This document shows, one piece after another, positions 1 to 64,000 of a stretch of DNA of 64,000 bases (positions within the stretch are counted from its first letter, which is position 1; the number at the start of each line of letters is the position of its first letter). This stretch comes from Acidobacteriota bacterium (GTDB lineage: Bacteria; Acidobacteriota; UBA890; WLXD01). Under the pieces are notes generated by a model, which did no database searches, was not told the DNA's origin, and was given only the letters and a program-made list of their open reading frames with translations. Made by a program: the position numbers and the translations under genes. The DNA lies in the NCBI GenBank assembly GCA_965248695.1, contig CBDFKD010000002.1, forward strand, positions 2,304,001 to 2,368,000, read 5' to 3'.

Positions 1-181
1 AAGACGCAGGGCTCGTTCTCGACCGAGGCCGCTGGGGTGACGTTGCTGTGGAGCCTGGTCGCCTTCGGCCAGATCCGCATGCGACGCATCGATGGCCACC
101 GGTTCTTGGCTCAGCTCACGTGCGGCCCCGACAAACAGGCCGCCTAACCGATAGGATCATCCGTCGTCGCGGAGGAGACGC

Positions 182-387
182 TCATCCAATTTCCACGACA
201 TTCGGGGCACATCCCAACTCGATATCCGGGATGGAATTCTGGCGGTTCAACTCAAGGTTGCGGATGGTTCCCAGCGAAACCACTTTCCCCTTCGCCGCGA
301 GCGTCCTCATGAGATGCTCACGGCTCCAGGCGCGCGCCTCCCTCAACGTTCGGAGCTTCTGTCCGTTCCAAAACTCTTTATTTCCAT
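182..387 (-). pseudogene. Cro-like XRE HTH regulator, 1-nt frameshift right after the ATG
   Basis: Manual translation of 385-182 gives GNKEFWNGQKLRTLREARAWSREHLMRTLAAKGKVVSLGTIRNLELNRQNSIPDIELG (XRE pattern); the ATG at 387 is one base out of frame in ATGGAAATAAAG. Confidence 0.7.
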
Positions 388-394
388 GACGACG

Positions 395-424
395 ACCCTA
401 CCTGTAGTTGCCTTGCCCTGTCAA
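395..424 (-). promoter_or_regulatory. Sigma70-type promoter for the cro-like gene, probably leaderless
   Basis: TTGACA (424-419), 18-nt spacer, TAGGGT (400-395), ATG 7 nt downstream. Confidence 0.6.
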
Positions 425-434
425 CCCGTTACGG

Positions 435-463
435 TTAACTCTTTACAGGTCGCCGGTTAGCAT
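435..463 (+). promoter_or_regulatory. Putative promoter for the cI-like gene
   Basis: TTAACT (435-440), 17 nt, TAGCAT (458-463); ATG at 472 follows 8 nt later. Confidence 0.4.
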
Positions 464-465
464 GC

Positions 466-801
466 GTGAGTATGAGTTCTGCGTTAGAAAGTCAACTCCA
501 GAATATCAAAGACGAGATAGCGCGGATTCTGAGTTCGGCTCGGTCGGAATCGGGCTACGATCAGGTATCCGTAGAGCGCGAAGCACAAATCGCCCACGGC
601 ACCCTTAGCAAGTTCGAGCGCGGCGTGAGCGAGGCTCTCCCGAGCCTCGAGTTGGCAGCTCGGCTGGAGCGCGCCCTCAGTATTCCGTCGGGCGACCTAC
701 GACCGTTCATCATCGCCGGCCGCATCGTCCGAAACTTCCGACGAGACGAAGTCAGCGTCGGCGAGATCCTCGGCGCCTGCGACATCATCCGCAAGGGATA
801 G
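466..801 (+). CDS. XRE-family HTH regulator (cI-like repressor); start may be ATG 472
   Basis: ARSESGYDQVSVEREAQIAHGTLSKFERGVSEALPSLELAARLERAL fits HTH_3; divergent from the cro-like gene. Confidence 0.8.
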   Translation: MSMSSALESQLQNIKDEIARILSSARSESGYDQVSVEREAQIAHGTLSKFERGVSEALPSLELAARLERALSIPSGDLRPFIIAGRIVRNFRRDEVSVGEILGACDIIRKG

Positions 802-1029
802 GCCCCCACGATGTACGAACGACGCGCAGTTGCCGGCGCTATCGAAGAAATCGAGGAAAGCGCCCAACTCGCTAGAGGACAGGCGCACGTGGACCCCGTC
901 AGCCGGGTTAGTAAACTCCATCACGGGGCCCCAGAAAATTTCTTCACTCGCCTCTTCCACTCGCAGCACGATACGCCCGCGACCACTGGAGTCCTCTACG
1001 ACGAGTTCCCTGCAACGCAACGTTTCCAT
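697..1029 (-). CDS. Hypothetical protein; 3' end overlaps the XRE gene and may be degenerate
   Basis: ATG at 1029 with purine-rich RBS; N-terminus METLRCRELVVEDSSGRGRIVL looks protein-like; competes with + ORF 811-1110. Confidence 0.4.
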   Translation of the reverse strand: METLRCRELVVEDSSGRGRIVLRVEEASEEIFWGPVMEFTNPADGVHVRLSSSELGAFLDFFDSAGNCASFVHRGGLSLADDVAGAEDLADADFVSSEVSDDAAGDDERS

Positions 1030-1196
1030 GCCTCTTATGCCTCCCAGCATCCAGCCCACCAACCGGGAGACGAGGGGCTGCTTCCGGTTGCGGAGCGAGT
1101 ATTCTCGTAACGCGAGCGACCGTAACAGACATTTGTCTGCTAACACAAGGAGAGATGCGAAGGCGCGTGTGGGCGCGCAACGAAGGAACCGAGAAT

Positions 1197-1254
1197 GCCT
1201 GCTACGGCAGGCTCTACACGCTACAGGCCGATCTCACCCGAGAATCGGTGAGCG
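1197..1254 (+). repeat. 58-bp two-hairpin repeat, copy 1
   Basis: 53/58 identical to 1671-1728; GCCTGC-TACG-GCAGGC and CCGATCTC-ACCC-GAG(A)ATCGG hairpins. Confidence 0.9.
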
Positions 1255-1294
1255 TCGACCGTTAACTTAACTAGCTCCAAGGAGACACGCTCCG

Positions 1295-1609
1295 ATGATG
1301 ATTGATGAAGTGCTGCTCTTGAAGGATCTCGATGATCGAGAGCGTCTGATGTTTCAAAGCGAATACCAAACCGTCAAAAAGAGCAGCACAACCGCCATAC
1401 TGTTGGCGTTTTTCCTCGGTAGCTTCGGAGCACATCGCTTCTACCTTGGGGAAGTGGGTCTTGGTGTGCTCTACATAGCGTTCTGCTGGACGCTCATTCC
1501 AGGTATCGTCGCCATAGTGGAGCTGTTTCTCCTGAAAGGTCGCGTTCAGGTCTATAACAAGGAAAAAGCTGATGCGATCGCTGTCAAACTGAAGGCCCTC
1601 CGAGCGTGA
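1295..1609 (+). CDS. TM2-domain membrane protein (moron; possible superinfection exclusion)
   Basis: [27 protein letters not shown]2 motif; AAGGAG RBS; visibly lower GC than flanks. Confidence 0.88.
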
Positions 1610-1670
1610 CCTACCGGTCGGTCAGGTCGCCTGGACAGGGAAAACGCTTCTGTGATTAGCAATCGAAAGC

Positions 1671-1728
1671 GCCTGCTGCGGCAGGCTCTACACGCTACAG
1701 GCCGACCTCACCCGAGGGTCGGTGAACG
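1671..1728 (+). repeat. 58-bp two-hairpin repeat, copy 2
   Basis: GCCTGC-TGCG-GCAGGC and CCGACCTC-ACCC-GAG(G)GTCGG; compensatory T-A to C-G versus copy 1. Confidence 0.9.
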
Positions 1729-1798
1729 CTGAACAGGGGGAGGGGGCTGGTCAGATGGACGGGGAAGACGCTTCTATGATTTCTGCACGCCGGAGATT

Positions 1799-2056
1799 TC
1801 AGTGGAGAACAGGATTAGCACATGGAATCTGACGTTGGCACCGTGATAAAGTACCGTCAACGTCCAGCGCGCGCGCCAAAGCCCGCAGCGGCAGGATGCG
1901 CAGCATCCAGCGCTCCGGGTCGTTTTCGAGATCCTCCACCACCTGCAGTGGCGTGCATCCGAACTCCTCACATAGCCGACTGATGAACCACGCCTCGGGC
2001 ACCGGCTCATCACCAATACCCTCGAAGTGGCGATACAGCCGGACTAGGCTTCCCCC
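1799..2056 (-). CDS. Tail assembly chaperone GT extension reached by -1 frameshift; C-terminus probably altered by a deletion near 1865
   Basis: -1 frame from G GGG GAA (2056-2050) reads SLVRLYRHFEG...ISRLCEEFGCTP...ILPLRALARA. Confidence 0.7.
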   Translation of the reverse strand, partial: GGSLVRLYRHFEGIGDEPVPEAWFISRLCEEFGCTPLQVVEDLENDPERWMLRILPLRALARALDVDGTLSRCQRQIPCANPVLH

Positions 2057-2451
2057 TCCTGAGCCTCTGACGGAGGCATGGTCAGATCGATGATTTCCTG
2101 AGCGGCCCACTGTGTGGTGCGCTCATCCAGCGCCGCCTTGTTCTCGGAGTCGCAGGAGGCATCGTAGGACCAGGCCGCCAAGCCCATGTCGATCAGATAG
2201 CCCGTGTCGTAGTTGGCCGCCTGATAGCGCCGCTCTTGGAGCACCTTGCGAATCTCCCCCTCGGCTCTGTCGCCACCCTTCGAAAGCACCTCGAGGAATT
2301 CCGCTCCCCAAGCCTTAGCGGACTCGCGGGAATAATCCTCCTGCAGGCTGCGCGCTTTGCGCAGCTGCTTCCACGAGAGCCGGTTGAGTAGAAAGTGCTG
2401 CCCCGGCTCGTGTGGAATCTCCCGCTGTACGGGCTCTCCTGTCACCAACAT
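2044..2451 (-). CDS. Tail assembly chaperone (G)
   Basis: Directly after the tail tube gene, AAAGGAG RBS, slippery heptamer just before the stop. Confidence 0.75.
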   Translation of the reverse strand: MLVTGEPVQREIPHEPGQHFLLNRLSWKQLRKARSLQEDYSRESAKAWGAEFLEVLSKGGDRAEGEIRKVLQERRYQAANYDTGYLIDMGLAAWSYDASCDSENKAALDERTTQWAAQEIIDLTMPPSEAQEGEA

Positions 2452-2480
2452 CTACGTTTCTCCTTTGTCTTTGGCTGCTC

Positions 2481-2903
2481 TTACGCCCAGGTCCACGCGC
2501 CGGTCGGCTGCAGCACCACGACCGCCTTGTGGATGTCCTCGGCACTCATCACCACCTGGAAGCTCACCACCCGCACATCGCCCGTGAGGGTCTTACCGTC
2601 ACCGGCAGTAATGACAACCTCGCGGCCGTCATCCTGGGGACCATCATCGACATCCTTGAAGATGTCGTGCGGGCCGTTCGTGCTCGTGTCCCAGATCAGA
2701 TTGAAGGTGAGCTGGTTCACCATCCTCATGCCCGTGGGCGTGTGCTCTCCCCAGGCATCCCCGTAGGTGGTGGTCTCCACAAACGCCGCCTCGATCTGTG
2801 GATCGACCCCTTCGAGCAAGTAGTTGGAGATGTCGCGGGCCGTCCCACCGGGAGCATCCTCGATGGTCACCGATACCGATGAGGAGCCGTACTTTCCAGG
2901 CAT
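2481..2903 (-). CDS. Tail tube (major tail) protein
   Basis: 140 aa, beta-rich, ETTTYGDAWGEHTPTG motif; position before chaperone. Confidence 0.7.
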   Translation of the reverse strand: MPGKYGSSSVSVTIEDAPGGTARDISNYLLEGVDPQIEAAFVETTTYGDAWGEHTPTGMRMVNQLTFNLIWDTSTNGPHDIFKDVDDGPQDDGREVVITAGDGKTLTGDVRVVSFQVVMSAEDIHKAVVVLQPTGAWTWA

Positions 2904-2945
2904 CGTTGTCTTTCTCCCGCCCGCATTGCGGGCCGTTGTTGTCGA

Positions 2946-3683
2946 TTACAAACGAGACATTGCGATCAGTGAGGTGATCGAGCCGGTACCCGTCAGCGCG
3001 CCACTCACGGCGATGTAGCGATCCACCGTGCCGGTTGCACCGAGGCGTTCGGCGAACGGAGCCGAGACGTTGTTGGTGAACGTAATGAGATCTGCGAACA
3101 CTGTGTTATCGGCCGAGTCGCGGATCTTGACCGACAAGCCCGTGATGCCCGCAGCGGCGTTCACGACGAGGTACCCCACAGCGCCGTTGGCCGAACTGGC
3201 ACCGTTGTCCAGCGTCTGGCTCTCGGTATTCCAGTCGGCCGTTTTGGATTCCAGCGGCTGCAAAAGCACACACTCGTCGCGCTGCCCGGTCACCAGGCAT
3301 GTGGCGTTGGCTCGGTGTAGATCGCCTTGCGACATCATTACCTGGTAACTCTGCTGATACAGACCCGACAGACCCACGCACGCATCCCCCACGCCCTTGG
3401 AGGGGCCGTACACGAGCAGGCGCGGTACCGCCTGCACCGAGCTCGGCACCGAGCCCCCTAGCGCCGCGTGGCTGTTGTTGGCTCCGGTATCAAAGAACGC
3501 TCCCTCAATGCTCAGCTCCACTTGGCGCACACCGATGGGCGTGTGCTTTTCCCACCCGTCTCCAAGCCCATCGGTGCGCACGGTGGGAACGGTGACCGTT
3601 TCGGATAGCTGCTGTGGACTGGCGGCCGTCAGGTCATAGCCATCCACCGTAAGGAACACATCGGCGGGACCGTAGCGTGTCAT
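2946..3683 (-). CDS. Tail-tube-like protein with extra C-terminal domain
   Basis: N-terminal ~140 aa shares motifs with 2481-2903 (YG..V.LT, GDGWEKHTPIGVR). Confidence 0.6.
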   Translation of the reverse strand: MTRYGPADVFLTVDGYDLTAASPQQLSETVTVPTVRTDGLGDGWEKHTPIGVRQVELSIEGAFFDTGANNSHAALGGSVPSSVQAVPRLLVYGPSKGVGDACVGLSGLYQQSYQVMMSQGDLHRANATCLVTGQRDECVLLQPLESKTADWNTESQTLDNGASSANGAVGYLVVNAAAGITGLSVKIRDSADNTVFADLITFTNNVSAPFAERLGATGTVDRYIAVSGALTGTGSITSLIAMSRL

Positions 3684-3686
3684 TAC

Positions 3687-3950
3687 TTACCTCCCCGTCG
3701 AGACCTTCGCCGTGGAGCGCGGCGTGACGATCTCGACGTTGCCGGACTGGATCTGAACCTGTTGCAGCTTCTTGGGCATATCGGAGCAGTCGCCCCCAGC
3801 CTCGACGCTCCTAAACTCGATCCCGGCGCGGTCCTTGGCGCTCATGCGCGATAGCCCACCCGCCTTAGCGATCGCCTGCACGGCCTTCGGATCGATGGGA
3901 TACGTGATGGCGCCGCGACGGTTCGTCACGCGGAGCTTTTGGGTAGCCAT
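3687..3950 (-). CDS. Hypothetical phage protein (basic)
   Basis: Tightly packed in the late operon, AGGAG RBS. Confidence 0.65.
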   Translation of the reverse strand: MATQKLRVTNRRGAITYPIDPKAVQAIAKAGGLSRMSAKDRAGIEFRSVEAGGDCSDMPKKLQQVQIQSGNVEIVTPRSTAKVSTGR

Positions 3951-3954
3951 GAGA

Positions 3955-4140
3955 TCAATCGCTCCTGTAGTTGTTGCCGCACTTCAAACACCAGCTCGTG
4001 CCCCCGAACGCCTTCTGTTGCCTGTCCTCGGAAGCCCCGCATTGCGGGCACGATCCATCATCTAAATGAGTGGGGATCGCGTTGCCGCGAGCATCCACGA
4101 GTCCGCCTTTGTCAACATCGACTGGCCCTGTATCCGTCAT
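3955..4140 (-). CDS. Small zinc-ribbon protein
   Basis: CPQC...CLKC; ATGA overlap with upstream gene. Confidence 0.65.
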   Translation of the reverse strand: MTDTGPVDVDKGGLVDARGNAIPTHLDDGSCPQCGASEDRQQKAFGGTSWCLKCGNNYRSD

Positions 4141-4529
4141 CGCTCTTTCTCGGTGCGGCAGTTAAAGACGATCAAAACGCGCTCTTTGTCGTCGCGCTTG
4201 TACAGTCCCGGGTCTTGTAGAGGGCTGATCCAGTGGTACTGCGTGCCAGACAGCTCGGTGCCCTGAACCTTCACCAGCGCGTCACGGATACTCGTGGCGG
4301 TGGCCAGCGGCGTGTCGTGGTCGTACGGCGCACCGCGCACCACGACTTGCAGCCGCGGCCGCTCGTAGGCCACCCCGCCGGTGACTCCGAACCCCCGCGA
4401 CGGCGCCTCCCCGGGGTACTGGTACAGCGCCACCGCCGTATCCGGCGTCGCCGGCATCGTTCCCCTATAGATCGGATCCGTGATGCTCTCGGTGACCAAG
4501 TAGCTCTTCACCTCCTGCAGAAAGGCCAT
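4137..4529 (-). CDS. Tail terminator / minor capsid family protein
   Basis: IYRGTMPATPDTAVALYQYPG...ERPRLQVVVRG; position after gp10-like gene. Confidence 0.75.
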   Translation of the reverse strand: MAFLQEVKSYLVTESITDPIYRGTMPATPDTAVALYQYPGEAPSRGFGVTGGVAYERPRLQVVVRGAPYDHDTPLATATSIRDALVKVQGTELSGTQYHWISPLQDPGLYKRDDKERVLIVFNCRTEKER

Positions 4530-4909
4530 CAGCGCTCCAACAACCCCTTGCCGATCCGCGCCGCCATCCCTGGAATCGCCTCGGTCACGGAGTTCTCCAG
4601 AAACTTCGCCTCGCCCACCGTGTGGCGCGCCTCTAGGTCCTCGTGTACGCGGTGTGCGTAGCTCACCGCCGGCCCCCCAACACCGATCCGCACCGATACA
4701 TCCCGACCCGACCGCCTGGGCGCCTCCACGTGGTGGCTGGCACGTAGTGCGCCGGTATCCACCGGGGTTCGCCGACGGCTCTTGGTGGCGATCTTTTGAG
4801 CCTCCCGGTGCAACGCCGCCTCGATCTTGCTCGGCATGCGAGCCGTTACGGCCCCCAGCTTGCGCCTCAGCTCAGACAACCCCTCGATCCGTACGCTCAT
4901 CCCAGCCAC
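4529..4909 (-). CDS. HK97 gp10-like tail completion protein
   Basis: RTPVDTGALRAS and YAHRVHE...AKFLE motifs. Confidence 0.85.
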   Translation of the reverse strand: MAGMSVRIEGLSELRRKLGAVTARMPSKIEAALHREAQKIATKSRRRTPVDTGALRASHHVEAPRRSGRDVSVRIGVGGPAVSYAHRVHEDLEARHTVGEAKFLENSVTEAIPGMAARIGKGLLER

Positions 4910-5253
4910 ACCTCGAGCATGTAGGGTGTCCCGGTGGAGCCATTCACCAGCCCCTCGATATCGAGAATCGGCCCCGTGGTGTTGTCCGGCAGCGTGATCC
5001 GATCCAGCGGCCCCACCTGCACCGGGAACAGAAAGCTCACCTTGGCCCGCGCCATCACCACGTTGCCCTCGTCGCCGCGCACCTGTCGCTGCTTGTGCTC
5101 CACGAGCGCTGGCCGCTGTACCGCTGAGCCATACGTCGGTGCCCCCTGGTCATTGGGGCCTTCATACGCTTCGTGGACCACGTCGTGCTGCAGGTCGCTC
5201 GTGAGGCTGTTGGCCAGCGCCACACCGGAGGCCACAAGAGTCTCCAAACCCAT
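4897..5253 (-). CDS. Head closure protein
   Basis: Neck position; GPLDRITLPD motif; 118 aa. Confidence 0.65.
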   Translation of the reverse strand: MGLETLVASGVALANSLTSDLQHDVVHEAYEGPNDQGAPTYGSAVQRPALVEHKQRQVRGDEGNVVMARAKVSFLFPVQVGPLDRITLPDNTTGPILDIEGLVNGSTGTPYMLEVWLG

Positions 5254-5257
5254 ATCG

Positions 5258-5797
5258 CTACGCCCTCACCAGTTGGCGCGTGCCGGAGGCACGGCCCCGC
5301 ACCGCGTAGTACCAGTGCTCCGGGATCAGCAGCACCACCAGGTCCGGCACCGCCTTGGCAAACACGGAGTCTTTGAACTCCAACTCCACCGGCCCTGCCT
5401 TGATCCTGGTGATGCCTTTGGTCTCGATATCGGAATCATCCGTGCGGCCGAGATCGGCCAGCAGTTGCCGGGCGTATTCCGCCTGCGCGTTCTTAATCTG
5501 CACCGGGATCTCGGTGGAGGCGACGTGCTCAAACCCGGTCGGCTTGAGCATCCCCGTGCGGGGCCATTGCAGCGCCTGGTTCCGATCCACCGCGTGCCCG
5601 CTCCACTCAAAGGCTCGGTCCAGCAGCAGCGTCGCCATCAACAGCGCCTTGGTCTTGGCACCCTCCTCGGTGCTCGTGGCTGTCCACGCCGTACCGGACG
5701 CGACCCGGTCCTCGTGGTACTGCTCGGCCTCCCCCAGCGTGGCGTAGGTGTTGCTCCAAGCCCCGCCGACGGTCGCATTCAGTACCGAGGTCGCCAT
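5258..5797 (-). CDS. Head-tail adaptor (DnaT-like N-terminus)
   Basis: NTYATLGEAEQY, QALQWPR, IPVQIKNAQAE, KAGPVELEF motifs. Confidence 0.8.
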   Translation of the reverse strand: MATSVLNATVGGAWSNTYATLGEAEQYHEDRVASGTAWTATSTEEGAKTKALLMATLLLDRAFEWSGHAVDRNQALQWPRTGMLKPTGFEHVASTEIPVQIKNAQAEYARQLLADLGRTDDSDIETKGITRIKAGPVELEFKDSVFAKAVPDLVVLLIPEHWYYAVRGRASGTRQLVRA

Positions 5798-5970
5798 CAG
5801 TTCCCCTTGCGCCTTTTCGTAGGCTGCGCCTTGGACTTCGGCTTGCCACCGCCTCTAGCCTTCGGCTTGGCTATCTCCTCGTAGTCGTGTTCGTTGAACT
5901 CTTCTCGATTGATCACGCACTCCGCCCCATCGCTTTTGCGACGGACTTTCTGAGTCGGTATTGCAGCCAT
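5797..5970 (-). CDS. Small 57-aa phage protein with basic tail (not in ORF track)
   Basis: MAAIPTQKVRRKSDGAECVINREEFNEHDYEEIAKPKARGGGKPKSKAQPTKRRKGN; TGATG coupling to next gene; AGGTG RBS. Confidence 0.7.
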   Translation of the reverse strand: MAAIPTQKVRRKSDGAECVINREEFNEHDYEEIAKPKARGGGKPKSKAQPTKRRKGN

Positions 5971-5993
5971 CGCTTTGTCACCTAGGGGGTGTG

Positions 5994-6030
5994 GGCTCGG
6001 TCGCGAGCACGCAGCCAGCGCGACCGAGCC
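5994..6030 (-). promoter_or_regulatory. 12-bp perfect stem-loop downstream of the capsid gene (no U-tract)
   Basis: GGCTCGGTCGCG (5994-6005) and CGCGACCGAGCC (6019-6030). Confidence 0.6.
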
Positions 6031-6052
6031 TCATCATTGTGGACCCAGCCGA

Positions 6053-7168
6053 TTAGCCTGCGACGCGCACCGCCAGCTCCGGGCGAACCGTCTGCACACC
6101 GTAGAGGGAGTCGTAGGAGAAACGAGTCCTCTTGTGCTGACGCGACACTTCCAGTCGCAGCGCCAAGCCCGATACCGGGTCGACCGCCGCGCGGAACGTC
6201 CCGACTCCCATCGGGTCGGCTCCCTGGAACGGCCGCATGGCCAACGCGAAGGCGTCACGGTGAAACGCCAGGTTCACCGTGTGGCTGCCCTTGAACGTCA
6301 GCGCCGCATCGTCGGCCCAGGCAACCTTCGACGCCGGTGCGTAGGTGATGACGTTGCTCCCGTAGGCCTCCACGACGTAGGTCTGCGTGTCACCGGCCAC
6401 CGTGAAGATGTCGCCCTCGGCGGGATCGCCCGAGCCGGTATCGATCGTCACGGTTCCGTTGCCCACCACATGGTCCGACTGGTTCACCAGCCAGCCTGAG
6501 CCGCCGCCCGTGGTATGCGTTGGAACGTTCTGGTCCATCGCCCACATGGAGCCGAGCTTCTCGCCGATCTCACCACGCAAGATACCCTGACGGTCACCCC
6601 GGTAACTGGCGTCCTGGAAGGCGCGCAGGTTCAGCGCGTTCGCCTCTGCATCCGGATCGATCACGCAAAAGCGTGGATCCAGTGGCGCGAGCTGTTCGTT
6701 GAGCACCTTGCGGGCGTTCACGAACGCCGACAGGTCGCTCGTGAACGGCGTGGTGCCCGCCGTGCCGGCGTACCCGTAGATGTCCTTGTACTTGGCAAGG
6801 ATGGCGTTGTCGATGTTGTTCGCCAGCGCCTTGATCGCCTCGGAGGCTTGCATCGGGATCGTTCCCGACTGCACCTCCAGCATTTCCTTGTCGTTGAGGA
6901 AAAACGGCGCCTCGTACCACTGATCCAGTACGAGCGACACCTTCGTCGGCGCGATCCCGGCATCGTCGGGCGGCGTGTTGGAAGGCGTTACCGCGGTTGC
7001 GGCGATCGCCGAGGGGATCGGTACATCGATCGTCGAGTACTGATCGCCCGGAACGTTTTCGTAGGCGCGGTTGACGAACCGCGGCATGACCACCATCTCG
7101 CGCAGAGCCAACAGACCCTGTGCCAACAGACGGTCAACGATATGCGTGGTGGTGTTGGTATTGGCCAC
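6053..7168 (-). CDS. Major capsid protein, P22 gp5-like (GTG start at 7168)
   Basis: GGAGGAG RBS at 7185-7179; LAQGLLALRE, STIDVPIP, NLAFHRDAFALAMRP, YDSLYGVQTVRPELAVR. Confidence 0.9.
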   Translation of the reverse strand: MANTNTTTHIVDRLLAQGLLALREMVVMPRFVNRAYENVPGDQYSTIDVPIPSAIAATAVTPSNTPPDDAGIAPTKVSLVLDQWYEAPFFLNDKEMLEVQSGTIPMQASEAIKALANNIDNAILAKYKDIYGYAGTAGTTPFTSDLSAFVNARKVLNEQLAPLDPRFCVIDPDAEANALNLRAFQDASYRGDRQGILRGEIGEKLGSMWAMDQNVPTHTTGGGSGWLVNQSDHVVGNGTVTIDTGSGDPAEGDIFTVAGDTQTYVVEAYGSNVITYAPASKVAWADDAALTFKGSHTVNLAFHRDAFALAMRPFQGADPMGVGTFRAAVDPVSGLALRLEVSRQHKRTRFSYDSLYGVQTVRPELAVRVAG

Positions 7169-7200
7169 TGTCGGGGCACTCCTCCACAAAAGAAGTTGCG

Positions 7201-7490
7201 GATTCGTCCCCACCGGGGCGCGGCCCCCTGGATCTGAAGAGACCCTGTTAGCCGCCGTGACCTAATGGCGTGCCACGTCACGCTCTCAGAATATGTCTTA
7301 GTACTACCGAATTCGTCCCCACCGGGGCACGGCCCTTGGATCCTTCAAGATCCACCAGCCGCCGCGGCTTCGTACCGCACCGCGTCACGCTCGGTTACTT
7401 CCGATTCGTCCCCACCGGGGCGCGGCCCCCTGGATCTGAAGAGACCCTGTTAGCCGCCGTAGCCTAATGGCGTGCTACGTCACGCTCGGT
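7201..7490 (-). ncRNA. Three tandem copies of a ~90-nt structured RNA element in the capsid leader
   Basis: Copies at ~7201-7285, 7306-7395, 7401-7489; conserved GAGCGTGA and CCCCGGTGGGGACGAAT ends; compensatory changes in stems. Confidence 0.75.
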
Positions 7491-7501
7491 ACTGCTGTCC
7501 T

Positions 7502-8263
7502 CTACTGTACTACGGCCTTGCCGGCCGCAATGTCCTCCAAGCTCCCCCCGAACTGATCTTCCGAAACCATACGTGCCATACCCGTTGTGGAACCGCTCGT
7601 ATCGCTCGGGCGTGCTCCACCTCCGGTGGATTCCTTGAACAGATGCGCCGCTTGTCGCTGTAGCCTCTCGCCCCACTCTTGCATCGTGAGCGGCAGCGCC
7701 GGGTTGATTTCGGAAAACAACGGCTCCTCGCCACGCTTGGCAACGACCTTGCCGTCCTCTTCGGTCAGCTGGAAGACCGCTGTTCCACGAGACAAAAAGT
7801 CTTCCCACGCCTCGTCACGTACTCCGAGCTTGGATCCCACGGTTCGCAGCTGCGACTCAAGATCCTTCCGTGCCGCTTGCTGCCGTGCCGCCACCTCGCG
7901 CGCATTGGACTCATCGAGCTTTTTTGCCAATGACTCTAGCTGCGCCTGGATCGCTTGCATCTCCGCGTCCTTCTTGGGCGCCGTCTTCTTCAACGTCTCA
8001 AGCTCCGTGACGGCGCTCGTGTACTTGTCCTCAAGACCGGAGATCTCATCGAGCCTCGTGGTCAAATCACCGATCTTGCTGTTCAGACCAACGTTGCTAT
8101 CCCGGAAATGCGCCGTGGCCTTCTTCTGCTCCTCCAGCTCCGAGGCCACCACCATCCCCGGCACATCGCCTTCGAGCTTCAGTACGTACTTACCGTCACG
8201 CTCCACGTACTCGTCGCGAAGTGCTTCGGCAACGGCACCCAGATCTTCAACGACGACTTGCAT
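7502..8263 (-). CDS. Capsid scaffolding protein
   Basis: ALRDEYVERDGKYVLKLEG start, coiled-coil middle, HLFKESTGGGA C-terminal motif; upstream of capsid. Confidence 0.85.
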   Translation of the reverse strand: MQVVVEDLGAVAEALRDEYVERDGKYVLKLEGDVPGMVVASELEEQKKATAHFRDSNVGLNSKIGDLTTRLDEISGLEDKYTSAVTELETLKKTAPKKDAEMQAIQAQLESLAKKLDESNAREVAARQQAARKDLESQLRTVGSKLGVRDEAWEDFLSRGTAVFQLTEEDGKVVAKRGEEPLFSEINPALPLTMQEWGERLQRQAAHLFKESTGGGARPSDTSGSTTGMARMVSEDQFGGSLEDIAAGKAVVQ

Positions 8264-8411
8264 GCTCCCACCCTGTCAGCGCGACCGACCGTGGCCCCCC
8301 GGCTACGGTCCGTTGCGTCTGAATCCGTCTCCTTGAATCAATACGACGATCCTGGTCGCGGTGTCAAGCACCTACCGTCGATCCGATTAACCACGCGTGC
8401 TCAGGTACGAG

Positions 8412-8463
8412 AAGGTAAACTTTCGCTTACCTTATTGACTGAAGTAAGGAACTACTGTATATT
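8412..8463 (+). promoter_or_regulatory. vapBC promoter and operator
   Basis: TTGACT (8435-8440), 17 nt, TATATT (8458-8463); inverted repeat AAGGTAA-N8-TTACCTT (8412-8433). Confidence 0.75.
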
Positions 8464-8488
8464 GTAAGGAAAGCCTTGAGGTGCTGCC

Positions 8489-8722
8489 ATGATCGAATCT
8501 TCTATCAGCAAGAAAGGACAGACAACACTCCCCAAGCCCGTACGGGAGATGCTCGGCGTCCAGGCTGGGGACCGGGTACGCTACGTCATTGCCGACGGCG
8601 AGGTGCGAATTCTGCCCGTGCGCTCCATCAATCGGTTGTTCGGCGTGCTACAGCATGATGGCCCCGCCCTTGCGGTAGAGGAAATGGAGCAGGCCATAGC
8701 CGACAGCGCGGCTGAGGGATGA
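8489..8722 (+). CDS. vapB: AbrB/MazE-type antitoxin
   Basis: ISKKGQTTLPKPVREMLGVQAGDRV swapped-hairpin motif; ATGA overlap with PIN gene. Confidence 0.9.
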   Translation: MIESSISKKGQTTLPKPVREMLGVQAGDRVRYVIADGEVRILPVRSINRLFGVLQHDGPALAVEEMEQAIADSAAEG

Positions 8723-9111
8723 TCGCGCTCGATACCAACGTTCTCGTCCGCTATCTGGTGCGCGACGATGTGCAACAGGCGGAGGCTGCTCGGACGTTAC
8801 TGGAGTCGCTCACGATAGATTGTCCCGGCTACGTCTGCCGCGAAGTAATCGTCGAGCTTGTCTGGGTATTGGAACGTGCCTACAGGTTCCCCCGTAAACG
8901 AATAGCGACGATATTGGAACAACTCGTGGCGACCGATGGTCTCGTAGTCGAAGAGGCAGACGATGTAGCCCGTGCAGCGTTTCGATACCAGGCGCATGGC
9001 TCTGGATTTTCTGATCTGATGATTCTGGCAGCGGCCGAACGATCTCAGGCCCATCCGCTATATACCTTCGATAAGAAGGCTACACGGCTTGAAGGTGTGA
9101 CGCTGCTATAG
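8719..9111 (+). CDS. vapC: PIN-domain toxin
   Basis: MIALDTNVLVR...E...FSDLMI...TFD PIN motifs. Confidence 0.92.
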   Translation: MIALDTNVLVRYLVRDDVQQAEAARTLLESLTIDCPGYVCREVIVELVWVLERAYRFPRKRIATILEQLVATDGLVVEEADDVARAAFRYQAHGSGFSDLMILAAAERSQAHPLYTFDKKATRLEGVTLL

Positions 9112-9144
9112 GGGAGACTGCGTGCTACACGCGATTAACGTGCT

Positions 9145-9726
9145 CTAGCGGCCGTCTGTAGCGATCCCCACCGCACACCGGCACCGAGGATGCGCCGGTG
9201 GCCCCGGAATCAGAAACGGCTTGCCAACCTCCGCCACGGCGTCACGCATCGGCTCACAAATCGGGCAGAGCCGATCATCCGGCGTGACGATCCATACTTT
9301 CTTCTGCCCCTTGGGCAACAGCCCCGCCCGCTGCGCCTGACGCCAGGATTCTTCCTGCCCCGCATTGAGCGCGTTCATCACCTCGGTGCGGGCGATTGTC
9401 TTGGCCCGCTCCCGAAGCTTCTTCTGCACGTAGCGGTCCACCTTGCGGTCGACAAACTGCAGCGTCAGCCCCTGGTCGATCAGCTCGGCGCGGTAATTCA
9501 GCGCCGCTTGGACCTGTTGCGCGTTCAGTCCGATCATCGGTTGGATCGCGCGTGCCGCCTCGAACGGAGGCTGCCCCTCGCGGATGGCGCGCACGATGGC
9601 TGCACGAATACCCCGACGGGTCTCCTCTGAGACTCCCTTGACGAGCCGTGCCGCATGGCGGGCAGCGGCGCGCTGTGCTGCCGGGAGCGTGGCGTCGAAC
9701 CGGAAGGAAGTGCTGGTCGTGGCCAT
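9145..9726 (-). CDS. Phage minor head / head morphogenesis protein (Mu gpF / SPP1 gp7 domain)
   Basis: RAKTIARTE, KVWIVTPDDRLCPIC, PPAHPRCRC. Confidence 0.88.
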   Translation of the reverse strand: MATTSTSFRFDATLPAAQRAAARHAARLVKGVSEETRRGIRAAIVRAIREGQPPFEAARAIQPMIGLNAQQVQAALNYRAELIDQGLTLQFVDRKVDRYVQKKLRERAKTIARTEVMNALNAGQEESWRQAQRAGLLPKGQKKVWIVTPDDRLCPICEPMRDAVAEVGKPFLIPGPPAHPRCRCAVGIATDGR

Positions 9727-9729
9727 CGC

Positions 9730-10065
9730 TTACCGGCTCGTTAGGCGTTGGACGCGTAGCACCGCGCAGCGTGGAATCGTCATGTCGCCGCACCCCTGGC
9801 GGGCAACTCCCTCAGTCTGGTCCGTCAGGTGGGGCACAACCACGAGACACTGATCGTCTTCGTGTACCAATCACCCTACAGACCGGTACACGAGAGCCGC
9901 AGGCTCGATCATATCCAATGGCTGCCAACTGGCAGAACAGCCGTACGAGTCGTGCCACTCCACCAGAACAGGCGCCATCAAGCTCTCGGCACCAGCCTCG
10001 TCGTACAGACCCTCCCGCAAGCGCTCCATGGCCCGTACGAACGCCCGCTCCATCCTAGAGCTCAT
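9730..10065 (-). pseudogene. Phage hypothetical gene with in-frame TGA at 9873-9871
   Basis: Reads VLVEWHDS...YRSVG*LVHEDDQCLVVVPH...GDMTIPRCAVLRVQRL in one frame to TAA at 9732-9730. Confidence 0.7.
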
Positions 10066-10269
10066 TGATTCGCTTCGCCCCGAGTCTTCCACCGCGCATG
10101 AACGCCTCCTGCACGCTGTCTCCCACTCCCTCCAACGCCTCCCGAACCTCACCCACCGGCACCCGCCGCAGCGCCCCCTTCGCATCGCCGGCCGACAGCG
10201 CTAGCGCTAGCTCGTTGATCGACACCTGATCCCGCAAGCGCTCCATGGCCCGTACGAACGCCCGCTCCA
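10013..10269. repeat. Perfect 40-bp direct repeat (10013-10052 and 10230-10269)
   Basis: tcccgcaagcgctccatggcccgtacgaacgcccgctcca twice; encodes ERAFVRAMERLR in two adjacent ORFs. Confidence 0.95.
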
Positions 10270-10333
10270 GGCGCGGCTCGATCCTGTCGGCGGCCGCATG
10301 AAGCTCCCGATACGCAGGCTCTCTACGTGGCAT
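10055..10333 (-). CDS. Helical protein, likely separated N-terminal part of the head morphogenesis protein
   Basis: MPRREPAYRELHAAADRIEPRLERAFVRAMERLRDQVSINEL; position between portal and gpF domain. Confidence 0.6.
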   Translation of the reverse strand: MPRREPAYRELHAAADRIEPRLERAFVRAMERLRDQVSINELALALSAGDAKGALRRVPVGEVREALEGVGDSVQEAFMRGGRLGAKRINEL

Positions 10334-10625
10334 CGGGAAATAACCCCCCCTTGACCATCTCGGATGCAATGGCGTTGCATACCAACTCTTCGAGTTCTTG
10401 ATGCTCTTCGAGAACCGAGCTCAGCCCCCGCACGAATAACACCGCATGCACCCACTCATGCAGCAGCACATAGTGCTTCCATTCACCGTCCGGCAAGTCC
10501 TCTGCTAGCCGAATGTGCGGCGTCGGCTGGCTAATAAACTCGCCGTGAGCCTCCTCGGTTATATGGATACGAGGCACCTCCTCAACGGCTACCGATATCC
10601 CGTCAACTCTTAGAACCCTGCTCAC
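10323..10625 (-). CDS. Small HExxH metallopeptidase-like protein (ImmA/IrrE-like)
   Basis: YVLLHEWVHAVL...EELVCNAIA; coupled to portal stop. Confidence 0.75.
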   Translation of the reverse strand: MSRVLRVDGISVAVEEVPRIHITEEAHGEFISQPTPHIRLAEDLPDGEWKHYVLLHEWVHAVLFVRGLSSVLEEHQELEELVCNAIASEMVKGGLFPDAT

Positions 10626-12037
10626 GCCACCTCTCCCACGAGCGCCGGTCCCTGACGCCCGATCTCCGCTTGTTCCTCCTCCGCACTCACCCCCGGCCGC
10701 GCCAGCTCGCCCTTCTGCATCGCCGCCCAGAAGGTCTCAAACGACACCGCGTCCGCCTGCAACGCCAACACCAAGGAGCGCAACATGTCGGCCCTCATCG
10801 GCACCGCCACGAAGTCCTTGTTCAGCTCGTAGGCAACCTCCACGTCGCTTGGCTTGGCTTCCGTACCCATCCACCAGGCGTGATACCGCCACGCCTGACC
10901 CAGGGCACTCTCGATCGCCTGCGCCACCGTTCGCAGCGTGGCGTGGGCCCCAGCGTGACGCATCCCTACCGCCGTGGCGGTCTCCGCCGCTCGCGGCTGC
11001 TCTTCCAACAACCGCGCACCCAGCGTCGCCATCATGAGGCGCTTTTCCTCCGATGCCTTGTCCAACGCCCCTAACCCCTGGCCGGTGAACTCCAGCATCC
11101 CCGCCTTACCGGTGGGCTCCAGCATCCACGCTGTGCCCGAGCCGATCTCCAACCGCCCTGACTCCTCGTCCTTGATCCCGGCTACCCACGGGGTAGGCAG
11201 TGCCGTGAAGTGTCGCCCGTGCTCTAGGTCCGCCATCGTCCGGTAGTGCGACAGGTTCACATCCACCAGGTCCAGCAGGGGGGGCTTGTCCACCCGAGCC
11301 GACGTGGAGTTTGGAGACACGAACACGAAGGGAATGAACGGCAGCGCCTCGCCGCGCCGTATCGCCACCACTTCCGGCTCCTGCTGCCCCGGCGGTGTCC
11401 ATGGTTCGTACTTGGAGGAGGATTTCGAGGCTTTCCGATACACCGTTTGCGTATATGCCCCGTCTCGTAGCCGCAGCACCCGGTACTGATCGATTTGCCG
11501 CGTGACGAACTCGTCTCGCTCATCGGGCTCCCGCGCTACCTCTCTGAGCACCACCCGTGTAGTGATCTCATCGCCACCCAGACGCTGCGTGCGCCACGAC
11601 ACGATGTCCTCGGCCCGATACCCACACCAGTAGGGTCGCTTACCCGCTACCTGTTCGGAGCCCATCTCCACCAGGATTCCGTAGCGACCCGTCAGCAGCA
11701 CCTCGCGGGTAGCTTGGAGTGCGAACGTCTCGGCCGACTCGCCCCCTAGCGTCACGTCCCTATCGTGATCCTGGATGCTTGCGGGCAGCAGAAGCGTTGG
11801 CTCTTTCTGAAAGATCAGTCCCGCCAAACCATCCACCGTGCGTCCGGTGGCGTTGTAAAACAGCGCTCGTTGCTTGTAAGCCTCGTACTTGGCTGGCTCG
11901 CGTCCGTGGCTCGCTAGCGGGGGCAGGTATCCAGCCCCCTGCTCCTTGACTGCGTCAGAGCCTTCGTAGCAATGACGCACCCGCTGCCACTTGGTGACGA
12001 ACGCCTCATACGTATCGGAAGCGGTATCTACTGGCAT
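10622..12037 (-). CDS. Portal protein (DUF4055-like)
   Basis: YEAYKQRALFYNAT, KPPLLDLVDVNLSHYR, AETATA motifs; follows terL. Confidence 0.88.
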   Translation of the reverse strand: MPVDTASDTYEAFVTKWQRVRHCYEGSDAVKEQGAGYLPPLASHGREPAKYEAYKQRALFYNATGRTVDGLAGLIFQKEPTLLLPASIQDHDRDVTLGGESAETFALQATREVLLTGRYGILVEMGSEQVAGKRPYWCGYRAEDIVSWRTQRLGGDEITTRVVLREVAREPDERDEFVTRQIDQYRVLRLRDGAYTQTVYRKASKSSSKYEPWTPPGQQEPEVVAIRRGEALPFIPFVFVSPNSTSARVDKPPLLDLVDVNLSHYRTMADLEHGRHFTALPTPWVAGIKDEESGRLEIGSGTAWMLEPTGKAGMLEFTGQGLGALDKASEEKRLMMATLGARLLEEQPRAAETATAVGMRHAGAHATLRTVAQAIESALGQAWRYHAWWMGTEAKPSDVEVAYELNKDFVAVPMRADMLRSLVLALQADAVSFETFWAAMQKGELARPGVSAEEEQAEIGRQGPALVGEVA

Positions 12038-12443
12038 CGTCCCACCCCTTTTTCAGCTCTCGCGCATACCGGGGGCCTTTCCCCCCCCCCCCGGACCTAG
12101 CGGACGAGATCTACTGATATATGTTCCTCTAACTACTACTTGCACACCCGACAACTCCCCCTGGTCCTTAGTGGGGGAGGTGGCTTTTGCGGACGCCCCC
12201 GTATGGCTGGCTTCGGGTCGAAGACAACAATCCGCCCCCGGTCCCTACTGCGACAGTCGTGGCCCTGCACGGTCCCACCCGCACGTTGGCTCCACGCTGC
12301 CCTTCGGAAGGTATGCAAGGGTCGTTGGAGTGCTTGTATGAAATCGCTCCGGGGAGCCGCCCCGGTTCGGGGTGGCGTGCGCACCAACGAAACGACCGAA
12401 TGCAGATCGGTTCGCTGCTGCGCGCGCGTCTCCTCACGTCTCC

Positions 12444-13676
12444 TCACCCCCACGCCACCTGTCGCTGCCTCACCGCGACTCTCCGCACCCGCTCCACCGC
12501 GTAGCGCAGCGCGTCGATGACGTGGTTGTGGGTGTCCTGTAGCACCGGGATCACTTGTCCCGTGCGCCGATCCGTCTTGTAGCTGTACAACGTCAACTCC
12601 TGGATCATGTGGTGGCAGCGGGGATGCACGACGATGTCGTAGCTGCGCAGAAACTCGATACCTTCTTCCACGCTTCCCGGCCCCTTGCGCGCTTTGGCGA
12701 TGCGCGGGTACCCGTGTCGCTGCAGATACGCGATCGTCTCCGGACGAGCGGAATCGGCGATGATCGGCCAGGCGCGTGCCTGGCCGTTGTCGATGGAGTC
12801 GAATAGCTCCGCCGTGCGGTCGATCTCGCAGCCCACTTGGTACGCCTCCCGATCCACGTACAACTTCCGCCCATCGATCCAGCAGCGCACCAGCACCGTC
12901 GGGTCGACTGAGAAACCCCAGTCGGCTCCGAAGTACAACGCTGTGCCTTCGGGCGGATCGGCGAACTGCTCGACGCTCCAGTTGTCGAACACTCGCGCTT
13001 CTGACCGGCCCACGTACTCCCCCAGCCAGACGTGGGCGTACTTGTCCGGGTCGCGCGCCCGGTCCCACTGCATCTCCTGGGCCAACACGTCTGGGAACCA
13101 GGGGTTGTCCGCGTAGTTGGCCTCCACCACCACCGCGCCGGGCGGTGCATTGGTGCCGCGGAGCAGCGCATCCACCGGGTCGGTGGGACTGTTGGGGTTC
13201 CACGAAAACCACAGCTCCGAGCCGGTGGCGCGCACCGTCGGGCGCAACAGCTCTAGCGACTTGGCTGATAGCGACTGCGCCTCCTCCACCCACGCGATCC
13301 CATACCCCTCCAGCGACTTGATCGACTCGGCCGTATGGTTCTGCATCCCGTGAAAGATGATCCGGCCGTTGGCGCCGGTCTCGATATGCGTGTTGAGGAT
13401 GCGGAAGTGCTCTGACACCCCGAGCCTTCCGATGGTGTCCTCTAGCAGCCGCTTCACGGACTGATCCAGCGACCGTTGCACCTCGCGCACGCACAGGGCT
13501 CGGGTGTTGGGATCCTCTAGGCATCGTTGCACCAGCAGCGAGGCGAAAAACCATGACTTGCCTGATCCTCGCCCACCGTACGCACCCCGGTACCGTGCGC
13601 GCTCCTTGAGCAGCGGCACGAACGCGCGCGGGGCTTGGAGCTGAAGCGTGCCCTCATGCTGCCCGTCATGCCGCAT
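12444..13676 (-). CDS. PBSX-family terminase large subunit
   Basis: YGGRGSGKS Walker A, WVEEA Walker B, GADWGF, ADSARPE, NHVIDALRY; probable ATG at 13676. Confidence 0.93.
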   Translation of the reverse strand: MRHDGQHEGTLQLQAPRAFVPLLKERARYRGAYGGRGSGKSWFFASLLVQRCLEDPNTRALCVREVQRSLDQSVKRLLEDTIGRLGVSEHFRILNTHIETGANGRIIFHGMQNHTAESIKSLEGYGIAWVEEAQSLSAKSLELLRPTVRATGSELWFSWNPNSPTDPVDALLRGTNAPPGAVVVEANYADNPWFPDVLAQEMQWDRARDPDKYAHVWLGEYVGRSEARVFDNWSVEQFADPPEGTALYFGADWGFSVDPTVLVRCWIDGRKLYVDREAYQVGCEIDRTAELFDSIDNGQARAWPIIADSARPETIAYLQRHGYPRIAKARKGPGSVEEGIEFLRSYDIVVHPRCHHMIQELTLYSYKTDRRTGQVIPVLQDTHNHVIDALRYAVERVRRVAVRQRQVAWG

Positions 13677-14115
13677 CGTCCTGAGCCTCGAGCTCCGCAT
13701 CGGCATCCTCGGCCTTAGGATCCACGATGACCCATTCGATGCGGTTGATGATCGGGCCGCCGTGAGGTCCGCCGTGCTCGTGCTTGTGCTTCCCGGACAG
13801 GCTGTTGCGATCCAGGATGTCGCGGGCGGCAACCAGAGCAAGAGCCTTCGCCTCGTCATCCTGAACGATCTTGGATAGACGCTCGATCGCGGGATCCACG
13901 AGGGCGGCAAGTCGCTCCTGTGCCTTGGCCCTGACCTGCGGCGCGGCTCCACCGTGAAAACGACAAACCGTGCCGCCAGCGATCGCCAGGTTTCGACATC
14001 GCTTGCCGCTTCTAGCTGTCGCATGACAGCGGTTTGCAACGCTCAAGTGATTTCTTCCATGGGGTCTCGTTGCTCCATGGGGTCCGTCATGAGACTCATC
14101 GGTTGGCGTGCTCAT
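13666..14115 (-). CDS. Terminase small subunit-like protein with HGG zinc motif
   Basis: RCHATARSGKRC...VCRFHGG, AARDILDR; overlaps terL start. Confidence 0.75.
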   Translation of the reverse strand: MSTPTDESHDGPHGATRPHGRNHLSVANRCHATARSGKRCRNLAIAGGTVCRFHGGAAPQVRAKAQERLAALVDPAIERLSKIVQDDEAKALALVAARDILDRNSLSGKHKHEHGGPHGGPIINRIEWVIVDPKAEDADAELEAQDDAA

Positions 14116-14435
14116 GCGATGCGCTCCAGGAGCCCTCGATGACGCAGTTGTTCGGTGAGCGCCACCGGGTCAGCACCGATGTACTGACACCACCAGCCCA
14201 GCGAGCAGGGGCGCAACTCCTCCGGGTGCGACAACCACGCAACCAGGTCTGATTCGGGGCCGATCTCCCGTAGCCTCTTGCACGTGCAAGCGGGCCGCTC
14301 GGTTCGATCACGCCACGTTGCCACCATGCCCAGGTCGACAATCGCCCGACGGATCACCGCAGCGGCAAGTGCGCGCTCCGGGGCGATGTCCACGCCTTCA
14401 ACGTCGGGGATCGCGGGGGACTCGAAGCTGATCAT
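14112..14435 (-). CDS. Hypothetical phage protein (possible late regulator)
   Basis: ERALAAAVIRRAIVD...WWCQYIGADP; ATGA overlaps on both sides. Confidence 0.65.
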   Translation of the reverse strand: MISFESPAIPDVEGVDIAPERALAAAVIRRAIVDLGMVATWRDRTERPACTCKRLREIGPESDLVAWLSHPEELRPCSLGWWCQYIGADPVALTEQLRHRGLLERIA

Positions 14436-15475
14436 GCCGCTAGCTCCAGGAGCATCGGGTCCTCGCGGTTCAGCAGCGGCGCGTCATCTCCGATCCTGCG
14501 GCGAGCCATCTGTACGTACTCGGGATTGAGCTCGATGCCCACGAAACGGCGGTCGGCGCGGAGCGCAACGACGCCCGTGGTACCGGAGCCGCAGAAGGGG
14601 TCGAGCACGACACCGCCTTCGGGGCAGCCGGCCAGCACACACGGCTCCACGAGCTTGGTCGGGAAGGTGGCGAAGTGCGCTTCGGGAAACGCAGCTTTGC
14701 CGCCATTCGAGATGGTCCAGACCGAGCGCAGGTTCGCACCTTGCTTGACTTTGCCGCCGCGGTGACAGGGGCGCTGCGGCCTAGCAGTCGGATTGGCCCC
14801 GTGATAGTTCGGCGAATTTGCCCACCCAGAGATGTTGGATTTTCGCCACCTGCCATCAACCAAATCGCTCCGCGTCTCCGGGCGATATAGCGTTCGAACC
14901 GCGTCAGCGTCGTAGTAGTACCGAGCGGACTTCGACAGCAGGAAGACGTACTCGTGGGCCTTTGTGGGCCGATCGGTGACCGACTCGGGCATCGGGTTCG
15001 GCTTTGCCCAGAGGATGTCCGAGCGCAGCCACCAGCCATCCGCTTGCAGCGCGAAGGCGATGCGCCAGGGCATGCCGATCAAGTCCTTCGGCTTGAGCCC
15101 CGGTGTGCGCTCCATGCTTCCAGTGAGGTTCCTGATCTGCGCTGCCTTCACTTGGTTCGCGCTCAGAGCGGAGACATTCGGCGCGTGCTTGCCAGCGTGC
15201 TCTCGTGATTGGGCACCACACGAGCCCGCATAGCAGTCCCCCATGTTGAGCCACAGCGTGCCGTCGCTCCGCAGCACTCGGCGGACCTCTCGGAACATCG
15301 CCACCATCTTGGCGACGTACTCGTCGAGTGTTGCTTCGAGCCCGACCTGGCCGTCAGTCCCGTAGTCACGGAGCCCCCAGTAGGGCGGCGAGGTCACGAC
15401 GCAGTGGACCGACTCGTCCGGTAGCTGGGCGAGGCCCTCCAGCACGTCGGCACAGATCAGCCGGAAGTGCCTCAT
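14432..15475 (-). CDS. Orphan DNA methyltransferase, beta class (probable N4-cytosine)
   Basis: VTSPPY catalytic motif, HFATFP, VLDPFCGSGTT; ATG at 15475. Confidence 0.92.
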   Translation of the reverse strand: MRHFRLICADVLEGLAQLPDESVHCVVTSPPYWGLRDYGTDGQVGLEATLDEYVAKMVAMFREVRRVLRSDGTLWLNMGDCYAGSCGAQSREHAGKHAPNVSALSANQVKAAQIRNLTGSMERTPGLKPKDLIGMPWRIAFALQADGWWLRSDILWAKPNPMPESVTDRPTKAHEYVFLLSKSARYYYDADAVRTLYRPETRSDLVDGRWRKSNISGWANSPNYHGANPTARPQRPCHRGGKVKQGANLRSVWTISNGGKAAFPEAHFATFPTKLVEPCVLAGCPEGGVVLDPFCGSGTTGVVALRADRRFVGIELNPEYVQMARRRIGDDAPLLNREDPMLLELAA

Positions 15476-15624
15476 GCGATGCGCTCTAGGGCCAGCAGCT
15501 CGTCGAGACGATCCTCGACCTCTGCCCGTGTGATCTCCGGGTTTCCCTCGTAGCTGGCCGCGTAGTACCCGGCCACGTAGGGCTTGAACCACTCGGCGTG
15601 CTCGAAGATGTACGGGCGCTCCAT
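15472..15624 (-). CDS. Small hypothetical phage protein (~50 aa)
   Basis: MERPYIFEHAEWFKPYVAGYY...; ATGA overlap with MTase. Confidence 0.5.
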   Translation of the reverse strand: MERPYIFEHAEWFKPYVAGYYAASYEGNPEITRAEVEDRLDELLALERIA

Positions 15625-15804
15625 CACGACGCTGCTTCCTCCAGGAGCCGCGCTAGCGCCTCCTCTAGCTCCTCGCCGCTCACAAGTTGAGAGGGGTCTT
15701 CTTCGATGGCCGCCAATTGCTCGCGGGCGATCTCGGCATCTCTCCATTCCTTCCTCGTTGCCTCGCTTCACGATGCCCTCCCGAGCCAGAGCCCGAAATC
15801 GGCT

Positions 15805-15890
15805 GGTACCGATTTGGTACCGTTTTCAACCCTCAAAGGGGGGTCTAGAGGGGTCTAAACCCCCTGTAAGTCGTTGAATCTACGTAGATC
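15805..15890. other. Putative prophage end (att-like region)
   Basis: Direct repeats GGTACCG x2 and GGGGTCTA x2, then GTAAGTCGTTGAATCTAC, then abrupt entry into the middle of an ABC transporter gene. Confidence 0.55.
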
Positions 15891-17175
15891 GGTGATCTTC
15901 GCGATCACCGCCAGCCTGGCGATGCTGGCGCTCTTGCCGATTCCGTTGATCATCTTCGGCGCCTTCTGGTTCCAGCGCCGACTGGCACCGCGCTACGCCG
16001 CTGCGCGAGACGCTGCCGGAACGCTGTCGGCACGGCTCAACAACAACCTGTACGGCATGGCCACCATCCAGGCGTATACGGCGGAGGATTTCGAAGCCGA
16101 GCACCTGCGCGTCGCGTCGGACGCCTACCGCGCCCGCAACGCCGATGCCATCCGGTTTGCTGCCGCCATCAATCCGGTGATCCGCATGGCGGTGCTGACG
16201 GGCTTCATCGCCACCCTGCTGTACGGCGGCATCCTGGCTCTGCGCGGCGACATCGGCGTGGGCAGCTACTCCGCGCTCGTCTACCTCACCCAGCGACTGC
16301 TCTGGCCCCTCACGCAGATGGCCGAGCTGACCGACCTGTACAACCGCGCCATGGCCTCGGTGACTCGGATCATGGATCTCCTCGACACTCCGGCTCCGAC
16401 TGCGCCCGACACACCGCTACCCCCAGATGTGACCGCGACGCTCGCGTTCGAGGATCTGCACTTTGCGTACGACGGCAAACCGGCGATCCGCGGAATCGAC
16501 TTCCGCGTCGCCTCCGGTGCCACGGTAGCGCTGGTCGGTGCCACCGGCGGCGGCAAGAGCACGGTGCTCAAGCTGCTGATGCGCTTCCTCGACGTCGGCA
16601 GCGGCAGCATCATGCTCGACGGCGAGGACATCAGCCGCTACGACGCTCGCTCGCTGCGCGAGGCGATCGGCTACGTCGCACAAGATCCGTTTCTCACCGA
16701 CGGCACCGTTGCCGAGAACATTGCCTACGGTGAGCCCGATCCGAACATGGCCGCGGTGGAGAACGCCGCCCGCGCCGCCGAGGTCCACGACTTCGTCCAG
16801 ACACTGCCGGATGCGTATCTGAGCCTGGTGGGCGAGCGCGGCGCCCAGCTGTCCGGCGGCCAGCGGCAACGCATCGCTCTGGCACGAGCGCTCTACCGCG
16901 ATCCGGCGATCCTGGTTCTCGATGAGGCGACATCGGCGGTGGACAACAAGACTGAGGCCGCGATCCAGCGCTCCCTGGCCGGCGCTGCTCGCGGCCGTAC
17001 CACGCTGGTGGTCGCCCACCGCCTCTCGACGATCCGCCACGCCGACGCTATCCACGTATTGGACAAGGGACGCATCGTCGAGAGCGGCACACACGATGAG
17101 CTCGTCGCCCGGGACGGGCCGTACGCGGCGCTCTGGCGATTGCAAACAGGCACGGCGGCAGACAAGACGTGCTGA
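15889..17175 (+). pseudogene. ABC exporter (TMD+NBD), 5'-truncated
   Basis: Begins inside the TM domain without RBS; GATGGGKST, LSGGQRQR, ILVLDEATSA intact. Confidence 0.85.
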
Positions 17176-17229
17176 TCCGCCGGGGGTGGAGCGCCCTGAC
17201 CCCAAATCTCGTGTCTCGGCCCAGAACCC

Positions 17230-17660
17230 GCCGGACCAGCTACTCCGGAAGGATCGAATCGTGCCTCCCACATGGCGTCGCTGATGAGCGCCACCGCAGG
17301 ACCACCGCTCCGGTGTTCCGACTCGGAGAACACGCGGCCGATTGCCAGCTCGATGCCCAGCAGGTCCAGGTACTGATCGGCCATCAGCAGCGACAGCGTG
17401 CGTTCGGCCTCACCTGTGCCCGAGACGTTGAACGTGCGACCCCGGTACGTGGCGAGCGCCTCGAACGCCGTCGTCTGCTCGCGCCAATCAATGGTGTTGG
17501 CCATCGATAGCTGCCCGCGCGCGATTCCGCGCTCCGGCGACACCCCGAACAGGCGCACGAGTTGCTGAGGTTCTTCAAAGGGCAAGGATCTCAGAATCGT
17601 GGCGTCGATGACGGTGTACATCGCCGTCGTCGCGCCGATCCCAATCGACAGCGTCAGTGC
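17230..17660 (-). pseudogene. Internal fragment of an ADOP/MacB-like ABC permease
   Basis: LTLSIGIGATTAMYTVIDATILRSLPFEEP...VALISDAMWEARF, paralogous to 57090-59797; both ends missing. Confidence 0.8.
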
Positions 17661-17712
17661 GGACGCTGCCCCGCCCGCGCTCTCGGCGTCCCGGCTTCGC
17701 CTACGCCGGTGT

Positions 17713-19374
17713 TCAATCGAGGGCCGCCACCGCCGCCGCGAGCTTGCGGTCGTACAACGAACACGATTTCGATCTCAGTCCGCTGCCGGCAACGACTTCG
17801 GTCCCCAGGTCCAGGTGGGGGTCGGTTGCCGCCGAATAGGTCGGCCACTCCGGCCGGCCCGGCCCGTTGGGATCGCCAGAAGTGGCGAACTGCACCCAAT
17901 ACGCGGCCATCGTCGCGGCCAGCTCGTGGTCGACCGGCTCCAGTGGCATCCAGGCTTGGGTGTGCAGGTTGTCGAAGGCGTAGGGAATCTCGGCGCCGTG
18001 GTAGGCACCGAGCTGATCCCCGCCGGCGCCGGGGACCACACGCGAGAAGTTGTAGAGGTAGGTGCGGCCGCCGTAGTCAGCGCTGGCACGCGCCATGAAC
18101 CTGGAGGGGCACAGGAAGAAATCCTCGGTCTGCCAGCGAGAGTTGGCCTCGGCCACGGCATCCTCGTGATCCACGTCGTACAGCGCCAGTGCCTCGCCGG
18201 CGAGCTCGCCATAAACTTGCCGGAGCGCTGACCGGTGAGCGGAGAGGTCTGGATTGCCCATCAACGGCGCCAGGGTCGTCCACTCGTCGGCGTTGGCCCC
18301 AATCATCAGCGGGACCGCGGCAAACCGGCCTTCAGCGAAGAGGCGAGCCGGGACATCAGGCAGCGCCCAGCCATCGACAGGGGGCAATGTGAGACTCGGA
18401 ATCGCCGCAGCCGCAGTCAGGACCCGCTGCGCCGGAACTTCTCGCAAGGCGTCGATTGTGTCCGGTCCGGTCTGCCCGGAGGCATCGATCCCCAGGTCGC
18501 GCACGAGCGTCTCGCCGCGAGCTTCGGCGTCGGCGAGCAGCGAGAAGTCGTTGATCTGGTAGCCACCGCTCTGCGAGATCACTCCATGAAATAGGCCCTC
18601 GGCCAGCGGGGAGGTCATCAGATAGCCGACATTGCCCCCGCCGGCCGATTCCCCGAAAATCGTCACCCGCGTCGGATCTCCACCGAAGACTGCGCCGTTG
18701 CGTTGCACCCATCGCAACGCCTCGATCTGATCGAGCAACCCGTAATTGCCAGACGAGCCGTGCGATGACTCGGCGCTCAGCGCCGGATGTGCCAGATAGC
18801 CGAAGGGACCGAGCCGGTAGGCACTCGACACCACCACGACGCCCTGACGAGCGAGGTTGGCACCGTCGTATGCGAATTCGCCGGTCCCGCCAGTGGTGTT
18901 GCCACCACCGTGAATCCAGACCATGACCGGTAGCGGCTGGTCGCCCTGCCAGTTGGGGGTCCAGATATTCAGGTACAGGCAGTCTTCGCTGACCTCACCG
19001 AGCGGCTGAACGACAGAGGGGTCGGCACCGTAGGCATCGGAGATGATGCGATTGAACTCGACACTGCCGCCGATCTGCATGCACGCGGGGGCGTTGGGCG
19101 TGGCGTCTCGCACCCCCTCCCACAGCTCCACCGGAGCGGGCGCCTGCCAGCGTCGCTCGCCCACCGGAGGAGCAGCGAACGGAATGCCCATGAAGACTGC
19201 CTCGCCTGCCAGCTCGCCCTGGGCGCCTTCCAACTCACCGGCGTCAACCACCGCCAGTGGTCCCCTATCGACTGCCAAGCCGGACGCCCCTTCTCCGGTG
19301 ACGTTGCATCCCACCGTGAGCAGGAGGATCCCCGCCGTAGTCATCGTCAGACGCGCCGCTTTCCCGTTCCGCAT
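17713..19374 (-). CDS. Type B carboxylesterase, probable lipoprotein
   Basis: SEDCLYLNIW, WIHGGG, FGESAGG; LLLTVGC lipobox-like. Confidence 0.92.
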   Translation of the reverse strand: MRNGKAARLTMTTAGILLLTVGCNVTGEGASGLAVDRGPLAVVDAGELEGAQGELAGEAVFMGIPFAAPPVGERRWQAPAPVELWEGVRDATPNAPACMQIGGSVEFNRIISDAYGADPSVVQPLGEVSEDCLYLNIWTPNWQGDQPLPVMVWIHGGGNTTGGTGEFAYDGANLARQGVVVVSSAYRLGPFGYLAHPALSAESSHGSSGNYGLLDQIEALRWVQRNGAVFGGDPTRVTIFGESAGGGNVGYLMTSPLAEGLFHGVISQSGGYQINDFSLLADAEARGETLVRDLGIDASGQTGPDTIDALREVPAQRVLTAAAAIPSLTLPPVDGWALPDVPARLFAEGRFAAVPLMIGANADEWTTLAPLMGNPDLSAHRSALRQVYGELAGEALALYDVDHEDAVAEANSRWQTEDFFLCPSRFMARASADYGGRTYLYNFSRVVPGAGGDQLGAYHGAEIPYAFDNLHTQAWMPLEPVDHELAATMAAYWVQFATSGDPNGPGRPEWPTYSAATDPHLDLGTEVVAGSGLRSKSCSLYDRKLAAAVAALD

Positions 19375-19528
19375 TGGAAGTCCTTTAGTTGGTCAGGCCG
19401 AGTTCTCCTAGTCGCTGGGACTCGGAGCTACGTTTTCAACGACCTGACACGAGTGGCCGGTTCAGCCGATTTTCTCCCAGAAGCCAGCAATGGACGGCGT
19501 CAAAACCGCGTCGACGGGTGGCGACCAC

Positions 19529-21034
19529 TTATTGAACGACGGTCCTGAAGTCAGCCGTGTAGACGCGGCCGGCACGCTTCACCTGGACCCAGATCCGATA
19601 GTCCCCTGGCTGCGGGAAGGCATACGGGAAAGCCACACGGCCGGGCTCATCAACCTGACCCCTATGGGCAGCTGTCACGTTACGACGCGCGCTGGCCACC
19701 ATGAGGGCGCCCATCGAGATGCTGCCGGTCGGGTGCAGGTGCACGAAGACCTGGCCGTCCGTGCGGGTGATGGCGCTGTGCGACAGCATGCCCATGTAGG
19801 GTTCGAGCGCAGCCGGCTGTCCGGACCCGTCGCTCACATGGAACTCGAGCGTCAGATCCTCGCCAGTAGCGATGGAGCTGGCAGGGCGGAGCCACCGAAC
19901 CTCCGTGTCGTCGTCGAATTTCACTGAATCACCGTCGTGGACACCGACCGTCCAAGAATCGTCGGGATCCAGCGGCGGCAACCCCACCGGCGCAGGCACG
20001 GCGACCGACGCCGTGAGCTCACCGCCCGGTACGGGCGGGCTCGGGAGCTCGATCTGGTTCACCAGGGTCTGACTGAAGCCGCTCTCGTGCACGATGTCGG
20101 CGTAGATTCGGTAGTTCCCCTGTGGGAGCGGCGGCACCTGCAGCCGGAAGCTGGAATCGTCCGTTCGCACCGGGTGGACGTGAGCGAAGGCACCGAGATC
20201 CTCGCGTACGAGGAACATGTGCATGAGCTTTCCGTGATCGGGCACCAGGGGTGACCAGCCGCCTTCGATCCAGCGCTGATCGGTGATCGCCAGATCGAGT
20301 ACCCCCATCCCGTCGAGGGTTTCGACCGTCGCCGCAGTGGGCATCGGTTCGAAGATGGCTCGTCGGTAGGCGGCGTCGATGCCACTCCACCAGTACCACC
20401 CGGCCCATAGCATGCCCGCCAGCAAGACCGTGCCGACGGCTCCGACGATGCGCCCGCGCCAGCGACGCCGCGAATCCGCCTCGTCGCCCGGCGCCAGGGT
20501 GCTCTCACGCACGCTGGCCCCGAGGATGGTGACCGCGCCAGCGAACAGGAACAGTCCCATAGCGAAGAGCATGACGCCGTACCAGCGTTCCATGTCAAGC
20601 GTCTCGCGGCGGATCGACTCGAACGGTACGAGCGCGCGGCCCTCGCCTTCGGGGCCCTGGATCGTCACCTCGACGCTGTGGGCGCCGGAGGTCATCAGCC
20701 ACAGCTCGGCCGAGTACAGCTCGCTATCTCCGGGAACGGGCACAGCCGGCTCGGCCGGCGGCGCGCCCTCGGCGCCGACATTCCAGCGAAACAGCCGGAT
20801 GCTCATGGCATCGATCGGCGCCTGCAGTCTGATCGCGATCTCCGCCAAGCCAGGCACCACGCCCGGCGGACGAATGACGACGCGGAGTGGGTACGGCCCG
20901 GCCATCCCCTCGAAGAAAATGTTCGGGCTGCCAACATGAGCCGCGGCCGACGGAGCGCCGAGCAATGTGGCCAATAGAGCCAACGCCACGGCAACGCGGG
21001 CGACAACCACCTTGACGGCGCGGGAAGGGCTCAA
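19529..21034 (-). CDS. Exported/membrane hypothetical protein with His-rich motifs (start uncertain, 21034 or 21010)
   Basis: Signal peptide ending AAA-HVGSP, two TM helices, DHGKLMH, HVHP, HLHP. Confidence 0.75.
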   Translation of the reverse strand: MSPSRAVKVVVARVAVALALLATLLGAPSAAAHVGSPNIFFEGMAGPYPLRVVIRPPGVVPGLAEIAIRLQAPIDAMSIRLFRWNVGAEGAPPAEPAVPVPGDSELYSAELWLMTSGAHSVEVTIQGPEGEGRALVPFESIRRETLDMERWYGVMLFAMGLFLFAGAVTILGASVRESTLAPGDEADSRRRWRGRIVGAVGTVLLAGMLWAGWYWWSGIDAAYRRAIFEPMPTAATVETLDGMGVLDLAITDQRWIEGGWSPLVPDHGKLMHMFLVREDLGAFAHVHPVRTDDSSFRLQVPPLPQGNYRIYADIVHESGFSQTLVNQIELPSPPVPGGELTASVAVPAPVGLPPLDPDDSWTVGVHDGDSVKFDDDTEVRWLRPASSIATGEDLTLEFHVSDGSGQPAALEPYMGMLSHSAITRTDGQVFVHLHPTGSISMGALMVASARRNVTAAHRGQVDEPGRVAFPYAFPQPGDYRIWVQVKRAGRVYTADFRTVVQ

Positions 21035-22182
21035 CGCTGAACGCGCTCCATCCAACCGCCCCAGCTCAGCCCGAGGCGAGCCGAAAACACGGCGATACCG
21101 GCAGCGATGGTCATCCCGGTGACGTTCGCGTTGCGTCCCCAGAAGGAAAACCACCAGTCGCCGGGTTGCGCCATGTACGAGAAGCGGTCGGCCACGAAGA
21201 AGGCGTTGCGGCCCACCGACGTCAGCAGCAAGCTGCCCATCATCCACTGAACCACCAGATGCACGGCGAGAAACACGACGCCCACCGCAAGGGCTTGCAG
21301 CCAGCGCGATCGTGCCGAGAAACGCCGCAACAGCAGATCGATGGCGAGCGCCGGCACCACGAGCAGAAGGGGGAAGCTCGGCGGAACCATGCGGGTCACC
21401 GGGTTGTAGATCGGCGCCAGCATCGGTGTAGCCGGGAACATCTGCAGGATGAGGATCATGCCGATCTTGAACGCCATGTAGATGCCGGCGGCCGTGGTCG
21501 CCGGCCACCGCAGGCCACCTCCCTTGGCGGCGCCCACCAGCAAGAACGGAAACAGGATCGCGCTGACGGTGAAGAACTCCTGGCTGTGCCACTGGTTCGG
21601 TCGTGCCAGGTACTCGGACGCTGCAGTCTCGAGGCAGAGCATCAAGACGGCCAGCGCGTAGGCGTAGATCCACGGCAGCAAACGGTCCTGCGGGAACCGG
21701 TTCTGCCTGGCGAGCGCCATGACCAGCGCCCCGGCCTGGATAGCCATGATCCCGAGCAGCAGCACCACGTGCGGTGGGCTCAAGATCTCGACGTCCAGAC
21801 CATAGGCGGCGTGCCACCAGTCGTCGAAGGGGGCTGATGTGATCATCGCCAGGGCCCCCCAGATGCACAGCCAAGCCCCCATCGGACCGTAGAACCAGCG
21901 CCAGAACCGAACCGCCGAGGCCCGCTTTTCCGCCGGCGCGACGAACGACAACCACAGGACGTGACCGCCGCAGGAAAGGCCGGCGACGATCCCGCCCAGA
22001 TAAATCGCCAGATGCGCCGGGGTCCAGAACGTGTCACGGCCGATGGTCATGTGCCACGAAATGTCCCAGATCGCTCCCACCAGCACGGATGTCGAGGCGA
22101 AAACAACGGCCCAGAGAAACCAGGGGACGGCAGCGGGTCGGGGTGCTACGAACGAGTCGAGGCGCTCCGCAGCAATGCTCAT
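21031..22182 (-). CDS. Polytopic membrane protein
   Basis: WDISWH...TPAH and FDDWWH...SPPH repeats, many TM helices. Confidence 0.8.
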   Translation of the reverse strand: MSIAAERLDSFVAPRPAAVPWFLWAVVFASTSVLVGAIWDISWHMTIGRDTFWTPAHLAIYLGGIVAGLSCGGHVLWLSFVAPAEKRASAVRFWRWFYGPMGAWLCIWGALAMITSAPFDDWWHAAYGLDVEILSPPHVVLLLGIMAIQAGALVMALARQNRFPQDRLLPWIYAYALAVLMLCLETAASEYLARPNQWHSQEFFTVSAILFPFLLVGAAKGGGLRWPATTAAGIYMAFKIGMILILQMFPATPMLAPIYNPVTRMVPPSFPLLLVVPALAIDLLLRRFSARSRWLQALAVGVVFLAVHLVVQWMMGSLLLTSVGRNAFFVADRFSYMAQPGDWWFSFWGRNANVTGMTIAAGIAVFSARLGLSWGGWMERVQR

Positions 22183-22249
22183 CGTCCGGCTCCGTATCCT
22201 GTTCCGTATGTCCTGTTCACTAGACTCATTACACGTTCTACATCGCCAG

Positions 22250-23173
22250 CTAAGCGCGACACGCGTCGACGCCCGCCTTCAGTGACGTCATCGGATCGTT
22301 TACCGGAATGAACTCTTGACCAAGGTAGCCATTGAAGCCGGCCTCCACGATCGCCTCGCAAATGGCGCGGTAGTTGAGCTCCTGGGTCTCATCGATCTCA
22401 TGGCGGCCTGGCACGCCCCCGGTGTGGAAGTGCGCGATGTGCTCGATGTTCTCCTGGATAGTAGCGATGACGTCACCCTCCATGATCTGCATGTGGAAGA
22501 TGTCGTAGAGGAGCTTGAACCGCTCCGACGCCACACGCTGAACCAGCTCTACGCCCCACGGCGTGAGATCGCACATGTAGTCCGGGTGGCTGCGCTTACT
22601 GTTGAGCAGCTCCATGCAAACCGTGACGCCGAGCTCTTCGGCCAGCGGAACGATTCGCCGCATGCCAGTGACGCAATTCGCCAGCCCCTCGGCGTCCGAC
22701 ATGCCGTCGCGGTTGCCGGAGAAAACGATCATGTTGGGCAGGCCCGCGGCAGCCACCAGCGGCAGCCGCTCTTCGGATTTCGCCACCAGGTCGTCGTGCA
22801 GCTCAAGCCGGTTCCAGCCCCGCGGGATGCCGCCCGGGCCGTTGGCCATGGCACAGGTAAGCCCGTGCGCATGCACCGCCGGCCAGTCCTCCGGGTCCAG
22901 CAGCTCCACCGAGTGCATGCCGAAGGACACTGCGTTCCTGGCCAGCTCGTCGACGCTGATGTCCGGGTAGCACCACTTGCAGACGGAGTGCTTGAGGCCT
23001 CCGCTCGATTCGGTCTGAGAACGCCGCGCTGCGACCGGTCGACCTTCTGCGGGAACAGCTGCCGCCAGAGCGACTCCGGCGGCAGTGCCCGCCACGATGC
23101 GAGCTGCCTCCCGTCGCGTCAGCGGCTGGTTGTTGCGCACGGTTCCTCCTTGGGCTGGACGAGTGTCCGACAT
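22250..23173 (-). CDS. Hydroxypyruvate isomerase-family TIM barrel with Tat-like signal
   Basis: TRREAA; ELLNSKRSHPDY, LLYDIFHMQIMEG, HFHTGGVPGRHE, GQEF. Confidence 0.88.
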   Translation of the reverse strand: MSDTRPAQGGTVRNNQPLTRREAARIVAGTAAGVALAAAVPAEGRPVAARRSQTESSGGLKHSVCKWCYPDISVDELARNAVSFGMHSVELLDPEDWPAVHAHGLTCAMANGPGGIPRGWNRLELHDDLVAKSEERLPLVAAAGLPNMIVFSGNRDGMSDAEGLANCVTGMRRIVPLAEELGVTVCMELLNSKRSHPDYMCDLTPWGVELVQRVASERFKLLYDIFHMQIMEGDVIATIQENIEHIAHFHTGGVPGRHEIDETQELNYRAICEAIVEAGFNGYLGQEFIPVNDPMTSLKAGVDACRA

Positions 23174-23247
23174 CGTAGCAAGGTGCCGAGACTCTCAAGC
23201 TACTGCTGACACGTCCCCAGCGCCAGCCGGGTTCGAGACCGAGGGAC

Positions 23248-24759
23248 ATGGTTATGAACCGCCGTCGAGCAATCCACCACCTGGCGACAACTGCCGCGGG
23301 GCTTGGCGTTGCCGCCCGTTGCGCCAGGGCTGAAAGCGCGTTTCGCAGCGAGGAGGGAGCTTCGACCGACCCGCTTCTCGCGGGCTCGTGGCAAAGCACC
23401 GAAACACTGGTGCGGGGCGGGCGGGTCATCAATGCCGACGGCAGCCAGAACGCCGATGTGCGGATCCTTGGGGACACCATCGTCGAGGTGGGTCCCAACC
23501 TTCTTGTCGGTGCCGAGGCGCACATCATCGACGCTTCCGGCCATTTGGTTATCCCGGGCGGCGTCGACCCGCATACGCACATGCAGGGCTCGTTCGTCGA
23601 CGACCTCACCACCGGCACCTCCGCCGCGCTGGCCGGCGGCACCACGACGGTCGGAACGTTCGCCTATCCCCGCGACGACGAGAACGCAGTCGAGGCGCTC
23701 GACCGTTGTCTCGCGGAGGTCAGCGCGAGCGCCATTGGCGACGTCTTCTTCCACGGCTTCACCTGGCCGCCGAGCTCGGACTTCGCCGCGCTAATGCCCG
23801 AGCTCGCCGCACGCGGACAGCCGAGCCACAAGATCTTCATGACACAGTCCGATTTCGGACAGCATCGGTCAACGTTGATCGAGGTGCTGGAGGCAGCTCG
23901 GGACGCCGGAGTCGTCACGCTGATGCACTGCGAGGACGGCGCCATGCTGGAGGCAACGCTCCGACGTCTGCGCCACGAAGGCCGAACGGCGCTGCGCCAC
24001 TACGCCGAGAGCCGCCCCGAGATCGCCGAGATCGCGGCTACCCAGGAGGCCGTTGCGCTGTGCGAGCTCACCGGGGCGCCGATGCATCTGGTGCATCTGT
24101 CATCGGCACGCGCCCTGGACGCCGCTCGCACACCGTCGCGCGCCAGCCTGCCGCTCAGCATTGAGACCCGGCCCCTGTATCTGTACTTCACCGACGACTC
24201 CCTGCTTGGCGAAGACGGGCCACGCTACGTCGGACAGCCGCCGCTACGGTCGGGCGTCGATCTTGACGCGATGTGGCGCGGCCTGGCGGATGGACGCATC
24301 GATTTTCTTGCCACCGACCACGCTCCGTGGATGCGAGCCCAGAAGATGGATCCAGAGCTCGACGTGGGCAGGCTGCGTCCGGGCGTCAGCGACCTCCGCT
24401 TCATGCGGCCGTTGCTGTTCTCGGAGGGCGTCCGCAAGGGACGAATCTCCGAGGAACGGTTCGTCGAGGTAACGTCGACCGCCGCCGCCCGGACCTTCGG
24501 GCTCTACCCGGAGCGTGGAGTCATCCGTGAAGGCTCGATCGCCGACGTGGTGATCTTCAATCCGACGCTCGAGCGCGTCGCCAGCGCCACCGACGACCCC
24601 TCGCGCTCCGACTACACCCCGTTCGAAGGCTGGACCGTCACCGGCTGGCCGCTGGTCACCATCCGCCGCGGGGAGGTCGTGTACGAGGACGGGCGCGTCA
24701 CCGCCGAGCCTGGGAGCGGCAGGGCGGTGGCAAGGCGCCCCAGGGACCACAGCGGCTGA
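23248..24759 (+). CDS. Dihydropyrimidinase/hydantoinase-family amidohydrolase
   Basis: PGGVDPHTH, GGTTT, HCEDG, ATDHAP; NRRRA Tat-like N-terminus. Confidence 0.88.
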   Translation: MVMNRRRAIHHLATTAAGLGVAARCARAESAFRSEEGASTDPLLAGSWQSTETLVRGGRVINADGSQNADVRILGDTIVEVGPNLLVGAEAHIIDASGHLVIPGGVDPHTHMQGSFVDDLTTGTSAALAGGTTTVGTFAYPRDDENAVEALDRCLAEVSASAIGDVFFHGFTWPPSSDFAALMPELAARGQPSHKIFMTQSDFGQHRSTLIEVLEAARDAGVVTLMHCEDGAMLEATLRRLRHEGRTALRHYAESRPEIAEIAATQEAVALCELTGAPMHLVHLSSARALDAARTPSRASLPLSIETRPLYLYFTDDSLLGEDGPRYVGQPPLRSGVDLDAMWRGLADGRIDFLATDHAPWMRAQKMDPELDVGRLRPGVSDLRFMRPLLFSEGVRKGRISEERFVEVTSTAAARTFGLYPERGVIREGSIADVVIFNPTLERVASATDDPSRSDYTPFEGWTVTGWPLVTIRRGEVVYEDGRVTAEPGSGRAVARRPRDHSG

Positions 24760-24865
24760 GACGCGGCGGCTGAGACGTAGCGATGTCTACACGATCAACT
24801 CCCACATCACATGTCGATTCAGGCAAACTCGCGGCCATCGACCCAGAAACCGAGGCAATCGTCAG

Positions 24866-25273
24866 ATGAAGAGAGTGGTTGGGCTAGGCGGGGTCTTCTT
24901 CAAAGCTCAGGATCGCGATCGCCTGATGAGCTGGTATCGCGACCGTCTGGGGATCGCCTCTGATCCGTACGGGTTCATGTTCCGCTGGAAGGAAGACGCC
25001 GCACCGGCGCGCACCGGCTACACCGTGTGGAATCCGTTCGCCGCCGACACTGAATACTTCGGGCCCAGCACGCAGCCCTTCATGTTCAACTACCGAGTCA
25101 ACGATCTGACGGCGCTGATCGGCGCGCTGGAGAACGAAGGCGTGAAGATCGTCGGCGGAATCGAGGAGCACGAGAACGGCAAGTTCGCTTGGATTCTCGA
25201 CCCCGAGGGAAACAAGATCGAGCTCTGGGAGCCCATCGATCCACGGAAAGATCCCTACTTGGCCGACGACTGA
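24866..25273 (+). CDS. VOC/glyoxalase family protein
   Basis: GLGGVFFK, FAWILDPEGNKIELWEP. Confidence 0.9.
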   Translation: MKRVVGLGGVFFKAQDRDRLMSWYRDRLGIASDPYGFMFRWKEDAAPARTGYTVWNPFAADTEYFGPSTQPFMFNYRVNDLTALIGALENEGVKIVGGIEEHENGKFAWILDPEGNKIELWEPIDPRKDPYLADD

Positions 25274-25359
25274 GGCCCGAGCAGGTAGGCCGACTCCGCC
25301 GGGCCGTAGAGGTCACCTGGCTTCCGCCGGAGCAGGAACAGACGATCGGCCCGGAAAGC

Positions 25360-25645
25360 TTACGCCCCCCGGTCAAGCGCGCAGCGCTCACTAGCGTCGC
25401 GACGACTGGGCTTGATGCGATAGACGCAGCGATCATCGCCCGAGAGGAGATGGGCGACGCGCTCCACCTCCAGGTCGTGTCCCAGGGAATCCCGGAACAC
25501 GTCGAGCTCGGCAGCGCACAGACCGGTGCAGCTCTCGGCGGCTTCGCAGATCGGGCAATGATGCTCAATGAGCAGATACTGGCCCTTCCCCTCGCTGCGG
25601 ACTTCCGCCATGTAGCCCTCGCGCGAGCGCTGGCTTGCAAGCGCC
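25360..25645 (-). pseudogene. C-terminal remnant of an ArsR/SufR-like regulator
   Basis: REGYMAEV...EHHCPICEAA...LCAAELDVF...GDDRCVYRI; HTH half missing. Confidence 0.8.
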
Positions 25646-25664
25646 ACGACACGAGCCCGCCAGC

Positions 25665-25916
25665 TGCCCACGTCGGCACCGACGATTCCTACCTCGCTCT
25701 GTTTGAGGGCAGCCCGTCCCCGGTCGGCATGAACTATGAGACGATCGGCTTCAATCACTTCGGCGTCGTCGTCGACAGCCTGGAGGAAGCCAGGCGCGGC
25801 TTCATGACCTCGGTGCCAAGATCCATTTCGAGCCCGACTACGAGCCCGGGAAGCGAGCCTATTTCACGGATCCTGATGGCTACGAGGTGGAGCTGGTCGA
25901 ATATCCCCCGGCGTGA
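25665..25916 (+). pseudogene. C-terminal remnant of a VOC-family gene, frameshifted near 25795
   Basis: HVGTDDSYLAL...NHFGVVVD then shifted frame DYEPGKRAYFTDPDGYEVELVEY*. Confidence 0.78.
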
Positions 25917-25926
25917 TGAACGTCAT

Positions 25927-26481
25927 GTGACGGGCGTGCCCGTGCTTCTCGGCGCGGTCGGGGCGATCCTCCTGCTCGGCTGGCAGTCAACCGGCCCGCC
26001 GGTTGCAATCCAGCTGGTTACCCACAGCTTCGTGGTGATTGACCGCCCGGCTTCGGCAATCTGGCCCCACATCGTCGATACCAGCCGCTGGAAACAGGGT
26101 CTCTCGCTGCGACACATGGGTGGAGAGGTCGGAGCCGTCGGGGAGGTCTTTGGTGCATTCGACCCCGAGGACCCGGACACGATCGCCTATCTGCTCACCA
26201 ATGTAGAGCTCATCCCCGATGAGCGACGGACGATCAAGTTGTCCGAGCTCGAGCACGGCACCCTGATCGGTTACGCCACATGGAACTTGACCGATGATGG
26301 CGGCCGTACCCGAGTGTCGTACGACGTCTATGCAGAGACCCGGCTGCCGCCCGCCGAGGGTTCTGGGCTGACGCCGCAACAGCTCGCAGAGATGACGCGA
26401 GACGGACACGCAATCAGCCAGGCCCGATTCGACCGCGAACTGCAAGCACTCAAGGCTCTTGTCGAAGACGCCGACCCGTAG
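25927..26481 (+). CDS. Exported SRPBCC-like protein
   Basis: Hydrophobic leader; VVIDRPASAIWPHIVD motif. Confidence 0.65.
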   Translation: MTGVPVLLGAVGAILLLGWQSTGPPVAIQLVTHSFVVIDRPASAIWPHIVDTSRWKQGLSLRHMGGEVGAVGEVFGAFDPEDPDTIAYLLTNVELIPDERRTIKLSELEHGTLIGYATWNLTDDGGRTRVSYDVYAETRLPPAEGSGLTPQQLAEMTRDGHAISQARFDRELQALKALVEDADP

Positions 26482-26496
26482 CCGGCCCCGCTGAAG

Positions 26497-28110
26497 TCAG
26501 TCCGCATCGACGTGGGCGGCGGTCCAGGTAGTCCAGTTGCCATCGACCACCTCGACCTTGCCGTCGGCACCGAACACGATCAATCGATTGGCCACCTTGT
26601 CGATGAAGAACCGGTCGTGGCTCACCACCACGATCGCGCCCGGGAAGTGCGCCAGGGCGCGCTCCATCACCTGGGTGCTCTTGAGGTCGAGGTGGTTCGT
26701 AGGCTCGTCCAGGAGAACCACGGGGGCGCCGGACAAGAGTGACAGCGCCAGGGCGACCCGGGCCTTCTGCCCTCCCGAAAGCGTGCCGATCCTCGCGTAC
26801 AGGTCGGCCTCGGAAAACCCCAGCATCCGGAGAAACCGATTCACCTGCTTGCGCGGAGCCCTGTTTGCCAGCCCCTCGAAATTCACCTTGCGGGTGACGG
26901 TGACCTGCGGATCGAGCTCATCGAGAATCTTGTTGTAGTCCACGTAAGCGTTGCCGCCCTTCCAGTTGATGCGGCCTTTGGTCGGCACGATCTCCTCGCG
27001 CAGCACCTTCATGAGGGTCGTCTTGCCGCAGCCGTTCGGACCTATGACGGCGATGCGGTCGCCCCGGTGAATCTCGAACCCGAGACCGCGGAACAGTGCG
27101 TGATCTCCGTAGCTCATCGCAACTTGCTCCGCCGCACACAGATCATCGGCGGATCGGATGCCGTGGTAGATCGCCGTCATGACCCGGTCGACTTCGCGCG
27201 GAGTGGTCCCTTTCTTGACGGCCGCCAGGCGCCGCCTGAGAGCCGCGCTCGGGTTCTTCGCCACTTCCCGACGATCTCGAATCGCCTCGGCTTCGAACGC
27301 GAGTAGCTCCTCCTCGAATCGAGACTGTCGCTCCAGTTGCCGCGTGCGGACGCGCTTCTTGCGTATGTAGTCGACGAACCCGCCATCGTATTCCTGAAAT
27401 CGATAGTTCTCGATCTCCACGACGCGGTTCACCACCCTCTCCAGGAAGTCGCGATCGTGCGATACCAGGATCACCGCGCCCTGGAAATGACCCAGCCATC
27501 CCTCCAGCCAGGACAACCCCGCGAGGTCCAGGAAGTTCGTCGGCTCGTCGAGTAGGAGCACCCCCGGCGCTTCCAGCAGGATCTTCGCCAGGGCGGCGCG
27601 GTTACGCCAGCCGCCCGATAGCTGCTCGATTGGCAGGCTGCGATACAGATCGCTGAAACCCAGCCGGCTCAGTACCGTGTCGATGCGATGCTGATAGGTC
27701 CAGCCATCGCGGATCTCCATCTCGGCTGTCAGCGACTCGTATCGCTCCAGCAGCTGAACGAGCTCACGCCCCTCCGGCTTCTCCGCCAGCACCTCTTCCG
27801 TCTGGCGGAGCTTGCCTTCCGTCGTCTTGATGGGGGCGAATACCTCCTCCAGAACGTCCTCGATCGACGCCTTGCCGCTGAGCTCGGAGAACTGCGAGAA
27901 GTACCCGATCCGCAGCCCGTCATCGACCTCGATCCGGCCCTCGGAGGGCTCCTCCCGACCGAGAATCATCTCCAGGACGGTCGTCTTGCCGGAGCCGTTG
28001 TTGCCGATCAGACCGACGCGGTCGCCTTCCTCCAGCCGGAAGAACACCTGCCGCAAGACCTGCTTGCGCTCGAACCGCTTGGAGACCTCACGCAGGCGAA
28101 TGAGGCTCAT
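26497..28110 (-). CDS. ABC-F family ATPase
   Basis: Two NBDs (GNNGSGKTT, GPNGCGKTT, LSGG, LDEPTN), no TM domain. Confidence 0.93.
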   Translation of the reverse strand: MSLIRLREVSKRFERKQVLRQVFFRLEEGDRVGLIGNNGSGKTTVLEMILGREEPSEGRIEVDDGLRIGYFSQFSELSGKASIEDVLEEVFAPIKTTEGKLRQTEEVLAEKPEGRELVQLLERYESLTAEMEIRDGWTYQHRIDTVLSRLGFSDLYRSLPIEQLSGGWRNRAALAKILLEAPGVLLLDEPTNFLDLAGLSWLEGWLGHFQGAVILVSHDRDFLERVVNRVVEIENYRFQEYDGGFVDYIRKKRVRTRQLERQSRFEEELLAFEAEAIRDRREVAKNPSAALRRRLAAVKKGTTPREVDRVMTAIYHGIRSADDLCAAEQVAMSYGDHALFRGLGFEIHRGDRIAVIGPNGCGKTTLMKVLREEIVPTKGRINWKGGNAYVDYNKILDELDPQVTVTRKVNFEGLANRAPRKQVNRFLRMLGFSEADLYARIGTLSGGQKARVALALSLLSGAPVVLLDEPTNHLDLKSTQVMERALAHFPGAIVVVSHDRFFIDKVANRLIVFGADGKVEVVDGNWTTWTAAHVDAD

Positions 28111-28335
28111 CTCAGCGCGCCGACGATTGCGCGTCGCGCAACAACGCGGCGCTTGTGCCGGCGGTGGTGGCCGAGCGCAGGAACTCTCTTCGATCCATCA
28201 AGGCCGATCTCGTTTTCAGTTCGGGAAAGACAGGTGAGCGCCCGCAGCCTATATGAGAGAGTCACAGCGCAACCGAGAATAACCGGCCGGGGAATCCGCC
28301 ACGGTAGGGACCCAACGTGTTTACCGGATAGGACT

Positions 28336-29301
28336 ATGCGCCAGCGCTCCTCCAGGTGTGGAAGGACCATCCGCCGGGCCGGCATCGCTGTCGCCATTGC
28401 AGCGATCTCGCCGCCGTTCGCGGCGACGCCCTCAGCGGCAGGCCAGGCCATCGTCCCCGAACCGACACCGCGTGTGGCGATCGTGTCCGCGGTGCCGCTG
28501 GAGCTCGACCAGTTGCTAGCGGCGGCGGACGTCGAGTCGACCGAGGCCATCCTCGGCCGCGCCCATCACGTCGGCGTGTTGCGAGGCGTCGATGTGGTGC
28601 TCCTGCTTAGCGGCCGCGGCATGACCAACGCGGCAATGATCGCGCAGGCACTGATCGATCGCTTCTCGATCAGCGCGATCATTTTCTCGGGTGTCGCCGG
28701 TGGTGTGAATCCGGGGCTGTCGATCGGCGATGTCGCCGTGCCGGCCTTCTGGGGTCAGTACCAGGAGCATCTGTTTGCGCGCCCGACGCCCGCTGGCTGG
28801 GATGTCGGTGGCCGCCCGGTGGAGTTCGGCAACTACGGCATGATGTTCCCGCGCTCCCAGCGGGTCACGCGCCACGGCGGAGAACCGGAGGTCGAGGAGA
28901 CACGCTTCTGGTTTCCGGTTGATCCGGCGATGCTCCAGATGGCGACCCGGATCGCGGCAGATGTGCAGCTGGACCGCTGCGGCAGCAACGGCGCCTGCCT
29001 GCAGACCGCGCCCCGCGTTGTGGTGGGTGGCAACGGTGTCAGCGGCGCGGCGTTCGTCGAGAATGCCGAGTATCGACAATGGGTCTGGGAGACATTCCAG
29101 GCCGACGCCCTCGATATGGAGAGCGCCGCGGTGGCCCATGTGGCGTATGTGAACCGGGTCCCGTTTCTGGCCTTCCGCTCGGTGTCCGACCTCGCCGGCG
29201 GCAACGATGTCAGCAACCTGGAGGTGTTCCAGCAGCTCGCGGCGGGCAACGCGGCAAGGACGCTGCTGGCATTTCTCGACCTTTGGAGAATCTCGTCGTG
29301 A
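28336..29301 (+). CDS. MTA/SAH nucleosidase-family (PNP_UDP_1) exported protein
   Basis: GMTNAAM, FSGVAGGV, DMESAAVAHV, FRSVSDLAGG. Confidence 0.88.
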   Translation: MRQRSSRCGRTIRRAGIAVAIAAISPPFAATPSAAGQAIVPEPTPRVAIVSAVPLELDQLLAAADVESTEAILGRAHHVGVLRGVDVVLLLSGRGMTNAAMIAQALIDRFSISAIIFSGVAGGVNPGLSIGDVAVPAFWGQYQEHLFARPTPAGWDVGGRPVEFGNYGMMFPRSQRVTRHGGEPEVEETRFWFPVDPAMLQMATRIAADVQLDRCGSNGACLQTAPRVVVGGNGVSGAAFVENAEYRQWVWETFQADALDMESAAVAHVAYVNRVPFLAFRSVSDLAGGNDVSNLEVFQQLAAGNAARTLLAFLDLWRISS

Positions 29302-29328
29302 GATCGACCACCAGACCGGAGTAGCCTC

Positions 29329-30358
29329 ATGAACCGCAGGAGCTTCCTCAGCCTCGCCGGAGGGGCGACCGCCGGCACGCTGGCCGTGCCGGCATCGGTA
29401 CCCGCCGTCTCCCGCGTCCAGGACCCGGTTCGCTACCCCGACTCACGGGTGGAGACCGTCGACCCCCGATTCGCTCGCTACCGCGCCGGAAGCGCCGCTA
29501 TCGAGCGCCTCTACACCGGTTTGCCGCTGGGCCGAAGGGCCGGTCTGGTTCGGCGACGGGCGCTTCCTGTTGTGGAGCGACATTCCCAACGACCGCATCC
29601 TCAGATGGTCGGAGGACACTGGCAAGGTCAGCGTCTTTCGGCATCCCGCCAACAACTCCAACGGCAACACGCGCGATCTGCAGGGGCGGCTGATCACCTG
29701 CGAGCTGCGCCGGGTGACGCGCACCGAGTACGACGGCACGATCACCGTCTTGTGCGATAGCCACGCCGGCAGGGCGCTCAACGGACCCAACGACGCCGTG
29801 CTCCATCTCGATGGTCACATCTGGTTCACCGATCCTGGCTATGGGACCTCGGGCTTCTATGAAGGGATGCCGGCGGAGCACGAACTACCGGCCGCGATCT
29901 ATCGCCTGGACCCGGCCACAGGCGCGACCGAGGTCATGAGCACAGAGCTAGGGCGCCCGAACGGGTTGGCGTTCTCGCCGGACTTCCAGCGTCTCTACGT
30001 GGCCGATACCGGCGCAAGCCACATTCCCGACCACCCCAGCCACATTAAGGTCTTCGACGTTCAGGGGGCGACGAGCCTCGGCGCCAGCACGGCGTTTCAC
30101 GACATGGGAGCCGGTTTCGCCGACGGCCTGCGAGTGGACGTTGACGGCAACGTGTGGACTGGCACCGGCTGGGTCGGCGAAGGCTACGACGGGGTGCACG
30201 TCATCGCGCCCGACGGCGACCTCATCGGGCGCATCCACCTGCCCGAGATCTGCGCCAACCTCTGCTTCGGCGGACGCAAGCGTAACCGCCTCTTCATGAC
30301 AGGCAGCCAATCGCTGTACTCGCTCTACGTCGAGACCCAGGGCCATCAGGCCTGGTAG
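29329..30358 (+). pseudogene. SMP-30/gluconolactonase with Tat signal, extra T near 29521
   Basis: MNRRSFL leader; removing one T restores TGCRWAEGPVW and joins ORF 29570-30358 (NGPND, PNGLAFSPD). Confidence 0.85.
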
Positions 30359-30383
30359 CCACGAGTGAACCGGACGAAGGCAC

Positions 30384-30974
30384 TTATCGGTGGCGCCCGG
30401 CGTCCACGGCCGTCAGATCTGGCTCAGAGGCTCGCCCGGCGGAGATCTCCTCCTCGGTGAATCTCGGGGTGATGTGCTGTGGGCAGTTCACGTCCCACGC
30501 CTCGACGTGGAACACCAAAGCGCGCTCGATACGTGCTCCGTAGGCGGGATCTACAAGCTGCTCCAGAAGCGCCTCCGCATCCTCGATGAACTCGGCCCGC
30601 CCCCAGATCTTGATGCGCCGCTGGTTCGGGTAGTCCATCAAGAACATGAACGCACGGTCGTTCTCGTCCAGGTTACCGACCGATATGTACTGACGATTGC
30701 CGGAGAAGTCGGCCAGTGCCAGCGTCTTGTCGTCGAGGACCTTGATGAAGCCCCTGGGACCACCGCGATGCTGTATGTACGGCTGGCCGTCGGCACTGGC
30801 CGTTGCGAGGTATAGGGAATCGCGCTCGCTAATGAACGAAGCGAGCTCGGGTGTGATCTCGTCGCTCCATCCACCCTTGTTCTCCATGCGCCCATAGCCG
30901 GCCCGCGATCCGCGTTGCGACTGGGCGTTCTTGACCGACGGCGTAAAAGCGATGTCGCTGACAGGGCGTGTCAT
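30384..30974 (-). CDS. Pyridoxamine 5'-phosphate oxidase-family FMN-binding protein
   Basis: PYIQHRGGPRGF, ADFSGNRQYIS, WDVNCPQHI. Confidence 0.9.
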   Translation of the reverse strand: MTRPVSDIAFTPSVKNAQSQRGSRAGYGRMENKGGWSDEITPELASFISERDSLYLATASADGQPYIQHRGGPRGFIKVLDDKTLALADFSGNRQYISVGNLDENDRAFMFLMDYPNQRRIKIWGRAEFIEDAEALLEQLVDPAYGARIERALVFHVEAWDVNCPQHITPRFTEEEISAGRASEPDLTAVDAGRHR

Positions 30975-30995
30975 ATCTTGTTCCCCTTCTGAATT

Positions 30996-31011
30996 GACCG
31001 AACATTCGGTC
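30996..31011. promoter_or_regulatory. Probable TetR operator 1
   Basis: Palindrome GACCGAA-CA-TTCGGTC upstream of the PNPOx gene. Confidence 0.75.
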
Positions 31012-31044
31012 TAGTACAGATACGAAAAAAACAACCATCGAGTC

Positions 31045-31611
31045 TCATGGCGAAGTCTCCGCCAAGAGCGCGTCTGGGAGCTCCGCCATCATTCGACGGA
31101 AGAGGGCGGTGTCGTTCATCCCCCGAGCCACCACGAGCGCTCCCTGTATCTTCATGACCGCGTCCTCGGCGCGACGGCGCGCTTCCCGGCGAGGCAGATT
31201 GGCATCCTCGATCGTGGCGCTCAGCGCATCTACCCAAGCCTTGAAGGCGCCCGCGAGCTCGTCGGCAAACAGACCAGCGCCGCCGCTCAACACCATTGCC
31301 CCGAGCAGGCAGTTCTTGGCACCGCCGGCATAGAACCGCTCCACCGCCTGCATCGATGCGGTGATGCGATCGCGCGGGTCACCCGGCTCCACCAGCAACC
31401 GCAGGATCTCGCCCACCTCGTCACCCACCATCCCGAACACCTCTCGGACCATCTCGTTCTTGCCGTCAGGGAAATGGTGATACAGGCTCGCCCGCCCGAG
31501 CCCGGTAGCCTCCGCGAGTCGGCTCAGGCTGGTCGCTGCGTAGCCGTTGCGACGGAATTCTTCGGCGATCCGTTCGATCGCCTCTGTTCGAGTCAGTTTG
31601 GTTCTTGGCAT
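31045..31611 (-). CDS. TetR/AcrR regulator
   Basis: GYAATSLSRLAEATGLGRASLYHHFPDGK; ATG 31611. Confidence 0.92.
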   Translation of the reverse strand: MPRTKLTRTEAIERIAEEFRRNGYAATSLSRLAEATGLGRASLYHHFPDGKNEMVREVFGMVGDEVGEILRLLVEPGDPRDRITASMQAVERFYAGGAKNCLLGAMVLSGGAGLFADELAGAFKAWVDALSATIEDANLPRREARRRAEDAVMKIQGALVVARGMNDTALFRRMMAELPDALLAETSP

Positions 31612-31628
31612 TGGGTACTCGCGAGGAC

Positions 31629-31648
31629 TGTATCGAACGTTCGGTACA
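31629..31648. promoter_or_regulatory. Probable TetR operator 2 (autoregulation)
   Basis: TGTATCGAACGTTCGGTACA, same core as 30996-31011. Confidence 0.75.
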
Positions 31649-31856
31649 AACTCAACAAGCAAGATTGATCGCACGACTAACCTCCTGCCTGGAGATTCCG
31701 TACATCGCATCCGGCAAGCGCGCGCCTCTTGTCTCGTCGCGACACGTCTGAAAGGATTGCCCGCGCGAGCTGGACAGCCGCCACCGACCGTTTCCAGCGA
31801 TTACACGGTCTCGTGAGACGCGGTGTTCTCTGACCTAATTCCCGGGAGGCGTTCTG

Positions 31857-32312
31857 ATGAGATTTCTTCGCACCGCCGGCGCGTCGTTGCTGGTGGCCCT
31901 TTGCGCCGGCTCGAGCGGCGCAGCAGTGGCCGGCCAACAGACCAGCGGCGACGATGTGGATGCCGTGCTCGCTTCCATGGCAATCACCACCGATGCGCTG
32001 CGCGCCGGCGACGAAGAGACGTTCTTGGCGGGGTACACCGACGACTTGTTCTTCATGGCCGAAAACAGTGCGCCGGTGCTCGGGAAGGCCGCTTACGCTG
32101 AGGATACTGACTTCGGCGGGCAGTCGAGGGAATGGAACGAGACCTACGTCGAGGTCATGGTGAATGGCGATTGGGGGCACATCATCGGCGACTGGACGTC
32201 GGGTGATCGCAGCGGCAAGGCCATTTACATGTTCGCGCGACAGGACGATGGCTCGTGGAAGATCTCCCACGAGTTCGTCAACTCCAACGGTGCCGGCGAG
32301 GAAAGTCGATGA
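31857..32312 (+). CDS. Exported NTF2-like (DUF4440/YybH) protein
   Basis: Signal peptide; YTDD, RQDDGSWKISHE. Confidence 0.8.
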   Translation: MRFLRTAGASLLVALCAGSSGAAVAGQQTSGDDVDAVLASMAITTDALRAGDEETFLAGYTDDLFFMAENSAPVLGKAAYAEDTDFGGQSREWNETYVEVMVNGDWGHIIGDWTSGDRSGKAIYMFARQDDGSWKISHEFVNSNGAGEESR

Positions 32313-32776
32313 AGCCGCGTGCACGGACAGTCAGCTTGTTGATGGCGGCGACCATGGTCTCCACTCTCGCCTGCGGCCCGGGGGAAGAGCCTCCGGCCCC
32401 CGAGCCGGCGCCGCCGCCGAGCGCCGCGGATGACCGCGCTGCCATCGACGCGCTGATGAACCGTCTCGAGGCCGCGTACGCCAACACTGACATCGACCAG
32501 TTGATGGACGTCTACACCGACGACCTCGTCTACATGGGCGCCGGGGCTCCTCTGATCCAGGGCGCCGCAGACTTTCGCGCCGCGAACGACCCGGTGGGTG
32601 CCTATGACCTCGTGATGCACAACGAAGAGGTAGTGGTGACCGGAGACTGGGGCTACGCCCGCGGCAGCTACGACGGCAACGACCAGTTCCTGATGATCGT
32701 GCGCCGCGACCCCGATGGGGTGTGGCGGATCGCGCGAGAGATCTGGAACGTGGCTCCGGACGAGACCGAGCAGTAG
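32309..32776 (+). CDS. NTF2-like lipoprotein, tandem paralog
   Basis: TLAC lipobox; YTDD, RRDPDGVWRIAREIWN. Confidence 0.8.
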   Translation: MKPRARTVSLLMAATMVSTLACGPGEEPPAPEPAPPPSAADDRAAIDALMNRLEAAYANTDIDQLMDVYTDDLVYMGAGAPLIQGAADFRAANDPVGAYDLVMHNEEVVVTGDWGYARGSYDGNDQFLMIVRRDPDGVWRIAREIWNVAPDETEQ

Positions 32777-32792
32777 CCGGAATGCCACCGGC

Positions 32793-34234
32793 TCAACGAA
32801 TGAGGATAAGCTCCTCCTGCGGCGGGGACAGGTATTCGATACCGTCCGGAGTCGCTACCGCCTCCTCGTGGTCCCACCACAGCAAGTACTGGTCCTTGCC
32901 CTCATCGGCGGGCGACGGCATATAGAAGAAGTACTCGATGACGGAGTGGTGGTTGGGGGCCAGCGGTATGTCCAGCACCCAGTCCGGTCCGTAGGAGCCG
33001 ATTCTGGGGCCGAAATAGGTCTCCACCGACCGTGCCCGCGCGCCCTTCATGTGTCCGTGCGCATCGACGCTCAGCAGCGTCTGGCCGGCGTCGTACGCGG
33101 CCGAATAGACCGGGAAGTCGTTCTTGGGTACCACCATGTGCATCTGGTCGTCCACAACAGAGACTCCTTCCGCCTCGAATCTCCGCGTGTACTCCTGCAC
33201 GATCTGACGCGCGGTAAGCCCAGACCGGACGGTCTCCGCCAGGATCCTCTCGACCTTCAGGTACTCGGCCACAGTCGCTGGATCTCTGCGGGCGGTCCCG
33301 TCTCACCATCACGCAGCACGTAGGCGTACATGCCCGTGCTCGGGGCGGCGAGGATATCGCCGCCCTGCACCACGGCATTCTCCCAGCCCGGGCTCCGCCC
33401 CCGCTGTGACTGCCCCCTGCTCATGCGACGAAACACGGTGAATCCGTCCCCTCGCGTCGGCGTGACACCCGGAACGACGCGGGCGAAAGCTCGGCGAGCT
33501 TCGTCGGCCTCGGCGCGGCGCATTCGGCGCAGCAGATCGATCTCGCGTGGCACCTTGTTGTGGATGTAATCCATCACCACCCACTCCGACGAGATCAGCC
33601 TGCCGGCGTACTCTTCCCCGAGCTCCTCGGCCAGCAGGACGTAGTAGGTATGGGACATACCGTCGGAGTCGCCGGTACGAGTCGGCCATGGTCCCAGCTC
33701 ACTCTTGAAATTCACCGCAATGCTAGAGGGATCGCGTTACGCGACGAACTCCCTGAGACCGTCGAATCGCAGGTGGTACTCGGTCACCGGGCTCGCCAGC
33801 GGTTCCTGTATGCGTACCGGGTCGCCGATGATGTCGAAGGCTCCGAGCGCCTCCATTGGATCCTGATAATCGGGGCTCTGCCAATCGCGCTGTGAAGCGC
33901 CCCATCGACGTCCGAGAATCGCTCGTTCGATGCGATCGCCACCACGGTCCGTGAAGACGAACACGCCCGATGTGCTGCCGAGCTCCTCGGCGCCGAAGGA
34001 ATCGTCGATCGACTCGCGCATCACATGGATCCACATGTCAACGTTGCGCTTCCTCATGGCGAGCGGCAACACGACATCGAACTTGTCGCGACGTATCTGA
34101 TCGTTCGCTTCGACGTACGGCGAGTCTCTCGGATCCTCTCGCCGGCGCTGCGCCTCGGCTTGAAGCGGAACAAGAACCCCGACGATCAAAAGGACAGACA
34201 ACAAGCTCCGCATCGCACGCCGCCTTTCTGCCAT
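32793..34234 (-). pseudogene. Xaa-Pro peptidase-like (M24-related) gene with nonsense codon and frameshift
   Basis: In-frame TAA at 33739-33737 (FVA*RDPSSIAVNF); -1 shift near 33270 (LW/AEYLK); family call tentative. Confidence 0.7.
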
Positions 34235-34356
34235 ACCTACCTCCTCTACGGGAAAGAAGAACCCAGTGGTGTGGGCGGGCGCGGGCCGCAGTTGCCGCTG
34301 CAACGCCCGGCTAGCAACCCCCTGCAATCAACTCACCACACTCTAGCCACGGCCTG

Positions 34357-35118
34357 CTAGATGCCGGCCCACCAGGAGTACCCAAACTCCGGATTGATGC
34401 CACCCAGGCCCTCGCCGATGTTCTCGACAGTGTCTGTAACCGTGAGGCGCGAAAGGTACTTCACGCTCTTGTAGCCGAGCTGCCGAGCAACCTTGAGGCG
34501 CACGGGAGCGCCATGCGGGGTAGGAATGTCCCGCCCGTTCATTCCGTAGGCCAGGTAGGTCTGCGAGTGCAGCGCGTCGGCCATGTCGATGCTCTCCCAC
34601 CAGCCGTCAAACGCGAAGAACACGACGTAGCGGGCGCGCGGATCGACGCCAACCAGGTTCAGCACATGCGACAGCGGCACACCGGTCCACTCGGCAATGA
34701 ACGACCACCCTTCCTCGCACGCCTGGTGCGTGATCTGCGTGCTCCGCGGATACCCCTGTAACTCGGCGAGTGAGAAGGTCGATGGACGGGCTACCAGCCC
34801 ATCGACCGTGAGGCGCCAGTCGCGAAAGTCGTTCGCCAGCAGGCGCTGGTACTCGTCGTGCTCCGGCGGCCAGCCATTGACCGGAACTACCTTGGAGATA
34901 TCACTGCGATTGAACTCCCGCGCCATCGAATGCGGGCCCATCAGCAGGCGCTGGGACGCGTAGGTCAACGTCTCGCCGATGCCGTAGAGACCTCCGTGGT
35001 CCGGTGGTATGAGCCCGTATTGATCGGCGAGACGAACCGCACCCGCCAGGCCGGACACTCCCGCCGCGCCTGCAATCCCCGAAGTGATCAGCTTCCGTCT
35101 GGTCAGAATCCGGCTCAT
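34357..35118 (-). CDS. Molybdopterin oxidoreductase, sulfite oxidase/MsrP-like, Tat signal
   Basis: TRRKLI; HQACEEGWS, HGAPVRL, LGYKSVKY. Confidence 0.88.
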   Translation of the reverse strand: MSRILTRRKLITSGIAGAAGVSGLAGAVRLADQYGLIPPDHGGLYGIGETLTYASQRLLMGPHSMAREFNRSDISKVVPVNGWPPEHDEYQRLLANDFRDWRLTVDGLVARPSTFSLAELQGYPRSTQITHQACEEGWSFIAEWTGVPLSHVLNLVGVDPRARYVVFFAFDGWWESIDMADALHSQTYLAYGMNGRDIPTPHGAPVRLKVARQLGYKSVKYLSRLTVTDTVENIGEGLGGINPEFGYSWWAGI

Positions 35119-35804
35119 GTTCGCTCCACTCCGTCTGCTCTGTGGCCGGTAATCATCTCGCGCATGCGATGGCTGAAGCCAGCGAGAGCGACCATGCCGA
35201 TGTGAACGAGCACGAAGACCACGAGCGCGGTACCCGCGAAGAAATGAACCGTGCGCGCCGACTGCTGGCCATCGAAGACGGTCACGAGAGCCGGCACCAC
35301 GGATGCGAGCGCCGGCGAAAACGCCAGACCGGACAGGACAATCAACGGGAACAGCGCGAACACCACGACGACATAGGTCACCTGCTGCAGCACGTTGTAC
35401 GAGTCCGAATCCATCAGCCGTTCGCGTTTGAGCCGCACGTGATCGGTCATCACTCGAGCGATGTTGGCCCACTCGAGATCGGCTCGCGACGGTATCAATC
35501 GCCGCCGGAAGTGTCGCGTCATTAGCCCGGAAACCACGTACAGCACGCCGCTCAATACGCTCACCCAGGCAGCGAGAAAATGTAGATACCGGCCCCAGCC
35601 GGAATGCCCCAGCAGGAACGGGATCGGAAGCTCGATGAGCGCCGGCGTCCCCACGGCGCCGGTCTCGCCCCAATAGAGGCGCGGATGCGCCAGCAGAATG
35701 GCGATGCCGCTGACGATGAGCGCGAAGATGCTCACCGCGTTGACCCAGTGCGTGGCGCGAACCATGACCGTATGTCGAGGAGGATTGGAGCTATGAGAAC
35801 TCAC
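35115..35804 (-). CDS. Cytochrome b subunit (Ni/Fe-hydrogenase b-type family)
   Basis: RATHWVN, YLHFLAAW, YNVLQ, ARTVHF, LVHI. Confidence 0.88.
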   Translation of the reverse strand: MSSHSSNPPRHTVMVRATHWVNAVSIFALIVSGIAILLAHPRLYWGETGAVGTPALIELPIPFLLGHSGWGRYLHFLAAWVSVLSGVLYVVSGLMTRHFRRRLIPSRADLEWANIARVMTDHVRLKRERLMDSDSYNVLQQVTYVVVVFALFPLIVLSGLAFSPALASVVPALVTVFDGQQSARTVHFFAGTALVVFVLVHIGMVALAGFSHRMREMITGHRADGVERT

Positions 35805-36043
35805 GTGCTTGGAGCCTTCGGTGGCACGACCGAGAGGAGTCTCGGACCGCGTGAAGCCTACCGTCGGAGCTGCTGAGATCCAACGGTCGGCGGGGATCGG
35901 TCTACTCGATGGGCGACATCGACCTGCCACCGATCAAGCCCCCTTGTAGGGAAGCTTGCGGTAGCCTTGGATTCCGTGACCCGGTGGCGCGTCAGCCACC
36001 GGCGATCAGCGACGCAGTTCGGCCTGTATACCGAGGGCAGGGG

Positions 36044-37408
36044 ATGGCCAGCGACACAGACAAGACATGCTGCGGCCCAGGCTATGCCTCGCCGACGGAG
36101 GCAATGCTGGCCCCGCGCGAGCAGCTCCTCTACACGGTGGCGCTCTACATCGGTACCGGCGTCCAGAAGCCGGACTATCTGGCCACCATCGACGCTGACC
36201 CGGCGAGCCCCACCTACAGCCAGGTCATCAGCCGGCTGGAGATGCCGGGCATCGGCGACGAGCTGCATCACATGGGCTGGAACGCCTGCTCCTCGTGCCA
36301 CGGCGACCCCAGCAAGGAGCGTCGCTATCTGATCTTGCCGGGGGTGCGCAGCTCCAACCTGCACATCGTCGATTGCGCCACCGACCCGAGGAACCCCCGC
36401 CTGCACAAGGTGATCGACGGAGGAGAGATCAAGGCGAAGACCGATCTCTCGGCGCCGCACACGGTTCATTGTCTCGGCTCCGACATCATCATCTCGATGC
36501 TCGGCGACGCGAAGGGCGAGGCACCCGGCGGGTTCCTGCACCTGAACGAGCGGTTCGAGATCGTCGGGCGATGGGAGAACGACCTGGGCGGCATGAAGTT
36601 CAACTACGACTTCTGGTACCAGCCGCGCCACAACGTCATGGTCTCTACCGAGTGGGCGGCGCCCAACACGTTCATGCCGGGCTTCGATCTGGAGGAGGTC
36701 GGGCTACTCAAGTACGGCCGCGAGATCCACTTCTGGGACTTCGAGAAGAAGACGGTGGAGAACACCGTCTACCTGGGCGAGGACGGCCTGGTGCCGCTGG
36801 AGGTGCGCTTCCACCACGACCCAGACTCGAGCCACGGTTTCGTCGGCGCGGCGCTGTCGTCGAACGTAATCCACTGGCACAAGAGCGACGGCGAGTGGAT
36901 CGTCGAAAAGATCATCGACGTGGAAAACCAGCGCCATCCCGAATGGCCGATACCGGTGCCGGGTCTGATCAGCGTGATCCTGATCTCGATGGACGACCGG
37001 TTCCTCTACTTCTCCAACTGGCTGCACGGCGACCTGCGCCAGTACGACATCACCGATCCGTCGAATCCCAGGCTTACCGGACAGGTCTGGATGGGCGGCC
37101 TGCTCGGCAAGGCGCCGGAGGTAAACGGTCACCGGATCACCGGCGGCCCGCAGATGATCCAGCTGTCGCTCGACGGCAGGCGCCTCTATGTCACCACTTC
37201 GCTTTTCTCCACCTGGGACAACCAGTTCTACCCGGAGATTCGCTCCAACGGCGGTTGCATGTTGATGGTCGATTGCGACACCGAGGGCGGCGGCATGTCG
37301 ATCAACCCTGACTTCTTCGTCGATTTCGGCAACGAGCCCAACGGTCCGGCACGCTGCCACGAGACGCGCTATCCGGGCGGCGACTGCACCTCGGACATCT
37401 GGCTGTAG
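36044..37408 (+). CDS. Selenium-binding protein SBP56 / SELENBP1-like (candidate methanethiol oxidase)
   Basis: CCGPGYASP, DELHHMGWNACSSC, GGPQMIQLSLDGRRLY, HETRYPGGDCTSDIW. Confidence 0.92.
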   Translation: MASDTDKTCCGPGYASPTEAMLAPREQLLYTVALYIGTGVQKPDYLATIDADPASPTYSQVISRLEMPGIGDELHHMGWNACSSCHGDPSKERRYLILPGVRSSNLHIVDCATDPRNPRLHKVIDGGEIKAKTDLSAPHTVHCLGSDIIISMLGDAKGEAPGGFLHLNERFEIVGRWENDLGGMKFNYDFWYQPRHNVMVSTEWAAPNTFMPGFDLEEVGLLKYGREIHFWDFEKKTVENTVYLGEDGLVPLEVRFHHDPDSSHGFVGAALSSNVIHWHKSDGEWIVEKIIDVENQRHPEWPIPVPGLISVILISMDDRFLYFSNWLHGDLRQYDITDPSNPRLTGQVWMGGLLGKAPEVNGHRITGGPQMIQLSLDGRRLYVTTSLFSTWDNQFYPEIRSNGGCMLMVDCDTEGGGMSINPDFFVDFGNEPNGPARCHETRYPGGDCTSDIWL

Positions 37409-37415
37409 GGCCGCG

Positions 37416-37805
37416 ATGATGTACACCAAGCGCTTCACCGTGACAATCGCTAATCGGGACGGCGCCGCTTTCGAGGTCACTGCCGACGCGCCGCTACTTC
37501 AAACACTCGAGGAGCACGGCCTCTCGCTGCCTTATGGTTGCCGCTACGGCGGCTGCATCTCCTGTGCCGCCAAGCTGCTGGAAGGCAGCGTCGACCAGAG
37601 CGAAGGCCGGGCGCTCAACGGCCGTCAGTTGACGGATGGCTACGTTCTGCTGTGCGTGGCGCGACCCGAGAGCGACTGCACGCTCGACGTGGGTGTCGAT
37701 AGCCACGACAGACTCTATCGAAACCCGTTCCAGAGCCCGCTCAGGCCAGATGAGCTCAAACCCGAGCTTCAGAGCGAACCGCGCCACTTGCAGGATGCGC
37801 CATGA
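37416..37805 (+). CDS. Plant-type 2Fe-2S ferredoxin
   Basis: LPYGCRYGGCISC...LLCVA. Confidence 0.92.
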   Translation: MMYTKRFTVTIANRDGAAFEVTADAPLLQTLEEHGLSLPYGCRYGGCISCAAKLLEGSVDQSEGRALNGRQLTDGYVLLCVARPESDCTLDVGVDSHDRLYRNPFQSPLRPDELKPELQSEPRHLQDAP

Positions 37806-38251
37806 ACCACGACGAAGCCTATCCGTCGGAGTATCTGGCCGGGATTCTCCAGCAGGTGAAGACCATCGCGATGGTTGGCGCCAGCTCCGACCCAACGAAG
37901 TTCAGCTACGGCGTGCTGCGCGTTCTGCACGAGACCGGCTACGACATGGTGCCGGTCAACCCGCGCGAGGCGGGCAACGAGATCCGCGGACTGCCGGTAT
38001 ACGAGTCACTGGCCTCGATCGACCGGCCGGTCGACATGGTGCAGGTATTCCGCACCTCGGATGCGGCCCTCGGCGTCACCGAGGAAGCCATCGAGATCGG
38101 CGCCAAGGTGATCTGGATGCAGATCGGCGTGCGCAACGACGACGCGGCGGCTCTGGCGGAGGCGGCCGGCCTGAAGGTGGTGATGAACCGCTGTCCGAAG
38201 ATCGAGCTGTTCCGTCCCTTCTGGAAACCGCGCCTCAACCAGAAGATCTGA
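37802..38251 (+). CDS. CoA-binding protein (YccU-like)
   Basis: IAMVGAS, PVNP, VDMVQVFR, WMQIG, VVMNRCPKIE. Confidence 0.9.
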   Translation: MNHDEAYPSEYLAGILQQVKTIAMVGASSDPTKFSYGVLRVLHETGYDMVPVNPREAGNEIRGLPVYESLASIDRPVDMVQVFRTSDAALGVTEEAIEIGAKVIWMQIGVRNDDAAALAEAAGLKVVMNRCPKIELFRPFWKPRLNQKI

Positions 38252-38311
38252 GCCAAGCCCCAGGCTCGAGACCTGACGCCCCGCCTCTGGCCAGTGGCCT
38301 GTCACAGGTCG

Positions 38312-38336
38312 CTAGTGGCCTGTCCTAGGCCACTAG
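38312..38336. terminator. 10-bp hairpin between convergent genes
   Basis: CTAGTGGCCT-GTCCT-AGGCCACTAG; no clear U-tract. Confidence 0.4.
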
Positions 38337-39487
38337 TTCGCGAGCAGCAGTCGCCTGCCGACGAGCTTGCTCGTATCAGCGTCGGGCTTGGGAACGAACT
38401 TGTTTACCCAGCCACCGGTGTAGTTGGCGATGTACAGGTTGCCGTCTTCGTCCAGATCGAGCTGATGCGGACGCGACAGACCGCCCGGCCAGGTCGCCTG
38501 GCCAAGCGCGGCAGCCTGGCCGTAGGTGCCCCAGTGGTACTGGAGCACGCCGTCACGGTCGTACTGGAGGATCCGGTTCAAGCTCGCGTCGATCACCCAT
38601 ACGGAGCCGTCTTCATCGATCCAGATGTTGACCGGGTCGAAGATGCCCGGCCACTCCTCGATGAACTCGCCCTCGTGAGTGAAGATCTGGATGCGGTGGT
38701 TCTGCCGGTCGCCAACGTAAACGCGGTCCTCATCGACGGCGAGACCGTGGAGAAGGTCGAACTCCCCGGGGCCGTCTCCCAGGCCTCCCCACTGCAACAC
38801 GCGCTCGCCGGCCTCGGTGTACTTGACGATGCGTGAGTTCCAGTACCCGTCGGCCAGCATGAAGCTCCCATCGGGAAGGAAGGCGAGCTTCGACGGCCAT
38901 CCGTAGGTATGCGGACCCCAGTCGAACCGGGCGCGAGCCTCCTCTTCGGTCTTGGGATGATCGCGCTCGCCGAGCTGCATCACCAGCTCGCTGCCGTCAT
39001 TGGAGAACTTCAGGACCTGGTGGTGGCCCTCGCCGCCGCCGCTGTCGATGACCCAGATGTGCCGTTCCGGATCGTAGGGGTTGATGTAGACCTGATGCGG
39101 CAACGTCAGGATCGAGTCCCACTGGCTCCACTGCTCCACGATGTTGCCGTTGCCATCGGCGACGACGATGAAGTTCGTGCGGCGGAGTCGATCATCCCTG
39201 GGCTGACTGCGATCCGCTGGCCAGTCGCCGCGCGTGACCACGATGATGCGGTCGGAGTGGTCCACGGCGACCCCGCACACCTGACCCCACGACCACTCGT
39301 CGTCATGGTCGGGCGCCTGCTTCCACCAGCCTTCGACGACGTCGTAGGGACCCGTCCTGTCGTCACCGCCCTTGATGATCGAGCCTTCGGAGGCCGGAGC
39401 CGGCTCCGCTTGGTCGTCGCCCGCGCAAGCCGACAAGACCAGGACGAAGCCACACGCAACGACGAGCGCGACGGATCGACACCTCAC
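38333..39487 (-). CDS. NHL-repeat beta-propeller lipoprotein (PAL-like)
   Basis: LSAC lipobox; ADGYWNSRI, GPGEFDLLHGLA, DRQNHRIQIF. Confidence 0.85.
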   Translation of the reverse strand: MRCRSVALVVACGFVLVLSACAGDDQAEPAPASEGSIIKGGDDRTGPYDVVEGWWKQAPDHDDEWSWGQVCGVAVDHSDRIIVVTRGDWPADRSQPRDDRLRRTNFIVVADGNGNIVEQWSQWDSILTLPHQVYINPYDPERHIWVIDSGGGEGHHQVLKFSNDGSELVMQLGERDHPKTEEEARARFDWGPHTYGWPSKLAFLPDGSFMLADGYWNSRIVKYTEAGERVLQWGGLGDGPGEFDLLHGLAVDEDRVYVGDRQNHRIQIFTHEGEFIEEWPGIFDPVNIWIDEDGSVWVIDASLNRILQYDRDGVLQYHWGTYGQAAALGQATWPGGLSRPHQLDLDEDGNLYIANYTGGWVNKFVPKPDADTSKLVGRRLLLAN

Positions 39488-41475
39488 CGTCGTTTCGGCT
39501 TCTCCGACGGCCCCGACGAACTACCGTCATCGGTCGCCGCCCATGGGTCGTTGACGCCCGCATCATCGCAGGCGTGCCCCGTGCCGCGGAAATGCGTGTG
39601 GAGGCACTCCAGCGTGGCGCCCAGGCTCGTAAGCAACTCGACCGTCTCGGGGTACGCCGCGCGCTTGAAGAAACCGGCCTGTCCGCCGCGTGCCATGTCG
39701 GCGGTCGACTGGCCCAGCCGCGTCATCGCGGTCACGTCGGCGCCCTGCGACACCAGGTACTCGATGAGCTCGTTGTCACCGCGCGACGCGGCGTAGTGAA
39801 GCGGCGTGTAGAGCCAGGAGTCGGGTAGGTTCACGTCGGCGCCGTGCTCGTCGACAAGATACTTCACCGTCTGAGTGAACTGATCCGGCCTACTCTGCAC
39901 GCTGAAGGCGCCGAGCCCGAGGTACCCGCCGCCCGCAGCGGCGTGGATCGGGTAGACGTTGGGTGCACCCTGCGGGATCTTGGGCAGCCCCGAATCTTCC
40001 CGTAGGCGCCCGTCCTGTTGCCGTCCCTGGCGCATCCCGACTTCCGGCCACGCCGTCGGAAGGTCCGGGTCTGCGCCGTGCGCCACCAGCAACTCCATGG
40101 CCTCGATGTCCTGGGCGAAGGCGGCGCGCCAGAACGGCGTCGCGCCGGTCAAATCGAGCCCCATCTTCATCAGCCCGTATTCCCAGTACCACATGTGGGT
40201 CCTCAGCCCGACGTCGGGATCGGCGCCGGCCACGAGCAAGGCTTCGAGCACCTCGATGTGCTGCGCTCGCTGCTCGTCCTGCGCCCGTGGCTGCGGATAG
40301 GTAGTTTTCGGGGCCCACTGCGTCTGCAGGACGGCGAACAGGGGAGTGATTCCATCCGTTGCGGTGGCGAAGTCGGGATCGGCGCCCGCCTCCAGCAGAA
40401 GCAGGGCCAGGTCGAAGTGTCCGTTGAACGTCGCGATGAGCAGCGGGCTGCTTTGGTCTCCGGCGCTCACCTGGTCGACGTCGGCACCACCTTCGAGGAG
40501 CGCGACGGCAGCCTCGGTATTGCCTTCCCGGGCTGCGTGCAGCAGCGCCGTCATGCCCCCGGTCTTTCCGACCAGAGTCTCGCGCCAGGGCGGCCGCGCG
40601 ACGTCCGGGCCACCTGTATAGTCGGGGCGTACGCGCGCCAGCGTATACGGATCGACGTCTCCGACGTCGTGACCAGACCGCAGAAACTCCCGTTGGGCGC
40701 GGACGGCTGCCTGGATCTCGGCAGCGCTCGGCGGCTCGATCTCGGTCGGCACGCCTTCGCATGCTGCTATGGGCACCTGTGAGTCACATTCTTCACGGAG
40801 CGCCTCGGCCTCTGGCGTTATGCCCAGCATCTCCTTGTAACGCCGCGTGGCCTCACGATCCAGGGTGACGCTGGCCAGAACGTCGACCACCTGTGTTCTG
40901 ATCCCCGGGTCCGCGCCGCCCTGGAGGAGTGTTTCGACCGCCGCCACTCGATTCGAGCCGGCGGCAAAAATCAATGGCGTCTGGCCGGCCGACGACTCCA
41001 GCGCGTTCGGGTCGGCGCCGTGAGACAGGAGCGCGGCGACGGCGTCCTCGCCCCCGATCGCCACGGCGGCGAGGTGCAGGGGCGTCACGCCGCTGCTGGC
41101 CGTCACGGCATCGGGATCGCTTCCGGCCTCGAGCAGCAGCCGGGCCAGCGCGCCGTGCCCGCCGCGCGCCGCCAGGTGCAGCGGCATGTAGCTGCCGATG
41201 CGCGTCCTGGCGCCGACGTCGGCAGACGCGGCGATCAGCTGTTCGGCCACGGCTGCCAGACCACTCTCGGCAGCCCAGTGCAGGGCGGTCATGCCGTCAC
41301 CCTGCGCTGCGTTCACGTCGCTGCCGCCCTCCAGGAGCGCGCGAACTGTCGCCACGTCACCCTGCCGTACCGCGTCGATCAAGGGTGCTTTTGGCGGGAC
41401 GGCAGCGCCGTAGAGGAGCGCCACCAAACCGAGCACGACGAGTTGCCTCGCAGCAGTGAGCCGACGCTCTCTCAT
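39484..41475 (-). CDS. Exported ankyrin-repeat protein
   Basis: Multiple GxTALHxAA / GxTPLxxAA repeats. Confidence 0.9.
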   Translation of the reverse strand: MRERRLTAARQLVVLGLVALLYGAAVPPKAPLIDAVRQGDVATVRALLEGGSDVNAAQGDGMTALHWAAESGLAAVAEQLIAASADVGARTRIGSYMPLHLAARGGHGALARLLLEAGSDPDAVTASSGVTPLHLAAVAIGGEDAVAALLSHGADPNALESSAGQTPLIFAAGSNRVAAVETLLQGGADPGIRTQVVDVLASVTLDREATRRYKEMLGITPEAEALREECDSQVPIAACEGVPTEIEPPSAAEIQAAVRAQREFLRSGHDVGDVDPYTLARVRPDYTGGPDVARPPWRETLVGKTGGMTALLHAAREGNTEAAVALLEGGADVDQVSAGDQSSPLLIATFNGHFDLALLLLEAGADPDFATATDGITPLFAVLQTQWAPKTTYPQPRAQDEQRAQHIEVLEALLVAGADPDVGLRTHMWYWEYGLMKMGLDLTGATPFWRAAFAQDIEAMELLVAHGADPDLPTAWPEVGMRQGRQQDGRLREDSGLPKIPQGAPNVYPIHAAAGGGYLGLGAFSVQSRPDQFTQTVKYLVDEHGADVNLPDSWLYTPLHYAASRGDNELIEYLVSQGADVTAMTRLGQSTADMARGGQAGFFKRAAYPETVELLTSLGATLECLHTHFRGTGHACDDAGVNDPWAATDDGSSSGPSEKPKRR

Positions 41476-42893
41476 CGGGTTGCCTCCCCGTTCGAGGGGG
41501 CGGCGCCTTGCTGGTAGTCCAAGGACAGCGCCCCGCTGCTGTCGCCGAACGCCTGCATGTCCTCGTGGCCAATCTTGTGCATCAGGCTCAGGAAGGCATT
41601 CGCCATCGGCGTTCCCTCCGGAGCCTCCACATGCAGGCCACCTTCGAGGGCGCCGTTGGCGCCTCCGAGGATCAACAGCGGAGCCCGACGGTGGTTGTGG
41701 AGGTTGGGATCGGCCATCGGCGACCCCCAGACGATCGCCGTCTTGTCGAGCAGCGACGCCCCGCCTTCGGTCGTGTCCCGCATCTTCTCCAGGAAGTACG
41801 CGAGTTGCCCGAGGCGGTAGGTGTTGATTTGGTGAAAGTTCGTGAGGTTCGCTTCGACGTTGCCGTGGTGCGAGAGCGAATGGATCGACTTCGGGACCCC
41901 GCTCTGCGGGAACGTGCGATTCGATAGATCAAGCCCGGTCTTGAACGTGATGACGCGGGTGAGATCCGTTCGCAGTGCCAGCACCTGCAGATCGAACATC
42001 AGCTGCATGTGCTCGTCGAACGAGTCCGGAATCCCGGTGGGCGCCTCGGGCATTTCCCGCAACTCGCCGCTCGTATTGCGCGCCTCCACCAGCTGAATTC
42101 GCCGCTCGATCTCGCGAATATGCTCCACGTACTCGTCCAGGGCGACGCGATCCACGGCGCCCAGGCTGCGCTTGAGCCGCGCCACCTCGGTGGTGATCCA
42201 GTCGATCAGGCTCCGATCCGTGCGGCGACGAGCGGCGCGATCCTCCGGAGTATCCCCGGCACCAAACAATCGTTCGAATGCCACCCGCGGCTCGCGAATC
42301 GCCGGCAACGGCTGGTTGGGGGAGGTCCAGGCGAGCGAGTGGGTGTAGGCGCAGTGGTAGTTGTATTCGCAACCGCCACCGCGGTCGATCTCTTCGATAC
42401 ACAGCTCCAGCGACGGCAGCACGGTGTCGCGCCCGAAGCGCTGGGCGTGGAGCTGGTCGAGCGAGGTTCCGAGGTAGATGTCCGAGCCCTGCGTCTGCTT
42501 CGGGTGCGCCTGCGTAAGGAACACGGCCGTCGAGCGGTCATGATCGCCGCCAATCTCCTCCGCACGCCACGGCTCGGCCGCCCGAACGTCCGTGTTGCTG
42601 ACGATCGTCATGGAGTCGCGGAAGTCAGCAAGCGGCGCGAGCTGGCTGCCGGCGCTGATCTCGAAGCCACGACCGACTTGAGCCGGGGCGAACAGGTGCC
42701 GGGCGGCGCCCCAATCGCTGCAACCGGCGGCGCCCATCGATTCCTCGATGCACACCAGCCGGGTGAAGGGAGTGTCGCCTCGCCAGCTCCGTCCCGCTGG
42801 GACCATGGCGTCGAGGAACGGCAGCGCCACGCTGGCGCCTGTGCCGCGCATGAACGTGCGACGCGAGAGGTGCTTCCCGGTGATGTATTCCAT
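41472..42893 (-). CDS. DUF1552 family protein (Tat signal)
   Basis: HLSRRTFMRG, LPFLDAMVPA, LPSLEL, HSLSHH, NLHNH. Confidence 0.88.
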   Translation of the reverse strand: MEYITGKHLSRRTFMRGTGASVALPFLDAMVPAGRSWRGDTPFTRLVCIEESMGAAGCSDWGAARHLFAPAQVGRGFEISAGSQLAPLADFRDSMTIVSNTDVRAAEPWRAEEIGGDHDRSTAVFLTQAHPKQTQGSDIYLGTSLDQLHAQRFGRDTVLPSLELCIEEIDRGGGCEYNYHCAYTHSLAWTSPNQPLPAIREPRVAFERLFGAGDTPEDRAARRRTDRSLIDWITTEVARLKRSLGAVDRVALDEYVEHIREIERRIQLVEARNTSGELREMPEAPTGIPDSFDEHMQLMFDLQVLALRTDLTRVITFKTGLDLSNRTFPQSGVPKSIHSLSHHGNVEANLTNFHQINTYRLGQLAYFLEKMRDTTEGGASLLDKTAIVWGSPMADPNLHNHRRAPLLILGGANGALEGGLHVEAPEGTPMANAFLSLMHKIGHEDMQAFGDSSGALSLDYQQGAAPSNGEATR

Positions 42894-42927
42894 GGCGTTC
42901 GATGTCCTGGTAGTCAGGCGTTCAGTT

Positions 42928-45360
42928 TCAAGGCTCTGTTTGCTGCTCTACAACCGCGCCGGAGCGCATCATCTGGAAGGGGACGCTGTTGACGACCCCC
43001 AGGATGAACGACGTCATGCGGTAATCGTTCGCCTCCGCGTCGCGCACTAGGGCCCTGATCGCCGGCTGGTCGTAGTACTCGACTCGCCGGCCGATGGCGT
43101 ACGCGAGCATGTTCTCGGCGAAGTTCCGCACCAGCGGAATCGGGCGTTTCATCAGCACATCCAGGAGCTCGGCCGCCGTGCTCACCTCCGTCCCGTCGTA
43201 GAACGTGCCGCGCGTGTCCAACGGCGCGCCGTTCTCGCGAGTTCGCAACCGCCCCGTCACGTCGTAACTGTCGAGGGCCAGGCCGATCGGGTCCATGAAC
43301 CGATGGCAGGAGTTGCAGGTCGGGTTAGCGGCATGGATCTCGAGCCGCTCGCGGGTCGTCAGCTGACGCCCGGCGGCGGCGGCCTTGGTGTCCTCGAACG
43401 CAGGGATGTCCGGGGGCGGGGGCGGCGGCGGGCTCCCCATCAGCACGTCCATCACCCACTTGCCACGCAGAGTGGGAGAGGTGCGCTCCGACATCGACGT
43501 CAGCAACAGGACGCTTCCGTGGCCCAGAACACCGCGTCGCGATTCGTCCGGGTAGTCGACGCGGCGGAACTCGTTGCCGGACACAGCGGGGATCCCGTAG
43601 TGAACAGCCAAGCGCTCGTTGAGAAACGAATAGTCTGCGGTCAGGAACTCCAAGAGGCTGCGATCCTGGCGCACGAGGTGCATGAACAGCAGCTGGGTCT
43701 CCCGCACGAGGTCGTCACGCAACTGTCCGGTGAAGTCGGGGTACAGGAAAGTTTCCGGCTTGTTGTCCTCGACGTCTTGTAGGCGCAGCCACTGCGAGGC
43801 GAAACGCGTCGCGAGTCCCTCGGAGCGGGGATCCTCTAGCATCCGGGCCACCTGCCGCGCCAGGACACGCGGTTCCGACAGCTGCCCGCTCGCCGCCACC
43901 TCGAGCAACTCCTGGTCCGGGCTCGTGGCCCAAAGGAAGAACGACAGGCGAGATGCCAGGTTGACGTCGCTCAACCGATAGCTCTCGCCGGGACGGATAT
44001 CGGCAGGCTCGCTCTCGAGCCGGAAGATGAACGACGGGCTCGCCAGGACCGCCTGCAACGCGGTTCGTATCCCCGTCTCGAACCCCGCCTCGGCGGCGGC
44101 GCGATCGTAGAACGACATCGGCCCAGCGAGGTCTTCGGCCGTCGGCGGCCGGCGATAGGCTTGCAGGATCAGGCGGGAGACGATCGACTCGGCGCACGCC
44201 CGTTCATGCTCGGCGGCCGACGGATGACAGCTGAAGACCTTCTGCCTGCTGGCGGTCTCGGAGACGCCGTCAGCCCGCACCGGACCGGTGACCATGAAGT
44301 TCTTGAGGTGCGGCAGCACCGTTATGCCGTAGTTGGCCCACCCCGCATCGTCTTCGCCGCCGGCGAAGGACCATTCGTGTGGGCTCAGTCGATCCTCGTA
44401 GGGTCCGTCGATCCTGCGAACGAACGCCGACGCGATCCGGTGCTGCCCAGCAGCGACGAAGACAGGCTCGGTGCTGATCACGTCGTCCACAGGGGCGCCA
44501 TGGGGTAGCTCGATGAGCGCCACTGCTTCGCCGTCGATCGAGATGTCGAGGTCCTCGAACCCGGTCCCGCTTCCGAACTGAGTCTCGATCGAAAACACGT
44601 ACTCCCCGTCGGTGGGAAAGTCGTGGGTAACCACCATTCCGCCCCGCGTTCCGTACGGCGTCCCCTCGATGTGATCCCAGGCGTGCTGCGATACCTCGAT
44701 CGGGTTGGTGTACTTCGTGCTGCTGGAAACCGCCTCAGCGTTGCCGACGGCCAGGCGGCTGACGTCGGTCGCGGCCCTCAGGTAGGCCTCGAGCAAGGTG
44801 GTCGAAAGCCCCTGCGCGTCGGACATGTTGTCGAAGTTGCCCAGGTAGGTGTCGCCGGGGAGCCAGCGGCTGGCATCCACCTCGAGGGCGAGCAGATCGA
44901 GAATCACCCTTTCGTACTCGGCCCGATTGAGCCGCTGGAATCGACGTGCACCGGGATTCGGCTTTCCCACGGCCGCCGTATCGACCACCGTCTCCAGCGT
45001 CTCGACGAGCGTCAGAAGCGTGTCCGCATCCGGGCGGCGGTTGCCGGGTGGAGGCATCATGCCGGCACGGAGCTTGACGATCATCCTCTCGGCGACAGCG
45101 GCCTGCTCGTGCGCGGCGGCAGCGTCGAACGTCTCGAGCGAGAGGTTGCCCCGCAGTATCTGGTCGTTGTGGCAGCGCACGCAGTACTGCCGGATGACCG
45201 GATTCAGCTCCTCTGGGGGTGTCGGTGACGGCCCGGCGGCCCAAGATGCAACCGCGGTCGCGGTTGCATCCGGCCAGCTGGTCGCACCAATCGCTGCCGG
45301 CTGACTTCCAGCAGCAAGCCAAACCACAACGATCCCGGCACCTGCAGCGATTGTCTTCAT
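42928..45360 (-). CDS. DUF1592/1588/1587/1595/1585 multidomain c-type cytochrome
   Basis: CVRCH and CNSCH; RLNRAEY, LASRLSFFLW, RTSPTLRGKW. Confidence 0.9.
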   Translation of the reverse strand: MKTIAAGAGIVVVWLAAGSQPAAIGATSWPDATATAVASWAAGPSPTPPEELNPVIRQYCVRCHNDQILRGNLSLETFDAAAAHEQAAVAERMIVKLRAGMMPPPGNRRPDADTLLTLVETLETVVDTAAVGKPNPGARRFQRLNRAEYERVILDLLALEVDASRWLPGDTYLGNFDNMSDAQGLSTTLLEAYLRAATDVSRLAVGNAEAVSSSTKYTNPIEVSQHAWDHIEGTPYGTRGGMVVTHDFPTDGEYVFSIETQFGSGTGFEDLDISIDGEAVALIELPHGAPVDDVISTEPVFVAAGQHRIASAFVRRIDGPYEDRLSPHEWSFAGGEDDAGWANYGITVLPHLKNFMVTGPVRADGVSETASRQKVFSCHPSAAEHERACAESIVSRLILQAYRRPPTAEDLAGPMSFYDRAAAEAGFETGIRTALQAVLASPSFIFRLESEPADIRPGESYRLSDVNLASRLSFFLWATSPDQELLEVAASGQLSEPRVLARQVARMLEDPRSEGLATRFASQWLRLQDVEDNKPETFLYPDFTGQLRDDLVRETQLLFMHLVRQDRSLLEFLTADYSFLNERLAVHYGIPAVSGNEFRRVDYPDESRRGVLGHGSVLLLTSMSERTSPTLRGKWVMDVLMGSPPPPPPPDIPAFEDTKAAAAGRQLTTRERLEIHAANPTCNSCHRFMDPIGLALDSYDVTGRLRTRENGAPLDTRGTFYDGTEVSTAAELLDVLMKRPIPLVRNFAENMLAYAIGRRVEYYDQPAIRALVRDAEANDYRMTSFILGVVNSVPFQMMRSGAVVEQQTEP

Positions 45361-45473
45361 ACGACTTCCTTCAAGCTACTTGCTGGCGCAGTTATAGCAT
45401 GGTACGCGTTCAGATCCGCGGGGCGGCGACGGCTCGCCGATCCCACTCCGATCCCGTTCGCACGAGGACCCGC

Positions 45474-46760
45474 ATGCGCCGAGTGGAGAGCCTTGCCCAC
45501 GCCCTAGCCACATTGCCCACGCTTTTCTGTGTTGTGGCGATCCTGATGACCGCCTGCGCCGCTCCCGAACCCGGCCCTGGCGCGGCCACGACCGCGTTCG
45601 AGGGAGCGCGACTGATCCTCGGAAACGGCACGGTGATCGAGGATGCGGTGTTCCTTGTAGAGGCCGACCGCTTCACCGCAGTCGGCTCGCCGGCCGACAT
45701 CGAGATTCCCGCAGGCGCAGCTCGTGTCGATCTCGGCGGCAGCACCGTCATGCCGGCGATCGTCAACGCTCACATCCACCTGGCGACCGACCGATCCGAA
45801 CGCACCTCCCAGCTGCAGCACATGGCGTACTACGGAGCCGGCGCCGTCGTCAGCCTCGGCCACGACGACGGTGACGTGCCGTTCCAGATGCGCGACGAGA
45901 TCGTTCCCGACGGTGCCCGGTCGCGTACCGCGGGGCGGGGCATCACGGCGCCGGAGCCCGGACGGTCGGAAGTCCCCTTCTGGGTTGCGAGCGAGGAGGA
46001 GGCGCGCGCCGCCGTACAGGAGCTCGCGGGTCGAGAAGTGGACATCGTCAAGATCTGGGTCGATGATCGCGGCGGCCAATACGACAAGCTCTCACCCGAG
46101 CTCTACGGCGCCGTCATCGACGAGGCTCACGAGCACGGCTTGATGGTCACCGTTCACGTCTTCTATCTCGACGACGCCAAGGGCCTACTCCGCGCCGGCA
46201 TCGACGCCTTTGCGCACGGCGTTCGTGATCTGGATGTCGACGACGAGCTAGTGGCGCTGTGGACCGAGCGCCCGAACGTCGTGCTGGTACCCAATCTCCC
46301 AGGCCCCGGCGTGGCGCTCGATCTCGGGTGGCTGAGCGGAACGGTGCCGGCCGCCGACCTGCAGCAAATGCAGGAAGCATCTACCGATCGCCCGGCAGCC
46401 CAGGAGGCCTTCGGAATACAGGCCCGGAGCCTGGCGCGGCTCAGCGAAGCAGGCGTGAAGATCGCCTTCGGCACCGACGGCAGCGCCGCATGGGCGGTGC
46501 ATCAGGAAATGGAGGACATGGTGCGGTCGGGCATGTCACCGGACGACGTCATCGTCGCCGCCACCGCGACCTCCGCTGAGCTGATGGGGTGGGAGGATCT
46601 CGGGACGGTGGCAGCCGGCAAGAGCGCCGACTTCATCGTCCTGGATGCGAATCCCCTGGAGGACATCACCAACACCCGTCGAATCACGTCGGTCTACCTG
46701 CGCGGCGCCGAGATCGATCGGCAGGCGATCAGCGCCCGTCTCCGAGGCGAGACACCATAG
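45474..46760 (+). CDS. Amidohydrolase family lipoprotein
   Basis: MPAIVNAHIH, AFGTDG, GKSADFIVLDANPL. Confidence 0.88.
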   Translation: MRRVESLAHALATLPTLFCVVAILMTACAAPEPGPGAATTAFEGARLILGNGTVIEDAVFLVEADRFTAVGSPADIEIPAGAARVDLGGSTVMPAIVNAHIHLATDRSERTSQLQHMAYYGAGAVVSLGHDDGDVPFQMRDEIVPDGARSRTAGRGITAPEPGRSEVPFWVASEEEARAAVQELAGREVDIVKIWVDDRGGQYDKLSPELYGAVIDEAHEHGLMVTVHVFYLDDAKGLLRAGIDAFAHGVRDLDVDDELVALWTERPNVVLVPNLPGPGVALDLGWLSGTVPAADLQQMQEASTDRPAAQEAFGIQARSLARLSEAGVKIAFGTDGSAAWAVHQEMEDMVRSGMSPDDVIVAATATSAELMGWEDLGTVAAGKSADFIVLDANPLEDITNTRRITSVYLRGAEIDRQAISARLRGETP

Positions 46761-46829
46761 AGTTCGGGCCGTCGACGCGGACCATCGGGTACGCGTCGGC
46801 GGCTTCCGCTTCGTCGCGGCCTGATAGGC

Positions 46830-47186
46830 CTAGCAGACCGCCAGCTCGCCCCAGACCGCCAGCTCGTTGCCGCTGGGATCGGCAAAGTGGAAACGACGGC
46901 CGCCGGGGAACTCGAAGATCTCTTTGACCACGCGGCCGCCGGCGCGCTCGACCGCCGCGACGCTCGCCTCCAGATCGCCCGAATAGAGTACGACCAGCGC
47001 GCCTCCGGGTCTCACGTCCTCGCTCTGTGCGAGCCCTCCCACCTCACCGGACCCACCTTTGATCCCCGCGTAGGTCGGCCCATAGTCGTTGAACTCCCAC
47101 CCGAAAGCGTCGGCATAGAAGCGCTTCGCCTCGGTGACGTCGGTGACTCCGAGCTCGATGTAGTCGATCGTGTGATGAGTGTGCAT
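46830..47186 (-). CDS. VOC family protein
   Basis: IDYIEL, FPGGRRFHFADPSGNELAVW. Confidence 0.9.
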   Translation of the reverse strand: MHTHHTIDYIELGVTDVTEAKRFYADAFGWEFNDYGPTYAGIKGGSGEVGGLAQSEDVRPGGALVVLYSGDLEASVAAVERAGGRVVKEIFEFPGGRRFHFADPSGNELAVWGELAVC

Positions 47187-47269
47187 GTCGTTATCGTCTC
47201 TCGTGCCGGTTTGCGCATCGGGCACAGACAGTCGGCTTCTGCCCGCGCCGCGCTGCCGCGTGCGGAGGA

Positions 47270-48337
47270 CTATAGCGACGCGGCAAAGCTCCTGATGTCG
47301 TGCACGGTGGATAGGTACACCTCAGGCATCTCTGCGCGGAACATGCAATCGCCGCCGTGGCACGTCCCGTTCACGGTTCGGCTGACGGTCGGCACACCGG
47401 CGGCGAGCAGCTTCTGGTAGTAGATCAGGCCCTCGTCGCGCAGCGGGTCGAGCTCGTTCACCGAGATCACGTGGGGCGGCAGACCTTCGAGATCGCTCCC
47501 CGATGCGTGATACGGCCAGGCGAGCGGGTTGGTGACGTTGGTGCGGTCCGGGTCGTACAGCCCGGCAAGCGCTCCCATCTGCGAGACATTGAAGAAGTAG
47601 CGATCGTTCTCGACCAGCGACCGTAGCTCGGCCGGCGGATCAGCGTAGAGGTTCGAGACATAGGGGCACTGCGCGTATACCCCGTCGAGCTGATCCAGCG
47701 TGCCGTCGCGCTTGGCTTTCAGCGCGATGGCCAGCGACAGATTGCCACCGCCGGACTCACCTGAGGCGACAATCGCCGAGACCCCGAGCTCCTCCCGGTT
47801 CCCGTGCAACCAACTCAATGCCGAGGCGCAGTCGTTCAGCCCGGCGGGAAACGGGTGATCACCGAGCACGCCGGCGGCATTGCGGAACTCGACGCCCACG
47901 ACCACCATGCCGGTGGCCGCCAGCTCGTCGCGCCAGCGCACGTAGTTGGAACCGGCGGCACGGAGAATCGCCATGCCGCCCCCATGAATGTGGAGCACGG
48001 CTGGCACGGGTCCGTCGACCGAGTCGGGCACGTGCACATAGAGCGGGATGTCGTTGCCGTCCACACCCTTGATGGTCTCGGTGCGCGACGTGACGCGTTG
48101 AACCGGCGTCAGTCCGGCGCAGATCGTGTCGAAGATCTGCTCGTAAGCGGGCTCGGCAACGCGAGCAAACTCGAGCACGGCTCCGTGCGGCGTAGTGGCA
48201 TCGATGCCGGCGGGCTCCGGAGCCCCGTCGAGGCCGACCGCACGCAGAGCAACCACCATACGAGGGTCGGCGCGGGGATCCGTGTTCAACAGGCTGGTCG
48301 GGTCGCCCAATCGACCGGGCAGGTTCGGCATGGCCAC
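47270..48337 (-). CDS. HSL-family alpha/beta hydrolase
   Basis: HGGG, GESGGG, DPLRDEG. Confidence 0.92.
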   Translation of the reverse strand: MAMPNLPGRLGDPTSLLNTDPRADPRMVVALRAVGLDGAPEPAGIDATTPHGAVLEFARVAEPAYEQIFDTICAGLTPVQRVTSRTETIKGVDGNDIPLYVHVPDSVDGPVPAVLHIHGGGMAILRAAGSNYVRWRDELAATGMVVVGVEFRNAAGVLGDHPFPAGLNDCASALSWLHGNREELGVSAIVASGESGGGNLSLAIALKAKRDGTLDQLDGVYAQCPYVSNLYADPPAELRSLVENDRYFFNVSQMGALAGLYDPDRTNVTNPLAWPYHASGSDLEGLPPHVISVNELDPLRDEGLIYYQKLLAAGVPTVSRTVNGTCHGGDCMFRAEMPEVYLSTVHDIRSFAASL

Positions 48338-48529
48338 GAGTGGCGTTCTCCTCGTATCAAGACCTCAGCAGTCAAGGTCGTGAAGACTATCGTCCGCGCG
48401 GGAGATCCAACAGAGGCCAGTCGGTAGAGTGTTCATCGGCATCGACGAACAGGCGCGACACGCGACCGGGTGCGAACGATGATCCAGGCAGCGGGTCCTC
48501 CGAACCGCTGGGCCGCGTCGGCGGCACGG

Positions 48530-50188
48530 CTAATCAGGCAGCCCGAAGGTCACTAGAGCGTTTCCGGAAATCACCGAGACGTACTGCTTCCCCTCGACCA
48601 TGAACGTCACGGGAGCCATGACGATCTGCCCGCCGAGGCTCGCCTTCCAGAGCAACTCGCCGCTGTCAGCGTCGAACGCGTGGAAGTGGCCCTCACGGCC
48701 ACCGGTGAACAGCAAGTCCGAAGCCGTGGTCAGCATGCCGCTGTCGCTGACGTCGAACTGGTCGAAACTCCAGCGCGCCTCACCGGTCAACGGGTCGATG
48801 GCGATCACCGCACCGTGTCCGACCTCGTCCGTCCAGTTGTTGATCGGCGAGGTGCGTCCGATACCGATGGTCGGCGCACCGGGCGTCGGCGCCAGCACCC
48901 TGAAGCCACCGCCAAGGTAGGGTCGGCCGGGCTCGTACTCGGAGAACTCCTTGCGATAGATCGTCGCATAATCTTGCCAGGCGGCGAAGTAGAACAGCCC
49001 CGTCCGCGGGCTGTAGGACGGCGGATACCAGTTGGTGCCTCCCTGGTTCCCCGGCCAGGTGGGGGCGCCCTCCGGCTGCGGCGTCGGGATCGGTCGTCCG
49101 TTCGCGTCGAGACCGCTCGACCAGTTCACCTTGACGAACGGCTTCCCGAGCAGGAACTCGCCGTTGGCACGATCGAGCACGTAGAAGTACCCGTTGCGGT
49201 TCGCCCATAGCATCAGTTTCCGCCGCTCCCCCCTCCAGTCCATGTCGGCGAGCACGGGGACTTGAACCGAGTCGTAGTCATAGCCGTCGTTGGGGGTGAA
49301 CTGGAAGTGCCACCTCAGCTCACCGGTGTCGGCATCGAGTGCCACGACAGTGTCCGAGAACAGGTTGTCGCCCGGACGCTGGTCCGCGTTCCAGTCGGGC
49401 CCCGGGTTCCCCACTCCCCAGTACGTCAGGTTGAGCTCGGGGTCGTACGAGCCGGTGACCCACACGGACGCGCCACCGTGTTCCCAGTCGTCACCCTCCC
49501 AGGTCTCGTGGCCCGGCTCACCTGGGCCAGGAATGGTGTAGAAGCGCCAGGCCTCCTTTCCGGTATCGGCGTCGTACGCCGCGATGTAGCCGCGAATCCC
49601 GAACTCACCGCCACCGACGCCGACGATGACTTTGTCCTTCACCGCCAGCGGCGCCATGGTGATCGAGTAGGCAAGGTTCACGTCGCCGACTTTCGTCTTC
49701 CAGAGCGGTTGTCCGTTAATCGCGTCGACAGCGATCAGGTGCGCGTCCAGTGTGCCCATGAACAGCTTGTCGTCGAGCACCGCCACGCCGCGGTTGTTGG
49801 CGCCGCAGCAAACGGTGGCGTTGGCGGCGTTTGTGTAGCGGTACATCCAGAAGACGCGGCCAGTGACGGAGTCTAAGGCCATGACGTCGTTGGGCCGCTC
49901 GGTCAGGTACATGATTCCGTCGACCACGATGGGGTTCGACTGCCAGGCTCCGAAGACCTGGTTCTGGAGCATCCACTTCAGCTCCAGATGATCCACGTTT
50001 GAGGTCGTGATCTGGTCGAGGCGGCTGTGGCGCTGACTCGAGTACGTGCCGTTGTAGGTGAGCCAGTTCTCCGGCTCGTCAGCCGACCTCACGATGCGCT
50101 CGTACGGCACCTGCGCCAGCAGCGCACGCGGCGTCGCCAGCGCAGCGAGGATGATCCCTGCGACGGTGATCGACCCGGCCATTCTCAT
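48530..50188 (-). CDS. PQQ-dependent dehydrogenase, methanol/ethanol family
   Basis: Vicinal CC (VCCGANNRG), GGGEFGIRG, YWGVGNP, NDGYDYD, NRNG. Confidence 0.92.
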   Translation of the reverse strand: MRMAGSITVAGIILAALATPRALLAQVPYERIVRSADEPENWLTYNGTYSSQRHSRLDQITTSNVDHLELKWMLQNQVFGAWQSNPIVVDGIMYLTERPNDVMALDSVTGRVFWMYRYTNAANATVCCGANNRGVAVLDDKLFMGTLDAHLIAVDAINGQPLWKTKVGDVNLAYSITMAPLAVKDKVIVGVGGGEFGIRGYIAAYDADTGKEAWRFYTIPGPGEPGHETWEGDDWEHGGASVWVTGSYDPELNLTYWGVGNPGPDWNADQRPGDNLFSDTVVALDADTGELRWHFQFTPNDGYDYDSVQVPVLADMDWRGERRKLMLWANRNGYFYVLDRANGEFLLGKPFVKVNWSSGLDANGRPIPTPQPEGAPTWPGNQGGTNWYPPSYSPRTGLFYFAAWQDYATIYRKEFSEYEPGRPYLGGGFRVLAPTPGAPTIGIGRTSPINNWTDEVGHGAVIAIDPLTGEARWSFDQFDVSDSGMLTTASDLLFTGGREGHFHAFDADSGELLWKASLGGQIVMAPVTFMVEGKQYVSVISGNALVTFGLPD

Positions 50189-50973
50189 TCGAGGCCTCGC
50201 AACGTAAGTAGGTAGCCGATGAGGTTCGCCACGTCGTCGCTCGGGAGTGTGATCGGCTCCATCGTGGATGTTCGACTCACCTCGTAGTCGGCCAGGTCGG
50301 CCTTCATGAGAGAACGCAGCCGCCCCTCCGAATCGATCAACTGCACCGTGTAGGTATCCTCGTTCAGCCGCCTGCCGCTGATGATCTCGTCATCATGCGT
50401 GAGGGCTCGAATCGGTCGGTTGATCGGCAACATGGCGGCATCGGGGTCGAGCAGGGTCCGCTGCAGCGCCGCGGGCGAGCGAATGGCGCCGATGTCGCTC
50501 AGGTCAGGCGCCGTCCGAGGTCCCCTTCCGTTGACACGGTGGCACGATGCGCAAGCGCCTGCTGCTTCGAAGAGCGCCTGCCCGCGCCTCGCGTCACCGA
50601 CCTTGACCGCGGTTCCTTCAGGATCGAACCCGGCCCGGATGAACGCCACGAGCGCGTCGAGCTCGGCCGGTTGAAACTCGAAGCCAGGCATCCGCGCCTC
50701 GGCCAGGCCTGTGGTGATCAGCTGGCGGAGACCAAAGTCTGACAGCGGCTGGCGGAACTGCCCCAGCCTCAGGTTCACGCCGTCCACCAGGTCACCGGAC
50801 GGCCCATGGCACAGCGCGCATTCCGCCGCGTAGAGCCGCGAGCCCGCCTCGATATCGGCGCTGGTGTACTGATGATCTCCAAGCCCCTGGGCAACGCTCC
50901 CCTCGGGCACGGCAAGCAGCAAGAAAACGCACAGCCCCAGCTGCGTTGGTCGACTAGACGAGCCTGCGGTCAT
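50185..50973 (-). CDS. Di-haem c-type cytochrome
   Basis: CALCH and CASCH; ATGA overlap with the PQQ enzyme gene. Confidence 0.88.
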   Translation of the reverse strand: MTAGSSSRPTQLGLCVFLLLAVPEGSVAQGLGDHQYTSADIEAGSRLYAAECALCHGPSGDLVDGVNLRLGQFRQPLSDFGLRQLITTGLAEARMPGFEFQPAELDALVAFIRAGFDPEGTAVKVGDARRGQALFEAAGACASCHRVNGRGPRTAPDLSDIGAIRSPAALQRTLLDPDAAMLPINRPIRALTHDDEIISGRRLNEDTYTVQLIDSEGRLRSLMKADLADYEVSRTSTMEPITLPSDDVANLIGYLLTLRGLE

Positions 50974-51012
50974 CTCACAACGGCCATTGTCTCGGACTGC
51001 AGTCCGCCTGCT

Positions 51013-51426
51013 TCAATCGGCCCCGAACACACGATGCGCAATCCACATGCCTCCCACCATGGCGGGCACGAACACCACGGCCTCGATTCGTGCCGCACCC
51101 AGATTCGCAAGTGCCGGCCCGGGACAGAAACCCGCAAGTCCCCAGCCAACACCGAACAACACCGCTCCGATCGCCAACCGCGCATCGAGCTCTCGGCTCG
51201 GCCTTCCGGGCCTGACACCGCCGAGGATCGGTTCGGCTCGCTTCTGTAATAACAGATTCCAGAGCGCAAACGCCGCCAGGCCACCGCCCATCACGAATAT
51301 GAGGCTCGGATCCCAGTCTGCGGTCAGGTCGAGGAACCCGATCACTTTCGCGGGGTTGGTCATACCCGAGATCGCGAGACCGACACCGAACATCGCACCG
51401 GGGAGAAGAAAGACGAGCGCGCGCAA
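51013..51426 (-). CDS. YeeE/YedE-family sulfur-compound transporter half
   Basis: SGMTNPAKVIGFLD, FGVGWGLAGFCPGP. Confidence 0.88.
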   Translation of the reverse strand: MRALVFLLPGAMFGVGLAISGMTNPAKVIGFLDLTADWDPSLIFVMGGGLAAFALWNLLLQKRAEPILGGVRPGRPSRELDARLAIGAVLFGVGWGLAGFCPGPALANLGAARIEAVVFVPAMVGGMWIAHRVFGAD

Positions 51427-51436
51427 TCAGTTTCTC

Positions 51437-51862
51437 CTAGAACACGTGCCTTGTGAGGTACACCGTTACGAACGCGGTTCCCATGAACACGAGCGTTGCC
51501 ACGATCGAGCGCAGCGAGCCGAGACCGATGCCACAGATACCGTGTCCGCTGGTGCATCCGCCGCCGACACGAGTACCGACTCCGACCAGGAGTCCGGCAA
51601 CCCCGACGACGGCAAGCGACGGCGCCATGCCGAAAGCAGCGGTGTCCGGGATCAGCCGCGTTGCTAGTGCCGCACCACCGATCAGCCCAGCCAGGAACAA
51701 ACTCCGCCACGCGGTATCACCGGGCTCACCGCGGAGAATCCGCGAGCAGATGCCGCTGATGCCAGGGATCTTGCCATTCAGCGCCAGGGACCAGGCGCTG
51801 GCGGTGCCGATCAGCACTCCACCGAGCAACGCGGTCCAAGGGGTGAAGTCGGTGATGGTCAT
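51437..51862 (-). CDS. YeeE/YedE-family sulfur-compound transporter half
   Basis: GKIPGISG, GGGCTSGHGICG. Confidence 0.88.
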   Translation of the reverse strand: MTITDFTPWTALLGGVLIGTASAWSLALNGKIPGISGICSRILRGEPGDTAWRSLFLAGLIGGAALATRLIPDTAAFGMAPSLAVVGVAGLLVGVGTRVGGGCTSGHGICGIGLGSLRSIVATLVFMGTAFVTVYLTRHVF

Positions 51863-52024
51863 CGGGCAACCAGGAGCGGCGGGAACTGTCCGTTAGCGCC
51901 GCTGCAGGGTACCGCCACAGCGCCCGAGATCCAACGAGGGCTCCCGACGCATACACTGCCGTTGCGGTCGGTGCTGCGGCGCTCCGCTGCTTGCGGCGAT
52001 CTCGCGCCAGACGAGGGGGAACCT

Positions 52025-52609
52025 ATGCGAGCCCAACCATGGAGAGTGCTGTCCGTTGCGCTCGTCGCGAGCGCACTCATCCCCACGTTCATGGCCGGAG
52101 GCGCCTCGATGGCACAATCGCCGGAGCCGTTCGTTCCATCGGACTTCGAAGTTCCAGAGCTGCTCGAGACGGCACAGCTGAGGCTTCAACCGCTGACGGT
52201 CAACGATGTCGTGAGGGACTACGACGCCGTGATGAGCAGCCGAGAACACCTGAGAGGCGTGTTCGGCCCCGACGACACCTGGCCCGAAGACGATCTCACG
52301 CTCGAGCAGGACCTCATCGATCTCGGCTGGCACCAGAAGGAGTTCCAGCGGCGCGGCTCGTTCACGTACACGGTTCTCGACCCCAGCGGGCGCGAATGCC
52401 TGGGTTGCGTCTATATCTATCCGACGTCAGCGCGTGGCTACGATGCCCAGGTCGTGCTCTGGGTGCGCCAGAGCGCCTACGAGCAAGGGCTGGATCCGGT
52501 GCTCTACGACACCGTGCGGACGTGGCTGTCGGACGAGTGGCCCTTCGAGAACGTCGCCTACCAGGGGCGCGCGATCAGCTGGGACGAGTGGGCGGAGCTC
52601 ACTGAGTAG
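52025..52609 (+). CDS. GNAT-like protein with signal peptide
   Basis: DYDAVMSS, DLGWHQKEF, LGCVYIYP. Confidence 0.75.
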   Translation: MRAQPWRVLSVALVASALIPTFMAGGASMAQSPEPFVPSDFEVPELLETAQLRLQPLTVNDVVRDYDAVMSSREHLRGVFGPDDTWPEDDLTLEQDLIDLGWHQKEFQRRGSFTYTVLDPSGRECLGCVYIYPTSARGYDAQVVLWVRQSAYEQGLDPVLYDTVRTWLSDEWPFENVAYQGRAISWDEWAELTE

Positions 52610-52652
52610 CGCGACCCGTCAGTCGGGGGCCAGTCCGGCCAGCCGGAATCGC

Positions 52653-54584
52653 TCAACGCAGAGTCGTCGCAATGCCCCTCAGGGTGTCGGCCAGCGACTG
52701 CAGGCGCGGCCCGTCATGGTAAACGGCCTCCTCGGAATCAGCCTCGAGTCCAGTGGCCAGCGCTTCGAGCTCGGCGACGGCGGCCTCGGCCTCGCCTCCG
52801 GCGGAGCGCGGTTGGTCGGCGCGGCTGAGAGCCTGGTTGACGGCGGCGAGGCGCTCCGCCCCGATGCCGTGGCTGCGCTCGAGCTGATCGAGGTAGGCAC
52901 GCGCCAGCATCGTGCTCGGCGGCCAGCCGAACCGCTGTTGGTGCTGCACGTTGGTTTCTTCTGCCAGGACCATGCCGGCGGCGTCGATCTCGTTCTGCGA
53001 TAGGTGCTCGCTCGGGGTAAGCCGGAAGACGTCGAGCCCGCGGGCGATCTCTGCGCCGTAGATGTGGCCGTTGTACCAGTAGGCTGACCAGTAGCCGCCC
53101 GAGATGAGATCCTCCGCGTCGACCGGACCGCGGTCGAAGAACGCGATCTCGACCGGGTTCGCCGAGTCGGTGAAATCGAACACCGAGAGACCGCCCTGGT
53201 ACCAGCCCTGCACCATGATGTCGCGTCCGGGGACCGGAATGAGCGAGCCGTTGTGGGCGACGCAGTTCTCCTGCTCCGTCTGCGGCGCCGGTAGCTTGTA
53301 GTACCCGCGGAACCTCATCTCACGATCGACGATGTCGAAGATCGCGTTCGCCCCCCAGGTGGGCGGGTCGATCGCCCGGCAGCGCGGACGGGACCCACCG
53401 CCCCACTCGTCGGTAAAGATGATCTTGCTGCCGTCGTTGTTGAACGTCGCCGAGTGCCAGAACGCGAAGCTCTGATCGACCACCTGATCGAGCCGCACGG
53501 GATTCACCGGGTCGGAGATGTCGAGCAGGATGCCGTTGCCCGAACACGCCCCCGCGGCCAGGCCGATCTCCGGGTAAGTGGTGATGTCGTGACACTGCCG
53601 GGTCTCGCGTGAGCTCTGCGTACCGCGGCCGTGGTCGCCACCCTGCCAAAGCCCCGAGACGGTACCGGTCTCCGGGTCGGCGAAGATGCGTGGCCGGTTG
53701 ACGATACGAGCCCGTTCCGGCGCATCGAGCCGCACCTGAATGACGTCAATGCTGAACAATGCCGTGTCGGGATCGTTGGCCGGATCGTTCGCCGGATCGT
53801 CCTCGTTTTCGGGGTCCGGCCCCGAACAGCCAGCGAGCTCCTCGCCCGATCGCACCGAGCCGGTGCCCGACCCATACACATAGATGTTGTCGGCGTCGTC
53901 GGGATCCACCACCAGCGTGTGCGTGTGCGACCCACGGCAGGTTTGTACCGCGGCCACCTGAAGCGGGTTTCTCAGATCGCTGATCTCGAATATGCGCACG
54001 CCACGGAAGCGCTCAGCGCTGACCGGATCCTCGACTCCCTGGGTGCCGCAGTCGAGCCGAGCGCGCGTGTCCTGCACGGACATGAAGAGCAGGTTGCCAT
54101 ACACTGACACATCCCCCTGGCCGCCGGGGCACACGATCGAAGCGAGGAGCTCGGCCTCCGCCGCGTCCTCAATGCTGTAGATGTTGAAGCCGTGGTAACT
54201 GCCCATGAACAAGTGCTCACCACTGAATGCCAGATCGGTGTTCGAAAAGCTCAGACCACTTCCCGGCCGCGGTGGCGGCGCGGCGGCGGCTTGCTCCTGC
54301 CCGGGCGCCTCGCCTTCAACGTCGGCGGCCGGCGGTGCGGGCGCTTCTCTCGGCGGCCTCGGGCGGCCGGCCGGAGCCTCAGGGTCGTAGAAGCCCTGCG
54401 GCTTCTCCAGGCTGGTGACCAGCTCCATATTGCGCGCCGCCACGCCGGCATCGCGGAAACCAGGCTTCAGACCGACGCGTGGATCCGTCTGGGCGTCGGC
54501 GGACGGGGATTGCTGGGAGACCGGCGCTCCGAGCAGAGGCATGGCGACGGACAGACATAGAACGGTTGCGGGAAGAAGCTTCAT
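52653..54584 (-). CDS. Secreted LVIVD-repeat-like protein
   Basis: CPGGQGDVS, GSHTHT, CHDIT, WHSATF, NCVAHNG; coupled to DUF305 gene. Confidence 0.82.
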   Translation of the reverse strand: MKLLPATVLCLSVAMPLLGAPVSQQSPSADAQTDPRVGLKPGFRDAGVAARNMELVTSLEKPQGFYDPEAPAGRPRPPREAPAPPAADVEGEAPGQEQAAAAPPPRPGSGLSFSNTDLAFSGEHLFMGSYHGFNIYSIEDAAEAELLASIVCPGGQGDVSVYGNLLFMSVQDTRARLDCGTQGVEDPVSAERFRGVRIFEISDLRNPLQVAAVQTCRGSHTHTLVVDPDDADNIYVYGSGTGSVRSGEELAGCSGPDPENEDDPANDPANDPDTALFSIDVIQVRLDAPERARIVNRPRIFADPETGTVSGLWQGGDHGRGTQSSRETRQCHDITTYPEIGLAAGACSGNGILLDISDPVNPVRLDQVVDQSFAFWHSATFNNDGSKIIFTDEWGGGSRPRCRAIDPPTWGANAIFDIVDREMRFRGYYKLPAPQTEQENCVAHNGSLIPVPGRDIMVQGWYQGGLSVFDFTDSANPVEIAFFDRGPVDAEDLISGGYWSAYWYNGHIYGAEIARGLDVFRLTPSEHLSQNEIDAAGMVLAEETNVQHQQRFGWPPSTMLARAYLDQLERSHGIGAERLAAVNQALSRADQPRSAGGEAEAAVAELEALATGLEADSEEAVYHDGPRLQSLADTLRGIATTLR

Positions 54585-55249
54585 CGGTGTTGCTCCTTGA
54601 GCATGGCGTTGAGCATGGCTCCCATACGGTCCATTTCCGCACGCTGGTCGGCCACCACGTCGGCGGCGAAAGCGGCGATGGTCGACTCCTGGCCAGCGCT
54701 CCGGGTGGAAAGAAGCTCGTCGACCATGATCAGCGCACCTTCGTGGTGCTGAATCATGAATTCGAGAAACAGCCGGTCGAACGTCGTCCCCCGCCCCTCG
54801 GCGAGGCGGCCCATTTGCTCGGCCGTGAGTATTCCGGGCATCAACGTGGCGCCGGGCTCGTGGTGGCGGTGCAGGCTCGGGACAGGCTCACCGCGCACCT
54901 CCAGCCAGCGCTCCATCATGTTGATCTCGTCCTGCTGAGACAGCTCGATTCGCAGGGCAAGGATCGGTATGTCCTCCCGACTAGTACGCGCCGGCACCAG
55001 CTCGGTCATGTCCAGGGCTTGGGAATGATGGCCAATCATTCCCTGCATGAATTGCACGTCCGCCGGCGTGTGCTGGACCCTCGACAGATCGACGGCAGCA
55101 TCGGCTCCGATCACGCGGCTCGGTGCGCCGGGCGCGCCGGGCTGCACGATCGGCGGCGGACCGGTTTCCTTGGTCGCCGTGCGGCACGACGGCATGCTGA
55201 CGATCGCAAGCAACAAGACAGGGACCAGCGGGGTGGATGCGGTTCTCAC
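54581..55249 (-). CDS. DUF305 lipoprotein
   Basis: FMQGMIGHHSQA and FMIQHHEGA motifs. Confidence 0.88.
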   Translation of the reverse strand: MRTASTPLVPVLLLAIVSMPSCRTATKETGPPPIVQPGAPGAPSRVIGADAAVDLSRVQHTPADVQFMQGMIGHHSQALDMTELVPARTSREDIPILALRIELSQQDEINMMERWLEVRGEPVPSLHRHHEPGATLMPGILTAEQMGRLAEGRGTTFDRLFLEFMIQHHEGALIMVDELLSTRSAGQESTIAAFAADVVADQRAEMDRMGAMLNAMLKEQHR

Positions 55250-55334
55250 GATGCGGAATCGTACACTCTACGCACGACAGCGCATTTGAGATTCTTCGAT
55301 CCTCTGCTTCTTGCCCGCAGCTGACGAGGCCAGC

Positions 55335-57062
55335 ATGACCCGATCTGTCCGAACGTCGCCGTTTGTCACGATGCTCGTCGCGATCGCCTCTCTCATTCTT
55401 CTGACGGCCCCGGACAATTACGCTCAGAACCGAGGCATCGGCAAGGACTTCGCCACCCGCTCGGTGGCCATGGGGACGCGGGGGATGGCAGCGACCAGCC
55501 AGCCGCTGGCCACCATGACGGCGCTCGACATCCTCAAGCGCGGCGGCCACGCCGTCGACGCTGCTATCGCCGCGAACGCGGTGCTGGGTCTGGTTGAACC
55601 CACGGGCAACGGCATTGGCGGAGATCTGTTCGTCATCATCTGGGACAACGAGAACAAGCGCATCGCTGGCTTCAACGGCAGCGGCCGCTCACCCGAGTCA
55701 CTGACCCTGGAGGAGTTCCGTCGCCAGCAACTCGACCGCGTTCCCAATCTCGGACCGCTGGCCGTGTCGGTGCCGGGCGCGGTGGACGGCTGGTTTCAGA
55801 TCCACGAGCGTTTCGGCCGCTTGGCGATGAGCGAGTTGCTGCAACCGGCGGTCGATCATGCGCGCGACGGATTCGCAGTCACCGAGGTGATCGCCAGGGG
55901 CTGGCGGGGCGGCGCGCGGCAGCGTCAACAGTACCCGGGCTTTGCGGAGATCTACATGCCGAACGGCGAGACGCCCAGCGCCGGTGAGATCTTCAGGAAC
56001 CCCGCCCTCGGAGAGACCCTGGAGACCATCGGACGCGAGGGTCGCGACGCCTTCTACAAGGGCCGCATCGCCCGCTCCATCGACCAGTACATGGAAGAGG
56101 CGGGGGGATTCCTTTCCTACGACGACCTGGCCGCACACCAGGGCAACTGGGTGGAGCCGCTGTCGACCACCTATCGCGGCTACACGGTGTGGGAGCTGCC
56201 ACCCAACGGCCAGGGAATCGCAGCGTTGCAGATGCTCAACATCATGGAGGGCTTCGATATCGCCTCGATGGGCTTCGGCAGCTCGGCGTACCTACATCTG
56301 CTGATCGAGGCCAAGAAGCTCGCCTACGAGGATCGCGCCAAGTTCTACGCCGATCCGGCCTTCAACGACATACCGGTCGACTGGTTGATCTCCAAGGAGT
56401 ACGGGGAGCAGCGGCGCGAGCTGATCGACATGAGCATTGCTGCGGTCGCCTACGAACCCGGCGACCCGGTTCTCGAGGACGGCGACACCATCTACATGAC
56501 GGTGGCCGATGGTGCCGGCAACATGGTGTCGCTGATCCAGAGCAACTACTCGGGTCTGGGTTCCGGCATGACGCCGATCGGCCTGGGGTTCCAGCTGCAG
56601 AACCGCGGGGCGCTCTTCAACCTCGAAGAGGGCCACTACAACACCTACGAGCCCGGCAAGCGACCTTTCCACACCATCATTCCGGCCATGGTCACCAAAG
56701 ACGGCGAGCCTTTCTTCAGCTTTGGCGTAATGGGTGGCGCCATGCAGCCGCAAGGGCACGTGCAGATCCTGGTGAACATGATCGACTTCGGCATGAACGT
56801 GCAGGAAGCGGGAGACGCGCCCCGCCTGCGCCACTCGGGCTCTTCGCAGCCGACCGGCCAGGTAATGAGCGACGGCGGCTCCGTAAATCTGGAGTTCGGC
56901 TATTCGGCCGAGACCATCGCCAGGTTGTCTGCCATGGGACACACGGTGGCTGTGGGCAGCGGTGGCTACGGCGGCTATCAGGGCATTCGCCGCGATCTCG
57001 CCACCGGTGTCTTCTACGGCGCGACGGAATCACGCAAGGACGGCATCGCGGCGGGTTACTAG
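55335..57062 (+). CDS. ggt: Gamma-glutamyltransferase
   Basis: GHAVDAAIA, GIGGDLF, DTIY nucleophile Thr, KRPFHTIIP, GVMGG. Confidence 0.93.
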   Translation: MTRSVRTSPFVTMLVAIASLILLTAPDNYAQNRGIGKDFATRSVAMGTRGMAATSQPLATMTALDILKRGGHAVDAAIAANAVLGLVEPTGNGIGGDLFVIIWDNENKRIAGFNGSGRSPESLTLEEFRRQQLDRVPNLGPLAVSVPGAVDGWFQIHERFGRLAMSELLQPAVDHARDGFAVTEVIARGWRGGARQRQQYPGFAEIYMPNGETPSAGEIFRNPALGETLETIGREGRDAFYKGRIARSIDQYMEEAGGFLSYDDLAAHQGNWVEPLSTTYRGYTVWELPPNGQGIAALQMLNIMEGFDIASMGFGSSAYLHLLIEAKKLAYEDRAKFYADPAFNDIPVDWLISKEYGEQRRELIDMSIAAVAYEPGDPVLEDGDTIYMTVADGAGNMVSLIQSNYSGLGSGMTPIGLGFQLQNRGALFNLEEGHYNTYEPGKRPFHTIIPAMVTKDGEPFFSFGVMGGAMQPQGHVQILVNMIDFGMNVQEAGDAPRLRHSGSSQPTGQVMSDGGSVNLEFGYSAETIARLSAMGHTVAVGSGGYGGYQGIRRDLATGVFYGATESRKDGIAAGY

Positions 57063-57089
57063 CAGGCCGTGGTGGAACCCAGAGCGCGA

Positions 57090-59797
57090 TCAATCCGACC
57101 GCAGCGACTCCATCGGGTCGACGCGCGTCGCCCGGCGCGCCGGCACCCATGAAGCGGTCAGTGCCACCACCGCCAGGAAGGCCGCCACCGCGACCATTGT
57201 CACCGGGTCGACCGGCCGGATCTCGAACAGCGCTTGCTCAAGCAACCTTCCGAGGAACACCGCCGCCAGCAACCCGAGGAGGATCCCGGCTGCGACGAGG
57301 CTCAGCGCCTGACGCAGCACGAGCCAGCGGACGTTGGTCTGTTGCGCACCCAGGGCCACCCGGATCCCCATTTCGCGCGTGCGCTGGGTGACCAGCGAGG
57401 CCATGACCCCGTAGACGCCGATCGCTGCCAGCGCCAGCGCCACGGTAGCGAAGGTCACCAGCAACGCGGCGAGCGATCGCCGCGATGCTTCATGGGCAGC
57501 GAGCTGATCGGCCAGGAGGGCGACGTCATCCACCGGCAGCCCGGGATCGATGCTCGCGACCGCATCCCGCAGCGGCCCCACGAGGTCGAAGGGGTTGCCG
57601 TCCGTGCGCAGCATGATCGCCATCTCCCGCACCGGCTGCTGCGCGTGCGGGAAGTACGTAGCCCCGTAGCTCTCGTCGGTCCGACCCGAGAAGTGAACGT
57701 CTTGCACCACACCGACGACCTCGACCTCTAACGGGCCGCGCTTCCACCAGTTGCCGTACTCCAGGCGGGCGCCGATCGGATCGGTGCCGGGGGCAAAGTA
57801 CCGGCGCACCAGGCTCTCGTTGACGATCACTACGCGGGCGGAGTCAGCGGTATCGTCGCGATTGAAAGCGCGGCCGCGCAGCAGACGGATACCGCCAGTT
57901 TCGAAGTACCCGGGCCGTACCGGCCGGAAGCGAGCCGTGTAGCTCTCGCCCTCCCCGAGCTCGACAACCCCACGGCCAGGGTTGGCAGCGACATCGATCT
58001 CGAAGGCGTTGTTCCAGCCGCTGTCTGTGGGCAGCTGGTAGGCCGCGGGGCCGAGCGCACACCGGGAACCGCCTCGAGCTGCGCCTCGAGCCGCTCGAAG
58101 AACGCCACGGCACGGCGCCACTCGGGCTCCTGGGCCACGAATGGCATTGCCAACCGTACGCGAGCCGTGAGCACACCCTGGGGAGCAAAACCGGGATCGA
58201 CGTCGAGCACCCGCTGCAGGCTGCGCAATAGGAGCCCGGCACCCACCAGCAGCACGACGGCAAGCGCCATCTGCGCCACGACCAGAGTTTGGCGAGCGCG
58301 CGAGCGGCTACCGGTCATCGTACGGCTCTCCAACTTGAGTGAGGCCTGCGGACCGGTCCGGGTGGCGTGAAGCGCCGGCCCGACGCCGAACACCAAACCG
58401 GTTACCAGGGAGACGGAGACCAGAAACCCGACCACGCGAAGGTCGACCTGTACGAGGTCGATGGCGGCGATCTCGAGCGCCGCTGTGCTCTTCAGCAGCC
58501 CAACGCCGGCCCACGCCACGGCGGTGCCGAGGGCGGCACCGACCGCCGCGACAATGACGCTCTCCGCCAGGCATTGCCGCACGAGGCGCACACGTCCAGC
58601 GCCCAGAGCCGTACGAATCGCCATCTCCCGTTGACGCACGGATCCGCGACCCAGCAGCAGGTTGGCAACGTTGGTCCAGGCAATCAGCAGCAGCAGGCTT
58701 ACCGACCCGAAGGCCAGCAGCAGCGTCGAGCGCACCCCCTCGACCGCTTTCTCTTCCGCCAGGAGCAGGTGACCGGCGATGCCGTTGCGCAACTCCGGAT
58801 GGGTCTCGTCGAGAGTCCGGCTGATGGCACCGATAGCCGTCTCGGCCTGCTCGAACGTGATCCCGTCGGCGATGCGACCGAGCAGGTTGACGTTGGTCAG
58901 GCCTCGCAGGTCGGTTCCCTGACTGGAGAAGGACGACCGGTACGCGAGCCACATGTCCACCGGAACCGATGACAGCACGAACCCACCAACGACCCCGGTA
59001 AAGCCACGCGGCAGCACTCCGACGACCTCGTAGGGCAGGCCATCGAGCCGAAGCGTGCGTCCGACAACACCTTCGTCGGCGCCGAAGCGAGTCCGCCACA
59101 ATGCGTGCGACAACAGCGCCACGCGTTGCCCCGAGTCAACCGCGTCTTCCTCCGGCGTGAAGCCCCTGCCGAGCACAGGCTCGATTCCCAGCGTCGGCAG
59201 CAGGTTCCAGGTAGCGTCGACGACGTTCAGCCGCTCGGCCGTACCCCCGTCGTGGGGCGACATCGCCGGTAGCTGCTGCTGCCAGGCGGCAAGATGCTCG
59301 AGCACGTCGGTGCTTCCCGCGCGGTAGTCCTCATAGTCGGGGAACGACACCAGCCATCGACCCGGTCGACCGTCGGTGAAGCCGTTGCGCAGGATGACCA
59401 GCCCTTCGGCTTCTTCGAAAGGCAGGCCGCGCAGCAGCACCGCGTCGATGAGCGCGTAGATGGCGGCGTTGGCGCCAACCCCGAGCGCCAGTGTCGCGGC
59501 TGCCATGGCAACGAACCCGGGGCTGCGGCGCAAGCTGCCCCACGCGTAGCGCCCATCACGCCACGCACCCGCCAGCGAGGTAGACCACAGACCGCCGCTT
59601 TCTCGCCCGGACCGTCGCCCATCGCGCCGCAGGAACCCGTGCCGTACCTGGCGCCAGTACCACCTGCGTGCGGCGCGCCGGTTGACCGCGACGCGGTCGG
59701 CGAACTCCTCGTCGAGGTCACCGAGCGAGAACTCTCGCTCCTGAGGCGGAAGGATCCGCTGCATCAGCCAGTGGGCCAGGCGGGGCGGCGTGCCCAT
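57090..59797 (-). pseudogene. ADOP-type duplicated ABC permease with 1-nt deletion near 58048
   Basis: ORFs 57830-59797 and 57090-58121 join in GVRSA/AAYQLP; NVANLLL, REMAIR, RRATRVDPM motifs. Confidence 0.88.
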
Positions 59798-60141
59798 CAG
59801 GATTCCCGCCGTGCGGCGAGTGACTCGACCTGGACTTCGATTCCTTCGGCCATGCTACGGAGCGCCGTGTAGGACCGACTCAGCGCCGCCTCGCCGGCGG
59901 CGGCCAACGAGTAGAACTTCTTGCGGCGCCCGCCGCGCTTGGATGTGGGCTCGCCGATCCGCGACGTCACGTAGCCGTTCTTCTGCATGCGCGCCAGCGC
60001 GGTGTAGACGGCACCGATAAACACCTCTCGGCCAGTTTTCTCCTCGATCTCACGCTTGATAGCGGCGCCGTAGGCCTCGTCGCCCAAGCGCAACAAACCC
60101 AGCAGGATCAGCTGCTCGAACTCTCCCAGTGCGCGTGGCAT
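59797..60141 (-). CDS. PadR-family regulator
   Basis: LGEFEQLILL, AYG, GAVYTALARM, RGGRRKKFY. Confidence 0.92.
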   Translation of the reverse strand: MPRALGEFEQLILLGLLRLGDEAYGAAIKREIEEKTGREVFIGAVYTALARMQKNGYVTSRIGEPTSKRGGRRKKFYSLAAAGEAALSRSYTALRSMAEGIEVQVESLAARRES

Positions 60142-60182
60142 CGGTCTCTCCTCCGACCGGGTGGTGACGCTCCGAAGTTTCA

Positions 60183-60221
60183 ACTGCAGTGCAGTGGATA
60201 ATATATGAACTGCAATGCAGT
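60183..60221. promoter_or_regulatory. Twin palindromic operator upstream of padR
   Basis: ACTGCA-G-TGCAGT (60183-60195) and ACTGCA-A-TGCAGT (60209-60221) around an AT-rich spacer. Confidence 0.7.
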
Positions 60222-60262
60222 AGAAAGTACGGGGAAGGAAGCAATGCCACGACGGCTCCTGT

Positions 60263-61417
60263 TCAGAACGTGCTCAGGAGCTCCACTGTCGTCTGGTCGA
60301 GCCGGGTCAGCACGGCGATCAGCAGGTCGACCGCCTGATCGAAATCGCTGCGCTGAATGATGCCGCTGTGCGAGTGCAGGTAGCGGGTCGGCACGGTGAT
60401 GTTGACCGACGGTCGGCCGGTGTCGTACCGCTGGATCTCGGCGCCGTCCTCACCGTAGCCGGTGAGCACGTCTGCCTGTAGGTCGAGGCCCTCTTCTTCC
60501 GCAACCTGGAAGAAGAAATCGCGCAGCTTCCGGTTGGGGATCATCGAGCTATCGAGCAGGAACATACCGGGTCCGTCGCCCAGCCTTTCCTGCGCCTGCT
60601 CAGGCCGTGATCCAGGGTAGTCAGCCGACACTCCTGCCTCGATCGAGATGCCGAGGTCCGGATCGGCGATCCGTACCGATGTCTGCGCTCCTCGCAGACC
60701 GATCTCTTCCTGCACGGTCGCCACCCAGGCAACTCGGTTGGGCAACGCGATTCCCTGCTCGCTGATGCGGCGCGCCGCTTCGAGCATGACCGCGATGCCG
60801 ACCCGATCGTCCCAACCCTTGGCCGCGTAGCGCTCGTTTGGAAGCACGGTGAAGGGGCTCCAGGGAGCGATCGGATCTCCCGGGCGGATGCCCATCGCCG
60901 CCACCTCCTCTGCCGACTGCGCCCCGAGATCGAGAAAGATCTGCTCGAGCGGCCAGACCTGGTTGCGCTCGCTCTGCGGCGTTACGTGGACCGTACGCAG
61001 ACCGCTGATCGCCAGCACCGGACCATCGGCACCGACGATGATCCAGCGCTGGTCCGGTAGCGCCTGCCGCAGCCAGCCGCCGAGGGTCTTCACCCGGATG
61101 AACCCATCCGGACGCACGTGCTGCACCATCAGACCGACCTCGTCGAGGTGCGCCGTGACCATGATGCGCGGGCCGTCGCTGGTACCGGGTAACGTGCCGA
61201 TGACCGAGCCCAGCCCGTCGTACTCGATCGCCGCGTTCAACTCTTCGAGCTCGCGCACGACGATCTCCCGCACCGGCCCCTCGAATCCCGAGGGCCCGGG
61301 AGCGTTGGTAAGCTCCTCCATCAATCGTGCCACGCGGTCGAGCTCCTGTGCGGCGGCTGGAGACACGAGTGCGAGGGTGGCGAGCAGCGTAGCGATCGTG
61401 GCAGCTTTTCGGCTCAT
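60263..61417 (-). CDS. M42 family aminopeptidase with signal peptide
   Basis: AHLDEVG, DDRVG, VQEEIGLRGA, RYLHS. Confidence 0.92.
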   Translation of the reverse strand: MSRKAATIATLLATLALVSPAAAQELDRVARLMEELTNAPGPSGFEGPVREIVVRELEELNAAIEYDGLGSVIGTLPGTSDGPRIMVTAHLDEVGLMVQHVRPDGFIRVKTLGGWLRQALPDQRWIIVGADGPVLAISGLRTVHVTPQSERNQVWPLEQIFLDLGAQSAEEVAAMGIRPGDPIAPWSPFTVLPNERYAAKGWDDRVGIAVMLEAARRISEQGIALPNRVAWVATVQEEIGLRGAQTSVRIADPDLGISIEAGVSADYPGSRPEQAQERLGDGPGMFLLDSSMIPNRKLRDFFFQVAEEEGLDLQADVLTGYGEDGAEIQRYDTGRPSVNITVPTRYLHSHSGIIQRSDFDQAVDLLIAVLTRLDQTTVELLSTF

Positions 61418-61617
61418 GACGAACTCCCTGTGGTTATCCGATACTCGACATCGAAAGACTCACCGAGGCGACGTGAAGCCTATCGCTGCGGCACAACAGA
61501 TCCAACGGAAGTAGTCGGCGGGACGGCTGACCGAGGCAGCCGCACAGACCAGCTATGATCGGGCGCGCAACGGACGCCGTTGTCACTAGGAGGTCTTCAT
61601 GCGAATCGGTCTGGCGA

Positions 61618-61971
61618 ATGGGTCTGACGGACGCCGCGCTCGCTGAGCTCCGCGCGCTGCTGGTCGAACGGCGGTCAGCAATCGGCGTGGCCGCGAGAAC
61701 GAACGACGCGGCGACCGCAGTGGTTGAGCTCGACCAGGCGAGAATCGGTCGACTCTCGCGCATGGACGCGATGCAAAGCCAGGCCATGTCGGTGGAACTG
61801 AAACGCCGCAACGAACGCGAGGTCGCCGCCATCGAGGCCACGCTGAGACGAATGGACGACGACACGTACGGCGATTGCCTACGATGCGACGAGGCAATCG
61901 CGCTGGCCCGCCTACGGGCCACCCCGGTAGCCACGCTCTGTATCGAGTGTGCCGAGAAGGCAGGCAACTAG
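61618..61971 (+). CDS. TraR/DksA C4 zinc-finger protein
   Basis: GRLSRMDAMQ, YGDCLRC, LCIEC. Confidence 0.9.
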   Translation: MGLTDAALAELRALLVERRSAIGVAARTNDAATAVVELDQARIGRLSRMDAMQSQAMSVELKRRNEREVAAIEATLRRMDDDTYGDCLRCDEAIALARLRATPVATLCIECAEKAGN

Positions 61972-62097
61972 ACCACCACACCGCCGAGCTGTCCAAGTAG
62001 GGGGAGTCCAGCGCTCGCGCTATGGCTGGGCTGTTCCGTGGTGTGCGCGATGTAGCCTAGCGCTCGGTGCGGTGGCGTGGCTCGCCTGGACGGAGCA

Positions 62098-64000
62098 ATG
62101 AAGAAAAACTACCTCTTGTTGACGATTCTCGTGGCCGTCTCCTGGGTTGCTCCACTTGCGGGTAGCGAGCAGGCAACGAGAACGAGCCGTGTGCTCGTGC
62201 GGTCGTGGGATGAAGGCCCGTACGGCCCCCTGCCTGCGAACATCGGAGTGGTCGGCGCGTGGCAGAAGCTGCAGAAGCTGCGTACGACCGCGAGCGTCCT
62301 GTACACGACGCCTCATCCGGACGACGAGCAAGGCGGCGTGCTGACCCTGCTCAGCCGCGGTCTCGGCGTGCGGACCGCGCTCCTGACGCTCAATCGCGGC
62401 GAGGGCGGCGCCAACGCCGTCGGGCCGGAGCTGTTCGACGCCCTCGGCCTCATCCGCAGCGAGGAACTCAGGCTGGCGGGACGCTACTACGGCCTCGACG
62501 ACCAGTATTTCACCACCGCCGTTGACTACGGGTACTCGAAAACGCTGGACGAGGCGTTGCGGAGCTGGGATCGGGCGACCGTCCTCGGAGACATGGTTCG
62601 CATCATCCGCACCAACCGACCACTGGTGATGATCTCGCGCTTCCGCGGCGATACGAGCGACGGCCACGGACACCATCAAGCGGCCGGCGTGCTCACCTCC
62701 GAGGCGGTGCGAGCTGCCGCCGATCCGAGCGAGTTTCCGGAGCAGATCACTTATGACGGACTCAGGCCGTGGCGCGTACGGAAGCTCTACCGGGCTCGAC
62801 GGTCGGACGACGGGCACGTCGACGCCGAGTTGAATCCGCACCAGGACAGTCCCTGGCTCGGTTCCACGTACCAGTCCTTCGGATCCTACGGACTGAGCCT
62901 GCAGCGGTCGCAGACCACCGGGAGACTGAGGAGCGGCGGCGGTTCCAGGACACCGGCGCGATACGAGCGACTCCATCTACCCGACGCGGATGCCGGCACA
63001 TCGGATTTCGGCAACGATGTCTTCGCCGGCCTCGACACCTCCTTGTCGGGGCTCTTCAGGCTCGTCAACGAGCGGGGGTCAGCCAGGGCAGAAGAGTCCT
63101 TGTCGGCAGCGGAGTCACACATCGAGGCCGCGGCGGTGGCCTTCTCGGTGACGGATCTGGGCCCGACGGCGCACCACCTTGCCAGGGCGCGAGCGGCGCT
63201 GATCGGCGCCGCCGGCGACGTGGCACCGAACTCGGAAGCCGCCTTCCTGTTGGAGATCGAGCGCCGCGAGATCGACGTCACCCTGGCGCCGGCGCTGGGG
63301 ATACGGCTGGAGGCCCTGGCGAGCCGGCCGGGTATTGGCGCAGACGAGTCGATGGGACCCGCAGTGCCGGGCCAGGACCTCGACGTCCATGTGTCCGTCA
63401 CCGTGGCGGGCTCCGAAGTCGTCACGCTATCCGACGTGCGGCTCGAAGCCGAACCGGGCTGGGGCACACGCGGGCAGATCGACGCCACCACGCTATCCGC
63501 CGGCGCCGCGGCGAGAGGCAGCCTCGGTCTTTCTATCGCGCTCGACGCGCAACCGTCGCGCCCCTGGTTCTACCGCACGTCGATTGCCCAGGACATGTAC
63601 ATGGTTCGAGATGCGGCGGATATGCACCTCGGTGAGTCGCGGCCACGAGCCATGGCTGTGGCTACGCTCGAGTATGGCGGCCAGCGATTCGACGTCCGGG
63701 CGCCGATCCGTACGGTCGAGCCTCAGCCACCGTACGGCGCCGCGCAGCCGGTGCTCACGGTCGCACCGCGACTCACCGTGACGGCCGCACCCATCGCTGC
63801 CGTGCTACTACCGAGCCGTCCGTCCGAAGCAGTGCCCTCCGTGGCGGTGTCGATCGAGGTCACTTCCAACGCGCCGACCGCCCTCGAGGCCGACGTCGGC
63901 CTCGATCTGCCGCATGGATGGACCTCCGAACCGGCGTCGGCAGCGCTGCACTTCGACTCCCCTGGGTCGAGCGAGCGGGTTCAATTCCAAGTGTTCCCCC
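62098..64000 (+). CDS. PIG-L family deacetylase, exported; runs off window end
   Basis: ATG 62098; manual translation gives PHPDDE, RGEGG, DYGYSK, HGHHQ; absent from ORF track because no stop in window. Confidence 0.88.
   Translation, partial: MKKNYLLLTILVAVSWVAPLAGSEQATRTSRVLVRSWDEGPYGPLPANIGVVGAWQKLQKLRTTASVLYTTPHPDDEQGGVLTLLSRGLGVRTALLTLNRGEGGANAVGPELFDALGLIRSEELRLAGRYYGLDDQYFTTAVDYGYSKTLDEALRSWDRATVLGDMVRIIRTNRPLVMISRFRGDTSDGHGHHQAAGVLTSEAVRAAADPSEFPEQITYDGLRPWRVRKLYRARRSDDGHVDAELNPHQDSPWLGSTYQSFGSYGLSLQRSQTTGRLRSGGGSRTPARYERLHLPDADAGTSDFGNDVFAGLDTSLSGLFRLVNERGSARAEESLSAAESHIEAAAVAFSVTDLGPTAHHLARARAALIGAAGDVAPNSEAAFLLEIERREIDVTLAPALGIRLEALASRPGIGADESMGPAVPGQDLDVHVSVTVAGSEVVTLSDVRLEAEPGWGTRGQIDATTLSAGAAARGSLGLSIALDAQPSRPWFYRTSIAQDMYMVRDAADMHLGESRPRAMAVATLEYGGQRFDVRAPIRTVEPQPPYGAAQPVLTVAPRLTVTAAPIAAVLLPSRPSEAVPSVAVSIEVTSNAPTALEADVGLDLPHGWTSEPASAALHFDSPGSSERVQFQVFP

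Follow-up and report, generated by a model that had tools for sequence, protein, structure and literature searches.

A tripled structured RNA before a P22-type phage capsid gene, a candidate two-state translational control leader

The gap between the head scaffolding and major capsid genes of a phage in the window (the whole stretch of 64,000 nucleotides analysed) contained three tandem structured RNA units, members of a real RNA family. In 17 other phage contigs one full unit directly precedes the gene for the major capsid protein. The helices of the units covary, their place before capsid genes is fixed, and they carry a covarying complementarity to the capsid ribosome-binding region. In the best reading they would form a leader of a new kind that controls the translation of head proteins by switching between two folds, and that has been tripled in this phage. 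The predicted pairing of one hairpin (P4) and its tail with the capsid start site, the exclusive states and the enrichment of the hairpin apex in head-gene leaders are newly described here. The genes and units concerned were located as follows:

6053..7168, minus strand: major capsid protein gene (371 aa, P22-coat-like; PF11651, 1e-18; phrog_283, 3e-72)
7201..7285, minus strand: unit C, nearest the capsid start (covariance-model match 7197-7290, 85.1 bits)
7309..7392, minus strand: unit B, the diverged middle copy (covariance-model match 7306-7397, 80.7 bits)
7403..7487, minus strand: unit A, read as GAGCGUGA-P2-P3-G-P4-ACGAAUC (covariance-model match 7399-7492, R2 90.6 bits)
7502..8263, minus strand: head scaffolding protein gene (253 aa; phrog_206, E 3e-19)

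With the scaffold gene ending at 7502 and the capsid gene starting at 7168, the gap measured 333 nt (window 7169-7501, mRNA on the minus strand), in agreement with the approximately 330 non-coding nt first claimed. The capsid start was assigned to the GTG (GUG) codon at 7168-7166, instead of the start of a longer open reading frame at 7213, because the first 17 residues of the long frame lie outside its PHROG match and a Shine-Dalgarno sequence, GGAGGAG, lies at 7185-7179. Homologues of the capsid protein numbered 2687 at E ≤ 1e-10, and the scaffold gene gave only weak, coiled-coil-type matches in Pfam. A promoter and terminator scan of the gap predicted no promoter and no strong terminator; one weak terminator-like prediction, at 7213-7198, corresponded to the P4 3' strand and tail of unit C. 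In four runs from a single sample, short-read unitigs are interrupted at the A/C repeat, where the depth is doubled, and include a unique 204-nt middle piece, a pattern that fits the three-copy layout in a sample that may be the source of the window's assembly.

The location and the mRNA (minus) strand originally given for the repeats were borne out, with three units of about 85 nt in the gap. A repeat search aligned A with C over 85 nt at 96% identity and, as had been stated, the two differ at three positions, all within P2 and all keeping the pairing (A-U to G-C; G-C to G-U). The stem sequences quoted at that time were correct, and in unit B both P2 and the inner P3 hairpin are indeed rewritten with their pairing kept. 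A 28-nt 3' block is common to A, B and C (93-96% identity, spacing 109 and 93), as is a 39-nt 5' block (67-72% identity). The 17-mer comprising P4 and tail occurred three times in the 64-kb window against 0.34 expected, a count reached in none of 100 shuffles. Tandem Repeats Finder reported nothing on the array, presumably because the middle copy is too diverged. When folded in isolation with RNAfold, units A (z -2.0) and B (z -2.7) gave the four-helix fold and unit C gave it weakly (z -0.6, P1 open); in all three the sense strand was more stable than the antisense strand. The proposed cloverleaf closure therefore held in part, as P1 closes well in A and B, but it is the weakest helix and is open in C.

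The covariance model R1, trained on the three window copies only, found full-length single units ending 20-60 nt upstream of the capsid start in L051 (E 7e-8), L067, L068, L054, L045, L070, L071 and L161. Units in metagenome contigs outside its training set (L300, L267, L262, L292, L278 and L268) were found with model R2, of whose 43 matches at E ≤ 5 30 lay inside a scaffold–capsid gap. The suspected tie to P22-like capsid genes was thus seen in all 17 contigs. The tandem arrangement of three four-way junctions did not survive as the defining feature, since the relatives examined are single-copy and P1 is only partly supported. With the array as blastn query, nothing was matched among 50,697 phage records and only three partial matches (33-42 nt, E 3e-5 to 3e-3) were obtained in the genomes of 100 relatives; the exact 17-mer was absent from IMG/VR contigs. 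The pattern CCCCGGNGGGGNCGAA, tried as an association test, was rejected as too unspecific, with 119 stretches in viral contigs. Among the 80 matches listed of these 119, two precede the window's capsid family and one was scored strongly by R1; most of those listed lie inside open frames, an indication that is weak in GC-rich DNA.

Over 20 sequences, 85.1% of cells in the stems were paired compared with 66.0% after shuffling (0/500 as high) and 34-42% when the partner was slid, in alignments fitted to the covariance model, which lean towards structure. The values by helix were 96.6% for P2, 87.0% for P3, 90.7% for inner P3 and 97.5% for P4; for P1 it was 64.5%, with two inner pairs invariant and two outer pairs mostly failing. 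Two-sided changes were observed in 23 of the 26 pairs of these 20 sequences. The members being related, independent compensatory events are few, with roughly five P4/spacer types. The stem covariation predicted at the outset is therefore real, and a structured RNA is encoded on the mRNA strand. The stems contained 28 G·U pairs and 6 A·C, an excess that favours RNA over duplex DNA. After the hairpin there is a conserved, single-stranded tail, NCGAA(U/C). Over 49 loci, the distance from the end of the last hairpin to the start codon had a median of 36 nt, most values falling between 27 and 46 nt.

The compact, tandem folded units of about 90 nt, together with hairpin units duplicated in other phages too (e.g., in the L006 gap), might suggest self-cleaving or processed small RNAs, either pRNA-like or anti-defence decoys, or else a selfish repeat or a DNA-level site. 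Rfam 15 gave no match in the whole window and none at E ≤ 10 on 7100-7600, ribozyme families included, in line with the original remark that the unit could not be assigned to a known riboswitch or ribozyme; in 20 related loci Rfam matched only tRNAs (L036), with nothing inside the gaps. A tRNA is also excluded, with no ARAGORN gene in the window, a P4 loop of 3 nt, a long P3 arm with an internal loop and a P1 of 2-7 bp, and the 85-nt units, separated by linkers of 10-23 nt, do not form a CRISPR array. Nor is it a REP or MITE, the 5.89-Mb genome holding six units, three in the capsid leader of each of two prophages, and the P4-plus-tail pattern nowhere else. R2 gave eight weak matches in 150 further genomes of the phylum, none of them before a capsid gene or credible; by eye they resemble coding sequence, and three represent one conserved stretch in related genomes. 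Since every examined relative is also single-copy at a fixed distance from the start codon, and the G·U excess speaks against a site in duplex DNA, this whole group of explanations is considered very unlikely. No description of the element was found in the full-text literature searched; the predicted set of PMC10690425, in the available part of which 10,006 viral structured RNAs are predicted, including five that precede capsid genes of another family, may overlap the present family.

Only unit C, among the three, was joined to the capsid ribosome-binding region, through the following elements:

7208..7218, minus strand: P4 hairpin of unit C (CCCC GGU GGGG), paired in 97.5% of cells in 20 family members
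7183..7202, minus strand: P5 hairpin (UCCGCAA-CUUCUU-UUGUGGA), between the tail and the Shine-Dalgarno sequence (pair probabilities 0.99-1.00)
7173..7185, minus strand: Shine-Dalgarno GGAGGAG (7185-7179) and spacer GUGCCCC (7179-7173), the spacer pairing with GGGGAC (7211-7206) of unit C

Identical P4 hairpins are present at 7317-7327 (unit B) and 7410-7420 (unit A). The distance from the 3' end of P4 of unit C to the start codon is 39 nt (family median 36 nt), and the 3' strand of P5 includes the first GGA of the Shine-Dalgarno sequence.

In 12 of the 17 members, copy C included, P4, with its C-GGN-G apex, and the CGAA tail showed complementarity with the ribosome-binding region of the capsid gene, and the minimum free energy structure of the P4-to-start segment was an extended P4:start-site helix in 12 of 17. 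A P5-like hairpin was found in the 11 relatives with the extended helix. The complementarity was lacking in five members (L051, L067, L045, L300 and L267), and in Vibrio phage SSP002 it comprised, by eye, 4 bp only. Energies of the extended form were -32.0 kcal/mol in L068 and -32.4 kcal/mol in L084, against -14.0 and -14.4 kcal/mol, respectively, with P4 enforced; the values for window unit C were -24.6 and -19.1 kcal/mol, and the gap between the two states in the window was 3.6-5.8 kcal/mol. The partition function of the full leader paired 7173-7176 with 7211-7208 (p 0.94) and 7178/7179 with 7207/7206 (p 0.91-0.92), and the minimum free energy of 7160-7225 had a z of -2.8 (0/200 shuffles).

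A MAFFT alignment of the P4-to-start segment misregistered the long-range helix; pair counts were not taken from it, and the helix was assessed by own-versus-cross duplex permutations instead. The P4 duplex with the ribosome-binding region of its own locus was stronger than with those of other loci in the unit family (-11.6 vs -8.6 kcal/mol), in 49 loci of the wider family (-9.3 vs -7.2 kcal/mol) and in 42 loci outside the R2 family (-8.92 vs -7.26 kcal/mol), and the observed mean was reached by 0 of 10,000 permutations in each of the three tests. The hairpin loop covaried with the Shine-Dalgarno–start spacer (GGU/ACC, GGA/UCC, UGA/UCA, GAA/UUC and GUUA/UAAC). For unit C itself the duplex is modest, at -9.1 kcal/mol, a value equalled by 22 of 200 shuffled regions. 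In the energy models P4 of A pairs with P4 of B instead of both forming hairpins, which may be an artefact or may mean that the hairpin state needs help.

The P1/P4 bases 7205-7211 also pair with 7173-7179. The four-way junction and the helix hiding the start site are mutually exclusive, since both use these bases, and the unit with the start-site helix has, in its predicted folds, a riboswitch-like architecture. An aptamer-like junction with an expression platform and mutually exclusive helices could be a metabolite or ion riboswitch, each junction being one aptamer and three of them steepening the response, as tandem aptamers occur in other riboswitch classes. The conserved "unpaired" bases are, however, largely explained by alternative pairings, one between the tail and the Shine-Dalgarno sequence, the other between the 5' CGYG and the beginning of the P2 loop. 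Moreover, in many relatives this apex caps simple hairpins that are not part of a junction, scaffold leaders carry it where no platform is present, and the capsid gene offers no obvious metabolite logic, so that a ligand-sensing role appears highly improbable.

On balance, and with moderate confidence, the units are regarded as a cis-acting control element in the capsid mRNA leader that would operate as a two-state translational RNA switch. In the first state each unit would fold P2, P3 and P4, closed by the short P1, leaving the capsid Shine-Dalgarno sequence and start codon exposed. In the second, P4 of the start-proximal unit C would open, and its loop, 3' strand and first tail bases (GGUGGGGAC) would pair with the Shine-Dalgarno–start spacer; the P5 hairpin and a GAA/GGA junction would bury the Shine-Dalgarno sequence and the start codon would pair with the 5' side of P4/P3, so that capsid translation would be blocked. 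Because P1 and P4 share bases with the sequestering helix, whatever stabilises the junction and the hairpin should switch capsid synthesis on. The two states would alternate in vivo. The invariant C-GGN-G apex would be recognised by a trans-acting reader, and the two extra upstream units may provide more binding sites or anti-start-site segments and thereby a sharper response. Of the original interpretation, a structured, capsid-tied leader tuning capsid synthesis is thus favoured, and the tripled junction as its defining trait is not.

The apex was not confined to full units. The density of C-GGN-G hairpins was 11.2 per kb over 60 distinct capsid gaps and 0.48 per kb elsewhere (23-fold), with at least one in 49 of the 60 gaps, and the wider conserved signal is, as judged from these predicted hairpins, a C-GGN-G cap about 36 nt upstream of the start codon. 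A second positional peak was found at the scaffold start: 14 of 56 callable scaffold leaders had such a hairpin, about 1.6 being expected from the background density. In the window the hairpin concerned ends 24 nt before the scaffold ATG (8263), and relatives have C-GGN-G hairpins at the same place:

8288..8310, minus strand: scaffold-leader hairpin GACCGUAGCC-GGG-GGCCACGGUC (z -3.0, 2/200 shuffles)

Before the major tail gene of the window, by comparison, the leader contains no C-GGN-G hairpin. A C-GGU-G hairpin at 2843-2853, considered as a third leader site, was discarded as it sits inside a coding frame. In the 76-kb genome of Vibrio phage SSP002 there is one cluster of two C-GGG-G hairpins, located in the capsid 5' UTR downstream of a terminator and a promoter-like site.

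The presence of the apex in both capsid and scaffold leaders suggests a common reader, plausibly a head-assembly protein such as the scaffold. A tentative extension, which we rate well short of probable, is that the C-GGN-G hairpins serve as operator in a feedback circuit for head assembly, with the tripled junction as a three-input, steeply cooperative gate. One reader, free scaffolding protein or another head protein from the same message, would bind the apex in both leaders and flip the capsid-leader switch, so that coat synthesis would be strictly coupled to its assembly partner. This circuit would be common to a large group of phages whose coats are of the P22 type; here the sensor would have grown into a four-way junction and then been tripled, and all three identical anti-start-site segments would have to be held as hairpins before the start site stays free.

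The same distribution could be explained without a dedicated protein if the Shine-Dalgarno-like apex and 3' strand (GGNGG...) were a ribosome standby or decoy site, at which a 30S subunit docked through its anti-Shine-Dalgarno sequence would open the sequestering helix and load the true start, three units recruiting more ribosomes to the most needed head protein. Pairing with parts of the 3' tail of 16S rRNA, CACCUCC, is possible for GGUG, GGAG and GGGG but not for GGCG; the third apex base in the leaders is U in 48 cases, G in 30, A in 17 and C in 8, with GGCG being the commonest background form (144/345). A universal reader would also fit a signal kept in phages of unrelated hosts (Acidobacteriota, Vibrio, low-GC contigs) and placed before scaffold and capsid, the proteins needed in most copies. 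On the other hand, A, which gives the canonical GGAGG, is not favoured as third base, the highly expressed major tail gene lacks the hairpin, no other SSP002 leader bears such a cluster, highly expressed genes included, and neither state leaves the G residues of the 3' strand unpaired. Ribosome docking is therefore thought a rather doubtful explanation.

REP elements and the RNase III sites of phage T7 uncouple the half-lives of neighbouring messages, and a hairpin followed by a single-stranded tail is the usual setting of an RNase E site. The GC-rich, stable hairpins, with their conserved NCGAA(U/C) tail and intercistronic place in a gap with no predicted promoter or strong terminator, might likewise block 3' exonucleases or flank an RNase E-type cut in the tail (CGAAUU) and so uncouple the scaffold and capsid mRNA half-lives. 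The SSP002 hairpins, however, lie in a 5' UTR behind a promoter-like site and after a terminator, not between co-transcribed genes, and their start is about 25 nt away from the probable 5' end, to which a 5' stabiliser must lie closer. A barrier needs neither a fixed apex nor a fixed start-codon distance nor complementarity to the ribosome-binding region, and a role in processing or stability is thus judged unlikely.

To our knowledge, the control of the coat/scaffold ratio in tailed phages is understood only in outline, and a conserved, uncatalogued RNA element has now been defined at this control point of the head-gene cluster. It offers a testable two-state design, covarying hairpins against a helix hiding the start site, and its fixed apex, common to the scaffold and capsid leaders of phages of unrelated hosts, a cultured Vibrio phage included, is a handle for finding the reader. 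RNA databases and phage annotation also gain a new family with this element, its tripled form is a natural test of the effect of copy number on the response, and a compact hairpin-operated translational switch might be reusable.

The closest logic among known systems is that of Com/mom in phage Mu, where the ribosome-binding region of a late gene is locked and a protein-held adjacent hairpin frees the start; the same scheme, hairpin state on and extended helix off, is proposed here. The element differs in that it has several helices, is conserved in many phages, is restricted to head genes and is tripled, with its direction of control predicted. No Com-like zinc-finger protein was found. The 57-aa basic protein of the window, considered as a Com-like reader, contains a single Cys and lacks a zinc-finger pattern, and weak homologues of its N-terminal part are encoded after the capsid gene whether or not a locus carries the unit, which speaks neither for nor against it.

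Translational riboswitches with several sensor domains in a row, such as tandem glycine aptamers, likewise have serial domains and a junction sensor whose closing helix competes with a helix sequestering the Shine-Dalgarno sequence. In the present case no ligand is indicated, the platform is found at the last unit only, the simpler relatives are bare hairpins, and the family stands outside Rfam. The boxB sites of lambda and P22, short hairpins read by N in antitermination near promoters, share the free stems, the fixed apex and the few defined places in the transcript; a phage-protein reader is a property of boxB. They have a GNRA-like pentaloop, in contrast to the C-GGN-G triloop, fixed start-codon distance and complementarity to the ribosome-binding region seen here.

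In P22 itself, which has the same coat fold, the scaffolding protein autoregulates post-transcriptionally with the scaffold message as target, a feedback tying head-protein synthesis to assembly; we know of no RNA element or target site defined for it. The element described here belongs to the capsid leader, the scaffold leader having a simpler counterpart, and protein binding to the element is putative. Finally, conserved elements directly before phage translation starts are also represented by the SAS/ESAS of Cluster K mycobacteriophages, which, in the available part of PMC3203893, immediately precede the start codons of some of the genes, in some cases carry inverted repeats and are suspected by the authors of a role in translation initiation. 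As described in that part, they are conserved in sequence, with a 13-bp site and 17-bp inverted repeats, and precede many genes of one phage cluster, whereas in the present family the stems covary freely, the apex and tail are fixed, and head genes only are preceded.

All genes around the array are encoded on the minus strand, in an order running from the portal to the major tail protein, and the features relevant to this analysis are as follows (units A, B and C being the three RNA copies):

10622-12037, minus strand, portal (phrog_145)
9145-9726, minus strand, Mu-F-like head morphogenesis protein
8310-8288, minus strand, hairpin GACCGUAGCC-GGG-GGCCACGGUC in the scaffold leader, ending 24 nt before the ATG
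7502-8263, minus strand, scaffold (phrog_206)
7487-7403, mRNA (minus) strand, unit A
7392-7309, mRNA (minus) strand, unit B
7285-7201, mRNA (minus) strand, unit C
6053-7168, minus strand, P22-coat-like major capsid protein (PF11651, phrog_283)
5797-5970, minus strand, 57-aa basic ORF, immediately 3' of the capsid gene, its C-terminal tail strongly basic
5258-5797, minus strand, head-tail adaptor, followed by further connector genes
2946-3683, minus strand, major tail protein

The capsid gene starts at GTG 7168, preceded by the Shine-Dalgarno sequence GGAGGAG (7185-7179); the PHROG match to the capsid begins at residue 18 of a longer ORF with its start at 7213. From this GTG and the scaffold end, the scaffold–capsid gap is 333 nt (7169-7501). 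Weak tblastn matches to the N-terminal 30 residues of the 57-aa ORF recur at the equivalent post-capsid position across many related loci, L081 being the best (E 9e-5).

The original prediction of three tandem four-way-junction RNAs described the units accurately, with a reservation only for P1, the helix closing the junction, which is well closed only in A and B. As had been stated, the changes between the outer copies keep pairing: three of 85 positions distinguish A from C, each of them within P2 and paired. Unit B retains the 5' GAGCGUGA, the P3 base, P4 (CCCC-GGU-GGGG) and the tail ACGAAU, with P2 and the inner P3 hairpin rewritten. The 17-mer of P4 plus tail occurs three times in 64 kb (0.34 expected). 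The B–C linker (7286-7308, minus strand) is 23 nt long, AT-rich amid 65% GC, and holds the 8-nt palindrome UAGUACUA; the A–B linker has only 10 nt and could form a UCGG/CCGA mini-hairpin competing with P1 of A and B. In each copy, the conserved 5' GCGUG could pair with CACGC, which straddles the boundary between the P2 5' strand and the P2 loop (unit C 7269-7285). This GCGUG:CACGC hairpin replaces P2 in the RNAfold sequestered state of unit C, and C|GCG is found at the corresponding P2 loop position in most family members.

No Rfam 15 family matched across the window at gathering thresholds, or on 7100-7600 at E ≤ 10, and ARAGORN found no tRNA-like gene in the window, in agreement with the earlier statement that the units could not be assigned to tRNA or a known riboswitch. 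The 5.89-Mb genome contains exactly two copies of the array and six units, all in two prophages, so that a dispersed host REP/MITE is excluded. The second array lies in the prophage region G000:C2:5196176-5199471 (L002), which was compared with 5700-8992 of the window. The stretch from the scaffold leader to the end of the capsid gene is 99.8% identical, and beyond about 8370, on the upstream side, the two are unrelated; the two prophages are therefore mosaics with a common head module. The sole difference inside the array is at apical loop position 7438. The three-copy layout is consistent with short-read unitigs of four sequencing runs, all made on a single sample that may itself have been the assembly's source. 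A promoter-like TTGACA-18-TATTGA lies at 8338-8367 (minus strand), about 75 nt before the scaffold ATG, where the identity of both prophages begins; a promoter scan did not call this site and called ATGGCA-18-TACAAT at 8490-8461 instead. TATAAT-like boxes precede the scaffold leaders in several relatives.

Capsid homologues were collected (alignment A2) and their loci taken from genome contigs (18), IMG/VR (80) and metagenomes (80), the closest genome-contig loci being Vicinamibacterales MAGs with 58-61% identity. A covariance model from the three window copies alone (R1) found full-length single units whose ends lie shortly upstream of the capsid start, in L051 (E 7e-8), L067, L068, L054, L045, L070, L071 and L161. 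A second model, R2, was built from 11 sequences, and its matches outside the training set include L300, L267, L262, L292, L278 and L268. Thirty of the 43 R2 matches at E ≤ 5 fell within the scaffold–capsid gap; the unit is tied to P22-like capsid genes. Every related locus with a unit has a single one per gap, and two in one gap were found in no related locus examined; tripling is peculiar to the window phage among the phages examined. One Vicinamibacterales MAG prophage (L006:2777-2997) has a gap with internal direct repeats, each with a C-GGG-G hairpin and with ACAGACCGCGACGGGGUCGCGGGUCGGUCG present twice, so hairpin units were duplicated independently in another phage. One IMG/VR contig (L036:13-1910) carries seven tRNA genes, identified by Rfam tRNA matches, upstream of the head genes.

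Covariation was assessed in alignment A5 (20 sequences: the three window units and 17 loci), from which near-duplicate loci (e.g., L071, L050, L272, L290, L294) are absent, having been removed before the search. Paired cells amounted to 85.1%, whereas shuffling gave 66.0% (0/500) and sliding the partners 34-42%; since A5 was fitted to the model these values are biased towards structure, and the P2/P3 exchanges are still plain in the raw rows. Both sides had changed in 23 of 26 pairs, and P2 (96.6%), P3 (87.0%), inner P3 (90.7%) and P4 (97.5%) were well paired, supporting the stems as drawn. For P1 the figure was 64.5%: the two innermost pairs, formed by the 5' CG and the tail CG, are invariant, the two middle ones covary and the outer two mostly fail.

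Most relatives' gaps, many of them without a full unit, contain one to five hairpins whose stems vary freely and whose tip is a C-G-closed GGN triloop. When stems of 4 bp or longer were counted, the sense strand of 60 distinct gaps (60-450 nt) carried 103 of these hairpins (11.2 per kb), versus 345 for both strands of the remaining 719 kb (0.48 per kb). At least one was present in 49 of the 60, with two as the commonest number. In the stems, G·U pairs (28) outnumber A·C pairs (6), which assigns the structure to the mRNA strand. Among relatives, the distance from the end of the last hairpin to the start codon has a median of 36 nt; it is 39 nt in the window. In a positional plot covering 84 distinct loci and stems of 5 bp or more, 92 hairpins lie within 100 nt upstream of the capsid start (59 loci), 24 in the 100 nt beyond and 0-7 in other bins, except for a second peak 800-1100 nt upstream, which corresponds to the scaffold gene start.

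Of the 56 loci whose scaffold start could be called, 14 have a hairpin at most 60 nt upstream of it (about 1.6 expected from background density), and in L051, L067, L045, L058, L061, L063 and L094 twin C-GGU-G hairpins abut the scaffold Shine-Dalgarno; the upstream flanks of L300 and L267 are too short to judge. Part of the scaffold-start peak is coding coincidence, 12 of the 56 loci having a C-GGN-G hairpin in the first 150 nt of the scaffold coding sequence. By eye, a V/L-P-E-A motif near the scaffold N-terminus of several loci (e.g., L078, L036, L006) is written GUGCC-GGA-GGCAC; this C-GGA-G hairpin inside codons may be coincidence or dual use.

The cultured Vibrio phage SSP002, with a capsid 51% identical, has between scaffold and capsid a terminator-like hairpin and a promoter-like TTGACG-17-TATAAT (both by eye), then two C-GGG-G hairpins. 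In SSP002, then, the hairpins belong to the 5' UTR of the capsid message and do not mark a processing site between co-transcribed genes. No second C-GGG-G cluster precedes any other gene in its 76 kb, and in the window the major tail gene has no C-GGN-G hairpin in its leader. Since the apex is common to scaffold and capsid leaders in phages of unrelated hosts and absent from these other leaders, the data point to a single reader (a putative factor recognising the apex) tied to head assembly. The main rival reading assigns this role to the 30S subunit. GGUG, GGAG and GGGG can pair with parts of the 16S 3' tail and GGCG cannot, a capacity that fits the third loop base in gaps (U 48, G 30, A 17, C 8; background dominated by GGCG); however, A is not favoured there, and the hairpin is missing from other abundant late genes.

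The segment from P4 to the start codon was compared and folded for all members. A competing extended structure was predicted as the MFE fold in 12 of 17, window unit C among them. In it, the P4 loop, 3' strand and next two bases pair with the last Shine-Dalgarno G's and with the spacer as far as the start codon, which itself pairs, along with the GC after it, with the 5' strand of P4; a short hairpin in between, P5, is flanked by GAA of the conserved tail and GGA of the first Shine-Dalgarno half. Energies of the MFE versus P4-enforced folds were −32.0/−14.0 (L068), −32.4/−14.4 (L084) and −24.6/−19.1 kcal/mol (unit C). No complementarity to the ribosome-binding region was found in five of the 17 (L051, L067, L045, L300, L267). 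P4 duplexes were stronger with a locus's own ribosome-binding region than with those of other loci in the R2 family (−11.6 versus −8.6 kcal/mol), in 49 loci of the wider family (−9.3 versus −7.2) and in 42 loci outside the R2 family (−8.92 versus −7.26), and in each of these three tests the observed mean was reached by none of 10,000 permutations. The loop bases, free in the plain hairpin, track the spacer (GGU/ACC, GGA/UCC, UGA/UCA, GAA/UUC, GUUA/UAAC); thus, the complementarity covaries.

For the full window leader, predicted pairs join 7173-7176 with 7211-7208 (p 0.94), 7178/7179 with 7207/7206 (p 0.91-0.92) and start-codon G 7166 with C 7217 (p 0.85), with GGA 7185-7183 in the P5 stem (p 0.99-1.00). 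As A7207, C7206 and G7205 are also the P1 3' strand, the closed junction and the start-site-hiding helix are mutually exclusive. For unit C with its ribosome-binding region, the states lie 3.6-5.8 kcal/mol apart, so that a bound factor could tip the balance. For the upstream units the energy model pairs P4 of A with P4 of B instead of folding each into a hairpin, because the sequence is near-palindromic; this predicted contact was treated as uncertain.

The modelled architecture is that of a translational riboswitch or a protein-operated operator, in which P1-P4 would act as the sensor and P5 with the ribosome-binding region as the platform, present only at unit C. The favoured reader would be a phage head protein, e.g., free scaffold, which by holding the hairpins would license coat synthesis. 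Units A and B, whose P4 segments are identical to that of C, may add reader sites; alternatively, they could be extra anti-start-site segments, all of which would need to be in the hairpin state before the start site stays free. Either arrangement would steepen the response.

The array is a genuine cis-acting RNA of the capsid message, both conserved and uncatalogued. It is very probably a functional structured leader; that capsid translation is controlled through the hairpin/start-site alternative is given slightly better than even chances. Full-text literature searches found no description of the element, and it is a new RNA family, which may be included in the lists of a 2023 survey (PMC10690425) reporting 10,006 predicted viral structured RNAs. 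In function it resembles Mu Com/mom activation and translational riboswitches, and in distribution fixed-apex hairpins of the boxB type and the SAS/ESAS of Cluster K mycobacteriophages (PMC3203893), without being a member of any of these. Within a known kind of mechanism it is a new arrangement, combining a tripled sensor, a single platform and an apex common to the scaffold leader.
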